A stretch of 37,318 nucleotides of DNA from a virus. The translations under genes were made by a program, and so were the position numbers. Below are positions 1-37,318 of the stretch, in pieces; within the stretch, counting starts at the first letter, position 1, and every line of letters begins with the position of its first letter. Under the pieces are notes generated by a model. It ran no database searches. It had not been told where the DNA came from and saw nothing but the letters and a program-made list of their open reading frames with translations. Where the stretch lies: positions 1-37,318 of the IMG/VR virus record IMGVR_UViG_3300028584_000261; one strand, given 5' to 3'.

Positions 1-37
1 GTATATAAGGCGCATAGGGTGCATACACCTTTGCACA
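1..37. repeat. Left terminal inverted repeat (telL half of the protelomerase target palindrome)
   Basis: GTATATAAGGCGCATAGGGTGCATACACCTTTGCACA is the exact reverse complement of 37282-37318. Confidence 0.9.
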
Positions 38-106
38 CGTGTGTAGGGGTGTATATTGCGCCATGCGCTAGGGTGTATGCTTATAGTGCGCATACACCTT
101 TGCACA
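21..106. repeat. Subtelomeric repeat cluster (17-mer GCATACACCTTTGCACA x2; CATACACC/GGTGTATG octamers)
   Basis: Identical 17-mer at 21-37 and 90-106. Octamer copies at 22-29(+), 48-55(-, variant), 72-79(-) and 91-98(+). Confidence 0.8.
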
Positions 107-336
107 TTGGTCACAGTGCCAGGCATAGCGCTCGGTCTTGACTGGATGGATCAGGATTCGCCAAGGACGAGAAGCCACTCGGATGGCTTTGACAGGACAT
201 ACCCTAAAAGGACTCAGCGCTTCGCGCTGGCGCTTATGGCGCGGGAAACCCGCGCCGTTGGCGGGCTCCAGCCTGCGGAGAAGGGACGAGCCAATACAGG
301 CGGACAAGGTAGGCGCTAGCGCGCCGCTTGTTTATG

Positions 337-390
337 ATCTTTTGCGCAAATGCTCTATTGATCTTTTGTTCTTTTGTTCCTATTCTTGCA
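337..390 (+). promoter_or_regulatory. AT-rich repeat island A: candidate parA promoter plus partition-site/operator array
   Basis: CTTTTGCGC 339-347, CTATTGATC 354-362, CTTTTGTTC 363-371 and 371-379 (8-bp phase). Possible -35 TTGATC 358-363 and -10 TATTCT 381-386 (17-nt spacer) with the repeats inside the spacer. Confidence 0.45.
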
Positions 391-427
391 CTCGTTGACC
401 GACAAACCCACCACCAGGAATCCAGCC

Positions 428-1075
428 ATGCCGAAAATAATCTCGGTGCTCAACCAAAAGGGCGGCACCACAAAGACAACCACGTCCACCAACCTCGCCG
501 CGTGCATCGCAGCGCGTGGCCATAGCGTGCTGATCGTAGACCTCAACAGCGACCAGGGCTCGGCGACCGACTGGGCCGCTGCCCAGGACGGCAACGACGT
601 CGCCTGGCACGTGCCGGTTATCTCCATGGGCAAGCAACTGGCGCGCGATCTGCCGCGCGTGGCGGGCGCCTATGAGTTCGTGGTCATCGACGGGATCCCG
701 CAGGTCAGCGAGCTAACGTCGGCAGCGATCAAGGTCGCCGACCTGGTGCTGATCCCCGTACAGCCGAGTCAGTACGACATTTGGGCGTGTGGCGACCTGG
801 TGCAGCTCGTGAAAGACCGGCAGGAGCTGGCCGACGGCAAGCCACGCGCCGCAATGCTGGTGGCTCGAGCAATCCAGGGCACGCGCCTGGCTCGTGAAGT
901 CGAGAGCGCCCTGCAGGGCCTAGAGCTGCCCATCCTCGAGGCGCGCACGCACCAGCGCGTCGCCTACGTTGACGGCGTGCCGAAGGGCCGGAGCGTGATG
1001 GATCTGCGACCCACCGACGAGGCGCGGGTCGAGATCGAAGCACTGACCACCGAAGTTCTGGAGATTCTGCAATGA
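428..1075 (+). CDS. parA: Partition ATPase ParA (small, type Ib-like, 215 aa)
   Basis: Deviant Walker A in KIISVLNQKGGTTKTTTSTNLA. The ORF track start at 374 is probably too early; MPKII at 428 gives the canonical ParA N-terminus. Stop overlaps the next ATG (ATGA). Confidence 0.9.
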   Translation: MPKIISVLNQKGGTTKTTTSTNLAACIAARGHSVLIVDLNSDQGSATDWAAAQDGNDVAWHVPVISMGKQLARDLPRVAGAYEFVVIDGIPQVSELTSAAIKVADLVLIPVQPSQYDIWACGDLVQLVKDRQELADGKPRAAMLVARAIQGTRLAREVESALQGLELPILEARTHQRVAYVDGVPKGRSVMDLRPTDEARVEIEALTTEVLEILQ

Positions 1076-1368
1076 GCCTGAGCACCCAACGCCCCAGCCA
1101 GCGCGGCGCAGCGCCGGCCACGCCCGCGCACGTCGAGAAGGCGCGCGCAGCAGTGACCAACGACCCGACCGAGAAGAAAATCCCGCTGCTGGCGCCGAAG
1201 CGCTATCACCAGGGATTGCAGGAAATTAAGGGCATGAGCGAGACGCCGGTAAAGCATCTGCTGCTCGAGGCGATCGACGACCTGTTCGAGAAGTACAAGC
1301 GCGGCGAGGGGCGGTTCGACGTCGGCAATGTCGCCGAGCTGAAACGGCGCCTGGACGCCTTGAACTGA
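1072..1368 (+). CDS. Putative centromere-binding partner of ParA (ribbon-helix-helix, ParG/omega-like), 98 aa
   Basis: Translationally coupled to parA. Disordered basic N-terminus, then a beta-strand/helix-helix pattern KKIPLLAPKRYHQGLQEIKGMSETPVKHLLLEAIDDLFEKY. Size and position are typical of type Ib ParB analogues. Confidence 0.5.
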   Translation: MSLSTQRPSQRGAAPATPAHVEKARAAVTNDPTEKKIPLLAPKRYHQGLQEIKGMSETPVKHLLLEAIDDLFEKYKRGEGRFDVGNVAELKRRLDALN

Positions 1369-1441
1369 GAGAGGCGCCCGGCCAGCGGCGGCAACCGCTG
1401 ACCAGGCAGACACAAGCAAAAACCCTGAGAGGATCTAACCC

Positions 1442-1594
1442 ATGTCAGCGAACGACTATACCACTGCGTCAAACCTACCGCTCGCCCGCATCGCCGGCCC
1501 CAAGGCTCGCGCCCTGGCCTGCGCATTCATCCTGCAGCACATGCCCGCCCGCCTGCGCGTCGACGCCCTGGCCGCTATCGCGAGGGCCGCATAA
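1442..1594 (+). CDS. Small hypothetical protein (50 aa; below the ORF-track cutoff)
   Basis: ATG 1442 preceded by GAGAGGA. High G/C at third positions. TAATG coupling to the next ORF. Confidence 0.4.
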   Translation: MSANDYTTASNLPLARIAGPKARALACAFILQHMPARLRVDALAAIARAA

Positions 1595-2001
1595 TGACGA
1601 CCAACCAAGCCCACGCGCTCGAGGCCGCTGCCCAGCGCATTGCCGCCGCCATGCGACGCGACTATCGCACCGTTCGCATGCTCGACCACTACCTCGGCCA
1701 GGTGCGCAAGCCAGACCCGAAAATCATCGAGATCGTGACGGCGGCCGACGAGATCGTTCGTCCGCTCCTGGACGCCATCACCGGCGCCGAGGACGAGAAG
1801 GCGCTGCTGCAGCACCGCGTTCGCACCTGCCAGACCGAATGCATCGAGCTCGCCGACTACGTCCGCGCGCTGCCCGGGCGCCTGCCCGCGCATATCGATG
1901 GCCAGGTCGACGGCGTACCCTTCCGCACCTGGCTCGAGGCCGAGGTCACGAGCGCCCCGGTGCCGAGCTACGCGCGCCCTGGACGGGAGCCCAAAGCATG
2001 A
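1594..2001 (+). CDS. Hypothetical protein (135 aa)
   Basis: ORF with GC3 bias, coupled to both flanking ORFs (TAATG upstream, ATGA downstream). No recognisable motif. Confidence 0.6.
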   Translation: MTTNQAHALEAAAQRIAAAMRRDYRTVRMLDHYLGQVRKPDPKIIEIVTAADEIVRPLLDAITGAEDEKALLQHRVRTCQTECIELADYVRALPGRLPAHIDGQVDGVPFRTWLEAEVTSAPVPSYARPGREPKA

Positions 2002-2153
2002 GCCGCCGCAGCAGTTCCAGCTCGCTCGAGATCCTGCTCGGCCTTCTCGGGGGCGCCCTGGTGGCGATCGGGGCTTTCATCTGGCGCGTTTACACCGCGA
2101 AGCCTAACTATCCGCAAGCGCAAGGGAATGACGACCATGACAACCGCGATTGA
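1998..2153 (+). CDS. Small single-pass membrane protein (51 aa)
   Basis: ATGA overlap with the preceding stop. Hydrophobic helix LEILLGLLGGALVAIGAFIW. G/C-ending codons. Confidence 0.45.
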   Translation: MSRRSSSSSLEILLGLLGGALVAIGAFIWRVYTAKPNYPQAQGNDDHDNRD

Positions 2154-3060
2154 TCTTTTCGCCGGCCTCGGCGGCTGGTCGACCGGCGCGCGCATGGCGG
2201 GCGTCGACGTCCTATGGGCGGCAAACCACTGGCCGGACGCTGTGCAGTGGCACAGTGAGAACCACCCCGGGGCGATTCACGTCTGCCAGGACTTGCACCA
2301 GGCCAACTGGTCGCAGGTTCCGGCGCATGATCTGCTCCTCGCCTCGCCCTGCTGCCAGGGCCACAGCCGCGCGCGGGGAAAGAGCTCCGGCAATCCGCAA
2401 CACGACTCCTCGAGGTCGACGGCGTGGGCGGTCGTTTCGGCGATCGAGTTCCACCGGCCGGAGGCCGCACTCGTCGAGAACGTGCGCGAATTCCTGAACT
2501 GGGCGCTATACCCTGCCTGGACGGTCGCCCTCGAGGCGCTCGGCTACTCGATCTCGCCGCACCTGGTCGACTGCGCCGACCTCGGCGTGCCGCAGAACCG
2601 CGAGCGCCTGTTCCTGGTACTGACGCGCAGCCGCGCGCCCCTGCGCCTGCAGCTCCCGCGCCTCGAGCACGTTCCGGCGACTGCCTTCCTCGACTTCACC
2701 GCCGGCAACTGGTCGCAGATCCACAAGCCCGGGCGCTCCCCGGCCACCCTGCGCCGCGTCGCCAACGGTCGCCAGGCCTTCGGCGATCGATTCGTCATGC
2801 CGTATTACGGTAAGGGCTCAGGCACCACCGGGCGAAGCCTCGAGCGCCCGATCGGCACGCTGACCACCCGCGACCGCTGGGCACTGGTCGACGGCGAACG
2901 CATGCGAATGCTGACCGCCGACGAGGTGTTGCTCGGGCAGTCGTTCCCGGCCGGTACCAAGCGACCACCGCAACACGCCCTAACCGTACACCTGGCCGGC
3001 AATGCCGTGCCGCCCAAAGCGGGCGCGGCTGTCATCCGCGCCCTACAAGCCGCAGCCTGA
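2128..3060 (+). CDS. DNA (cytosine-5)-methyltransferase, orphan
   Basis: Motif I DLFAGLGG, motif IV SPCCQGHS (catalytic Cys), motif VI ENV, motif VIII QNRERLF, motif X GNAVPP. No adjacent endonuclease-like ORF. The start could be 2128 or 2137. Confidence 0.9.
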   Translation: MTTMTTAIDLFAGLGGWSTGARMAGVDVLWAANHWPDAVQWHSENHPGAIHVCQDLHQANWSQVPAHDLLLASPCCQGHSRARGKSSGNPQHDSSRSTAWAVVSAIEFHRPEAALVENVREFLNWALYPAWTVALEALGYSISPHLVDCADLGVPQNRERLFLVLTRSRAPLRLQLPRLEHVPATAFLDFTAGNWSQIHKPGRSPATLRRVANGRQAFGDRFVMPYYGKGSGTTGRSLERPIGTLTTRDRWALVDGERMRMLTADEVLLGQSFPAGTKRPPQHALTVHLAGNAVPPKAGAAVIRALQAAA

Positions 3061-3075
3061 TAGGAGCCCCAAACC

Positions 3076-3432
3076 ATGAAACTGACCAACAACCAGCAGC
3101 GCGTTTTGGATGAGCTAAGGCGAGTAGGCCGCGAGAACGCTTTCCGATATCGCGAGAGAGAGCCGTACCTGCACAAAAAAGACCTCGAGCGCCTCAGCCG
3201 GGGCGACCAGGTTTGCGCCTTCGGAATGGGCGGCCTGACTTACCAAGTAGGACACGCCGTCGGCATGAAACCTGGCGCGGTTCTCAGCATATTCAAGGCA
3301 CTGGAAGGCAAAGGCCTGGTACTGCGCGAAGACCGAAACCCGGAGTACCAGCGGCCGCTTTACTGGTGGCCGGTCGGCCTGGCCGACGAGCTGCAGGCGG
3401 AACTTTCACCAACCGAAGCCGAGCAGGAGTAA
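3076..3432 (+). CDS. Hypothetical protein, possible winged-helix DNA-binding domain (118 aa)
   Basis: ORF with GC3 bias. A C-terminal segment, GAVLSIFKALEGKGLVLRE, resembles a MarR-type wHTH recognition helix and wing. Confidence 0.55.
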   Translation: MKLTNNQQRVLDELRRVGRENAFRYREREPYLHKKDLERLSRGDQVCAFGMGGLTYQVGHAVGMKPGAVLSIFKALEGKGLVLREDRNPEYQRPLYWWPVGLADELQAELSPTEAEQE

Positions 3433-3437
3433 AGGCC

Positions 3438-3578
3438 ATGCATGACCCCGAACCGTTTTACGCCGACTGCCCGCACTGCGACCGCCACGAGTTCCGCGAC
3501 GAGGACGACTGGTTCGAACACGTCAGCATGTGCGAATGGGAACAGGAGCAGGACCGCCTTCGAGACGAGGAGGAGTAA
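3438..3578 (+). CDS. Small acidic zinc-finger-like peptide (46 aa)
   Basis: AGGAG 8 nt upstream of the ATG. CPHC...H...C spacing (CPHCDRHEFRDEDDWFEHVSMC). G/C-ending codons. Followed by a terminator. Confidence 0.5.
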   Translation: MHDPEPFYADCPHCDRHEFRDEDDWFEHVSMCEWEQEQDRLRDEEE

Positions 3579-3605
3579 CCCGCGCCGGATGTCACCACAA
3601 CCACA

Positions 3606-3632
3606 AGCCCGCCACTCGGCGGGCTTTTTGTT
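3606..3632 (+). terminator. Rho-independent terminator
   Basis: AGCCCGCC-ACTC-GGCGGGCT stem-loop followed by TTTTTGTT. Confidence 0.75.
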
Positions 3633-3666
3633 ACCCTGCGCCCGCCAACTTAGGAGGGGCTGCAGG

Positions 3667-4023
3667 ATGAAAAAAGCAGTAATCGGGGGCGCGATCGCGC
3701 TCGGCATACTCGTCGCGCTGGTGATGGATCTGCGCGGAAAGGAAACGCGCGGCCTGGCCAACGCCCACCGCGCGGCAGGCTTCGAGCCGAGTTGCGAGAC
3801 GATCGAGGACAGCGGCAACACGTGGGCCGTCTGCGAATACGCCGGGGCGCCGAGCGCCTGGGTCCAGGTCGGCGCCGATTGGGCGACGGCCAACGGCAAG
3901 GCCCGGCAGGTCGTCGATCGCCTCGAGCAGAAAGGACCAGGGCCTTACCAGGATCTGCCGCGCCTGGTCGTCGGCAATGGCTCGCCATCGATGCCGGCGA
4001 CCGTGCTCGAGCGCCTGCAGTAG
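3667..4023 (+). CDS. Membrane-anchored or exported hypothetical protein (118 aa)
   Basis: AGGAGGGG RBS. N-terminus MKKAVIGGAIALGILVALVM (signal anchor). Bracketed by terminators on both sides. Confidence 0.6.
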   Translation: MKKAVIGGAIALGILVALVMDLRGKETRGLANAHRAAGFEPSCETIEDSGNTWAVCEYAGAPSAWVQVGADWATANGKARQVVDRLEQKGPGPYQDLPRLVVGNGSPSMPATVLERLQ

Positions 4024-4036
4024 GGCCAGAAACGAC

Positions 4037-4073
4037 AAAAGCCCCCACCGCCGCGAGGCAGTGGGGGCTTTTT
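4037..4073 (+). terminator. Bidirectional rho-independent terminator
   Basis: AAAA-GCCCCCAC...GTGGGGGC-TTTTT. Confidence 0.75.
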
Positions 4074-4082
4074 CATGGACAC

Positions 4083-4115
4083 AAAAAAACGCCCCACAGC
4101 CGAAGCCATGGGGCG
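4083..4115 (-). terminator. Terminator of the late (tail) operon
   Basis: On the minus strand, GCCCCATGGCTTCGGCTGTGGGGCG is followed by TTTTTTT, 5 nt after the gpD-like stop. Confidence 0.75.
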
Positions 4116-4119
4116 CGCG

Positions 4120-5139
4120 TCACTCCTGTTTTCCGTCCGGATAACTCGCCTCGATCGTGCAGCGGTAGCTTTGCTGCCTGGATCCGCTCGAGGTCACCTT
4201 ATCGATCGACCAGTCGCCACGCATGAACGATGGCCACGTCGCATCGAGCTCGACCAGGCCCTCGGCGCCGAACGCCGGATTGCCAGGGCAGTCGATCCGG
4301 AGCTTTGTTTCCTGGCGCTTGGCCTTGCGCAGCTCACCCTCGCCGGCCGCCTTAGCCTCGTCCGCGTCCTGGTAGCGCTGGCGCACCTTGCGGAACGGCT
4401 CGCTGCCCGTCTCGACAAGGATCTCCTTTCCGCTGCCGCCGTCCCACCAGGCCGTTTTAACGCCCTTGACGCGGATCCGCGCATCGCTGTCGATGCTGGC
4501 CGCGATGAACGCTTTGCTGCCTGGCCGGTTGTCCTGCGTCACCGACAGCGTGACCTTCGGCATCGGCTTGCCACTCAGCGTCTTGAGCTGCCCGCGACGA
4601 GCCAGCACATACAGATCATTGACCGGCTTCGCGACCGCATCGAAGCGCTTGGCCAGGCGCGTCAGGAACGACGCGTCGGTCTCGTTCGACTGGTCGACAT
4701 GGGCGATCGCGATCGCCTCGAGGTCGGCCGCAACGCGGGGCGTAAACCCATGCCGGCCGACCACGCGGCGGAACACTTGGCCGAGCGTGGTCATGGCGTA
4801 GGTTTCGGAGCGCCTGGCCTTGAAGCCGGTCGGATCCGTGACCTTGAACGGCGCCGCCGTGGCGACGATCAGCATCAGCGCCGGGAATAGCTGCGGCGTC
4901 ACGCGCGTGACCGTGAACTCGCCTTTATCGACGAGCCCGGTCTCCTGGTAGCCCACGCGTAAACCGATCTTACTGTCGAAACTCGGCAGGCCGTCCAGGC
5001 CCTCGATGTTGACCGTCAATTTCAGTTGATCCGACTCGATGCCGGCGGCGTCGACGTGCTCCCAATCCACGAGCCGCGCGTTGATCAGCGCCGCGTTCGC
5101 GCCGTAGACCTCGACGGCCGGGGTATATCCGATTTCCAT
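4120..5139 (-). CDS. Tail protein, P2 gpD-like (late control D family)
   Basis: Last gene of the tail cluster after U and X. Family-typical N-terminus EVYGANAALINARLVDWEHVDAAGIESDQLKLTV. Start set at MEIGY (5139), which forms an ATGA overlap with the upstream ORF. Confidence 0.8.
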   Translation of the reverse strand: MEIGYTPAVEVYGANAALINARLVDWEHVDAAGIESDQLKLTVNIEGLDGLPSFDSKIGLRVGYQETGLVDKGEFTVTRVTPQLFPALMLIVATAAPFKVTDPTGFKARRSETYAMTTLGQVFRRVVGRHGFTPRVAADLEAIAIAHVDQSNETDASFLTRLAKRFDAVAKPVNDLYVLARRGQLKTLSGKPMPKVTLSVTQDNRPGSKAFIAASIDSDARIRVKGVKTAWWDGGSGKEILVETGSEPFRKVRQRYQDADEAKAAGEGELRKAKRQETKLRIDCPGNPAFGAEGLVELDATWPSFMRGDWSIDKVTSSGSRQQSYRCTIEASYPDGKQE

Positions 5140-5336
5140 CACTCGCCACCACCTTCGAGATCCTCGGGATACGCCCAAGCGCCGTCAGGCGAGACGAGGG
5201 CGCCCGGAGAACTCCCGGATTCCACGTCGCGCGCGACCGCATAGCCCAGCGGGTGCAGGATCTCGCGATTGATTCGCTCGAGCAGACCGAGGCGCGAGAG
5301 CTCGTTCCAGTCGATCCACTTCGGTTTATCCACCAT
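5139..5336 (-). CDS. Hypothetical protein (65 aa) between tail X and gpD-like
   Basis: Coupled ORF with GC3 bias. No recognisable motif. Confidence 0.5.
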   Translation of the reverse strand: MVDKPKWIDWNELSRLGLLERINREILHPLGYAVARDVESGSSPGALVSPDGAWAYPEDLEGGGE

Positions 5337-5345
5337 GACTCCCCC

Positions 5346-5558
5346 TTAGTCCCAGGCCGTCAGCGGCGCCGACTGCGCGGGCGCGTTGGCCAGCTCAGGA
5401 AGCGCGACCCGCACGCCGGCCGGCAATACGGTGCCGTATTCCGCGAGTTCAGGATTGACCAGCCAAAAGGCCTCCTCGGCCGCGTCATCCGACCGGCCGA
5501 GCTCGCGATATAGCAGCGTGTTCGCCGTATCACCGGCGATCGTTCTGACCTTACGCAT
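5346..5558 (-). CDS. Tail protein X (P2 gpX-like)
   Basis: 70 aa. Pattern GDT..LLYRELGR....EAFWLVNPELAEYGTVLPAGVRVALP matches P2 gpX as recalled. Confidence 0.8.
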   Translation of the reverse strand: MRKVRTIAGDTANTLLYRELGRSDDAAEEAFWLVNPELAEYGTVLPAGVRVALPELANAPAQSAPLTAWD

Positions 5559-5934
5559 TGACGAATTCCGATAGCTCTAGCGTCCAGTTCAAAAGCGAGG
5601 CGGTGCCGTCATCGATGACGCGCTCCTGATCCTCGCTTACCCCGTCGATTCGCCAGCGCCCCCAGTTGCGACCGAGGCCATCCACTAGTGTGAACGGCGC
5701 CCTACTGTTCGCCATAGCGCGCAGCTCGTCGACCTTGGCCATCCCTGCGCCCCACTGTGCTTTCCCGCTCAGGCGCAAGGTTTCGAGCCCCTGGCCGGTG
5801 TTATGCGATAGGGGCTTGCTGCTGATAATGTCCAGATCGACCCAACCGCCCGTTGTCTTGCGTGCAAGGCGGTCGTAGGGAAAGCCAGTGGCGAGCCCGA
5901 ACACGAACTCGCCGAGTGCCAATTGCTGCGGCAT
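5551..5934 (-). CDS. Tail protein, P2 gpU-like
   Basis: 127 aa. N-terminus LGEFVFGL...PYD.L.R and its position right after the tape measure. Confidence 0.8.
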   Translation of the reverse strand: MPQQLALGEFVFGLATGFPYDRLARKTTGGWVDLDIISSKPLSHNTGQGLETLRLSGKAQWGAGMAKVDELRAMANSRAPFTLVDGLGRNWGRWRIDGVSEDQERVIDDGTASLLNWTLELSEFVNA

Positions 5935-8507
5935 CAGTTACTCCCGTCAGTCAGTGCGGCGCCGCGCCGAACGGCGAGCGGATCCATGGCCATCATGGGC
6001 AGCATTTCGGCCTTCATCCGCTGCATGATCGAGTCGCCCAGCGCTTGCGAGGTGGCTTGGTCGGCGCCCTGGATGGTGATCACGGGCGCGAACGTGGTTT
6101 GCCGGTTGTCGGTATTGGTCACGATCTCTTTCGCGGTCGCCTCGGGCGAGCTCAGCCGGTCGACCAGGGCGCCCAACTTCTCGCCAATCCACTCGCCCGC
6201 GCTGCTGCCCGCCAGGCCGCCAATGGCCCCGCCCACCAGGCCGCCCGCAGCCGTACCAACAATGGGCACGACCGACCCCAGCGCAGCGCCCGCAGCCGCA
6301 CCGGCCCACATGCCGCCGAGCCCGCCAGCGGTGCTGCCAGCAGCGCCGCCGATCTCCTCGCCGGTGCCGCCGTCGCTGATCACGCTCGCCAGGTTCATCG
6401 CGCCCGCCGCGAGGACGAGCGGCGCCGCGCCACGGCCAGCAAGGCCAGCCAGCTTGCCGGCAAGCCCCCTACCGCCTCCTCGACCACCCTTGCCGCCCTT
6501 GCCGCCCTTTCCACCTACGTCGGCGCCACCCAAGCCGCCAGCGGTTCCCAGGCGAGCCATGGCGGCGTTCAGGCGCAGGACCGCAGCGTCGGCCGTGGTA
6601 GCCGAGCGCAGTGTCGTGGCGTCGAGCTTTGCGCGAGCCAGCCCGGCCCGGTTGAACGCCTGGCCAACCATCAGCCCGACGAACTTCAAGCCGAGCGCGC
6701 CGACCTTGAGCGCGGCCAAGCCGCCAGCGGCGACGGCAAGGCCGGAGGTGATCATCGGGAACGTCTCGGCGAACCAGGACATACCGTCGACCAGGGCGCC
6801 GAGCGGCACGAGCGTGGCATTCAGGGCCGGTAACATCGCGTTGCCGACCAGAGTCGAAAGGCGCGTCAGGCGCGCGACGAAGGCATCCCAGCCACCGCGT
6901 GCCGTGTTCGCCTTGCTCTCGGCCTCGGTCATCATCGAGCCAGCACGGTCGGCCGAATTGGCCACCATGCCGAACGCTCGCTCGACCTCGCCCAGGTTCT
7001 GCAGCATCGGCATGATCGCGCCGATCGACTCCGAGCCGAACAACTGCGTAGTCAGCGCCGATTGCTCCTCGATCGGCTGCGCCTTGATGGCTTTCAGCAC
7101 TTCCATGATCGTGCCCGGGGCGTCCTGTTGCATCTGCCGCGCCAGGTCGCCGGGGTCCATGCCAAGGCTCGACCAGGCCTCGCGCTGCCCCTTCGTCGAC
7201 GCATCACCCTTGGTCAGCGCCGCCAGGAAGTTTTTCATGCCGGTACCGGCGATTTCCTTCTCGGTGCCCGGGTTGAGCAGAGCAGCCGACAGCGCCGCGC
7301 TTTGCTCAGGCTTCAAGCCGGAGGCCTGCCCCACCGCACCATAGCGCTTCACGACGGCGGCGATGTCGGCCGGCGAGGCGTTAAAGCTGTTGCCGAGGTG
7401 GTTCGTTGCGTTGGCCAGGTCGAGCGTTTTCTCCCGATCGAGACCCATGGACGCACGCCAGCCGGCCATGATCGAACCGGCGTCCTCGGCGCCAAGGTCG
7501 AACGCGCCGCCCATGATCGCCGCGTCGCGGGTGAAGTCCATCACCGCCCGTTGCTTGCCCTCGGACGTTTTCTCGGCGTTGCCGATGCCCGATTGCCCTG
7601 CCGCGTACTGGATCTTTGCCAGGTCGACGGCGGTGATGCCGCCGGAGGAGATCAGCCGGTCGCTCGCCAGTTTCAGGTTCGCGTTCGACATCTCCTCGCG
7701 CTGATTGCCCTCGAACTTGATCACCTTTGCCACGTCGGCCATGGCGACTTCGAGCTCCATCGCCTGCGCGACCGGCTTGGCGGCCATGTAGCCGATGGCG
7801 GCGGTCTCGACCATCTGCCCCCGGAGATCCGCGCGCGCGGCCCGATTGCCCTCGATACGCCCTTGCGCCTGGCGCACCGCTTCCAGGCGAGTCCGCTGCG
7901 CCTGCAGCGCGGCGTTCGCCTGCTCGGTCGCAGACTCGAGGCGCTTCTGCTCGGTCGCCAGCTTCGCGGTATCCACGCCGGCGCCGGTCAAGGACGTCTC
8001 GAGGCGCTTTAGCTGGTTCGCTTCCGCGCGCTGCGCCGCCTCGAGCGTGCGAACGCTCGCGGTGTTCTTGTCCTGCGCGGTCTCCAGCTTCTTGACCTCG
8101 GCCGTCGCGCCGGCAAGGGATGAGCCGAGTTGCTGCTGCGCGGCACGGGCCTTGCTGACCTCGGCGGCACTGGCCCCGGTCGCGGTTTCCAGCTTTTTGA
8201 GGGATGCGGACGCCGCCACATACTCGACGCCGAGCTGCTCGACCTTGGCCGCCGCATCGGCATGCGCGCGGCCGAGACTGGCTTGCTCGACGCGGGCCTG
8301 CTGCAGCATGACCTTCGTTTTGCCGAGCTGACCCTCGAGCTTCACGTAACCGGAAACGTCGCGCGCCGTGCTGTTGAGCTTAGAGATTTCGGTGCGCGTG
8401 GCCTTGATGTCCTCCTCGAGCTCGCCGGCTTTCTTGCTGAAATCGCCGAACGTCTTCGAGAAGGCGTCGACGGCGGCCAACCGCAGGGAATACTTCGATT
8501 CAGCCAT
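5934..8507 (-). CDS. Tail tape measure protein
   Basis: 857 aa. N-terminal coiled-coil region, central conserved TMP core, C-terminal Gly-rich (GGKGGKGGKGGRGGG / GxxxG zipper) region. Lies downstream of the chaperone frameshift pair. Confidence 0.9.
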   Translation of the reverse strand: MAESKYSLRLAAVDAFSKTFGDFSKKAGELEEDIKATRTEISKLNSTARDVSGYVKLEGQLGKTKVMLQQARVEQASLGRAHADAAAKVEQLGVEYVAASASLKKLETATGASAAEVSKARAAQQQLGSSLAGATAEVKKLETAQDKNTASVRTLEAAQRAEANQLKRLETSLTGAGVDTAKLATEQKRLESATEQANAALQAQRTRLEAVRQAQGRIEGNRAARADLRGQMVETAAIGYMAAKPVAQAMELEVAMADVAKVIKFEGNQREEMSNANLKLASDRLISSGGITAVDLAKIQYAAGQSGIGNAEKTSEGKQRAVMDFTRDAAIMGGAFDLGAEDAGSIMAGWRASMGLDREKTLDLANATNHLGNSFNASPADIAAVVKRYGAVGQASGLKPEQSAALSAALLNPGTEKEIAGTGMKNFLAALTKGDASTKGQREAWSSLGMDPGDLARQMQQDAPGTIMEVLKAIKAQPIEEQSALTTQLFGSESIGAIMPMLQNLGEVERAFGMVANSADRAGSMMTEAESKANTARGGWDAFVARLTRLSTLVGNAMLPALNATLVPLGALVDGMSWFAETFPMITSGLAVAAGGLAALKVGALGLKFVGLMVGQAFNRAGLARAKLDATTLRSATTADAAVLRLNAAMARLGTAGGLGGADVGGKGGKGGKGGRGGGRGLAGKLAGLAGRGAAPLVLAAGAMNLASVISDGGTGEEIGGAAGSTAGGLGGMWAGAAAGAALGSVVPIVGTAAGGLVGGAIGGLAGSSAGEWIGEKLGALVDRLSSPEATAKEIVTNTDNRQTTFAPVITIQGADQATSQALGDSIMQRMKAEMLPMMAMDPLAVRRGAALTDGSN

Positions 8508-8513
8508 GCCCCA

Positions 8514-9202
8514 TTACTCCCGTTTCACGCCGAGGCGCGCGAGCGCCAGTTCATAGCGCCGCAAACCCTTGCCGGCGTCCCACTCCAGAATTTCCGCCTC
8601 GCTCACGTGGTAAACGAGGGGCACGACATCGAGGATCACTTCGATGTCGCGCTCCGAAAGTAGTCCGCCGGTTTGTTCAAAAAATCACTTAGCCGCCCCT
8701 GCAACTGGTGCCAGTCGGGCAGCGACAACTTCACGATGTCTGCCGGCGGAATGCCGGCGCAATGCGAGCTGATGAAGTCGGCGGCCTTGATCGGATCCTT
8801 CTCGGCCATCATCACCTTCGTCGCCTTCATCGTCGGCACCTGCAGGCGGATGCGGTCGATGGTCTGGCCGAAACTACGGATCGGCACGAGCAGCGGCGCG
8901 TCGTCCGGGTTTTCCGGCTTCTTTCCGGTGAAGAAAAAGGCCGGCTGGTTGACGTATTCGGCGAGCCAAGCGGAAAGACTGACGTAGTCCGGGCGCTTGA
9001 GCTCCTCGATCGTCTCGAGCGTCAGGCCGGTCGCCAGGACAGCCAGCTCCTCGAAACGGGCATCCTCGTCGGCACCGGCGCGAGCGAGCGCGGCGCGATG
9101 CTCCTCGACGGTGAAGGCGCGCGGGTTCAGGGTTTCGAGTTTCGAGCCGTCGGGTAGTTGAATCGGCCAGTGCAGCGGCAGCGGTTTAGGCGTCCAGGTC
9201 AT
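8514..9202 (-). CDS. gpE+E'-like -1 frameshift product of the tail chaperone
   Basis: Slippery T TTT TTG on the minus strand (8684..8678), in the same phase as in P2. The -1 frame stays open for about 55 codons (EQTGGLLSERDIEV...YELALARLGVKRE) to a TAA at 8516..8514, just before the tape-measure ATG. Confidence 0.7.
8636..9202 (-). CDS. Tail assembly chaperone, gpE-like (188 aa, apparently two tandem gpE-like halves)
   Basis: Sits between tube and tape measure. Ends just after the slippery heptamer. RBS GGAAGGA. Confidence 0.75.
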   Translation of the reverse strand: MTWTPKPLPLHWPIQLPDGSKLETLNPRAFTVEEHRAALARAGADEDARFEELAVLATGLTLETIEELKRPDYVSLSAWLAEYVNQPAFFFTGKKPENPDDAPLLVPIRSFGQTIDRIRLQVPTMKATKVMMAEKDPIKAADFISSHCAGIPPADIVKLSLPDWHQLQGRLSDFLNKPADYFRSATSK

Positions 9203-9224
9203 GCGGGTTTTCCTTCCAGAAACG

Positions 9225-9248
9225 AAAAAGCCGCCCGGAGGCGGCTTT
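9225..9248 (-). terminator. Intra-operon terminator/attenuator after the tube gene
   Basis: Minus strand AGCCGCC-TCCG-GGCGGCT followed by TTTTTCGTTT. Confidence 0.6.
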
Positions 9249-9264
9249 AGGTGGGTTGCGGCGG

Positions 9265-9771
9265 TTACACCATGCCGACGAGTCGGCGGGCGCCCTTGAT
9301 CATGTCAACGCCGTTGATCACGATCTTTTGCGTGCGGGTGTTGATGTCGATCACCGGCACGCCCATTTCGGCGCGGGTGTAGGTGATGAGGGCTATCTCG
9401 AGAATCGTGACTTTCTTGTCCTTCATCTTGAGGGTTTTCTCCTCGAGCTTTTTCAGCTTGCCGCCACATACGTGGTAACTCACCCATTCGTTACCGTCGC
9501 CATCCTCGCCGGCTTCTTGCACGGTCAGCAGGACGTTATCGCCCCCGCTGACGCCGAGGGCGGTCATGATCGGCAGGCCGACGCCCTGGATCGTGAGTTT
9601 CGCGGTCAGGGCTTTCAGGCCCTTGGCCTGCTCCTCGCTGATGAAACGGCCGCCCTGGAACTCCTCCATTTCGAATTCGATCGGGGGCGGATCGAACTCC
9701 TCAAGGGTCTGCATCAATGGCAAACCTTGCAGGGTTGCCGCCATCGCTTGTCTAACGCGGTTCGTGAACAT
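9265..9771 (-). CDS. Tail tube protein (P2 FII-like)
   Basis: 168 aa immediately after the sheath gene (TAATG overlap). Size and position typical of contractile-tail tube proteins. Confidence 0.8.
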   Translation of the reverse strand: MFTNRVRQAMAATLQGLPLMQTLEEFDPPPIEFEMEEFQGGRFISEEQAKGLKALTAKLTIQGVGLPIMTALGVSGGDNVLLTVQEAGEDGDGNEWVSYHVCGGKLKKLEEKTLKMKDKKVTILEIALITYTRAEMGVPVIDINTRTQKIVINGVDMIKGARRLVGMV

Positions 9772-10937
9772 TAAAGGACGTCCTCCAGGAACTCTTCGAT
9801 GATTTCATCGGTGGCGTTGAGCTGGTAGATCATGTGCTCGTTCGGCGCGTAGCGGCCGTAATCGATGCAGACGTACCAGGTGCCGTTTTTGTACTTCTCG
9901 ACGCTGTTCAGCTCGGGGTGCAGGTAAACCCGCCCGCCCGGGATGGTCTCGTCGGCCACGAGCGTCTGAATCCAGTCGTCAATTCGCTTGACTTCCTGCT
10001 CCATGAACGACGTCGTCAGATTCTTCGCCATCGCCTTTTGCGCCGCTTTCACGAGCTTTCGGGTGATGGCGTCCTCGAGGCCGACGTAACTGATGAACTT
10101 GCCGGTGATCGAGCGGTTGCCGATCAGCGAGAAGCCGCCCAGGGTGGTCCGCGCGTAGTAGCTGACGCCGTAGCGGTTGAGCAGATCGCCCTCGGTCGAC
10201 TTGTCGAGGATGTTGTACTCGACGGTGCGCGACACGTCGGCCGCGTAGGTCACCTGGTTGCCCGGGCTTTCCCACTGCTTGACCGCGGCCATGGCGGCGA
10301 TAGCCAGGCTCGAGGGCGGCAGGAACACGTTGGCCTTTGCCGCCTTGGAGTAGATCGCCGGCATCTGGTGCACCATGTAGCCGCGGTCGTAGCCAAGGGC
10401 AGCACCGCCGATCGCCTCGCTGTTGGTCACCTGGTTGGCCACCGTGGCGTCGAGGCCATCGAACACAAAGCGCGCGCGGATCCGCTTACCCAGGCTGGCC
10501 AGCTCGCTGTGCACTGCCTGCTTATCCGAGAAGCCAGGGGCGCCGATGATGGTCGGCACCTCGGCGCAGTTGGCCAGGGCCTGCAGGCCGAGCTTCTGCC
10601 CGGACGTGGCATCGACACCACCGATCACCGCGTTAACGGTGTCGGCCGGGGTCGCGCCCGCCTGCACCACCACCACATAGACCGGCACCTTGACCACTTT
10701 CAGGATCTGGTGGACAGCATGGTAAAGCGTGCCCTCCTCGGTTCCGGTCGGATCCAGCAGCGCGGCCAGGGTAAAGCTGTTGATGCGGAAGGGGGAATTC
10801 AGCGGGATGCTGGCGTCCTTTTTCGGCGCGGTACCGACCAGGCCGACGACGTTGTCGCCAAGCCCACCCATCGCCTCGGGAGATTCCGTCGCCTCGATAG
10901 AGACGCCGTTGTGCTCGAAATTGGTTACCTCGGCCAT
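9771..10937 (-). CDS. Tail sheath protein (P2 FI-like)
   Basis: 388 aa. Sheath-tube-chaperone-TMP gene order. Confidence 0.85.
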   Translation of the reverse strand: MAEVTNFEHNGVSIEATESPEAMGGLGDNVVGLVGTAPKKDASIPLNSPFRINSFTLAALLDPTGTEEGTLYHAVHQILKVVKVPVYVVVVQAGATPADTVNAVIGGVDATSGQKLGLQALANCAEVPTIIGAPGFSDKQAVHSELASLGKRIRARFVFDGLDATVANQVTNSEAIGGAALGYDRGYMVHQMPAIYSKAAKANVFLPPSSLAIAAMAAVKQWESPGNQVTYAADVSRTVEYNILDKSTEGDLLNRYGVSYYARTTLGGFSLIGNRSITGKFISYVGLEDAITRKLVKAAQKAMAKNLTTSFMEQEVKRIDDWIQTLVADETIPGGRVYLHPELNSVEKYKNGTWYVCIDYGRYAPNEHMIYQLNATDEIIEEFLEDVL

Positions 10938-10939
10938 GT

Positions 10940-11140
10940 TCAGTCCTTAGCGGTGGTTTTCTTGGTGGTAGCCGGCGCGGCCGTTTCGGCCTCGAGATCG
11001 GCAGTCAGTTTGATGCGGCCAGCCTGGCGCAATGCCTGGGCCTCGACCTCGAGCAGATCGACCTGGTCGCCCTTGCTCGTCCAGTGGCCGCCGCCCTTCG
11101 GGTAGGGCACGAGCACGGTGTAGTTTTTGCGGTTGGCCAT
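10940..11140 (-). CDS. Small conserved protein preceding the sheath gene (66 aa)
   Basis: Tightly packed ORF with GC3 bias. Function not recognisable. Confidence 0.55.
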   Translation of the reverse strand: MANRKNYTVLVPYPKGGGHWTSKGDQVDLLEVEAQALRQAGRIKLTADLEAETAAPATTKKTTAKD

Positions 11141-11153
11141 GGTGGCGTTCTCC

Positions 11154-11828
11154 CTAGATGGCTTTCGCCGGGTTGATCTTGAAGGTCATGCCCTTGCCGG
11201 GCTCGGCGGTGTCCTGGTGCGCGGGCTTGATCTTGTAACCAAGGCGCACCACAAAGGCCCTGGCAGGCCCATAGGGCAGCGCCAGATAAAAGCCATACCA
11301 ACGGGAGACCCCGCCCCGGCGGCGTGCGCTGACGAACTGCCAGCCCCCTTGCCCGGGCTTGTCCTCGACGGCGTAGTCGCCGAGGTAGCGGATCTCGCAC
11401 TCGCTCACCGGGCAGTTGAAGCCAGGCACCAGGCGCAGGTTGTTGACCGGATTGCGCACCGCGGCCCACCACCAGCGCGCGAGCCACGAATCGACGGCGA
11501 GCCAGTCGACCGTAAAGCCGAGGCGGCGCAGCAATGGCAACAGGCCGAACAGCACCAGGTCGTCGCAGTTGTCAGCCCACCAGCGACGCTTGTCGCCGTC
11601 CAGGCCGTCGAAGTCATTGCCGAACAGCCAGGCCCAGGCCGGCAGGTTCCAGATCCGCCGGCTATCGCTAAGCGAGAAGCACGGCAACGCGGACGGCAGC
11701 GCTATGGCCACCACCGGCAGGCCGACGATGATCAGCGCCACGCGCACCACCAGGAGCACCGACCATTGCAGCAGGGCGAGCAGGATATCGAGGCACGACA
11801 AAGCGCCTCGCTTGAGTCGATCAAGCAT
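11154..11828 (-). CDS. Trp-rich integral membrane protein of unknown function inside the tail cluster (224 aa)
   Basis: Start moved to MLDRLKRG (AAGGA RBS), because the longer ORF begins inside the upstream terminator hairpin. Two N-terminal TM helices (LDILLALLQWSVLLVVRVALIIVGLPVVAIAL). No structural-protein motif. Confidence 0.6.
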   Translation of the reverse strand: MLDRLKRGALSCLDILLALLQWSVLLVVRVALIIVGLPVVAIALPSALPCFSLSDSRRIWNLPAWAWLFGNDFDGLDGDKRRWWADNCDDLVLFGLLPLLRRLGFTVDWLAVDSWLARWWWAAVRNPVNNLRLVPGFNCPVSECEIRYLGDYAVEDKPGQGGWQFVSARRRGGVSRWYGFYLALPYGPARAFVVRLGYKIKPAHQDTAEPGKGMTFKINPAKAI

Positions 11829-11850
11829 GGTTGTTTTTCCTTGCAGGTAG

Positions 11851-11880
11851 AAACGAAAACGCCCCGATAGCCGGGGCGTC
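11851..11880 (-). terminator. Intra-operon terminator after the tail fiber assembly gene
   Basis: Minus strand ACGCCCCG-GCTAT-CGGGGCGT followed by TTTTCGTTT. Confidence 0.65.
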
Positions 11881-11910
11881 AATCAACAGTGATGGCGAGC
11901 GCCAACGGCA

Positions 11911-12468
11911 TCAGGCAGGCCAGGGATACTCGGCCTTAATTTCCGCATAGCGCACCGCGCCCTGATCACGCAGAGCCTCCCAGCCGGCTTCGCCCATCGC
12001 CTGCATCCGTGAAACCTCGGCGAAGAAACGATCAGACCCCGCGACCGGGTCGGCGTAGGCCGCCAGGCGCTGCGCCTCGATCTGCTCAACAGTAAGGGGA
12101 GGAGGTAGCGCTTGCTCCGCTAGGAATGGGCGACCGGCTTCGTCGAAGTCGATCAGCTTGCCATTGGATTGACCTTCAATCAGCGAGGCGTGCTCTTCAT
12201 CGGTGATTTCCACGGCGTCTAGCGGGATACCGCATTGCGGGTTTTCCATTTCGATAACAGGGCATACAGCCTCCATATCGGGAATCTGGATGACTTTTGC
12301 GGCTTTGCTGTTATTGGTGATCGAGTTGTCACCGATAACGAGAATTTCGCCGGGCTGGACGGTAACCTGCTTTTCAGGGCGCACCCATTCTGGGTCGGCA
12401 ACAAGAATAGTTCTTGCGCCGTGGATTTCGGCGACATAGAAGCCGCGAGTTGTTTTAGATGCGAACAT
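11911..12468 (-). CDS. Tail fiber assembly protein/chaperone
   Basis: 185 aa directly downstream of the fiber gene. N-terminal GFY motif and C-terminal ...AEIKAEYPWP typical of the family. Confidence 0.75.
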   Translation of the reverse strand: MFASKTTRGFYVAEIHGARTILVADPEWVRPEKQVTVQPGEILVIGDNSITNNSKAAKVIQIPDMEAVCPVIEMENPQCGIPLDAVEITDEEHASLIEGQSNGKLIDFDEAGRPFLAEQALPPPLTVEQIEAQRLAAYADPVAGSDRFFAEVSRMQAMGEAGWEALRDQGAVRYAEIKAEYPWPA

Positions 12469-12481
12469 TTATTGCTTCCCC

Positions 12482-13960
12482 TTAGTAGCCAATGGCGAAC
12501 CATTCAATGCCCATCGCCGTTGCAGCACCTACAGACCCGCCAGATGCGTTAGTTGTATAGAACGCAAAACCGCTAACGGTCTGCAAATTGACGCTAGCCG
12601 AAGCATTGTATGGCGCGCTATTTCGAGGGGTGAGGAATGTTCTAAAATGTGAATTCGGAAAGGCGATAGGCAGCACGACACTGCCGACGCCTGAGCCATT
12701 GGATGTTGCAACTCCCCATTGGATGATAAAAAACCCGGTCGGCGAACTGGCATCCGGTATTCTTTTCACGCCATTTGGCAAAAGCGTTGATGCTAAACCC
12801 GGTTGAAATTTATCGCGGGCGGTGCCTGAAACGGCAAGCCATAGAGTGCCAGCACTGACCAGCGTCAGCGTGTCACCAATACTCAGCGCGTAGCTGACTT
12901 GGGCGACACCGTTTGCGCTCATAGTGTCCGCGCCATTTCTGAGGATTGACGCCCCATTCTGGCCCGTACAAATGAATGTGAAACTCGCCCCCTTTGGGAC
13001 GCTGGATAGCAGCGGAAGTGTGGTGTTCAAAGCCCCCGCAATCAGGTTAATTACGGCGCCGGCTTCACTAGCAAGAAGAACCGACGAGGTGTTCTTGCTT
13101 ATTTGGTCTTGGAAGTTACCCAGCGCGGCAAGCGGCGCAAAGCCCTGCGTCACATTCTGAAAAACCAGCGCCGTGGTGCCGAGCACAATGGCGCCATCGG
13201 TCACCAGCTGCCAGCGGGTGTCGGCCAGGGTCGCACCCTGCTCGATGGCCACCACCAGACCCGAGGTCACCTCGGGCGATCCATCGGCATCCGCAACGCG
13301 CAACCAGGCGCCGGCGGCAGCAGCATAAATGCCGTTATCCTTGCCGGCGGCCTGATTCTTGACCAGTACGCGGTCGCCCGTCGTCAGAGCCGCAGTCCAA
13401 TCACCACCCGCCTGCACCGCCAGGCCAGCCAGCCCGATAGGCGCCGTGGTCGTGTAGCGCACCGACTGCTTGTGGTCGAGCTTGGCGATCGAGCGATCGA
13501 CATAGTCGATCGAAGCCATGACGACCGTCGGGTCGGTTTTCAAGGTGACCGCCGAGGTGCTCGAGGTCAGGATCACCATGCGGATGGTTTTGGTCTCGTC
13601 GCTGCCCTGGCTTTGCACCGGCTTGTACTGCTCGGCGTGATTGCCGACGTAGATCAGGTCGCCCGCCGTGTCATAGAGCCCCAGCTCGCGGATTGTCCAG
13701 CCGCCAACCTCGGCGGGGATCACCAGCTCGGCCACCAACCAGTTAGGGTTGGTCTCGTGCTGATAGAGCTGGTTTAGCTGGGCGCGATACACCTCGTGCA
13801 CAAGCGCAAGCGCACCGGCGCCTGGCGAAACGATCGCGCCGTTACCGTCGCCGATGGCCATATGCGAGATCTGCACAGGCAAATTATTGGCCTGGCCATA
13901 GGTCATTTTGGCCGTGCCGACAGCCGTCGGCAGGGAATAAATTTGATCTGCTGGGGTCAT
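12482..13960 (-). CDS. Tail fiber protein (P2 gpH-like N-terminus, divergent C-terminal receptor-binding part)
   Basis: The N-terminal 170 aa parallel P2 gpH (ISHMAIGDGNG..., LVHEVYRAQLN, LVAELVIPAEVGGWTIRELGLYD, TVVMASIDYVD). The C-terminal half is lower in GC. Confidence 0.85.
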   Translation of the reverse strand: MTPADQIYSLPTAVGTAKMTYGQANNLPVQISHMAIGDGNGAIVSPGAGALALVHEVYRAQLNQLYQHETNPNWLVAELVIPAEVGGWTIRELGLYDTAGDLIYVGNHAEQYKPVQSQGSDETKTIRMVILTSSTSAVTLKTDPTVVMASIDYVDRSIAKLDHKQSVRYTTTAPIGLAGLAVQAGGDWTAALTTGDRVLVKNQAAGKDNGIYAAAAGAWLRVADADGSPEVTSGLVVAIEQGATLADTRWQLVTDGAIVLGTTALVFQNVTQGFAPLAALGNFQDQISKNTSSVLLASEAGAVINLIAGALNTTLPLLSSVPKGASFTFICTGQNGASILRNGADTMSANGVAQVSYALSIGDTLTLVSAGTLWLAVSGTARDKFQPGLASTLLPNGVKRIPDASSPTGFFIIQWGVATSNGSGVGSVVLPIAFPNSHFRTFLTPRNSAPYNASASVNLQTVSGFAFYTTNASGGSVGAATAMGIEWFAIGY

Positions 13961-14586
13961 TGCGGATACACCGTTGTGGTCGAGATCTCGACAAGGCCAA
14001 GGCCGTAATACAGAAGGCCCTGCACTTCGCTCTCGCGTTCGGAATAGGGATAAACAGTGGTCGTGCTGCCCGTGCTCACAGCGGCGCCGTAGTACAGGAA
14101 GCCCTGCACCTCGCTGATGATGTCGAGCGAGAGCTCGTCGCGTTCGGCCTTGGCGTCCGCCAGGCGGATACCGAGGCGGCGATTCGACTCGGCGTCGAAG
14201 GCACCCAAAGCGCGGGCCACCACGCGGATGCCGTAAGGGCTACCGTCTGGCGTTTCCGCGTGCCAGGCGATCACCTCGGGCAGCAGGCCGAGCGATTCGA
14301 CCGCCAGGGCCAGTGCCTTGCGGGTACCGGCCAGGCGCTTGATGGCCCAGGCGCTGGCCACCGTCTCGCGCTTCTCGCTTTCAGGCGCCGCCGGATCCCA
14401 CTCGCTGACGCCACGATCGGCTGCCAGGTACGGCAGGAACTCGGCCGGGGTGCGGCGCGGATCCATCAGCTCGGGGAATGGTGGCTCGATGCGCTCCAGG
14501 AGCTTGGCTAAAGCCAGGTCGAGACCCGCCTCGAGCAGCGAGCGGTTGGGCGGCAATACACTCAGGCGGGGCGCTTCATCACTCAT
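13957..14586 (-). CDS. Baseplate/tail protein, P2 gpI-like
   Basis: LPPNRSLLE...DPRRTPAEFLPYLAADRGVSEWD pattern of the gpI family. The C-terminus carries a tandem 25-aa repeat. Confidence 0.8.
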   Translation of the reverse strand: MSDEAPRLSVLPPNRSLLEAGLDLALAKLLERIEPPFPELMDPRRTPAEFLPYLAADRGVSEWDPAAPESEKRETVASAWAIKRLAGTRKALALAVESLGLLPEVIAWHAETPDGSPYGIRVVARALGAFDAESNRRLGIRLADAKAERDELSLDIISEVQGFLYYGAAVSTGSTTTVYPYSERESEVQGLLYYGLGLVEISTTTVYPQ

Positions 14587-15578
14587 AGCGTCCTGACCTC
14601 GACGGCAATTTCAGTGCAGTACGGAGCCTCGTGCGCGGCGCCCTCGATCGGCACGAGCGGCTCGAGCAGCTCGAGGCGTTCGGCGCCGGCGGCGTGCAGC
14701 TCGTAGTCGATCCGGCTTGGATCCACATAGCCGCCCAGGCGGTGCCGTGAAGCGGCGTAGGCCGCGAGAGCCGTCTCGGCTGCGACCTTGGTCAGCTGCG
14801 AGTCAGGCCCCGGGCTGATGTAGGCGATCGCGCGGATCTTGTAGGGTTTGATGGTGGCGGCCTGCACCGTGACGAGATCCGTCTCGGGGCGCACGTCATC
14901 ACGCGCAAAGTGCGCCACCTCGGCGGCCAACAGCTCGGCGCTGGGCGTGCCGTTGCCTTCGCGGGAAAGCACCGTAACCGCCACTTGCCCCGGGGCAGTC
15001 TGGCGGCCGTTGGCGTCTTTCACCTTGGCCACGTTGCTGTCGGCCTCGAAGGTGTACGTCACCACCACCTTGCCGGCCTCGGGGGCTTCCACAGTCACCT
15101 TGGCACGCTCGCCCAGGGTCATGGCCTCGCGCCGGTAGTGCAGGCGCGAGCCTGCAGCAGGGGCGTGTGGCGCCAGGTAGTAACGCAACCGAAAGTCGGC
15201 GTCCTCCTCGAGCACCGGATCAACCGGCGGGAAGGCGTTCGGATCGCCTGGGCTGATGGTGCGACGCTCGAGGCCGAGATCCGCGCCGCGGGCGTCCAGG
15301 TTGCTGCCAGTTGCCCACCAGGCCAGCAGCTGCTTGATGCGGGCGTTGTATTTGCGCTCGTGCGTCTGTAGCCGCACGGTGAAGGCCTCGAGGACCATCG
15401 TCAGCAGCTCGCTGTCGTTGTCCAGGGACTCGGCCAGGCGCTCGGCCTTGGCCGGATCTCGCGCGGCCACGTAAGCCAGCACCTCGGCCTTGAACTCGGC
15501 CAGCAGCGGCTCGAACTGCTCGACGTTGACGATCTCGGGCTCGGCCAGCTGGTTGAGCCCCGGAATAAGCATGCTCAC
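14583..15578 (-). CDS. Baseplate protein, P2 gpJ-like
   Basis: 331 aa between the gpW-like and gpI-like genes, with overlapping stops and starts. Confidence 0.8.
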   Translation of the reverse strand: MSMLIPGLNQLAEPEIVNVEQFEPLLAEFKAEVLAYVAARDPAKAERLAESLDNDSELLTMVLEAFTVRLQTHERKYNARIKQLLAWWATGSNLDARGADLGLERRTISPGDPNAFPPVDPVLEEDADFRLRYYLAPHAPAAGSRLHYRREAMTLGERAKVTVEAPEAGKVVVTYTFEADSNVAKVKDANGRQTAPGQVAVTVLSREGNGTPSAELLAAEVAHFARDDVRPETDLVTVQAATIKPYKIRAIAYISPGPDSQLTKVAAETALAAYAASRHRLGGYVDPSRIDYELHAAGAERLELLEPLVPIEGAAHEAPYCTEIAVEVRTL

Positions 15579-15907
15579 GTGACCACCTCGAACGACATTT
15601 TTCGGTTTTTCCAGGTGCCGGCCAGGCGCAGGCGTAGCCCTGCGCCATCACGGGTCGCGATAACCGTCTCCGGCTTGAATTCGCTGATGCCGTTGGCCGC
15701 GTTGTAAAAGGCGTCGATAGCATCGCCCTGCGCGAGGATCAGCAGGCCGTCGCCCATGTTTTTGGCCAGACGCGTCGGCAGGCGGCACCCATACAGCGGG
15801 CGCTTTTGCCGCGTGCCGAGCGGCGTCGTCAGGGCGCGGGTCGCGCGCTGGACGAACTGCGGCCAATCGTCGACGGTGGCGCCCGTGTCGCGGTCGATTC
15901 CGATCAT
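15575..15907 (-). CDS. Baseplate protein, gpW/gp25-like
   Basis: 110 aa. Position V-W-J-I. GPW_gp25-like size. Confidence 0.75.
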   Translation of the reverse strand: MIGIDRDTGATVDDWPQFVQRATRALTTPLGTRQKRPLYGCRLPTRLAKNMGDGLLILAQGDAIDAFYNAANGISEFKPETVIATRDGAGLRLRLAGTWKNRKMSFEVVT

Positions 15908-16515
15908 GCTGGTACCCCGCCGAGGCTCGGCCCGCCAGAATTCAGGTGATGGTGATCCTTGCCGATGTTCTTGCCGTCGTGGTCGACAGCGCCACCGATG
16001 TGCGAGAAGCCCGCGGCGGTGACCTCGAAGCCCACCGCGCCGAGCATGACGACGACGCCCTCGCGATCGGCTTTCACCGACAGCGGGCCGTTCTGCCAGT
16101 TGAAGGCGTGCGCGGCGTGGTCATAGCTGCTTTCGGTACCGTCCGGATATGTGCGGCGGACCAGCTCGGCCGCCGTCGAGGCCAGCGGGAACGAGTCGCG
16201 CGGCAGGCCGCACAAGGCGACCGACTGCGCGCTGCCATCGCCGCCGCCATAGTTGATCAGCAGGCATTGCTCGCCGACCGAGGGGTGACGGGTTTCGTTC
16301 ACCTCGCCGGCGGCTGGGTTGAAGTACTTCACCGGCGGCGAGGTCAGGTCGCCGTGGCTGACCGTGCATGTGCCGGACGCCGTGTCGACGCTGGCCACGG
16401 TACCGAGACGGGCCTGCCCCTCGGCGCGGCGCTGCAGGTCGTCGATTTCCGCCTCGAGCTCGAGGAGCCGATCGAGGATCGGCGCCAGGGCGATGCGCAG
16501 GTATGCGTCAAACAT
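15904..16515 (-). CDS. Baseplate assembly/spike protein, P2 gpV-like
   Basis: 203 aa. N-terminal helix, then a GTV..VD....C.V OB-fold-like segment typical of gpV. First gene of the V-W-J-I block. Confidence 0.75.
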   Translation of the reverse strand: MFDAYLRIALAPILDRLLELEAEIDDLQRRAEGQARLGTVASVDTASGTCTVSHGDLTSPPVKYFNPAAGEVNETRHPSVGEQCLLINYGGGDGSAQSVALCGLPRDSFPLASTAAELVRRTYPDGTESSYDHAAHAFNWQNGPLSVKADREGVVVMLGAVGFEVTAAGFSHIGGAVDHDGKNIGKDHHHLNSGGPSLGGVPA

Positions 16516-17063
16516 TACGCCCCCTCGAGCGGTACGAACTCGTCCTCGGTGCGGGGCGAATCATCGTCGAGCCGCCACGAGACCAGCGGCATGCCGGTGA
16601 TGCGTGGCTCCTCGATTGGCAGGCCTGGCGTAATCACCTGGCGGAACGTCACGCCCCAGGCGTCATAACCGTCGTCGCCCTTCTGGAACATCGACGGGCC
16701 GCTGTGCAGGTCGCACGGCACCTCGCAATTCAGGCCGCGGAATCCCCAGCGGTTGAGATCCGCCAGGCGCTCGAGGCATGTGGCTAGGTTGCCCGCCTCG
16801 AGCGCTGCAAATTTGCGCGAGCGGGCGACCACTGCATGCAGGGTCACGCTCACGGTATGGGCATAACGCCCGTCGTTCTGCCGCTCGCTCGGCGACGTGC
16901 GCTCGAGTTCGATCAGCACGGTCGCGTCGCCGACGGAACCGTCCCACTCCTCGTAATTCGCCACGTTGACGCCCAGGCCTGCGGCATGGATGGCTTCACC
17001 GATCGCGAAAAACAGATCCGACAGCTTGTCGAGCGGCCGGAAAACCTTACTGACTGAGGACAT
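16515..17063 (-). CDS. Putative tail terminator/completion protein (lambda gpU-fold-like)
   Basis: 182 aa following the gpZ-like gene. Weak pattern similarity to gpU/DUF1834-type proteins. Confidence 0.4.
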   Translation of the reverse strand: MSSVSKVFRPLDKLSDLFFAIGEAIHAAGLGVNVANYEEWDGSVGDATVLIELERTSPSERQNDGRYAHTVSVTLHAVVARSRKFAALEAGNLATCLERLADLNRWGFRGLNCEVPCDLHSGPSMFQKGDDGYDAWGVTFRQVITPGLPIEEPRITGMPLVSWRLDDDSPRTEDEFVPLEGA

Positions 17064-17568
17064 AACGGGCCTCTTGTTCGAACAGCTCGGCGAACCGCTC
17101 CATCGCGCGCTTTTCCCAACGCGACAGCACGTCCATGGCCGGACCGTCCCAGTCTTCCGTCACGCGCTCGATCGGTAGGCGCTCGCGGCCCTTGCGCCGC
17201 CAAACAAGGCGATGCCGGGTTTTCATGGGGGAGATAAACGCGTCGTCGTAGGTACGGTGCCCGACCTTGACGCCGGTCGGGGTCTGCTCAGGCGTGCCCA
17301 AGTAATGCACGCTGATCGGGTTAAGGCCGACCCACAATTTGACTTCGCTCGCGGTCGATCGGCTGTTGATGATGTAGCGGTGCCGAACCGGGCTTTGCGT
17401 GATGCGCAGCTCGCGGGCGATTTCCCGCGTGCTGTGCGTGCGCAGCCATTGCGCGGTTTTGCGCAGGGCACGGGCGGCGGCCAGGTCCAGTTTTTTGGGG
17501 GCGTCCCGGAGGAGTTCCTCGACGCTGGCCCAGCCGTCCGCCTCCAGGTTTAGTTCGTAGCCTGCCAT
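17047..17568 (-). CDS. Tail completion protein, lambda gpZ-like
   Basis: 173 aa. ALRKTAQWLRTHSTREIARELRI...VKV...FI...R..PIERV pattern parallels lambda Z. Confidence 0.55.
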   Translation of the reverse strand: MAGYELNLEADGWASVEELLRDAPKKLDLAAARALRKTAQWLRTHSTREIARELRITQSPVRHRYIINSRSTASEVKLWVGLNPISVHYLGTPEQTPTGVKVGHRTYDDAFISPMKTRHRLVWRRKGRERLPIERVTEDWDGPAMDVLSRWEKRAMERFAELFEQEARYVLSQ

Positions 17569-17927
17569 TTGCCGCGCTCCGGCTTGGATTCCCGCGCCCC
17601 GTAAGGCACGAGGGTCATCAGCGAGCGGATCCTGCCGAGCGGCTCGACGTTGGCTATCGACCAGCCGACGCCGTCGAGCTCGAGGCGCTGCGCGCGGTAG
17701 AGCTCGGGCACGTCGCGGGTCGCGATCTGGACTTTCACCTGGTCGGGCCGAACGCGCAGGTTCGCCGCGTTGGGATCGATGCCGGAGCGATACAGCGGCC
17801 CGGATCGATCGCGCGGATTCTGCATGCCGAGGATCTCGCGACCTGGCTGGCCGTCCACGATCAGCACGAGCCGGAGCCCGAACTCGTCCGGATCGAAGAA
17901 CGCCTCGAGGTCATCCTCGCCGATCAC
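17550..17927 (-). CDS. Head-tail joining protein, lambda FII-like
   Basis: 125 aa. FFDPDEFG ... LRVRPDQV ... W.I..VEP.GR...L.L pattern parallels lambda FII. Confidence 0.55.
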   Translation of the reverse strand: MIGEDDLEAFFDPDEFGLRLVLIVDGQPGREILGMQNPRDRSGPLYRSGIDPNAANLRVRPDQVKVQIATRDVPELYRAQRLELDGVGWSIANVEPLGRIRSLMTLVPYGARESKPERGKWQATN

Positions 17928-18343
17928 TTCGACTTAGCCGCCGCGACCGGCTTTTCGGCTGCAGCCTTGGCCGCTTCCAAGGCCTTGACCTCGACGCCGA
18001 GGGTTTCTTTCTGTTTGCCCAGGTCGTCGACGTCGGACTCGAGCGCCTGCAGATCACCGGCGAGCTCGGTTTTCCGCGCCTGCAGCTTTTCGAGCTCGAC
18101 CTCGAGGGCGCGTTTCTGCGCGGCCAGTGCGTCGACGTCATCGAGCAGCGCCTCGGCCTCGGCCACGTCGCCCTGATACTCGGCGATTTCCTCGGCGGTG
18201 GCAGCACGGGCGATTTTGGAGCCCTTCCATTGATTCGCGAGGCGCTTCTCGACCTCGAGGGTCGTGCCGACCGGGATCAGATCGCCGTGCTGCATGATGT
18301 CAGTCAGCAGGACGATAAATGCGGTCATTACTTGCATTCCCAT
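17924..18343 (-). CDS. Coiled-coil protein downstream of the capsid gene (139 aa)
   Basis: GGGAG RBS. The C-terminal half is a long Ala/Glu/Leu coiled coil. Function unknown. Confidence 0.6.
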   Translation of the reverse strand: MGMQVMTAFIVLLTDIMQHGDLIPVGTTLEVEKRLANQWKGSKIARAATAEEIAEYQGDVAEAEALLDDVDALAAQKRALEVELEKLQARKTELAGDLQALESDVDDLGKQKETLGVEVKALEAAKAAAEKPVAAAKSK

Positions 18344-18366
18344 GTTCTTTGCTCCCGCAGGTCAGA

Positions 18367-18390
18367 TAAAAAAGGGGGCCGAAGCCCCCT
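18367..18390 (-). terminator. Terminator/attenuator after the major capsid gene
   Basis: Minus strand AGGGGGC-TTCG-GCCCCCT followed by TTTTTT. Confidence 0.65.
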
Positions 18391-18413
18391 CACCTGCCCG
18401 CATCAGGTTCTAT

Positions 18414-20303
18414 TTACGCCGCCTTCTTGGCGATGACGAACGACTCGGTGCGGCGGATGGCTGCGTCGACGTCCTGGAAGACGCGGAGCATCAGGCCATC
18501 GCTACCGGCCAGCGCGTAGGGGTCGGGCTTGAGATCCAGAACGCCCCACATGCCGCAGACGATCTGCGAAAAGTCGCCGTAAACCCAGGTATTGGCCGGC
18601 ACCTGGTTGCTCGCGGTTGCCTTGTAGCCGTTGACCTCGTTGTCACGGGTCCACACGCGCTCGCCAGTGTTGTCGAACACTTGTTTACGCTTGGCCGCGC
18701 CGCGCTGGGTCGGGCTGGTCAGATAGGCCAGCGAATCGCCCTCGACGTTGAAGGTCGACGCCTTAGTTTCCATCTCGACGACCGCATCGAAGTCGATGCC
18801 GGTGGCCAGGTAGGACATGGCCGGGATGCCGGCAGCGTTCAGCAGGCCGAGCGGCATGTTGTCGGCACCGGTGCCGGTCAGCATGGCCAGGTCGATCGCA
18901 ACGCCCAGGCCGTCGATCAGGTCGCTGATGATCAGCGCCTCGATGGACTTCGAGGCCTGCTTGCGCAGACGGCGGGTCACCGGGATCGCGCCGCCGATGG
19001 TTTTCGGCGACAGCGGCACGGTGCTCAGGTCGAACGAGCTGTCGGGCACGTTCTGACCTTCGCCGAGCCAGTAGAAGTTCGAACCGCTGACCTTTTTCGG
19101 CAGATCCAGGTCGCCGACCAGGCCGCCGAGCAGGCGCATGCCGAGGCGAGCCATGATCGTCTTGTTGCGCAGGATGTCGACGAACTCGCTGATGCGCAGC
19201 TCGGTCGCGACCAGCTCGCCACCCTTGCCGACTTGACCTTTCGACATACCGGCGCGATAGCCGGCCATCAGCAGGTCATGCGGCACGTAGAAGCCGCGAG
19301 CCTCTTTCTTGAGGGTATCGCCGAGGGCGATGTTTACCTCGCGCTCGAGGCCGGCTTTCGACCAGTCCTTTTCGGCGTAGGCGTTCATGGCGCGCATCAG
19401 CGAGTATTCGCCGATTTCCTTATCGGTCAGGCCGAGGGAACGCGCGGAGACGTCTTTCGCGAAGCCTGGCAGGTCGCGCTCGCCATCTTTCGGGGCGGTG
19501 ATGATGACCGGCTTCGGCGCGTTAGGCGCCTGGCGCTCGAGCAGCAGCGCGCGGAACTGGTCGATGCTGTGACCCTGGCCAACGGCCTCGGTCGCGAGAT
19601 CGCGCTGCCCGAAACGATCGCCGAGGGCGATGATATCGGCAATGCGGGAGCGCTCCGCAACGAGCGGATCGGCGGTGACGGTGGTCGGTTCCGCCGGGGT
19701 ATTTTCTTTGGGCATCGTGCTACCTCTAACAATTACGGTGTGCGTGGTTTCAGCTTGGGAACGCCCTACCCCGACGGACGGGTCAGCGGGCACGGAAACG
19801 ACGGAAACCTCGAACGGTTGCCATCGGGTGACGCGGTAGTGATCGAGGCCGGCCTCGCTGCGCTCGAGCACCATTTCGAGCGGGATGTAACCGACCGAGA
19901 CGTTCTGGCGGATGCCGTCGGCGATGTCGTTGAAGATCCGCGAGCCTTCGTCGCCTTTCGAGAAGCGGATCCGCGCGCGCAACTTGCGATCGGCGGCGAG
20001 CCATACCTCCTCGACGACGCCGACCTGCGACCAGGCCGAATGCCGCTCGTGCTGGATCAGCACCGGCGCGCCGGAGCGCATGCGCTCGAGGTCGATCGCC
20101 GCGTCGGTGTGGTCGAGCACTTCCATGCCGAACCATTGCCGGACGGGGTACTCGCTCGAGACCGCGATCTCGACGGTGCGGTTTTCCTGGTCGAGGGTTG
20201 AAAGGTCGACGCCGAGCGCCCGCGTGACTGGCGCGGACTGGAGCGTCCGCAGGACCGGCAGCGGGGCGCTAGTCGTCGTCGGGGGCGTCGTCGGCTTTGT
20301 CAT
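18414..20303 (-). CDS. Prohead protease (HK97/S78 family) fused to linker/scaffold and HK97-fold major capsid protein
   Basis: 629 aa. The N-terminal ~190 aa has prohead-protease features (VEIAVSSE..., PVLIQHERH..., FEVSVVSVPADPSVG). The C-terminal ~300 aa is HK97-MCP-like (VDILRNKTIMARLG..., PVTRRLRKQAS..., VFQDVDAAIRR). Confidence 0.8.
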   Translation of the reverse strand: MTKPTTPPTTTSAPLPVLRTLQSAPVTRALGVDLSTLDQENRTVEIAVSSEYPVRQWFGMEVLDHTDAAIDLERMRSGAPVLIQHERHSAWSQVGVVEEVWLAADRKLRARIRFSKGDEGSRIFNDIADGIRQNVSVGYIPLEMVLERSEAGLDHYRVTRWQPFEVSVVSVPADPSVGVGRSQAETTHTVIVRGSTMPKENTPAEPTTVTADPLVAERSRIADIIALGDRFGQRDLATEAVGQGHSIDQFRALLLERQAPNAPKPVIITAPKDGERDLPGFAKDVSARSLGLTDKEIGEYSLMRAMNAYAEKDWSKAGLEREVNIALGDTLKKEARGFYVPHDLLMAGYRAGMSKGQVGKGGELVATELRISEFVDILRNKTIMARLGMRLLGGLVGDLDLPKKVSGSNFYWLGEGQNVPDSSFDLSTVPLSPKTIGGAIPVTRRLRKQASKSIEALIISDLIDGLGVAIDLAMLTGTGADNMPLGLLNAAGIPAMSYLATGIDFDAVVEMETKASTFNVEGDSLAYLTSPTQRGAAKRKQVFDNTGERVWTRDNEVNGYKATASNQVPANTWVYGDFSQIVCGMWGVLDLKPDPYALAGSDGLMLRVFQDVDAAIRRTESFVIAKKAA

Positions 20304-21768
20304 CCGGCGGTTCCTCTTTCGATGGTTTGTGGATAGGCGCCAAGCCGAGCTTTCGGAGTTGCTCCTCCTCGGCTGCGATTTCCGCGAACACTTCGTCGGG
20401 GTCGTCGCCGTTGGCGCGGATGTACTCGGAGCGGGATTTCGTGCGGTTGCCGATGCTTTCCGAGGCGGCTTTCGAATCCTTGAGCGGATCCACCCAATCC
20501 CAGCCGCGTGCCTGCCAGACCAGCTCGGTCGAGCGTTCCAAGTCGCGCGGAGCGATCTTGATCACGTTGCGGAGAATCGAGGAGTTGAGCCACTCCTCGC
20601 CGACGCGCTCGAGCAGCTCGGAGATCGCGAACTCCTGGACGCACTTGTAAAAATCGCGCTCGTCCAGCTCGCCAGAGCGCAGGCTCGAGAAGCTGACGCC
20701 CTCGAGGTCATGCGCGAGGCGGTGATAACTCGGCCCCAGGCCGGCCGCCGCGTTGCGGTTGCCATCCTTCACGAATGCCGCGTAATCGCTGCCAGGCCCT
20801 TGCGTGTTCAGTTGCTTGAAGTCCACGCCGTAGGGCAGCAGCTTGCCCTCGCCCGGGGTGATCTCCTCCTCGATCGGCGGATCATCATCCTCGTCGGGCG
20901 GGTCGAGCCATTCCGCGTCCTGGACGTAGTGCCCAGTCAGCGACGCGGAGATCCGCGCCTTCACGAGGGCGGCTTGCCGGAACTCGTCCAGGTGATGCAC
21001 GTCCAGGGCCGAGGCGTGCGTCCAGGTGAAGCCGCGCGACTGATGCGGGCGCCACGGGTCGAACGTGTGGATCATTTCGGTCGCGGGGATGCGGTCATAA
21101 CGCTCCTCGGCGCGGCGAATGACGTCGCCGGGGTGATCGCGTAGCAGCCAATAGGCGACCGGCCGCTCCCAGTCGTCGAGCTCGACGCCCATGCGGATGC
21201 GGTTGCCGTTGTCGAGGAGAGTGTTTAGCGTCAGGTCAAGGCGATCGGCCTCGAGGATCTGCAGCGCGAAACCCCAGCGGTTCGACCAGTTGCGAACGAT
21301 GCGGACCAGGACCTCGCCGTCGCGGGCGAGCGTCTCGACCCACAGCCACATAAACGTGACAAAGGAGTAACGACCCGCGACGTCGAACTGCCCTTTTTTG
21401 CAGAACTTTTTCCATTCCTTCTCGATCAAGCGGCGCGTGATGCGATCCGGAAGCCCGTCGGGAAGCACCGCCTTCGACTGCAGGCGGATGCCGTAGGGGC
21501 CGACGACGTTCTGCCGCAGCAGGCGATAAAAGCGCTTGAGCGTGGCCGTGTTGACCGACTGCTCGCGGGCGCGCTGCCTCAGCGTTTCGTGGTCGCCGAA
21601 TATCGCCTGATTCGCGTCGGCATTGGTTGAACGGCGCGCCCAGGCTGCAGAGAGGCCACCGCCGCCCGCCATCTTGAACGAACGACTGCGGACCGTAGGC
21701 TCGCGGCGCTCGATCGGTGGCGGCGCTGAACGCTTGCCCCAGGTGCCGAACCATTTCAGCGGATTCAT
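20269..21768 (-). CDS. Portal protein (lambda gpB family)
   Basis: 499 aa between the W-like and protease-capsid genes. Acidic C-terminal tail. Lambda-type order A-W-B-C. Confidence 0.85.
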   Translation of the reverse strand: MNPLKWFGTWGKRSAPPPIERREPTVRSRSFKMAGGGGLSAAWARRSTNADANQAIFGDHETLRQRAREQSVNTATLKRFYRLLRQNVVGPYGIRLQSKAVLPDGLPDRITRRLIEKEWKKFCKKGQFDVAGRYSFVTFMWLWVETLARDGEVLVRIVRNWSNRWGFALQILEADRLDLTLNTLLDNGNRIRMGVELDDWERPVAYWLLRDHPGDVIRRAEERYDRIPATEMIHTFDPWRPHQSRGFTWTHASALDVHHLDEFRQAALVKARISASLTGHYVQDAEWLDPPDEDDDPPIEEEITPGEGKLLPYGVDFKQLNTQGPGSDYAAFVKDGNRNAAAGLGPSYHRLAHDLEGVSFSSLRSGELDERDFYKCVQEFAISELLERVGEEWLNSSILRNVIKIAPRDLERSTELVWQARGWDWVDPLKDSKAASESIGNRTKSRSEYIRANGDDPDEVFAEIAAEEEQLRKLGLAPIHKPSKEEPPDDKADDAPDDD

Positions 21769-21772
21769 TGGG

Positions 21773-22288
21773 TTACCTCAGAATGCGCTGGATCGGACGA
21801 CCCAGCGGCCAGCGGTTGCTTCGGGCGCGCTGGATCTCGCGCCGGTACTGCAGGCGCAAGGCGTTGAGCCGCTCGATCGGGATCCGGTCGAGCCGCTGGC
21901 CGTCGATCTCGTAGCTTTGTTGGTCCTTCGGGATACGCTTCTCGAGCGCCGCCTCGATCAGGGCGAGCATTCGCTCGGCATGCGTCCTGGCGTCGAGCGG
22001 GTCAGCCGTTTCGAGGTTCGGTGAAACCTCGAGCCGGCCCTGCCCAACCGTCACCCGCTCGTCGCCGTTGACCGCCAGGGCGACCCAGCGGTAAAGGCCG
22101 GGTGCCCATGTGGCCGTGGTGCCTGCCGACAGCTCGACGCGGTACGGCGCGCCGCCGATGGCGACGACCTGGTGACGCTCGGGGCCGGTGAAGACGTAGC
22201 GCAGGGACCAGCCCGCACTAGCCAGATAACCGGGCTCGAGCCGCTCCCAGGACACGGAGTCGCCGGCGTGTAGGGTTGTCGGTTCCAT
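21773..22288 (-). CDS. Head-tail joining protein with lambda gpW-like C-terminal domain and ~100-aa N-terminal extension
   Basis: The C-terminus HAERMLALIEAALEKRIPKDQQSYEIDGQRLDRIPIERLNALRLQYRREI parallels lambda W. Lies between terminase and portal. Confidence 0.6.
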   Translation of the reverse strand: MEPTTLHAGDSVSWERLEPGYLASAGWSLRYVFTGPERHQVVAIGGAPYRVELSAGTTATWAPGLYRWVALAVNGDERVTVGQGRLEVSPNLETADPLDARTHAERMLALIEAALEKRIPKDQQSYEIDGQRLDRIPIERLNALRLQYRREIQRARSNRWPLGRPIQRILR

Positions 22289-22295
22289 TGGGGGC

Positions 22296-24449
22296 CTATC
22301 GTGATTTTCGAATCACCTTGAAGCGGCCCGCGCGCGCCTTGGCCTTGGGCGCGTCTTCACGACGAGCACGGGGCGCAGGTTTCGGCGGGATCGGTTCGTC
22401 GGCGGCGATATGACGGATCAGTTCGATCGGGTCGGGGCCGGGGGCTGGGTCAGAGTCAGCCGCCTCGCGCACAGGCAACAAAGCGGGGGCCGCTTCGGGG
22501 CGCACTTGCTGCAGCAGCTCGGCGCGCGTCAGGGCGCCGGTGTTGCGCTTGTGCAGCTTGTCCCGCAGCGCGAGGATGTACTGCATCGCCTCGCAGTCGA
22601 GGTAATGGTTTTCGCCGACCTGGTGGAACGCACCGTCAGACTCGTGCCACTCCTCGCCGACCAGTTGTTTGCAATAGTCGTCGGTGACCTGCTGATGCAG
22701 CAGCCACCAGCCCGGCCGGATGTCAGGCCGACCGAAACGGCTATGGACCCAGCGTTTCGCGAGGGGTGAATCGAAGGCCCACCGGGCGTCGCCGCGCTTG
22801 CGCGTCTTGCCCTGTTTATTGACCTCGACCACTTCCTTTCGGAACGGCTTGTCGAGCTTCTCCCGGCCGCGCAGGGCGATCGCTCGCCCCTTGTGCAGGT
22901 TGATGAACGTATAAACCTGGTCGTCGCGGTAACCGATGTCGATGCCGGTCAGGTTGATGCCGTGCTCGCCGTATTCGTTGTCGATCAGCTCCGAGAGCTG
23001 GTCCCATACGGCGTCCTGATCCGTCTCGCCCCAAAGCTCGCCATGCTCCAGGAGCATCGAGCCGAGGCCGGCGAACCAGGCGCGCACGACGTAGACGAGC
23101 CGGTTTTTCTGGACGTCGATCGTGCAATAGATCCGCAGCGGCTCGAGCAGCAGCTCGCCCGCCTTGTAACCCCAGCACAGCGCGCGCAGTTCTTCCCAGC
23201 TCGGCGCGTCGCCCGCCTCGGCGTAGATCTCGCCGAATCCGGTGTTGTAGACGGCCAGCAGCTTGGCCGGGTCGTTATCGCGCAGGGCGGCCAGGAGCTT
23301 TTTCGCGAGGAAGCCGTAAGACTTTTTCACCGCGAACGAGCACAAGCCGGAAACCCAGTAGGAAAAATGCGTAAAGCCCGCCGTGTCGGCCGTGCCCTCG
23401 ATCTTTCCGCCCTTGGCGATCGACTCGCCGGGCGCCACTGCGACGCCCCGAGCATTCATCCAGGGGCGGAACTTGTCCTCGATCATATCGCCGCAGCACG
23501 GGCAGACGAGCCGCGCATGCTTGAACGCCTCGTCGGGCGTGCATTCGTCCTGCGAGCCCTTGCCAGGCCACCAGAGCAGCCCCGACCAGGGCACGAAGTA
23601 TTCGCTGCAGGTCGGACACGGGACCGCCCACTCGTGGCGGGTGCCAGATTGCCAGAGCTGCCAGACCTTCGAGCCGAGCTTTTTGACGTCGGTCGGCACC
23701 CAATGCCAGAGGCCGGTTCGCTCGTCTTTGCGCCGCTCGGCTTTGCCGTGCGTGGGCGTGGCGGTGTAACCGACTTTCGAGTCCGCGTAGGCGTCGCCCC
23801 GGGCCTCGATGATCTCGGTCGTGTCGCCCTCGCCCGTGTTGACGATTCGATCAACCTCGTCGACCAGGACCAGGCCGGCAGAGTCGGCGGCCAGCTCGGT
23901 CGCGGATCCAGCCCAGGCAAAACGGAATTTCGTGCCGCCGATCCACTTGACGGCTTGCGTGCTGCGGGCCTCGTATTTAATGGCCAGCGACTTGCACTCG
24001 TCGAACATGGCCATGAACTTCGGCTCGACGGTGCCGGTGATAAGCGGCTTCGTCGGGGCGACGTACAGGCACGGCGTCGGATCTTCGTCGAGACGGTGAC
24101 CGATGACGTTTTCCATCGTCACCGACTTGCCCATTTGCGTGCCCATCACGAACGTGACACGCGAGAAGCACGGTTGAGCGAAGGCCCAGGCGACCGGGCG
24201 CATATATGGGTTCGTGTCAGGGTTGAACGGGCCAGGGATCGGCGCCGATGGGGGCATGATTCGCTTATCGCGTGCCCATTCGTCAGCGGTCCGAGGCGGC
24301 GGCGCCTGGACCATCTTCGCCGCTCGCTTGATCGATTTCGTCAAGGTCCGCAGCGAGGTCAGATGCTCGACGTTCGAGACGGTCGGCAGTAGCCGCGCGG
24401 ATACGCCGCGTTTCCTCAAAAACTCGAGCTCGGATAGTGGCAGGGTCAT
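22296..24449 (-). CDS. terL: Terminase large subunit (lambda gpA-like)
   Basis: 717 aa. ADEWA...Y near the N-terminus as in gpA, Walker A-like GTQMGKS, LVLVDEVD Walker B. Third-position G/C bias supports this frame right up to the ATG at 24449. Confidence 0.9.
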   Translation of the reverse strand: MTLPLSELEFLRKRGVSARLLPTVSNVEHLTSLRTLTKSIKRAAKMVQAPPPRTADEWARDKRIMPPSAPIPGPFNPDTNPYMRPVAWAFAQPCFSRVTFVMGTQMGKSVTMENVIGHRLDEDPTPCLYVAPTKPLITGTVEPKFMAMFDECKSLAIKYEARSTQAVKWIGGTKFRFAWAGSATELAADSAGLVLVDEVDRIVNTGEGDTTEIIEARGDAYADSKVGYTATPTHGKAERRKDERTGLWHWVPTDVKKLGSKVWQLWQSGTRHEWAVPCPTCSEYFVPWSGLLWWPGKGSQDECTPDEAFKHARLVCPCCGDMIEDKFRPWMNARGVAVAPGESIAKGGKIEGTADTAGFTHFSYWVSGLCSFAVKKSYGFLAKKLLAALRDNDPAKLLAVYNTGFGEIYAEAGDAPSWEELRALCWGYKAGELLLEPLRIYCTIDVQKNRLVYVVRAWFAGLGSMLLEHGELWGETDQDAVWDQLSELIDNEYGEHGINLTGIDIGYRDDQVYTFINLHKGRAIALRGREKLDKPFRKEVVEVNKQGKTRKRGDARWAFDSPLAKRWVHSRFGRPDIRPGWWLLHQQVTDDYCKQLVGEEWHESDGAFHQVGENHYLDCEAMQYILALRDKLHKRNTGALTRAELLQQVRPEAAPALLPVREAADSDPAPGPDPIELIRHIAADEPIPPKPAPRARREDAPKAKARAGRFKVIRKSR

Positions 24450-24855
24450 CGATCACCGCCAGGTCGGCAGCGCAGCGCGAGGGCAGCGCGTCAAGTTGGG
24501 TCGCGTAGACGGCGGCGACGCTAATCAGAATTTGCGCGACCGCGTCGGCCGGCAGCAGGCGACCGCGTGACGTGTCGATTTCGATCTGCAGCTTTTCGCG
24601 GCGGGCCTTCTTGAGCAGGCGATCCTCGGTCGAGGCCGAATTGAGCCCCTCCTCGTCGTCGCCGTCTTCGCCCATTTCGCGTCGAACCTCGCGGGCGATC
24701 AGCCAATTGATCGCGGCCTCGCTGTCGATCTGGACCTCGACGCCCCGACCGCCACCGCCTGCCGTTGGCATGCCTTCCTCGATCAGTTTGGAGATCCAGC
24801 GCGGCGACTTGCCGATCAGTTCCCCGAACTCCTTTTTGCTGACGATCTTGCCCAT
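24283..24855 (-). CDS. terS: Terminase small subunit (lambda Nu1-like)
   Basis: The N-terminal wHTH KKEFGELIGKSPRWISKLIEEGMPTAGGGGRGVEVQIDSEAAINW parallels Nu1 (KKQLADIFGASIRTIQNWQEQGMPV..GGGKGNEV.YDSAAVIKW). The last 55 codons overlap terL out of frame. Confidence 0.85.
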   Translation of the reverse strand: MGKIVSKKEFGELIGKSPRWISKLIEEGMPTAGGGGRGVEVQIDSEAAINWLIAREVRREMGEDGDDEEGLNSASTEDRLLKKARREKLQIEIDTSRGRLLPADAVAQILISVAAVYATQLDALPSRCAADLAVIDDPATIRARVFEETRRIRAATADRLERRASDLAADLDEIDQASGEDGPGAAASDR

Positions 24856-25130
24856 GGGGAGAAAGGACCAAAGGAGTTAAAGAGCAAAGGAACAAAAGCG
24901 CATAAGTCCTTTTGAGCTTATCCGCTTTTGCGCCTTGGTGGTTTGGGTTGAGGCCCCGCCGCGTCTGGCTGCGGGGTCAGCCGAGCGATGCAGTCGGGCA
25001 GGGCCTCAGAACAGAAGAAAGGACCGGAAAACCGATCCGGAACACGCTCGAATCCCGCGAGTTCCACACCCGTGAGGGGGGAGGGGGCGGGGGAGGACCC
25101 AAAAGGCCCGGCGCGCTCCTTTTTTGTGCA
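24856..25130. other. Candidate cos region (cosB-like repeats plus G-rich tract)
   Basis: 275-bp non-coding gap directly upstream of the Nu1-like gene, as in lambda. GAAAGGACC repeated at 24861-24869 and 25017-25025. Purine tract GAGGGGGGAGGGGGCGGGGGAGGA at 25074-25097. Repeat island B at 24882-24933. Confidence 0.4.
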
Positions 25131-25601
25131 TCAGGCGCCGCCGCAACCGAGCGCGATCGCTTCGGAGCACGGACCGCCAGGACAGGCGCACGCCGAGGCG
25201 TCACCACTGACCGACGCGCACCGCTTCTCGAGCGTGGCGCGGATCTCGCCAAGGGCATCGGCCGCGTTCACGCTGCGCAGTTGATACAGCGTCTGCTTGA
25301 GCATGTAGCCCTCGAGCTCCCACAACTTCTCGCGAGCCATGGCGCGGGCTTGCTTGGTCGCGGCCTCGAGGCCGGCCTCATAGCGGAAGTTCGACGGACT
25401 GGCACAGCTCGAGAAGCCGGTCGCGACATAGATCCCGCCAGGCAATAAAGCCGAGGCCAGGATCACGGTCGTTCCTGGTATGTGATGAATGTCGAAGGTC
25501 AGCGACTCGACCAGGCTGTCGATACGCTGGGGAGTTATGCGGGGGGCAGTGAGACCGAGCGAGGCGATCTTCGTCTCGATCTGCTGTTCGTCTGGTGTCA
25601 T
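25131..25601 (-). CDS. N4 gp49 / Sf6 gp66 family protein with Cys-rich C-terminal tail
   Basis: Core TVILASALLPGGIYVATGFSSCASPSNFRYEAGLEAATKQARAMAREKLWELEGYMLK matches the family signature (..GeS.C.sp.nF....G...A...A..K.WeLeGY). The C-terminus has 6 Cys in 30 aa. Confidence 0.65.
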   Translation of the reverse strand: MTPDEQQIETKIASLGLTAPRITPQRIDSLVESLTFDIHHIPGTTVILASALLPGGIYVATGFSSCASPSNFRYEAGLEAATKQARAMAREKLWELEGYMLKQTLYQLRSVNAADALGEIRATLEKRCASVSGDASACACPGGPCSEAIALGCGGA

Positions 25602-25674
25602 GTGTGTCGCCTTGTGAGCTAGTGAAAGGAGGTGCTACCCCAAGGGTTATAACGGCCGAGCCGGAAAACCCAAC

Positions 25675-25962
25675 TCAGCCGCTACGCATGCGCTGCAGCT
25701 CAGCCATTTCGGCCATTACCGCGCGGGTCGCCGCGCGGCGAGTTCGATAAAGCGGGCAGTGATCGCCGATGTGGTTCACCAGCTCGGGCCGCAGTCGATA
25801 CGGATAGACCTCGCCCTCGGCCGGCCAATGGCCTCGCTTGCTAGTTACAAGGAATTCGAGGACCACCGGGCGGGCCAGCGGCTGCATATGGTCGACATAC
25901 GAAACGAACACGGTATGCCCGGTGCGGATCTCGCCGGGACGGTAGGTCTGGCGGCGGCTCAT
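25675..25962 (-). CDS. Hypothetical protein (95 aa)
   Basis: ORF with GC3 bias, coupled to the Rz stop (ATGA-type overlap). Confidence 0.55.
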   Translation of the reverse strand: MSRRQTYRPGEIRTGHTVFVSYVDHMQPLARPVVLEFLVTSKRGHWPAEGEVYPYRLRPELVNHIGDHCPLYRTRRAATRAVMAEMAELQRMRSG

Positions 25963-26465
25963 TCGCGGCGCTCCTGGCCGGTTCGCACCTGGTAGTCGCG
26001 CAGCAGCTCGAGCAGGCTTTTCAGTTGCTCGGCGTTGCCGTTGCAGGTGGTGTAATTTCCGGCGACGGTTTCGGCGATGGTAGAGAGCGCAACGCCTGCG
26101 GGTCGCGCGTCAGCAGCTCCGGCAGAACCAGAGGGGGGCAGGCCTGCGGCTGCTGCGTCGTGCAACCGGACAAAGCCAGCAGGAACAGTGCAAGCGCGAT
26201 CGGCTTCTGCAGAGACATAAACGGGCACCTCTTTGATGATTGTTCGGCCGGCCTTCTCGATCACCTGGACGCGGTCGACGTATTCCGTCACCACGCGGTC
26301 GCGAACCACGCCGAGCGCCTGGCCTTGCTCGAAGGCCTGGCGCAGTTGCGCGACCTCGAGTTGCTTTGCCTTGTCCTGCTCGTGACCAGCGCCGCCGAGC
26401 CAGCCGAGCGCGTACAGCAGCGCCGCGATCACCGCGACCGCTGCCAGTCCATAAAGTCGATTCAT
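25959..26465 (-). CDS. Rz: i-spanin (Rz-like)
   Basis: N-terminal TM helix LYGLAAVAVIAALLYALGWL, then a coiled coil. Follows the endolysin with an ATGA overlap. Confidence 0.8.
   Translation of the reverse strand: MNRLYGLAAVAVIAALLYALGWLGGAGHEQDKAKQLEVAQLRQAFEQGQALGVVRDRVVTEYVDRVQVIEKAGRTIIKEVPVYVSAEADRACTVPAGFVRLHDAAAAGLPPSGSAGAADARPAGVALSTIAETVAGNYTTCNGNAEQLKSLLELLRDYQVRTGQERRE
26021..26218 (-). CDS. Rz1: o-spanin (Rz1-like lipoprotein) embedded out of frame within Rz
   Basis: Lipobox LLALSGC followed by a Pro-rich mature peptide. Lies entirely inside the Rz ORF in a different frame. Confidence 0.75.
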   Translation of the reverse strand: MSLQKPIALALFLLALSGCTTQQPQACPPLVLPELLTRDPQALRSLPSPKPSPEITPPATATPSN

Positions 26466-27010
26466 AAGCCCACCAGAAAGAGAGAGCGCTGCAGCTCGCG
26501 CCGGGTAACGATGCCGCCGCAGTTGTTCGCGACGAGTCGACAGTCACGGCCAGCGACGAACATCCAGCGGCGGAACTGTTCAGCCGCCGCAACGTAGTTT
26601 CCGGCGAGCGTCAGGCGGTACAGCGTCGAGCGCGCGAAGGCCGTGGCGCCGACGTTGTAAACAAAGTCGGCCATGGCGATCTTTTGCCAGATCGTTGCCG
26701 ACGGCGCGGCGCGCATGACGAAGTCGACGGCGCCGCCGAGGTCGCCCTGCAGGTACGCCGCGCACTGCTCAGGCGTCGCCCTGGCACCAGGCCGGACGCC
26801 CTTCGTGTGCCCGGTGCAAATCGTCCAGACGCCACCGCTGTCGGGATAGGCCTCGAACTCCGTGCCTTCCATTTCCGGCGTGAGGATCATCAGACCGGCG
26901 ATGATGGCGGAACGCTCGACCGGCGCGGACAGGCCCGCCTCGTTCACGGTGAAGCCTGCAGCGGCCAGCGACAGCGTCACGGCCGCGACGATTCGTTTAA
27001 TCAGCGTCAT
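26462..27010 (-). CDS. Endolysin, GH24 lysozyme with N-terminal signal-anchor (SAR-type)
   Basis: Catalytic region EGTEFEAYPDSGGVWTICTGHT (E-D-T triad spacing of SAR lysozymes). Weakly hydrophobic N-terminus IVAAVTLSLAAAGF. Confidence 0.85.
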   Translation of the reverse strand: MTLIKRIVAAVTLSLAAAGFTVNEAGLSAPVERSAIIAGLMILTPEMEGTEFEAYPDSGGVWTICTGHTKGVRPGARATPEQCAAYLQGDLGGAVDFVMRAAPSATIWQKIAMADFVYNVGATAFARSTLYRLTLAGNYVAAAEQFRRWMFVAGRDCRLVANNCGGIVTRRELQRSLFLVGL

Positions 27011-27242
27011 CGCTTTCGCCCTCGCCTGGCTGGCCTCGAGCGCGCAGCATCTTGATCAGCGGCACGACCCAGCGGCGGCCGACCAGGTCGACCAGCAGCG
27101 CGAGGTAATAGAGCACGGGAATCAGCAGCGCCCAGGTCTGCAGGGTCACGCCGTAGATCGCGAAACCGGCTGCGCCGGGTAGCAGTTTGGCGCCCTCAAC
27201 GGCGCCCAGCTCGGCAAGCGGCTGCAGTTTGTTGGCATCCAT
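26997..27242 (-). CDS. Holin (two-TMD, possible pinholin), 81 aa
   Basis: Start set at MDANK, because the longer ORF starts inside a terminator hairpin. Two hydrophobic segments and a charged C-terminus. Overlaps the endolysin start. Confidence 0.65.
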   Translation of the reverse strand: MDANKLQPLAELGAVEGAKLLPGAAGFAIYGVTLQTWALLIPVLYYLALLVDLVGRRWVVPLIKMLRARGQPGEGESDDAD

Positions 27243-27260
27243 CGGGAGGCGTCCGGGAAT

Positions 27261-27286
27261 AAAAAAGCCCCGCACAAGGACGGGGC
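27261..27286 (-). terminator. Terminator immediately upstream of the holin gene (tR'-like, second of two)
   Basis: Minus strand GCCCCG-TCCTTGTG-CGGGGC followed by TTTTTT. Confidence 0.65.
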
Positions 27287-27360
27287 GAAGGGATCCGAAA
27301 GCGAGAGGGCCAGCGGATCAGGGAGAGGTGCGCCGCTCGTGGACGCTTCGACCAGAAACG

Positions 27361-27390
27361 CAAAAGCCCGCACGTGGCGGGCTTTTGGTT
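27361..27390 (-). terminator. Bidirectional terminator downstream of the candidate late promoter (first of two)
   Basis: AAAA-GCCCGC-ACGTG-GCGGGC-TTTT. Confidence 0.65.
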
Positions 27391-27414
27391 TGCATGTGTC
27401 GCATTAGAGCAGTT

Positions 27415-27443
27415 ATTAGAACTTAATCCGGACTTTTGCGCAA
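27415..27443 (-). promoter_or_regulatory. Candidate Q-dependent late promoter
   Basis: Minus strand TTGCGC (27443..27438), 17-nt spacer, TCTAAT (27420..27415). Located in an AT-rich island between the Q-containing early operon and the lysis genes. Two terminators follow. Confidence 0.35.
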
Positions 27444-27505
27444 TACCCCTTTTGCTCTTTTTCGCTAATGCTTAAATGTGCAAATGTTCTTTTGTTCTTT
27501 TATGG
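27433..27505. repeat. Repeat island C (CTTTTGNNC family)
   Basis: CTTTTGCGC 27433-27441, CTTTTGCTC 27449-27457, CTTTTTCGC 27457-27465, GTTCTTTTGTTC 27486-27497 (identical to the 12-mer at 368-379), CTTTTATGG 27497-27505. Confidence 0.6.
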
Positions 27506-27692
27506 TCTCATAATCCAGCTCGAGCAGCGTGGCGTCGCCCCTGCGAACGATGTTCGTGTAACCAGCAGCCTCGCGCGAAAGATAGAAGTTCGGGCCGTCC
27601 GGCCCGCGATAGTCGACCAGGTAGCCGACGTGCTCGCGGTACCACATTAGCGGGTCAGTGCAGCGGTCGATTCGCAGAACCTGGCGCGTCAT
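27465..27692 (-). CDS. Hypothetical protein (75 aa)
   Basis: Start set at MTRQV (ATGA overlap with the Lar-like stop). The C-terminal codons run into AT-rich repeat island C. Confidence 0.45.
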   Translation of the reverse strand: MTRQVLRIDRCTDPLMWYREHVGYLVDYRGPDGPNFYLSREAAGYTNIVRRGDATLLELDYETIKEQKNICTFKH

Positions 27693-28006
27693 CGCAGCGC
27701 CCTCACCCATCCAGCACGGGCGCCCTCGATCGAGCGATAGCCCGCATCGGAGAAGCCGCACGAGCAATACGCGCCCCACAGGCCGTCGCGCTGACGGAAA
27801 CGCGGCAACGGGGCCGCCTTGCAGCCGTGCCGAGGCATATCCGAGTCATTGATCAGGTTCCAGGAAGCCAGCGCGCGCGACTCTGACGTCGTCAGCTCGC
27901 CGCGATGCTTGCATCCAGCGCAGGCATAGACCCTCACATCACTGCTCGGGTCGAGGCGGCGCGCAGGAATGGCGCCGCATTGCGAGCAGGCAAGGGCGGC
28001 CATCAC
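27689..28006 (-). CDS. Lar-family-like zinc-ribbon protein (possible restriction alleviation), 105 aa
   Basis: CSQCG...YACAGC...ALASWN matches the Lar signature CxxCG...CxxC...A..WN. A degenerate second copy follows (YCSCG...ARAGW). Confidence 0.4.
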   Translation of the reverse strand: MMAALACSQCGAIPARRLDPSSDVRVYACAGCKHRGELTTSESRALASWNLINDSDMPRHGCKAAPLPRFRQRDGLWGAYCSCGFSDAGYRSIEGARAGWVRALR

Positions 28007-28854
28007 AGCCCCCTATCGAGCAAAACGAAGCCATAGCCGCGCATGGCCTTGCAAAGTGCCGTCAGCGCATCGCGATCGAGCTCTAGCAGAGTCTCGCGTA
28101 GCGCCTGCCAGCGGCCGGCCCAATGCTTGTCCCAATTTGCCACGCTGACACCGAGCAACTGCTGCAGGCGGGACGGCTGATGCAGCACCTTGCCGCAGTT
28201 CGCGGCCCGCTTCACGTCTTGAACGGCCAGGTGCGCCAGGCTGCGGACCTTCTGCAGCGTCTTCGCCTGGATCTTGCCGAGCGTTGGCTCGTGGCGCGCC
28301 CACAGGGCCGCAACAGCGCCCGCCTCGTCGTCCCACAGCTTCGAGTCGGCGTAGGCGTAGCGAATCCAGTGCTGCAGCTCAGGCGGCAGGCCGGCAACGG
28401 CGCGGACGACGTGAGCGTCCTGAAAGGCGAGCGGACCGAGGGGAATCGAGGCCTTCTTTTTCGGGCGGGTCTCGCTGGCGATCACGCGGGTGGTTCCTTT
28501 CGCCAGGCTGGCGACGTATGCGGCGGGGAGGCGCCCGACGTGATCACCATCCTCGGCAGGGCACTCGCGCAGCGCCTCGAGGTGCGCCGGGAAGGCCTCG
28601 CGGGTGTTTTCGGTCGTGTACTGGCCGACGAACTTGCCGTCGTGCTCGCGGAAGTGCTGCGCGCCCAGGAAGGCGCCGAGGACGAGATCACGCATGACGG
28701 CGCGGTCGTGCTCGAACACCTCGGGCAAGGGGCGTGGCTTGATCTTGGCCGACGGCTTGGCCGGGCTTTCGGTGCGGTCCAGGACATAGAGCGCACCGGA
28801 AACAGGGCAGGCAGACGAAGCAACGGGACGGCTAGACAGACTCAGCGTCTCCAT
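28003..28854 (-). CDS. Putative late antiterminator (phage 82 Q-like C-terminal domain), 283 aa
   Basis: The C-terminal region HWIRYAYAD ... LLGVSVANWDKHWAGRW parallels 82-type Q (..L.VEYL ... LLGISVSQFK.YV...W). It is the last large gene of the early operon, just upstream of the late promoter/terminators. Confidence 0.45.
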   Translation of the reverse strand: METLSLSSRPVASSACPVSGALYVLDRTESPAKPSAKIKPRPLPEVFEHDRAVMRDLVLGAFLGAQHFREHDGKFVGQYTTENTREAFPAHLEALRECPAEDGDHVGRLPAAYVASLAKGTTRVIASETRPKKKASIPLGPLAFQDAHVVRAVAGLPPELQHWIRYAYADSKLWDDEAGAVAALWARHEPTLGKIQAKTLQKVRSLAHLAVQDVKRAANCGKVLHQPSRLQQLLGVSVANWDKHWAGRWQALRETLLELDRDALTALCKAMRGYGFVLLDRGL

Positions 28855-29081
28855 TGGCTCGACTCCCTTTCGGTGAAGGCCTTGCAGGGCGCGCAGTGCT
28901 CTGTTCCTGGCATGGCGAGCATGCGGTCGAGACTCAGAGGCTTACCGCAGCCACTGCAGTGCGTGGCCGGCGCAAGCACGACCAGGTCGGCGGGAGTGGC
29001 CAGGCGAGAGGCACGCGCGTCCATGAACGCGGCGCCGATATCGAGCTGCAGGTCGGTCATAAAGTCGCAGGCGTCAGGCAT
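28842..29081 (-). CDS. TraR/DksA-family C4 zinc-finger protein
   Basis: CSGCGKPLSLDRMLAMPGTEHCAPC (CxxC-N17-CxxC) near the C-terminus. 79 aa. Confidence 0.7.
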   Translation of the reverse strand: MPDACDFMTDLQLDIGAAFMDARASRLATPADLVVLAPATHCSGCGKPLSLDRMLAMPGTEHCAPCKAFTERESSQWRR

Positions 29082-29388
29082 GGAAAAGCCCCAGCGGCGC
29101 GGATCCGACCGAGCCGTGCAGGAGGTCGCGCTCGATCAGGCCGGCGAACTCCTCGCAGACCTTCTCGAACAACGTCTGCCACCAGGCCTCGGCGCCTTCC
29201 TCAGTCATCGCGTCAAAGAACGCGGCGGCTTCGTCCGCCGATTCGAAGTGCTTCACCGCCGAGCCTCGAGCGCCGAAAACTTCGCCCTCGATCCGGACTC
29301 GGTTCACGCCCGACAGGCGCTCGTTTGTGATGCGGAATTTCACGTCGCCGGTCGGCTTGAAGAACTTCGATTGCACGCGCCAGCTCAT
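29074..29388 (-). CDS. Hypothetical protein (104 aa)
   Basis: Coupled ORF in the early operon with GC3 bias. Confidence 0.55.
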   Translation of the reverse strand: MSWRVQSKFFKPTGDVKFRITNERLSGVNRVRIEGEVFGARGSAVKHFESADEAAAFFDAMTEEGAEAWWQTLFEKVCEEFAGLIERDLLHGSVGSAPLGLFHA

Positions 29389-29717
29389 TCTGCGCCCTCC
29401 TTTTTCCGTGACGGAAAGGCGAGTAACGGCCTGTAATCGTGACAGTCACGCCTAATCTGATCGGCCACATTGCGGGCCACTAGGGTGACGAACTCGGCCC
29501 ACTGCTCGAAACCCTCGGTCTGGCAAATCAGTTCGAGGTCGTCGCGCGTGCCCGGGTATACGTCGAACTTGTAGGGGAGGGACTGCGCGCGCACCAGGCT
29601 CGCGCCTTCGGCAGTGCGCTTGCGTTCTTGCCGCCTGCGGGCGAGCTCGCGCTGCCGCTCGGCAGGACCCAGCGGCTTGCCGTCTGGACCCATAATCACG
29701 GTCGCATGCCTACCCAT
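29385..29717 (-). CDS. Hypothetical protein with basic N-terminal segment (110 aa)
   Basis: Start set at MGRHATV (8-nt overlap with the upstream stop). Confidence 0.5.
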   Translation of the reverse strand: MGRHATVIMGPDGKPLGPAERQRELARRRQERKRTAEGASLVRAQSLPYKFDVYPGTRDDLELICQTEGFEQWAEFVTLVARNVADQIRRDCHDYRPLLAFPSRKKEGAE

Positions 29718-30321
29718 GGGCCACCGCCTTCGCGAAACGCTCCAGACGGGCCAGATCCGGCAGCGATCGGCCAGTACCAACGGCGACCGACGCGAGCTCG
29801 CTGATCATGCTCAGAACGGCGTCGAGGCCTTCGCGCAGCATCAGGTCGACCGCATCCGGGTCGTCGCGGAGCGAATAGCTCCCGTCATGGGCCGGGGTCG
29901 CGGCAGCGACAAAGGTTCCGAACTCCTGCAGCACCTTGGCCAGGTCGGACGGAACGGACGATGTGCGGGCCTGATAGGCGATGCGAGGAGCGCGAATATC
30001 AAGGCCGCCGACGAGCTCGATGCATTCACGACGAACGTCGTCAGCGATGCGAGCCGGTAGGCAACCGATCCAGGTCCATTTCCATTCGAGAGGGAACGAG
30101 CTCGTGCCGTTGAAGATGCGGCCGAGGCGTGTCGCCCAGGCTTTTCGCTCTTTCAGATAAGCGGCGCCGTCTGACTCCTCGAGGGCGACCTCGATCAGCC
30201 CCTCGGCGATCAGTGTGGGGGCTAGCAGCTCGTGCGCGAACCGCTCGACGTTCCACTCCGATTGCATGAACCATTGGTTCGTGTGCCGCAGCACGATTTC
30301 CCGTTCCGTCCTACCCTGCAT
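29710..30321 (-). CDS. First early-operon protein, divergent from cI (203 aa, no obvious HTH; weak resemblance to 186 CII/CP76-type regulators)
   Basis: GGGAGA RBS. Occupies the cro position. Only vague pattern similarity to CP76-type regulators (LGRIFNG..FPLEW, VLSMISELASVAV). Confidence 0.5.
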   Translation of the reverse strand: MQGRTEREIVLRHTNQWFMQSEWNVERFAHELLAPTLIAEGLIEVALEESDGAAYLKERKAWATRLGRIFNGTSSFPLEWKWTWIGCLPARIADDVRRECIELVGGLDIRAPRIAYQARTSSVPSDLAKVLQEFGTFVAAATPAHDGSYSLRDDPDAVDLMLREGLDAVLSMISELASVAVGTGRSLPDLARLERFAKAVAHG

Positions 30322-30347
30322 AGCACTTTTTCTCCCGAAAAGTGTCG

Positions 30348-30367
30348 GATGTCGTTATAGCGACATC
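30348..30367. promoter_or_regulatory. Candidate operator palindrome overlapping a possible early-promoter -10
   Basis: GATGTCG-TTATAG-CGACATC. On the minus strand the spacer reads CTATAA, and TATAAC forms a -10-like hexamer. Confidence 0.4.
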
Positions 30368-30414
30368 TTCGGGATTCCGAATAAAAAGATCAACTAAAAT
30401 TCAGGATACCGAGT

Positions 30415-30432
30415 GGAATCCTTATCGATTCC
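30415..30432. promoter_or_regulatory. Candidate operator palindrome upstream of cI
   Basis: GGAATC-CTTATC-GATTCC. The half-site GATTCCGAA recurs at 30373-30381. Confidence 0.4.
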
Positions 30433-30468
30433 GAACGGAGAATAAGCAAGGGACTGAGAGGGCCACCT

Positions 30469-31134
30469 ATGAAAGATATTCAGCACATCGGGCCGGCCAT
30501 AAAGGCGCGGCGGCAGGCGCGCGGATGGAGCCAGTCGGCGCTATGCGAGGCAGCAGGGAACGCGATCAATACGAGCACGCTATCGACGACCGAGAACGGC
30601 ATGAGCCTGCCCAACGTGATGGCCGCTTATGCGGTGGCGAAAGCGCTTGGCACTACCGTCGAGGCGCTGATCGAGGAAGCGACCAATCCGGGCGCCGTTC
30701 GGAACCCCACAGAAACCGCCGAAAGGGTACCCGTCGTACCGTGGCACATGGCGGCCGAATGGAAGCTAAACCCCGATATTACGCGGCTTCCAGCGAATAC
30801 CCCGTGGGTTTTACCGCCTGAGAATTCGACGCCCGGCATGTTCGCCCTGGTCGTGCCTGATGACACCATGCATTCACCCAGCGGCTTGGCGTTTCCAGCC
30901 GGTTCGACCATCTTCGTGAACCCTCGGCGCGTGGCCGATGCGAACGACCTGGTCGTCGGCTATACGCACAAGGCCGAGGAGCTGACGTTTAAAAGGTTGA
31001 TCCAGGACGGAGCACAGCGGTACCTTCGACCGCTAAACCCTCAATTCCCGATGGTCTCGATCGACGGTAATTTCCAGGTTGTAGGGATAGTGACGGGCAT
31101 GCGAATGATCATCGAAAAGGGGGTCATTCGATAA
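30469..31134 (+). CDS. cI: Lambda CI-like repressor (XRE HTH plus S24 LexA-type C-terminal domain)
   Basis: The C-terminal domain aligns by eye with lambda CI (ELTFKRLIQDGAQRYLRPLNPQFPMVSIDGNFQVVGIV vs [38 protein letters not shown]). GAGAGG RBS. Divergent from the early operon. Confidence 0.9.
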   Translation: MKDIQHIGPAIKARRQARGWSQSALCEAAGNAINTSTLSTTENGMSLPNVMAAYAVAKALGTTVEALIEEATNPGAVRNPTETAERVPVVPWHMAAEWKLNPDITRLPANTPWVLPPENSTPGMFALVVPDDTMHSPSGLAFPAGSTIFVNPRRVADANDLVVGYTHKAEELTFKRLIQDGAQRYLRPLNPQFPMVSIDGNFQVVGIVTGMRMIIEKGVIR

Positions 31135-31224
31135 ACGGAAAAGTCAAGGTTTCGGTATTCTGAATAAATGACGTAGACTGCGGCCACCCCGCAGTTAATA
31201 GCTTTGCAAGGCACCAAAGAAAAA

Positions 31225-31250
31225 GCCCCGGGGTCTGGTAACCCCGGGGC
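31225..31250. terminator. Strong hairpin terminator after cI (better U-tract on the minus strand)
   Basis: GCCCCGGGG-TCTGGTAA-CCCCGGGGC. The plus strand continues CTTATT. The minus strand continues TTTTTCTTT. Confidence 0.6.
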
Positions 31251-31398
31251 CTTATTCGAATGACTGCCGACCCCGAAAGGGTGCAACAGTAGAGCTCAAC
31301 TTTTGGCGAATAATCTGTTTTGCGGGCAGGTTATCCAGTTGTAGCCAACAGCGAATGTTGAAGCTCAAGTGTAGCACCACGCGGTCGAGTGTCTAACG

Positions 31399-31442
31399 AA
31401 TGTTCTTTTGTGCTTTTGCGTTTTTGCGCAAAGGAACAAAAT
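31399..31442. promoter_or_regulatory. Repeat island D at the repA start (iteron/operator-like)
   Basis: CTTTTGTGC 31405-31413, CTTTTGCGT 31413-31421, TTTTTGCGC 31421-31429 (8-bp phase). Inverted GAACAAAAT at 31434-31442 overlaps the repA ATG. The 13-mer AATGTTCTTTTGT is shared with island C. Confidence 0.55.
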
Positions 31443-34400
31443 GCACAATAGGAATGACAACGCGAGCGCCCTGGCCCGTTTCTACGAGGAACGGTTCCGC
31501 TCTGACCCTTATGCCCTGGTCGATTATTTCGAGCACGACATCGCCGCCGCTGCGGCAGACGTCGGCATTAAATGGTCGGCGCTGCAACGCGACATCACTT
31601 GGGATGGCCAAAAGACTCGCCCCAAAGGCGCGGCATCGGTCACTGACAAGGCCCACCGGGGCAAGGTCATGGCGTGGGCCTCGATCAAGCGGGCCGACGA
31701 GTTCGAGTATCCCTTCGTCAACTTCACGAACAACAATCCGGCCGTCGGCAAATCGAGCTGGTCAGGCTTCGCGGCGCTGCTCGAGCTTTTCCGCGAGCAG
31801 GGCGGCACGGCTACCAGCAAGAAGCATGACGAGTGGCTGAAAAAGCAAGAAGCCGAGCGCGCCACGCGCGAGGCGGCACGCAAGGCCGCCGAGGAGAAGG
31901 CCCGCAAGGCCGAGGCCCTGGTCCATGGCGAGCGCCTGGCCTACGAGTCGGCCTGGCACTGCGGCGGACGCCATGCCTACCAATACGAAGCCGGCGGCAA
32001 GATCCGCGATGGCTTCGTCGAGCTGATCAGCGACGAGGACGGATCGGCCCCCTACCTGGTCGCCAAAGGCGTCAGCGCGGTTGTGTCACGCTTTCAAATG
32101 AAGCGTATGCGTGACGGTAACGGTTATTTTACAGCCGTTCCCCTGTACAACATCGACGGCCTGTTCCTCGGCCTGCAACGCCTCTACGCCAACTTCAAGC
32201 TCCAGGGCACCGGCGTGAAGATGGACGGAGCGCACTGCATCATCGGCGAGCTCGAGTCGGCCGAACTGGTCTATGCCGCCGAAGGCTTCGCCACCGGCGC
32301 AAGCGTCTGGCTAGCAGAGCACGAGGCCGGAAATAACGTCGCGGTGATCGTGACGTTCAACGTCGACAACCTGAAAAAGGTCGTCGCCGCTTACGCCAAG
32401 CGCTGCCCGAACCTGCAGATCCGCAACGCGGTCGATAATGACCAATGGAAGCCGGTCGCAGGTAACGCCGGGATGCTGGCCGCCCTCGAGCTCGCGCGCG
32501 ACTGCAACTCGCCGGCCCTGGTGCCCAATTTCGACGCCCTCGGCGCCGAGGCGATCGCCAAGTTCAAGGCCGACAAGAAAGGCCCTACCGACTGGAACGA
32601 CTACCACCTCGCTTTCGGCTTGAAGGCCATGGCAAAGGCCATGCGCGCCCGTTCTACCGTGTTCAAGCCTTACAAAGACTGGTTCGCCTACACCCTGCAG
32701 CGCCTCCAGTTCTCCGGCGTAACCGCCGAGAAGGCCGCGCGCCAGGCGATCAACGCGGGCATGTTGCTGGTTCCGATCAAGTATTCGGGCGAGGCCGTTC
32801 TCAAACTGGTGATGGAGCATATCCCGGAAGGCCCGAAGGTCGACCGGCCGAAGCTGCGCTCGTTCTGCCAGTGGCTCGCAAAGCAGAAGATCACCCAAGC
32901 CGCCGAGCTGCGTTCGTTCTCGCCGGCCACCCTGGCTAAGGGGCACATTCAGCACCTACGCATCGAGGGCGTGCGCCAGGCGCATGGCAACGTCGAGATC
33001 CCCGCGCACCTGGTTCACCTGATCGAGTCGATCGAGGGCTGCATCATCCTGCGCGCGCCCATGGGCAGCGGCAAAACCGAGAAGGTCATCGCGCCACTGA
33101 TCCGCGACGCCGCGAAGGGCGCCTATGTTGCCCACCGCGTCTCGCTGCTCGACGACGCGGCGGCACGTTTGAATCGGGTCACTGACAGCCAGGGCAAGGC
33201 CGCACGCAACCGCGACGGCAGCTATAAAACCGACGGCCTGGTCCACCACTATAAGCAAGTTATGGCCGCCTGGATGCGCGACGTCTCGCACCTCGCCTGC
33301 TGCGTCAACTCGATTACCGCCCCAAAGTTCTACAACGCCGACGAGCGTTCCTGGTTCACCACCGTGGACACCCTTTGCATCGACGAGGCCGGCCAGGTCA
33401 TCAGCCACGTCGCCTCCGGCCCCGTCGAGGGTCGCGTCCGCGTTTACGACGCCCTGATCGACGCCGTGCGCGACGCGAAGCGCGTGCTGCTGTGCGACGC
33501 CGACGCGAACGACAACGTCGTCGAGTTCTGCGAGCTCGCGCGCCCTGGCGAGAAAATCACCATCATCGAAGTGACCGGCAGCGCCGAGCACATCCGCGTC
33601 GACCACTCTGACGACGAAACCGTCTGGCAGGTTGCCCTCGACTGGATCTCGGCAGGCAAACGCGTCCTGATGGCGAACGACTCGGTCGAGAGCTGCAAAA
33701 AGCTCGCGGCCGTGATCGAGGAACGCCAGGAAGCGGGCGAGATCAAGCCTGTTCGGATGCTGGTCGTCCACCAGGGCAACAAAGGCGAGCCAGAGGTCGC
33801 CGCGTTCCTGCGCGACCCCGACGGCGAGGCCGTGAAATATGACGTCCTGATCTACTCGCCGGCCATCAGCTCCGGCGTGTCGATGACCTTCGGCGGCTCC
33901 GCGCACTTTGACCATCACGTCGGCCTATTCAGCGGCCAGACCGTCAGCCCCTCCGATGCGATCCAGATGCTTCGACGCGACCGGACAGCCCGTCACTACC
34001 TGGTCGGCCTCGGCCACGCGTCAGCGCAGCGCCAGACCGACAGCGAGGCACTTTATCGCGGGATGCTGCAGGCCGACGAGCAGACGTTCGGCTTCGAGGA
34101 AGGCGAGGGCGAGGTCCGCTTCGTTCGCAAGAAAACCGCCTTCGACATCACCTACCTGGCCAGCACCACCAGCGAGAACCGCGCGCGGAACGATTTCGCG
34201 AACAATTTCCTGCTGATGCTGATCAGCGATGGCTACCAGGTGCATCGCGCCAACCTTGACGACCCGGAGCGCACCAAGGAATCGCGGGCAAACCGCGAGC
34301 TCGGCGCCGTCCTGGTGTTCGAAAAGCGCATGGATCTGATCAACAGCGTCGAGACCCCGGACGACGAGACGTTCGCACGCCTGAATCGCCAGGAGGTGCG

Positions 34401-35295
34401 CAGCGAGCGCGAGAGCGCCCAGGTCGACCGCTACCACATGGCCAATCAACTCGGCGTCGACGAGCCGACCCCGGACGACGTAGCGTTCTATGACGACCGA
34501 GGCATCAGCCGCGTCGTCGCTATGGAGCTGCTGCAGTCGAGCGAGGAGCAAGCCCAGGCCTACGACCAGGCGCAACGCAAAGCGCGCGTCGTGCTGACTC
34601 AGCACCGCTACAAGTCGGCGGCCCGCGCGTTTCTGGTCAAGACCTTCGAAACGCTTGGCCTGGACCGCTTCACGGGCGAGGGATCCTTCACCGTCGACCA
34701 ATGCCGCCAGATCCTCGCAGAGATCCGCGCGGATCAAGCGAGCCTCGACCTTTACAACGCCCTCAAGCTGGGGCGCCTGTTGCCCTCGCTGACGGCCAAG
34801 GCCTGCGCGACGACGGTCGTCAAATCAATCATCGAGCGCCTCGGCGTCAGCGTGCATAAGCGCAAGACGAACGGCCGCAATGTTTTCGAGATCGATGCCG
34901 ATACCTGGCAGGTCATCATGGCCTACGTCGAGCAGCGCGCGGCCATTGGCGTTCACTCCCTGGCCACACACGAGACGGCGGCCCCCTACGAGCCGAAAAC
35001 CCTCGAGCAGCCTGCAGGCGAAGCCCCAGCCCAGCAGGGCGCCCTCGAGCGCGACAGGGACACTTTGCAGGGAGAGGTTAAAGACTCCGAAGAAAAGTAT
35101 CCCTTGAGCCTTGCGGAAAAAATCTACGCGGTCGCTGTTCGCTGTTCAAAGCCCCTCGGTATCCCGTTGGCGCAGGTTGTGGGGGCGTTTCGACGGGACA
35201 TCCTCGAGGACTGGGTAAGACCAGGCGCCGACGAACGGAGAATCGGGTTTGAACTCGAGTACGTGGCGCGGCTGATGCAAAAACCCGCGCTGTGA
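31441..35295 (+). CDS. repA: Replication protein RepA (primase/TOPRIM plus helicase), N15 RepA-like, 1284 aa
   Basis: TOPRIM-like AEGFATGASVW...VDNDQW, Walker A APMGSGKTEKV, Walker B LCIDEAGQV. Its size and its position between cI and the protelomerase match N15-type phages. Start set at MHNRND (AAGGA RBS) rather than 31408. Confidence 0.85.
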   Translation: MHNRNDNASALARFYEERFRSDPYALVDYFEHDIAAAAADVGIKWSALQRDITWDGQKTRPKGAASVTDKAHRGKVMAWASIKRADEFEYPFVNFTNNNPAVGKSSWSGFAALLELFREQGGTATSKKHDEWLKKQEAERATREAARKAAEEKARKAEALVHGERLAYESAWHCGGRHAYQYEAGGKIRDGFVELISDEDGSAPYLVAKGVSAVVSRFQMKRMRDGNGYFTAVPLYNIDGLFLGLQRLYANFKLQGTGVKMDGAHCIIGELESAELVYAAEGFATGASVWLAEHEAGNNVAVIVTFNVDNLKKVVAAYAKRCPNLQIRNAVDNDQWKPVAGNAGMLAALELARDCNSPALVPNFDALGAEAIAKFKADKKGPTDWNDYHLAFGLKAMAKAMRARSTVFKPYKDWFAYTLQRLQFSGVTAEKAARQAINAGMLLVPIKYSGEAVLKLVMEHIPEGPKVDRPKLRSFCQWLAKQKITQAAELRSFSPATLAKGHIQHLRIEGVRQAHGNVEIPAHLVHLIESIEGCIILRAPMGSGKTEKVIAPLIRDAAKGAYVAHRVSLLDDAAARLNRVTDSQGKAARNRDGSYKTDGLVHHYKQVMAAWMRDVSHLACCVNSITAPKFYNADERSWFTTVDTLCIDEAGQVISHVASGPVEGRVRVYDALIDAVRDAKRVLLCDADANDNVVEFCELARPGEKITIIEVTGSAEHIRVDHSDDETVWQVALDWISAGKRVLMANDSVESCKKLAAVIEERQEAGEIKPVRMLVVHQGNKGEPEVAAFLRDPDGEAVKYDVLIYSPAISSGVSMTFGGSAHFDHHVGLFSGQTVSPSDAIQMLRRDRTARHYLVGLGHASAQRQTDSEALYRGMLQADEQTFGFEEGEGEVRFVRKKTAFDITYLASTTSENRARNDFANNFLLMLISDGYQVHRANLDDPERTKESRANRELGAVLVFEKRMDLINSVETPDDETFARLNRQEVRSERESAQVDRYHMANQLGVDEPTPDDVAFYDDRGISRVVAMELLQSSEEQAQAYDQAQRKARVVLTQHRYKSAARAFLVKTFETLGLDRFTGEGSFTVDQCRQILAEIRADQASLDLYNALKLGRLLPSLTAKACATTVVKSIIERLGVSVHKRKTNGRNVFEIDADTWQVIMAYVEQRAAIGVHSLATHETAAPYEPKTLEQPAGEAPAQQGALERDRDTLQGEVKDSEEKYPLSLAEKIYAVAVRCSKPLGIPLAQVVGAFRRDILEDWVRPGADERRIGFELEYVARLMQKPAL

Positions 35296-35315
35296 TACTG
35301 TATGCATAACCAGCA
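35296..35315. promoter_or_regulatory. LexA (SOS) box-like operator
   Basis: TACTGTATGCATAACCAGCA: CTG-N10-CAG, 15/20 matches to TACTGTATATATATACAGTA. Overlaps a possible -10 (GATACT 35294-35299). Confidence 0.45.
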
Positions 35316-35352
35316 CGGCCATTTGAAATTAGCGAGCCAAGGAGTAGGAAAC

Positions 35353-35607
35353 GTGCCAATTCTCGACATGATGGACAACACAAGCGCGGGTATCCGCAGT
35401 GCCTTGGCGATCAGCCAAATGCTCGGGTTAAGCGCTCACCAGCTCACCCAGGAAGAGCTAGCCGAAGGCCTGGCCGTGCTGCGCGAGAAGCTGCAGCAGG
35501 TCGAGCAGTTGCACGAGGCCGCCTACTCCGTTGCGGCTCAAAAAGAAATGCCGGGGCAAGCCCCGGCATCTTTTCACCTCGCCAGCGTCAAGACGCTGAC
35601 CCGATAG
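35353..35607 (+). CDS. Orphan small helical protein (84 aa) in the repA-telN slot; candidate antirepressor
   Basis: AAGGAG (35339-35344) lies 8 nt before a GTG. G/C-ending codon bias. No recognisable domain. The ORF-track version starts at 35302 without an SD. Confidence 0.5.
   Translation: MPILDMMDNTSAGIRSALAISQMLGLSAHQLTQEELAEGLAVLREKLQQVEQLHEAAYSVAAQKEMPGQAPASFHLASVKTLTR
35540..35575. terminator. Bidirectional terminator between convergent smORF and telN
   Basis: 9-bp stem ATGCCGGGG-CAAG-CCCCGGCAT, flanked by AAAAAGAA and CTTTTC. Lies inside the 3' part of the smORF. Confidence 0.7.
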
Positions 35608-37150
35608 CCTTCTCGTAGACCTTGTGCATCGCGGCCATACGATCGCCGTCGACGACCGTGGCCAAGTCAACACCGTTGACGCGGGCCACGGCCTGCCACT
35701 GACCATCCTCGAGCTGGTGAACGGTCAGATGCGGTTTAGCCTTGGCCACCTCTTTCGGAACCGGCGCCGCGACCTCGGCGATGCCACGGTTCGGAATGGC
35801 CAACGCCTCGCCCGCGATCTCTAGATATTCCTTGATGTTGGGCCGGTAGCTGCCGACGTTGGTCTGTATCGCCTTTTGTGAGATCCGCGCCTCCGGCGCG
35901 GCTTTGACCGTTTCCTTAACCCATTGGTGGATCTTGTGCAGCGACGAGCTCGCCTTTATCCGCTCGTGCCCGTTGAGGGACTCCAGCGCCTCGAGGCGGC
36001 TTGCCCACTTGCCCGAAACCTCGGCCACTGGCCCGGACGGCTTTGTGTAGTCGAGCTTAAACGCCTTGTAGCTTTCCTGCGTACTCATGTCCTCGTGGCC
36101 GAGCATCGCCTGCCAAAACACGGTTTCGTTGACCTTTTTCCACTTCGGATCGCGCGCATAGTGCAGCTCGAAAACGGCCCGCGCCCATATCTTGCGGCTG
36201 TCCTTGAACACGCGGCGCGGGTCGTTGAATACGCGCTTTGTCAGTTGGTTCAGGTTGCTATGCACCCGATTGTTCACCGCGACGTTATCCATGCCCTGCA
36301 GCTCCTGGACCTCGGGCAGATCCCGCAGCGCCTTGATCGAAGCGAGCACCAGGTCAGCGGAAACGAGGGTATAGATCCGATAGCTGTCGGAGTAATCGAC
36401 GCCCTCGCGGCGCTTGGCCTGGCCGGCGAATTCGAGCTCGAACTCGCCCGCCTTCTTGAACCGGCCCAGCTTGAGCACCTCGATTTCGCGCCGGCCGGTC
36501 GCCAGGGCGATGCCGAGGGTCAGATGCGAGAAGTAGGGCGAGACGGTGCCGTCGCCGCGCAGTTGCTGCGCCGACAGCAGTTCGTTGATCGTGGCCATCA
36601 GCCAATGAAAATTTATCTCGACCGAGTTCGTCGCCTGGACCTCGAGGCGCTCGACCGCCTCGGACGCGAGCTCGGCTTTCGTGGCGGCTGGAAGGGTCAG
36701 ATGCCGCATGATCTCGTGGTCGAGCTTGAGCGTGCGGATAGCCTCGTAGGCGTCGTCGTCGCGAGCCCTGCGAACCTCGGTCAATAGGTCGCGGTGCGCG
36801 AATCGCAGATCCTTGATGTCGGCGTGATCGAGCATCGCCTGCAGCGCCTCGGCCCACTGAGGATGCTTGCGGGCGATGCGCCCGACGGACTCCTCGAGCG
36901 CGTGATGCCGCCAGTTCTGCGCGGTGACCGCGTTGCGGATGATGGTCAGATAACGGCGGTAGCTGGCCGGCGCGAGCTTGTCCTCGTCCTTCCGGCGGCG
37001 ATCCTCGTACAGACCGTTTTTGATGCGATCGGCGAGCCGAGCCAGGCGCTTCGTTTTGTCGCCGCGGCTCAGTTGCACGTCGCCATCGATAGCGCGAACG
37101 CCGTCCAGCAATGTGCGAGTTACGTCCTCTAGATCAACCTTCCTGCCCAT
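35588..37150 (-). CDS. telN: Protelomerase (telomere resolvase, TelN/TelK family), 520 aa
   Basis: Tyrosine-recombinase-like catalytic core (ALATGRREIEV box, GHEDMSTQESYKAF with candidate catalytic Tyr). Adjacent to the terminal palindrome. AAGGAGG RBS 7 nt before the ATG at 37150. Confidence 0.85.
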   Translation of the reverse strand: MGRKVDLEDVTRTLLDGVRAIDGDVQLSRGDKTKRLARLADRIKNGLYEDRRRKDEDKLAPASYRRYLTIIRNAVTAQNWRHHALEESVGRIARKHPQWAEALQAMLDHADIKDLRFAHRDLLTEVRRARDDDAYEAIRTLKLDHEIMRHLTLPAATKAELASEAVERLEVQATNSVEINFHWLMATINELLSAQQLRGDGTVSPYFSHLTLGIALATGRREIEVLKLGRFKKAGEFELEFAGQAKRREGVDYSDSYRIYTLVSADLVLASIKALRDLPEVQELQGMDNVAVNNRVHSNLNQLTKRVFNDPRRVFKDSRKIWARAVFELHYARDPKWKKVNETVFWQAMLGHEDMSTQESYKAFKLDYTKPSGPVAEVSGKWASRLEALESLNGHERIKASSSLHKIHQWVKETVKAAPEARISQKAIQTNVGSYRPNIKEYLEIAGEALAIPNRGIAEVAAPVPKEVAKAKPHLTVHQLEDGQWQAVARVNGVDLATVVDGDRMAAMHKVYEKAIGSAS

Positions 37151-37167
37151 CTTCGTGCCTCCTTTGG

Positions 37168-37297
37168 CATACACCGTTAAGCATAGCGGCAATTCTACAG
37201 CCTGCATTCATACACCGCAACGCATTTATCATGCAACATACACCTTTGCGCAAAGTACATAAATGCGTCAAGGTGTATATATGTGCAAAGGTGTATG
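37168..37297. repeat. Subtelomeric octamer array overlapping the telN leader/promoter
   Basis: CATACACC at 37168-37175, 37209-37216 and 37237-37244 (+). GGTGTATA/GGTGTATG at 37272-37279 and 37290-37297 (-). Confidence 0.8.
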
Positions 37298-37318
37298 CAC
37301 CCTATGCGCCTTATATAC
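37282..37318. repeat. Right terminal inverted repeat (telR half)
   Basis: TGTGCAAAGGTGTATGCACCCTATGCGCCTTATATAC is the exact reverse complement of 1-37. The joined ends give a 74-bp palindrome with a TATATAC|GTATATA core. Confidence 0.9.

Follow-up and report, generated by a model that had tools for sequence, protein, structure and literature searches.

A lambda-type repressor with altered autocleavage residues and a candidate LexA-controlled antirepressor gene in a Pseudomonas telomere prophage

The window, which is the whole stretch of 37,318 nucleotides that was analysed, constitutes an entire Pseudomonas prophage of 37.3 kb, a linear plasmid ("telomere" prophage) of the phiHAP-1/VP882 (Hapunavirus-like) type. 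Its termini form an exact inverted repeat of 37 nt, and the ends thus represent the two halves of the telomere palindrome. The protelomerase, large RepA, ParA and terminal inverted repeats by which Hapunavirus-like telomere prophages are recognised were all detected, and terminase and lysis genes are also encoded in the window. Around the repressor gene cI, genes for Q-like, DksA-like and CII-like proteins on the minus strand are followed by cI, repA and a small open reading frame (small ORF) on the plus strand and then by telN on the minus strand, which is the gene order found in VP882 and phiHAP-1. The ends and the main genes considered here are as follows.

1-37, no strand: left telomere half, exact reverse complement of 37282-37318
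374-1075: ParA
28003-28854, minus strand: Q-like antiterminator (PHROG 304, E 6e-40; PF06323 in relatives)
29710-30321, minus strand: CII-like regulator, first gene of the divergent (lytic) operon (PHROG 4834, E 4e-44)
30469-31134, plus strand: cI-type prophage repressor with HTH_3 and degenerate Peptidase_S24 domains (ORF of 221 aa)
31441-35295, plus strand: repA, encoding a primase-helicase type replication protein, the 1284-aa RepA (start taken from gene calls in relatives)
35588-37207, minus strand: protelomerase gene telN, convergent with repA and the small ORF (PF16684 ResT-TelK_cat)
37282-37318, no strand: right telomere half, exact reverse complement of 1-37

The repressor has the two-domain layout of lambda cI. 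Its domains and the residues at the positions of the autocleavage determinants are:

30499-30663, plus strand: HTH_3 DNA-binding domain, N-terminal, residues 11-65 (Pfam PF01381, E 4.3e-9)
30751-30756, plus strand: Ala95-Ala96 (GCG GCC), where VP882 cI (A91-G92) and lambda cI have the scissile Ala-Gly bond (codons read; alignments)
30784-31092, plus strand: S24-like domain at the C-terminal end, residues 106-208, for which no catalytic activity is predicted (Pfam PF00717, E 1.5e-12)
30865-30867, plus strand: Thr133 (ACC), aligned with the nucleophilic Ser (lambda S149, VP882 S130; codon read; alignments)
30991-30993, plus strand: Lys175 (AAA), aligned with the general-base Lys (lambda K192, VP882 K172; codon read; alignments; invariant in the near clade)

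The C-terminal domain retains the S24/LexA-signal-peptidase fold according to Pfam, its match to the lambda C-terminal domain and Foldseek. The Peptidase_S24 match exceeded the Pfam curated cut-off, lambda cI chains were the best solved-structure relatives by sequence (phmmer against PDB chains, E about 1e-13), and the AF2 model of cI (pLDDT 77) had lambda repressor and LexA structures (3bdn, 8gmu, 2hnf, and 1f39) as its top Foldseek matches. The closest characterised relative was the cI of VP882, with 36% identity. A sequence-only reading of this DNA, which had aligned the domain with lambda cI by eye, was right about its family.

The same reading had placed Ala-Ala where lambda has the scissile Ala-Gly and Thr where it has the nucleophilic Ser, with the general-base Lys kept, and these column assignments held when checked against lambda cI and VP882 cI. 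The HMMER alignment set VPDDTM of cI on VEGNSM of lambda (Ser149) and TFKRL on TFKKL (Lys192). Across the cleavage site, the alignment with VP882 cI was free of gaps (VPVLSWVQAGLW in VP882 and VPVVPWHMAAEW in the window), with two Trp residues as anchors, and paired Ala95-Ala96 with Ala91-Gly92, Thr133 with Ser130 and Lys175 with Lys172 (VP882 residues counted from the second Met). The gapped HMMER alignment with lambda moved the site by one residue, setting Ala96-Glu97 on Ala111-Gly112; Gly was absent from P1' of cI whichever alignment was used. Thus cI has Thr133, within DDTMH, in place of the G-[DN]-S-M nucleophilic Ser, has the general-base Lys, and has neither an Ala-Gly nor a Cys-Gly scissile bond in its linker. 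Each of the substitutions S130A, K172A, and G92D abolishes RecA-dependent autoproteolysis of VP882 cI (bioRxiv 10.1101/2019.12.16.877910). Taken together with the column pairing, these mutants indicate that the repressor of the window is naturally altered at two of three positions that are experimentally essential in its relative.

Other residues of cI were considered as stand-ins for the missing determinants and rejected. Ala-Gly occurs at just two other places in the protein, residues 29-30 of the HTH domain and residues 144-145 of the conserved FPxG core in the S24 fold. Like Ser136 and Ser138, which lack conservation, both dipeptides fall outside the linker and away from the active-site position. 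The sequence-only reading had named an alternative Ser with an Ala-Gly or Cys-Gly pair in the catalytic positions as a finding that would overturn it, and no such combination was found.

Nothing was retrieved when 12 kb of the window was compared by megablast with 50,697 phage records, and relatives of the locus were therefore sought through proteins. A large protein database contained 21 full-length cI homologues, which were called "LexA family protein [Pseudomonas]" where a name was given. Scans of viral and genome contigs yielded about 100 related loci, only 6 of which came from genome contigs, the viral contigs being far richer. A census was then restricted to non-redundant loci that also had repA and telN. 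It comprised 49 distinct cI sequences, with both Pseudomonas-type and phiHAP-1-type telomere phages among the relatives.

The autocleavage residues were non-canonical in 47 of the 49 repressors; the canonical ones were VP882 cI and that of its near-twin, L106. In the 47, the nucleophile column contained Ser (21 sequences), Thr (16), Leu (5), Gly (4), or Ala (1). The P1-P1' pair was Ala-Ala in 30 and AV, AS, AH, AT, AD, AL, AE, VV, YH, HE, or LN in the rest, so that Gly was never found at P1' (0 of 47). Two relatives had Ala-Ala-Gly, in which the Ala-Gly is displaced by one residue, and both had Thr at the nucleophile position. The general-base column was better kept, with Lys in 39, Arg in 7, and Ser in 1, and the Arg cases belonged to more distant relatives. 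In the near clade Lys175 was invariant, and all 18 members with at least 58% identity had Thr or Ser in the nucleophile column. Many other positions of the C-terminal domain, e.g., the NPQFP, YLR, and FK+L motifs, were invariant among the relatives, which indicates that the domain is still under selection, though not for catalysis. Judged by these alignments, the S24 domain of cI has the pattern of a pseudo-enzyme whose peptidase site is decaying across the clade, and Thr133 looks like one state of a drifting column rather than a conserved alternative nucleophile. We infer that self-cleavage of cI has very likely been lost.

The invariance of Lys175 in the near clade and the presence of Ser or Thr in most members are features that we count against loss of catalysis, as they make residual or slow chemistry conceivable.

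Downstream of cI and repA, the gap of about 0.3 kb before telN contained a predicted LexA box and a small gene.

35291-35299, plus strand: extended -10-like element TGTGATACT, overlapping both the stop codon of repA and the two leading bases of the LexA box (read by eye; conserved in relatives)
35298-35313, plus strand: predicted LexA (SOS) box CTGTATGCATAACCAG, CTG-N10-CAG, 3 nt past the repA stop (positionally conserved in relatives)
35353-35607, plus strand: small ORF of 84 aa with a GTG start and AGGAG 8 nt upstream, candidate SOS-induced antirepressor gene (conserved in relatives; faces telN)
35546-35571, minus strand: telN terminator, a GC-rich hairpin with a T-run, within the small ORF where this codes for the PGQAPA motif (from sequence)

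The significance of the box rests on comparison with relatives since motif counts in the window were not above chance: a scan for CTGT-N8-ACAG with one mismatch or fewer found 5 matches, one of them this box, where 7.8 were expected, and the right arm of the window's box is CCAG rather than ACAG. However, 45 of the 47 loci with a non-canonical cI have the small ORF together with an AT-rich CTG-N10-CAG box, placed no further than 160 nt from the repA stop. Elsewhere in the first set of related loci (roughly 570 kb), CTG-N10-CAG motifs occurred about once per 20 kb and tended to have G+C-rich spacers. Some relatives had consensus-grade boxes, e.g., CTGTATAAAAATACAG and CTGTATAATTATACAG. Eight columns were invariant in an alignment of the intergenic DNA of 13 sequences (56% mean identity), and six of these belong to the CTG and CAG arms; the spacer and flanks drifted. 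The offset of the box from the repA stop varied from -7 to +107 nt, and the box was always upstream of the small ORF. A hexamer (GATACT, AATACT, or TATACT) overlapped the box in relatives, and the phiHAP-1 group had a TTGACC-like -35 element at the right spacing. No complete sigma-70 promoter for the small ORF emerged from a consensus promoter scan of 35150-35700. Overall, the sequence evidence of a candidate LexA operator at the promoter of a candidate antirepressor gene makes control of the small ORF by LexA highly probable.

Presence of the box followed the state of the repressor. Loci with a decayed cI had the box and mostly a gap of about 0.3 kb between repA and telN, whereas the canonical loci, VP882 and L106, had neither the box nor the small ORF and had a 1.1-kb vqmA-qtip module at that site; this contrast is clean but involves a single canonical lineage, so that it is not phylogenetically independent and does not amount to strong statistical evidence. 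The two non-canonical loci without a box, L109 and L113, both had long repA-telN gaps, which probably hold transcription-factor modules.

The small ORF lies about 4 kb from cI and has the sequence characteristics of a real, conserved gene. Among 25 copies that have diverged to as little as 12-20% identity, the frame is unbroken, the start context with its GGAGG ribosome-binding site is preserved and some 65 core residues align without gaps, and public gene callers also predict it (as 85 aa). The database copies are all annotated as "hypothetical protein" and are mostly from P. aeruginosa. In the AF2 model, residues 2-30 and 33-64 form a two-helix hairpin with pLDDT above 90, and the tail (residues 67-84) is disordered. 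The PGQAPA motif, which falls in this tail region of the gene, is probably conserved at the DNA level because it coincides with the telN terminator hairpin. Pfam and PHROG scans of 16 small-ORF sequences gave nothing consistent, and a Foldseek search of the model against BFVD gave no match below E 0.38, as expected for a helical hairpin.

The position of the small ORF is that of a known antirepressor gene. Qtip, the proven antirepressor of VP882 cI, which contacts the HTH domain, is encoded in the same place and the same orientation. As in the TF-smORF modules of linear plasmid-like phages (PMC10432266), the small ORF (35353-35607) is situated between convergent repA and telN (stop codons at 35295 and 35588, respectively); the adjacent, divergent transcription factor gene of those modules, whose product activates the smORF independently of SOS, is lacking, and the gap of about 0.3 kb holds no other gene and has the LexA box instead. 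Similarity to Qtip was weak. In hhalign, a profile of 25 small ORFs against Qtip gave P 0.014 and beat 40 of 40 shuffled controls, and hmmsearch with the small-ORF profile against 24,375 ORFs of the fetched loci found Qtip only at E 4.1. In a comparison limited to 59 ORFs, all from long repA-telN gaps in four other phages, the profile had as its top three matches the three telN-proximal, plus-strand small ORFs: that of L113 (E 3.6e-4), Qtip (E 0.0099, rank 2), and that of L108 (E 0.61). The E value of 0.0099 for Qtip was reached only in this position-restricted search. These profile comparisons are suggestive of distant homology between the small ORF and Qtip.

We propose that cI is a pseudo-peptidase and that the signal of DNA damage is delivered by a LexA-controlled antirepressor encoded by the small ORF. 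The S24 domain of cI would most likely serve only in oligomerisation and would not undergo self-cleavage on RecA filaments. Host LexA would bind the box at 35298-35313, which overlaps the -10-like element and the start region of a small promoter right after repA. After DNA damage, activated RecA would promote self-cleavage of LexA, and the 84-aa helical-hairpin protein would be made, bind the uncleavable cI and thereby derepress the divergent CII-like/Q lytic operon. We regard this explanation as a whole as reasonably likely, and its least certain element, that the small protein is the antirepressor of cI, is held with only moderate confidence. Direct control of the lytic promoter by LexA, in the style of CTX-phi or GIL01, was considered and rejected, as the cI/CII-like intergenic region contains no LexA-like box. 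The sequence-only reading had predicted a repressor that is non-inducible or slow by the classical route, and from this an antirepressor or other means of inactivation. This interpretation is supported, in that a concrete candidate for the antirepressor has now been located; to settle on "non-inducible" would be wrong, as the prophage probably still responds to SOS by way of host LexA.

The explanation that competes best with this proposal also has a non-cleavable cI and gives the small protein another task. It would modulate RecA or cell division, or its transcript would act as an antisense RNA to the 3' end of telN, and cI would be inactivated by a host protease or another phage product. Such roles are suggested by the lack of a family match for the small ORF and by the path of its transcript, which would run convergently into the terminator and 3' end of telN. 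There is also a precedent in Gifsy, where the LexA box adjoins a dinI homologue in a unit that encodes the antirepressor among other products (PMC3121763). Nonetheless, a search of the window for further antirepressor candidates and well-placed LexA boxes found none besides the small ORF and its box. The small ORF is also exactly at the site of VP882 qtip and of the N15 ant genes, ranks with Qtip in the positional profile search, and is present in step with a non-canonical cI. We therefore consider a function other than antirepression unlikely.

Much less likely still is that Thr133 is a working, perhaps slower, nucleophile with Lys175 and that cI is cut on RecA filaments at Ala95-Ala96 or a nearby bond, with the small protein as an accessory. 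The intact S24 fold, the invariance of Lys175 in the near clade and the restriction to Thr or Ser in 18 of 18 of its members would fit such an enzyme. However, sister sub-clades with the same box and small ORF have Ala, Gly, or Leu at the nucleophile position, and Lys is replaced by Arg in several relatives. The P1' Gly is absent everywhere, and G92D alone is sufficient to prevent cleavage of VP882 cI. The drift of the column among Ser, Thr, Leu, Gly, and Ala and the consistent lack of Gly at P1' argue against Thr as a working substitute. A search of the available literature for Ser-to-Thr variants of LexA, cI, and signal peptidase (S119T, S149T, and S90T) found none, and likewise gave no Thr nucleophile for S24 or S26 peptidases. 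That the prophage no longer responds to damage, with CTG-N10-CAG kept for a reason other than LexA such as a repA transcription or replication signal, is highly improbable: the motif does abut the repA stop codon and its count in the window is not above chance, but only the LexA-contact arms are invariant, several relatives have near-perfect consensus boxes, and the box stays upstream of the small ORF while its distance from the repA stop varies.

The proposed wiring can be compared with that of several known phages. The Vibrio phage VP882 (Silpe & Bassler) resembles the window in the HTH and S24 layout of its cI, in the order Q, CII-like, cI, repA, small ORF, and telN, and in the gene for a roughly 80-aa protein that lies beside telN and converges with it. 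It differs in that its cI has Ala-Gly, Ser, and Lys and undergoes RecA-dependent cleavage (bioRxiv 10.1101/2019.12.16.877910), whereas the window cI has Ala-Ala and Thr. Moreover, Qtip is driven by the quorum-sensing regulator VqmA-phage and not by LexA, and the repA-telN gap of VP882 is 1.1 kb and that of the window, which has no transcription factor gene, about 0.3 kb.

The proposed wiring shares its logic with coliphage N15, another telomere phage, which has an SOS-dependent antirepressor. The N15 repressor, CB, is reported to be non-proteolytic and subject to antirepression (PMC10432266). CB has an S24-like C-terminal domain without the catalytic signature, and the annotated ant genes of N15 are also located between repA and telN. 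In contrast to the window cI, to which it is 24% identical, CB has lost all three determinants including the Lys, and it shows the end state of S24 decay. Ant of N15 (annotated as gene 30) is much larger and comes from an immA region of several genes, whereas the one 84-aa ORF of the window does not resemble it.

The regulatory logic proposed for the window is that of coliphage 186 (Tum) and the Salmonella Gifsy prophages (GfoA and GfhA), in which the repressor is uncleavable, a small antirepressor gene with a LexA box in front is located away from the immunity region, and cleavage of host LexA brings about induction by SOS (PMC3121763). The Gifsy repressors, however, are about 136 aa and lack the C-terminal domain, whereas the window cI keeps the full S24 fold in a decayed state, and the antirepressors of 186 and Gifsy have no sequence relation to the small ORF.

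The Halomonas phage phiHAP-1 (NC_010342) has the same arrangement. Its ORF37 repressor lacks Ala-Gly and has Arg in place of the general-base Lys, a LexA box (CTGTATACTTGAACAG) lies 6 nt past the repA stop, and ORF35, annotated as a 95-aa "hypothetical protein", faces telN. The phiHAP-1 cI is only about 31% identical to that of the window, and ORF35 is recognisably related to the small ORF in the N-terminal helix only. A check of ORF35 and its box for functional annotation found none. Silpe et al. (2023) excluded linear plasmid-like phages with non-proteolytic repressors, and their list of 274 loci includes phiHAP-1 and a Pseudomonas monteilii plasmid (PMC10432266).

An uncleavable repressor paired with a LexA-controlled antirepressor is a well-established principle and the conceptual gain is modest; here the arrangement is probably met in an unstudied phage group. 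It stands apart from 186, N15, and Gifsy in three respects: the whole S24 fold is still there although its catalytic residues are lost in a graded fashion, the candidate antirepressor is a single protein of about 84 aa from an unannotated family, and this candidate occupies the slot of the TF-smORF sensory modules in relatives with a cleavable repressor. Labels based on domains, such as "LexA family protein" or "LexA repressor", and a Pfam S24 match can be read as "autoproteolytic" and would lead to wrong predictions of prophage induction, which a check at the level of residues reveals. The 84-aa family, including ORF35 of phiHAP-1, is a candidate SOS-responsive trigger in a widespread group of Pseudomonas and Halomonas telomere phages. 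The mis-annotation at residue level, the intermediates of decay across the clade and the Qtip-like candidate are useful and directly testable.

A broader and more speculative reading, which we think possible yet doubtful, is that the LexA-controlled 84-aa protein and Qtip are homologous and that Hapunavirus-like telomere phages share one antirepressor slot beside telN in which the sensory input has been swapped. Once such a slot was wired to the SOS response, the S24 site of the repressor would have become redundant and decayed, losing Gly first, then Ser and then Lys. If so, the input would be a LexA box in the Pseudomonas and phiHAP-1 lineages and quorum sensing or another transcription factor in VP882-like phages, and SOS-wired and quorum-wired induction modules would be variants of a single slot. 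The clade would then display, in a series of natural intermediates, the passage of a repressor from self-cleavage to the pseudo-peptidase state.

Finally, three copies of an operator-like palindrome, TTCGGnATnCCGAA, were found, two of them in the intergenic region of cI and the CII-like gene and the third between cI and repA.

30368-30417, no strand: TTCGGGATTCCGAA and TTCAGGATACCGAG, two operator-like palindromes in the interval separating cI from the divergent CII-like gene (predicted binding sites)
31151-31168, no strand: third copy of the operator-like palindrome, TTCGGTATTCTGAATAAA, between cI and repA (from sequence)

This distribution is consistent with additional control of replication by cI in the window, as suggested by the CB operator that is annotated before the replication gene of N15.

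The first 37 nt of the window (1-37) are the exact reverse complement of the last 37 nt (37282-37318), and when joined the two ends form a telomere palindrome of approximately 74 bp. The window is therefore the complete genome of the linear plasmid prophage. Two 77-kb public contigs (L052 and L055), whose repressor is near-identical to the lambda-CI-like repressor cI of the window, each contain two copies of the protelomerase gene telN arranged head to head (13123-16483 in L052 and 13123-16586 in L055). This arrangement is an inverted dimer of a genome of about 38 kb, which probably arose from assembly read-through of the hairpin telomere or represents a replication intermediate.

The operator-like palindrome TTCGGnATnCCGAA was detected in three copies in the window, all located around cI and listed here with the neighbouring CII-like gene:
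30368-30385 and 30400-30417, copies 1 and 2, in the intergenic region that separates cI from the divergent CII-like gene
31151-31168, copy 3, between cI and the replication gene repA
29710-30321, minus strand, CII-like protein of 203 aa (PHROG 4834)

The position of the third copy between cI and repA suggests that repA is also under cI control, like that exerted by CB, the repressor of coliphage N15. The first gene divergent from cI encodes the CII-like protein, at the place expected for a Cro, and no small Cro-like ORF was seen. For residues 92-100 of cI (WHMAAEWKL; window 30742-30768), the former cleavage-site region, AlphaFold predicts a helix, and the confidence is fairly high, with pLDDT averaging 89 over this block; the corresponding cleavage-site region of LexA and lambda cI is an extended strand or loop.

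The small ORF between repA and telN, a candidate antirepressor, is convergent with telN, and their 3' ends overlap by 20 nt. Its 3' part contains the following feature:
35546-35571, minus strand, intrinsic terminator hairpin of telN

This hairpin encodes PGQAPA, the most conserved peptide motif of the small ORF, and the tail of the small ORF is disordered in the AF2 model. Two more distant telomere phages, L113 and L108, have long repA-telN gaps (1.1-1.8 kb) without a LexA box, and both gaps contain a telN-proximal small ORF matching the small-ORF profile. The L113 ORF (about 1754-2009) had an E value of 3.6e-4 in a search restricted to 59 ORFs in the long gaps of four phages. These ORFs may be transcription-factor-controlled versions of the same candidate antirepressor.

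Three ORFs were located near the left telomere, with the methyltransferase-like ORF downstream of the other two:
374-1075, ParA
1072-1368, small ParB-like ORF
2128-3060, plus strand, DNA cytosine-5 methyltransferase-like ORF of 310 aa, as judged by eye

Follow-up and report, generated by a model that had tools for sequence, protein, structure and literature searches.

The window analysed here, that is, the whole 37,318-nt stretch of the IMG/VR virus record IMGVR_UViG_3300028584_000261, is a complete linear prophage in which the replication gene repA and the protelomerase gene telN are convergent and are separated by a slot of 292 nt. This slot holds only a LexA (SOS) box and one small ORF, here called the smORF, which lies on the repA strand next to telN (Table 1). 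The TelN of the window is 53% identical to that of phage phiHAP-1 and 47% identical to that of phage VP882, and a homologue of repA is labelled in RefSeq as 'plasmid replication protein, CyRepA1 family'. The gene calls for repA in relatives begin about 11 codons later than the longest ORF given in Table 1. Farther upstream, a CI-type repressor gene stands divergently to an operon that begins with a CII-like activator and contains a Q-like antiterminator (28003-28854), and this operon is expected to be repressed by CI. The divergent CII-like/CI layout is the same in phiHAP-1 and VP882.

Table 1. Features of the repA-telN slot and of the early region, with positions in the window
Feature	Position	Strand	Remarks
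CII-like activator	29710..30321	-	phrog_4834, phrog_304; first gene of the divergent lytic operon
CI-type repressor	30469..31134	+	HTH_3 and degenerate Peptidase_S24; Pfam and PHROG matches; presumed target of the smORF product
repA (longest ORF)	31408..35295	+	stop codon abuts the LexA box
Putative smORF promoter	35272..35301	+	proposed from geometry only
LexA (SOS) box TACTGTATGCATAACCAGCA	35296..35315	.	core CTG-N10-CAG at 35298-35313
Shine-Dalgarno AAGGAG	35339..35344	+	8 nt upstream of GTG 35353
smORF, 84 codons and stop	35353..35607	+	predicted two-helix hairpin with disordered tail; candidate Qtip-like antirepressor
telN intrinsic terminator hairpin	35548..35569	-	lies within the smORF, whose PGQAPA motif it encodes
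telN (protelomerase)	35588..37207	-	20-nt overlap with the smORF at the 3' end

The box TACTGTATGCATAACCAGCA starts directly 3' of the TGA stop of repA. As a 20-mer (CTGTATGCATAACCAG) it matches 15 of the 20 positions of the consensus TACTGTATATATATACAGTA, and it has the form of the gamma/beta-proteobacterial LexA box, a 20-bp palindrome TACTG(TA)5CAGTA with CTG and CAG 10 nt apart. With a position-specific scoring matrix (PSSM) built from 29 SOS boxes of E. coli, not of P. aeruginosa, the box scored 24.0 bits, equal to the median of the 29 training sites, while the runner-up in the whole 37.3-kb window reached 7.5 bits and the highest score over 200 shuffles was 16.4 bits. It is thus the only LexA-like site across the complete prophage, although the bare CTG-N10-CAG pattern occurs at chance level (13 found vs 10.8 expected). 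A literature search for the consensus string of P. aeruginosa LexA found nothing; its specificity is assumed to be like that of gammaproteobacterial LexA in general, and the host LexA would be predicted to bind at this site. The sequence-only reading, which had pointed to an SOS-box-like 20-mer after the repA stop and had proposed a PSSM score with a whole-genome scan, is confirmed in this respect by the E. coli matrix, which gave no other box.

The smORF starts 37 nt downstream of the box, and its Shine-Dalgarno motif, GTG start, length, end and overlap with telN are all as that reading had described them. Its closer homologues have 78-87 amino acids and 73-92% identity, the indels among them are multiples of three, and the variable sites fall 20/19/42 on codon positions 1/2/3. 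Judged from this substitution pattern, the smORF is a real protein-coding gene under purifying selection, because its dN/dS is 0.19. In 9 close relatives, the Shine-Dalgarno motif reads (A/G)AGGAG throughout. A longer reading of 101 codons from ATG 35302 was discarded, as this start is not conserved and relatives carry ACG or ACA there. AlphaFold2 predicted helices at residues 2-30 and 33-64 with pLDDT above 90, in line with the helical protein that had been expected. The absence of a recognisable domain also holds, since neither Pfam nor PHROGs gave a family, and Foldseek against BFVD returned generic helical hairpins only, all with E above 0.3. A DNA search of the repA-telN slot against 50,697 phage records gave no match, and among 1.84 billion representative proteins a profile search yielded just two more true relatives. 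The ORF had been taken for an orphan, which it is not: members of its family were found in all 48 loci of the survey described below (the window and 47 relatives).

A putative promoter for the smORF overlaps the LexA box. Its parts would be a -35 CTGATG (35272-35277), an 18-nt spacer, a TG (35293-35294) and a -10 TACTGT (35296-35301), the last being the first hexamer of the box. This geometry agrees with that annotated for the p95-tum region of phage 186 (TTCACA, 18 nt, TACTGT), where the -10 of p95 is likewise the first 6 nt of the LexA box. The -35 of the window is poor, with 3 of 6 consensus positions, and a consensus promoter scan called no promoter at 35272-35301, whereas loci of the phiHAP-1 type have TTGACC-18-TACTGT, i.e. 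a good -35. A sigma-54 reading of a GGC...TTGACA element downstream of the box was rejected after alignment of relatives, because the spacing is wrong. No plus-strand terminator was found between cI/repA and the smORF, so read-through from repA would be expected to reach the smORF even in the lysogen, a point that speaks against LexA gating; a structure that hides the Shine-Dalgarno motif specifically in the read-through transcript was sought, and the leader folds no better than shuffled sequences. The hairpin inside the smORF is invariant in 9 relatives (fold z-score -4.4 to -4.5) and was called as a terminator on the minus strand only; its plus strand is without a T-run in the window, and more clearly so in the relatives. 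It therefore terminates telN alone and is not the bidirectional terminator that had been supposed.

For comparison, we collected 48 telomere-phage loci, including the window, with a short telN-repA gap (278-330 nt) and TelN proteins 50-95% identical; phiHAP-1 and plasmids of Pseudomonas aeruginosa are among them. In every one of the 48, one LexA box abuts or overlaps the repA stop; it scores 15.5-30 bits and is the top site of its locus (in L033 an inverted second copy of the box ties with it). In five of seven long-gap loci of the VP882 type, the LexA score of the slot is no more than 3.6 bits. Moreover, an ORF of 83-98 codons preceded by a Shine-Dalgarno motif lies 24-43 nt after the box and overlaps the 3' end of telN in all 48 short-gap loci. 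When 47 distinct sequences were aligned on the box, the positions of CTG and CAG carried 2.0 bits of information each and the flanks almost none, which makes the LexA box the only conserved DNA element in the region; in the 9 close relatives the half-sites are invariant and the box interior varies. Being unique in the window and kept at the orthologous position, the site goes beyond a chance match. Phage phiHAP-1, with 39 kb, likewise has just one LexA site, in the equivalent position (24.0 bits vs 8.6 bits for the next). The GenBank record of phiHAP-1 annotates no LexA site. The module of box and smORF also occurs in plasmids of clinical P. aeruginosa. Furthermore, phage HMP1, which has 92% ANI to phiHAP-1, is inducible by mitomycin C, and therefore this clade does receive SOS input. 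Searches of the GTDB representative genomes with TelN and with the exact degenerate box pattern gave no match, so the assignment of the host to Pseudomonas rests on P. aeruginosa assemblies and Pseudomonas plasmids.

The repressor of the window has the Peptidase_S24 fold (PF00717, E-value 1.5e-12), but a Pfam match to this family does not by itself make a phage repressor autoproteolytic. In an alignment with LexA, lambda CI and VP882 cI, its WHMAAEW stands against VQAGMF of lambda CI and VQAGLW of VP882 cI, that is, Ala-Ala replaces the scissile Ala-Gly, and DDTM takes the place of G(D/N)SM, so that the catalytic Ser is a Thr; the catalytic Lys is kept (FKRL). The window CI thus has neither the Ala-Gly or Cys-Gly bond nor the complete pair of Ser nucleophile and Lys of the self-cleaving S24 repressors. 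None of the 45 CIs recovered from short-gap loci has Ala-Gly; 30 of them are also without Ser and 7 without Lys (Ser or Lys is missing in 37/45), and the Ser position is occupied by T in 20, S in 15, G in 5, L in 4 and A in 1, while 8 relatives retain Ser and Lys and miss only Gly. VP882 cI, which is known to self-cleave, retains Ala-Gly, Ser and Lys. The earlier suspicion that this CI is defective in self-cleavage is thereby upheld as far as its residues can tell, and its S24 domain probably serves only for dimerisation.

The placement of the smORF in the slot where VP882 carries Qtip, as the sequence-only reading had it, is borne out: the repA-telN position is that of VP882 and is seen in all 48 short-slot loci. 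Qtip lies, like the smORF, next to telN on the repA strand and has about 80 amino acids; the telN terminator hairpin is located within its 3' end, which overlaps telN. Experiments have demonstrated that Qtip, like other products of modules of a transcription factor and a small ORF (TF-smORF modules), inactivates cI (Silpe and Bassler 2019; Silpe et al. 2020, 2023); the target of Qtip is the N-terminal domain of cI, and the same target is presumed for the smORF product. BLASTP gave no alignment of the smORF with either gp35 of phiHAP-1 or Qtip. With hhalign, the two smORF clusters, including the type of phiHAP-1 gp35, matched each other with a score of 24.6 (P 4e-4; permuted null with mean 9.4 and maximum 14.5), and the combined family matched Qtip with a score of 19.5 (P 0.003; null maximum 11.3, reversed control 11.3). 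The match of the family to Qtip is weak overall (P 0.003-0.02, for short helical proteins), yet it is above all 39 permuted controls. Furthermore, Asp8, the most conserved column of the family (Asp in 39 of 44 sequences, Glu in the other 5), aligns in register with Asp13 of Qtip, and D13 is the one residue whose substitution by Ala abolishes the inactivation of cI. The differences are also clear. The slot of VP882 has about 1,060 nt with its transcription factor, against about 290 nt here, and no divergent phage factor that would activate the smORF is present; unlike in the TF-smORF modules, the operator for host LexA occupies its place. Moreover, VP882 cI has the self-cleavage residues which the window CI has lost, and the input here would be SOS-dependent, opposite to the published role of the TF-smORF modules.

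Considering these features together, we assume, as the probable though by no means assured reading, that an antirepressor under LexA control, rather than self-cleavage of its repressor, brings the phage into lytic growth. During lysogeny, a LexA dimer bound at the one SOS box would keep the smORF silent, because the box overlaps the likely -10 of the promoter in the last repA codons. After DNA damage, activated RecA would cause LexA to cleave itself, and the smORF would be transcribed and translated. CI itself would be blind to activated RecA, because neither the Ala-Gly site nor the Ser nucleophile is left in its S24 domain. By analogy with Qtip, the two-helix protein may then bind CI, probably at the N-terminal DNA-binding domain, and remove it from its operators, by which the divergent CII-like/Q operon would be freed. 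A non-cleavable CI in a mitomycin-inducible clade implies that an antirepressor is needed, and the window contains neither a further LexA box nor, among its early genes, a second antirepressor-like gene. The core of the earlier proposal, a LexA-gated antirepressor, is thus well supported by comparison, while its claims of novelty, of a bidirectional terminator and of an orphan gene are not.

It is conceivable, if rather unlikely, that LexA gates the smORF but that the product is not directed against CI and has another SOS-timed function, for example as a modulator of RepA or TelN that switches plasmid maintenance to lytic replication, or as a host-directed factor such as a division inhibitor. 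Such a role would agree with the constant position of the smORF between repA and telN, with its overlap of telN, and with the lack of any domain or structural match that indicates a function. It would also agree with locus L045, where the smORF product is 98% identical to phiHAP-1 gp35 but the CI just 50% in the N-terminal and 37% in the C-terminal domain, which argues against a strict one-to-one co-evolution of the two proteins. However, the genes in the same slot of VP882 and in the other TF-smORF modules do inactivate cI, the smORF family is in register with Qtip including the essential D13, and a clade with non-cleavable CI that responds to mitomycin needs an antirepressor for which nothing else is at hand. 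That CI is still cleavable, with the Thr as nucleophile, at another site or by another protease, so that the LexA-smORF arm would be merely auxiliary or accelerating, seems quite improbable to us. The freely varying Ser position and a P1' residue that is never Gly in the clade point to a relaxed constraint on catalysis, and substitutions at the Ala-Gly site, such as LexA G85D and those of lambda ind-, block cleavage, even though the window CI retains the S24 fold and Lys, eight relatives lack Gly only, Thr might serve as the nucleophile and cleavage might take place at a non-canonical site.

The position of the box, which touches the repA stop in all loci, together with the absence of a terminator before the smORF and the weak -35 of the window, would also suit a LexA site that works chiefly as a roadblock or insulator where repA ends, limiting the read-through into the smORF and the antisense transcription of telN in the lysogen, with the smORF expressed from the repA transcript. 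We consider this very improbable: the -10 within the box and the 18-nt spacer resemble 186 p95, the -35 of the phiHAP-1 type is good, and, to our knowledge, LexA is not an established efficient roadblock. Its outcome, a rise of the smORF after LexA cleavage, would in any case be the same as in the antirepressor model. As for a chance motif beside a spurious ORF, the frequency of the bare CTG-N10-CAG pattern is indeed that of chance, but the full site scores above all shuffles, its position is kept in 48 of 48 short-slot loci despite unconserved flanks, and the smORF is under purifying selection, by which this reading is refuted and its chance is practically nil.

The transcript that LexA releases might have a dual role, although we hold this for a distinctly unlikely extension of the antirepressor model. 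It would be the mRNA of a Qtip-family antirepressor and at the same time run antisense through telN, lowering the protelomerase at induction and pushing the replicon from hairpin-ended plasmid maintenance to lytic replication forms. The proposal is made because there is no plus-strand terminator and because the convergent 3' overlap is kept in the 48 loci and in VP882. As its corollary, LexA gating would be a widespread, possibly ancestral state of the Qtip slot, in which quorum-sensing and other transcription factor modules would have arisen when a transcription factor gene was inserted in place of the LexA operator.

The sensory modules for which the repA-telN slot is known, Qtip and the TF-smORF pairs, work independently of SOS, and according to the latest published survey (PMC12802170) a TF-smORF module is absent from HAP-1-like phages. 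Our analysis indicates that these phages carry the small-protein half of such a module, wired to host LexA. If this is true, it would explain how DNA damage is sensed by phiHAP-1-like phages, the elements in clinical P. aeruginosa among them, it would give Qtip its first relatives, and it would suggest an evolutionary route that links SOS-gated with quorum-gated induction through an exchange of the regulator of a single antirepressor gene.

With the LexA-controlled antirepressors described so far, the locus shares a small gene directly downstream of a LexA operator and, at the level of sequence, a cognate repressor that is not self-cleaving; homology to Tum or AntC is lacking. One case is N15, also a telomere phage, in which AntC, according to Mardanov and Ravin (2007) as cited in PMC4488713, PMC3121763 and PMC10432266, is a small antirepressor from a LexA-repressed promoter that acts on a non-proteolytic prophage repressor. 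On that account, the arrangement is not undescribed for telomere phages, as had been claimed, but the locus and the protein family differ. The LexA box of N15 is at 39,562 in the right arm and not in its repA-telN slot (genes 30-36), and the 79-aa ORF behind it has no profile similarity to the smORF family (score within the shuffled null). Although RefSeq labels the N15 repressor CB as LexA-family, this protein has no cleavage site and neither Ser nor Lys of the catalytic pair. In phage 186, the LexA box likewise supplies the -10 TACTGT with an 18-nt spacer to the -35, CI is not self-cleaving, and the small antirepressor Tum inhibits DNA binding of CI; the differences are that Tum has 146 amino acids with a DinI-like half, that BLASTP gave no alignment of the smORF with it, and that 186 is an integrating P2-like phage. 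GfoA and GftA of Gifsy-1 and Gifsy-3 are LexA-controlled small antirepressors encoded outside the immunity region, although of unrelated lambdoid integrated prophages, and some Gifsy antirepressors act on non-cognate repressors (Lemire et al. 2011), a property which could explain the CI swap at L045. Thus, the logic of a LexA-gated antirepressor is already known from these systems, and what is new here is the locus, the link to Qtip and the degenerate S24 repressor.

The window has a G+C content of 64%, and its first 37 nucleotides are the exact reverse complement of nt 37282–37318 (..CTTATATAC / GTATATAAG..), thus it is a complete linear plasmid prophage, with half of a telomere palindrome at each end. 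Repeats resembling ACACCTTTGC(A/G)CA are present at both ends. Its protelomerase, TelN, has counterparts in Halomonas phage phiHAP-1 (53% identity) and Vibrio phage VP882 (47%), which makes this a hapunavirus-like telomere phage. The cII-like/Q-like lytic operon is divergent from cI, and the right-hand genes are listed in the table. The annotation of phage N15 has a stem-loop at the place corresponding to the cI–repA hairpin, between cB and repA. Close relatives occur on 27–39-kb contigs assembled from Pseudomonas aeruginosa, and Pseudomonas plasmid records contain them too. The 75–79-kb Pseudomonas 'circular plasmids' appear to be head-to-head dimers of a ~38-kb element: inspection of pNY5520-NR (NZ_CP096940.1, 77 kb) and IMG/VR contig 2713897325_000002 (loci L033/L035) showed that telN and repA are present twice in each, as inverted copies on either side of the telomere site, and NZ_CP115281.1, NZ_CP102178.1 and NZ_AP022474.1 appear to be likewise dimers, judging from size and two or three matching places. 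Such records are either assemblies run through the hairpin or replicative intermediates.

Features of the right-hand part of the window
Feature	Position	Strand	Remark
CI-type repressor (CI)	30469–31134	+	first in the right-hand gene order
Hairpin between cI and repA	31222–31253	−	strong, 14-bp stem; terminator-like on this strand only
repA	31408–35295	+	after the CI gene; TGA stop adjoins the box
LexA box and smORF region	35296–35607		between repA and telN
LexA box	35296–35315		TACTGTATGCATAACCAGCA
Semi-conserved element	35317–35331		GGC-N3-5-TT(G/A)ACA
Shine-Dalgarno AAGGAG	35339–35344	+	precedes GTG 35353
smORF	35353–35607	+	84 codons; stop 20 nt within telN
telN terminator hairpin	35548–35569	−	embedded in the smORF
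telN	35588–37207	−	last in the right-hand gene order

The LexA box, a 20-mer immediately 3' of the repA stop, the Shine-Dalgarno sequence (SD), the GTG start and the 84-codon ORF (smORF) all lie where the sequence-only reading had placed them. Since the bare CTG-N10-CAG pattern occurs at chance frequency (13 seen vs 10.8 expected), the full site was scored with a PSSM from 29 E. coli SOS boxes, a matrix that may not be that of the host. The box scores 24.0 bits, equal to the median of the training sites; the runner-up LexA-type site in the whole 37.3-kb genome reaches 7.5 bits, and the best of 200 shuffles gave 16.4. An alternative start at ATG 35302 was ruled out, as it is not conserved in relatives. 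In addition, the semi-conserved element lies 2–15 nt downstream of the box, at the same offset in window-type loci; a sigma-54 reading of it was rejected because the spacing does not fit, and RNA folding gave nothing significant there.

Proteins matching the smORF product form seven clusters (73–92% identity, 78–87 aa). When the window was aligned with eight contigs from these clusters, TGATACTGTA and CCAG were invariant in all nine sequences and five interior box positions were variable; the SD, the GTG and the telN hairpin were also invariant, and indels were multiples of three. Each close relative has exactly one high-scoring box, in the same place. No DNA similarity to phiHAP-1 was detectable in the box/smORF region; the layout there is the same, with the repA stop, TACTGTATACTTGAACAGTA, an SD, the 95-codon gp35 containing the telN terminator and an overlap with telN, and the 39-kb phiHAP-1 genome has no LexA site other than this box. 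Scanning IMG/VR with a TelN profile gave 52 loci, and the following counts also take in loci found earlier. The telN–repA gap is short (278–330 nt) in 48 loci, all of which have a box at the repA stop (15.5–30 bits, the top-scoring site of each locus) and an SD-preceded ORF of 83–98 aa that starts 24–43 nt past the box and overlaps telN by 14–49 nt. Seven loci have a long, VP882-type gap (1,060–1,680 nt) with room for a transcription factor; the slot scores 3.6 bits or less in five of them, and L063 has a 14.1-bit site. In L060 (near 9849) and L061 (near 63), with a long, transcription factor-type slot and a non-canonical CI, a 15.5-bit LexA-like site lies ~100–150 nt upstream of the telN start. 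Across 47 distinct box-anchored sequences the information content falls from 2.0 bits at CTG and CAG to nearly zero in the flanks, so selection acts on the operator itself. The module is also present in the clinical P. aeruginosa plasmid pNY5520-NR (L068, 4796–5120), as a repA stop, TACTGTACAAACAACCAGTA, AGGGGAGGG and a TTG-start smORF (MQCREKMDRASAKLSRA...), which the distributed gene table of this plasmid does not list.

Over its first 67 codons the smORF has a median pairwise dN/dS of 0.19, with 20/19/42 variable sites at the first, second and third codon positions; the tail, on which the hairpin and the opposite-strand telN impose constraints too, shows weaker protein-level constraint (median dN/dS 0.37). 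These substitution patterns indicate that the smORF is a real gene. AlphaFold2 predicts a two-helix hairpin (residues 2–30 and 33–64, pLDDT >90) with a disordered tail, in agreement with the helical, domain-free product anticipated earlier; searches of Pfam and PHROG gave no family, Foldseek gave no significant match, and 1.84 billion representative proteins contained just two further true relatives. The hairpin embedded in the smORF had been taken as a bidirectional terminator; it resembles a terminator on the minus strand only, and therefore belongs to telN. The smORF motif MPGQAPA (codons 66–73; PGQAPA) is the translation of this hairpin, GCCGGGGCAAGCCCCGGC, thus one stretch does two jobs on opposite strands, and the telN terminator likewise lies within the coding sequence in gp35 (KKGPALERQP) and in Qtip, the VP882 antirepressor of cI. 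No plus-strand terminator was found to separate the smORF from cI/repA or to follow it, so repA read-through into the smORF and transcription antisense to telN are possible.

CI contains HTH_3 and Peptidase_S24 domains. In alignment with LexA, lambda CI and VP882 cI, its scissile Ala-Gly is changed to Ala-Ala and the Ser nucleophile to Thr, and the Lys is retained. The short-gap loci yielded 45 CI proteins: none has Ala-Gly (P1' is A in 35, H in three, S in two and V, E, D, T and L in one each), the Ser position is T20, S15, G5, L4 and A1, and Lys is replaced by Arg in seven; 30 are without Ala-Gly and Ser, seven without Ala-Gly and Lys, and eight without Gly only. This scatter looks like the pattern of relaxed constraint on catalysis, and the earlier suspicion that CI is self-cleavage-defective thus gains support from its relatives. 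VP882 cI retains all three features and self-cleaves with RecA*. The correlation between short gap and degenerate CI is one-sided: several other long-gap loci also lack the canonical triad, as far as an alignment uncertain at that distance can tell. A phage with 92% ANI to phiHAP-1 is inducible by mitomycin C, thus the clade receives the SOS signal; no other antirepressor-like gene was found in the early region of the window, whose sole LexA box is that of the smORF.

The best-supported model is a LexA-gated smORF, with an inferred promoter and a candidate antirepressor. LexA on the box would repress the smORF promoter, whose −10 would be the box's own TACTGT; SOS induction would take LexA off, the smORF protein would build up and inactivate CI, probably via its N-terminal domain, as shown for Qtip and cI, and the lytic operon would then fire. 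The annotated p95 of phage 186 likewise has the first hexamer of a LexA box as −10, separated from its −35 by 18 nt. The phiHAP-1-type loci have TTGACC-18 nt-TACTGT, and the window has a weaker CTGATG-18 nt-TACTGT, with TG before TACTGT, which a consensus promoter scan of the window did not call. Between L045 and phiHAP-1, gp35 is 98% identical and CI only 50% (N-terminal domain) and 37% (C-terminal domain), an immunity swap. Since gp35 is kept beside a divergent CI, the smORF protein may have a broad specificity, as reported for Gifsy antirepressors, or a target other than CI.

BLAST sorts the 44 distinct smORFs into a window type and a phiHAP-1 gp35 type, and hhalign joins these two clusters with a score of 24.6 (P 4e-4; column-permuted null mean 9.4, max 14.5; reversed 15.3). 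Against a two-sequence Qtip profile, the gp35 cluster scored 18.9 (P 0.007), the window cluster 15.8 (P 0.02) and the combined family 19.5 (P 0.003; permuted null mean 8.7, max 11.3; reversed 11.3), and the three alignments share one register. Qtip Asp13 aligns to Asp8 of the window smORF and Asp11 of gp35, in the most conserved column of the family (D 39/44, E 5/44); D13A is the only single substitution to abolish cI inactivation with polar localisation kept (Silpe et al. preprint, section 11). Moreover, Qtip shares with the smORF the position, the telN overlap and the internal telN terminator. Together, these similarities are suggestive, though not conclusive, of the smORF being a member of a Qtip family. 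Two database relatives of Qtip, P0015 and P0016, consist of a VqmA-phi C-terminal fragment fused to the Qtip C-terminus and look like the vqmA-phi/qtip deletion variant of the Qtip preprint.

In the searchable literature we found no description of HAP-1-like phages with a LexA-smORF module in their Qtip slot, of the probable smORF–Qtip kinship or of the degenerate S24 repressor of these phages. Silpe et al. (2023) had phiHAP-1 among 274 loci and set aside phages with non-proteolytic repressors, a 2025 mBio survey (PMC12802170) gives HAP-1-like phages as being without a TF-smORF module, and in the GenBank record of phiHAP-1, gp35 is a hypothetical protein and a LexA site is not annotated. Neither phage 186 Tum nor the ORF downstream of the LexA box in N15 showed similarity to the smORF family. 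LexA-controlled antirepressors are established in phage 186, the Gifsy phages and the telomere phage N15, so the logic is already known, telomere phages included, and the earlier view of it as undescribed for them does not hold; the LexA box of N15 differs in lying at 39.56 kb, outside the repA–telN slot.
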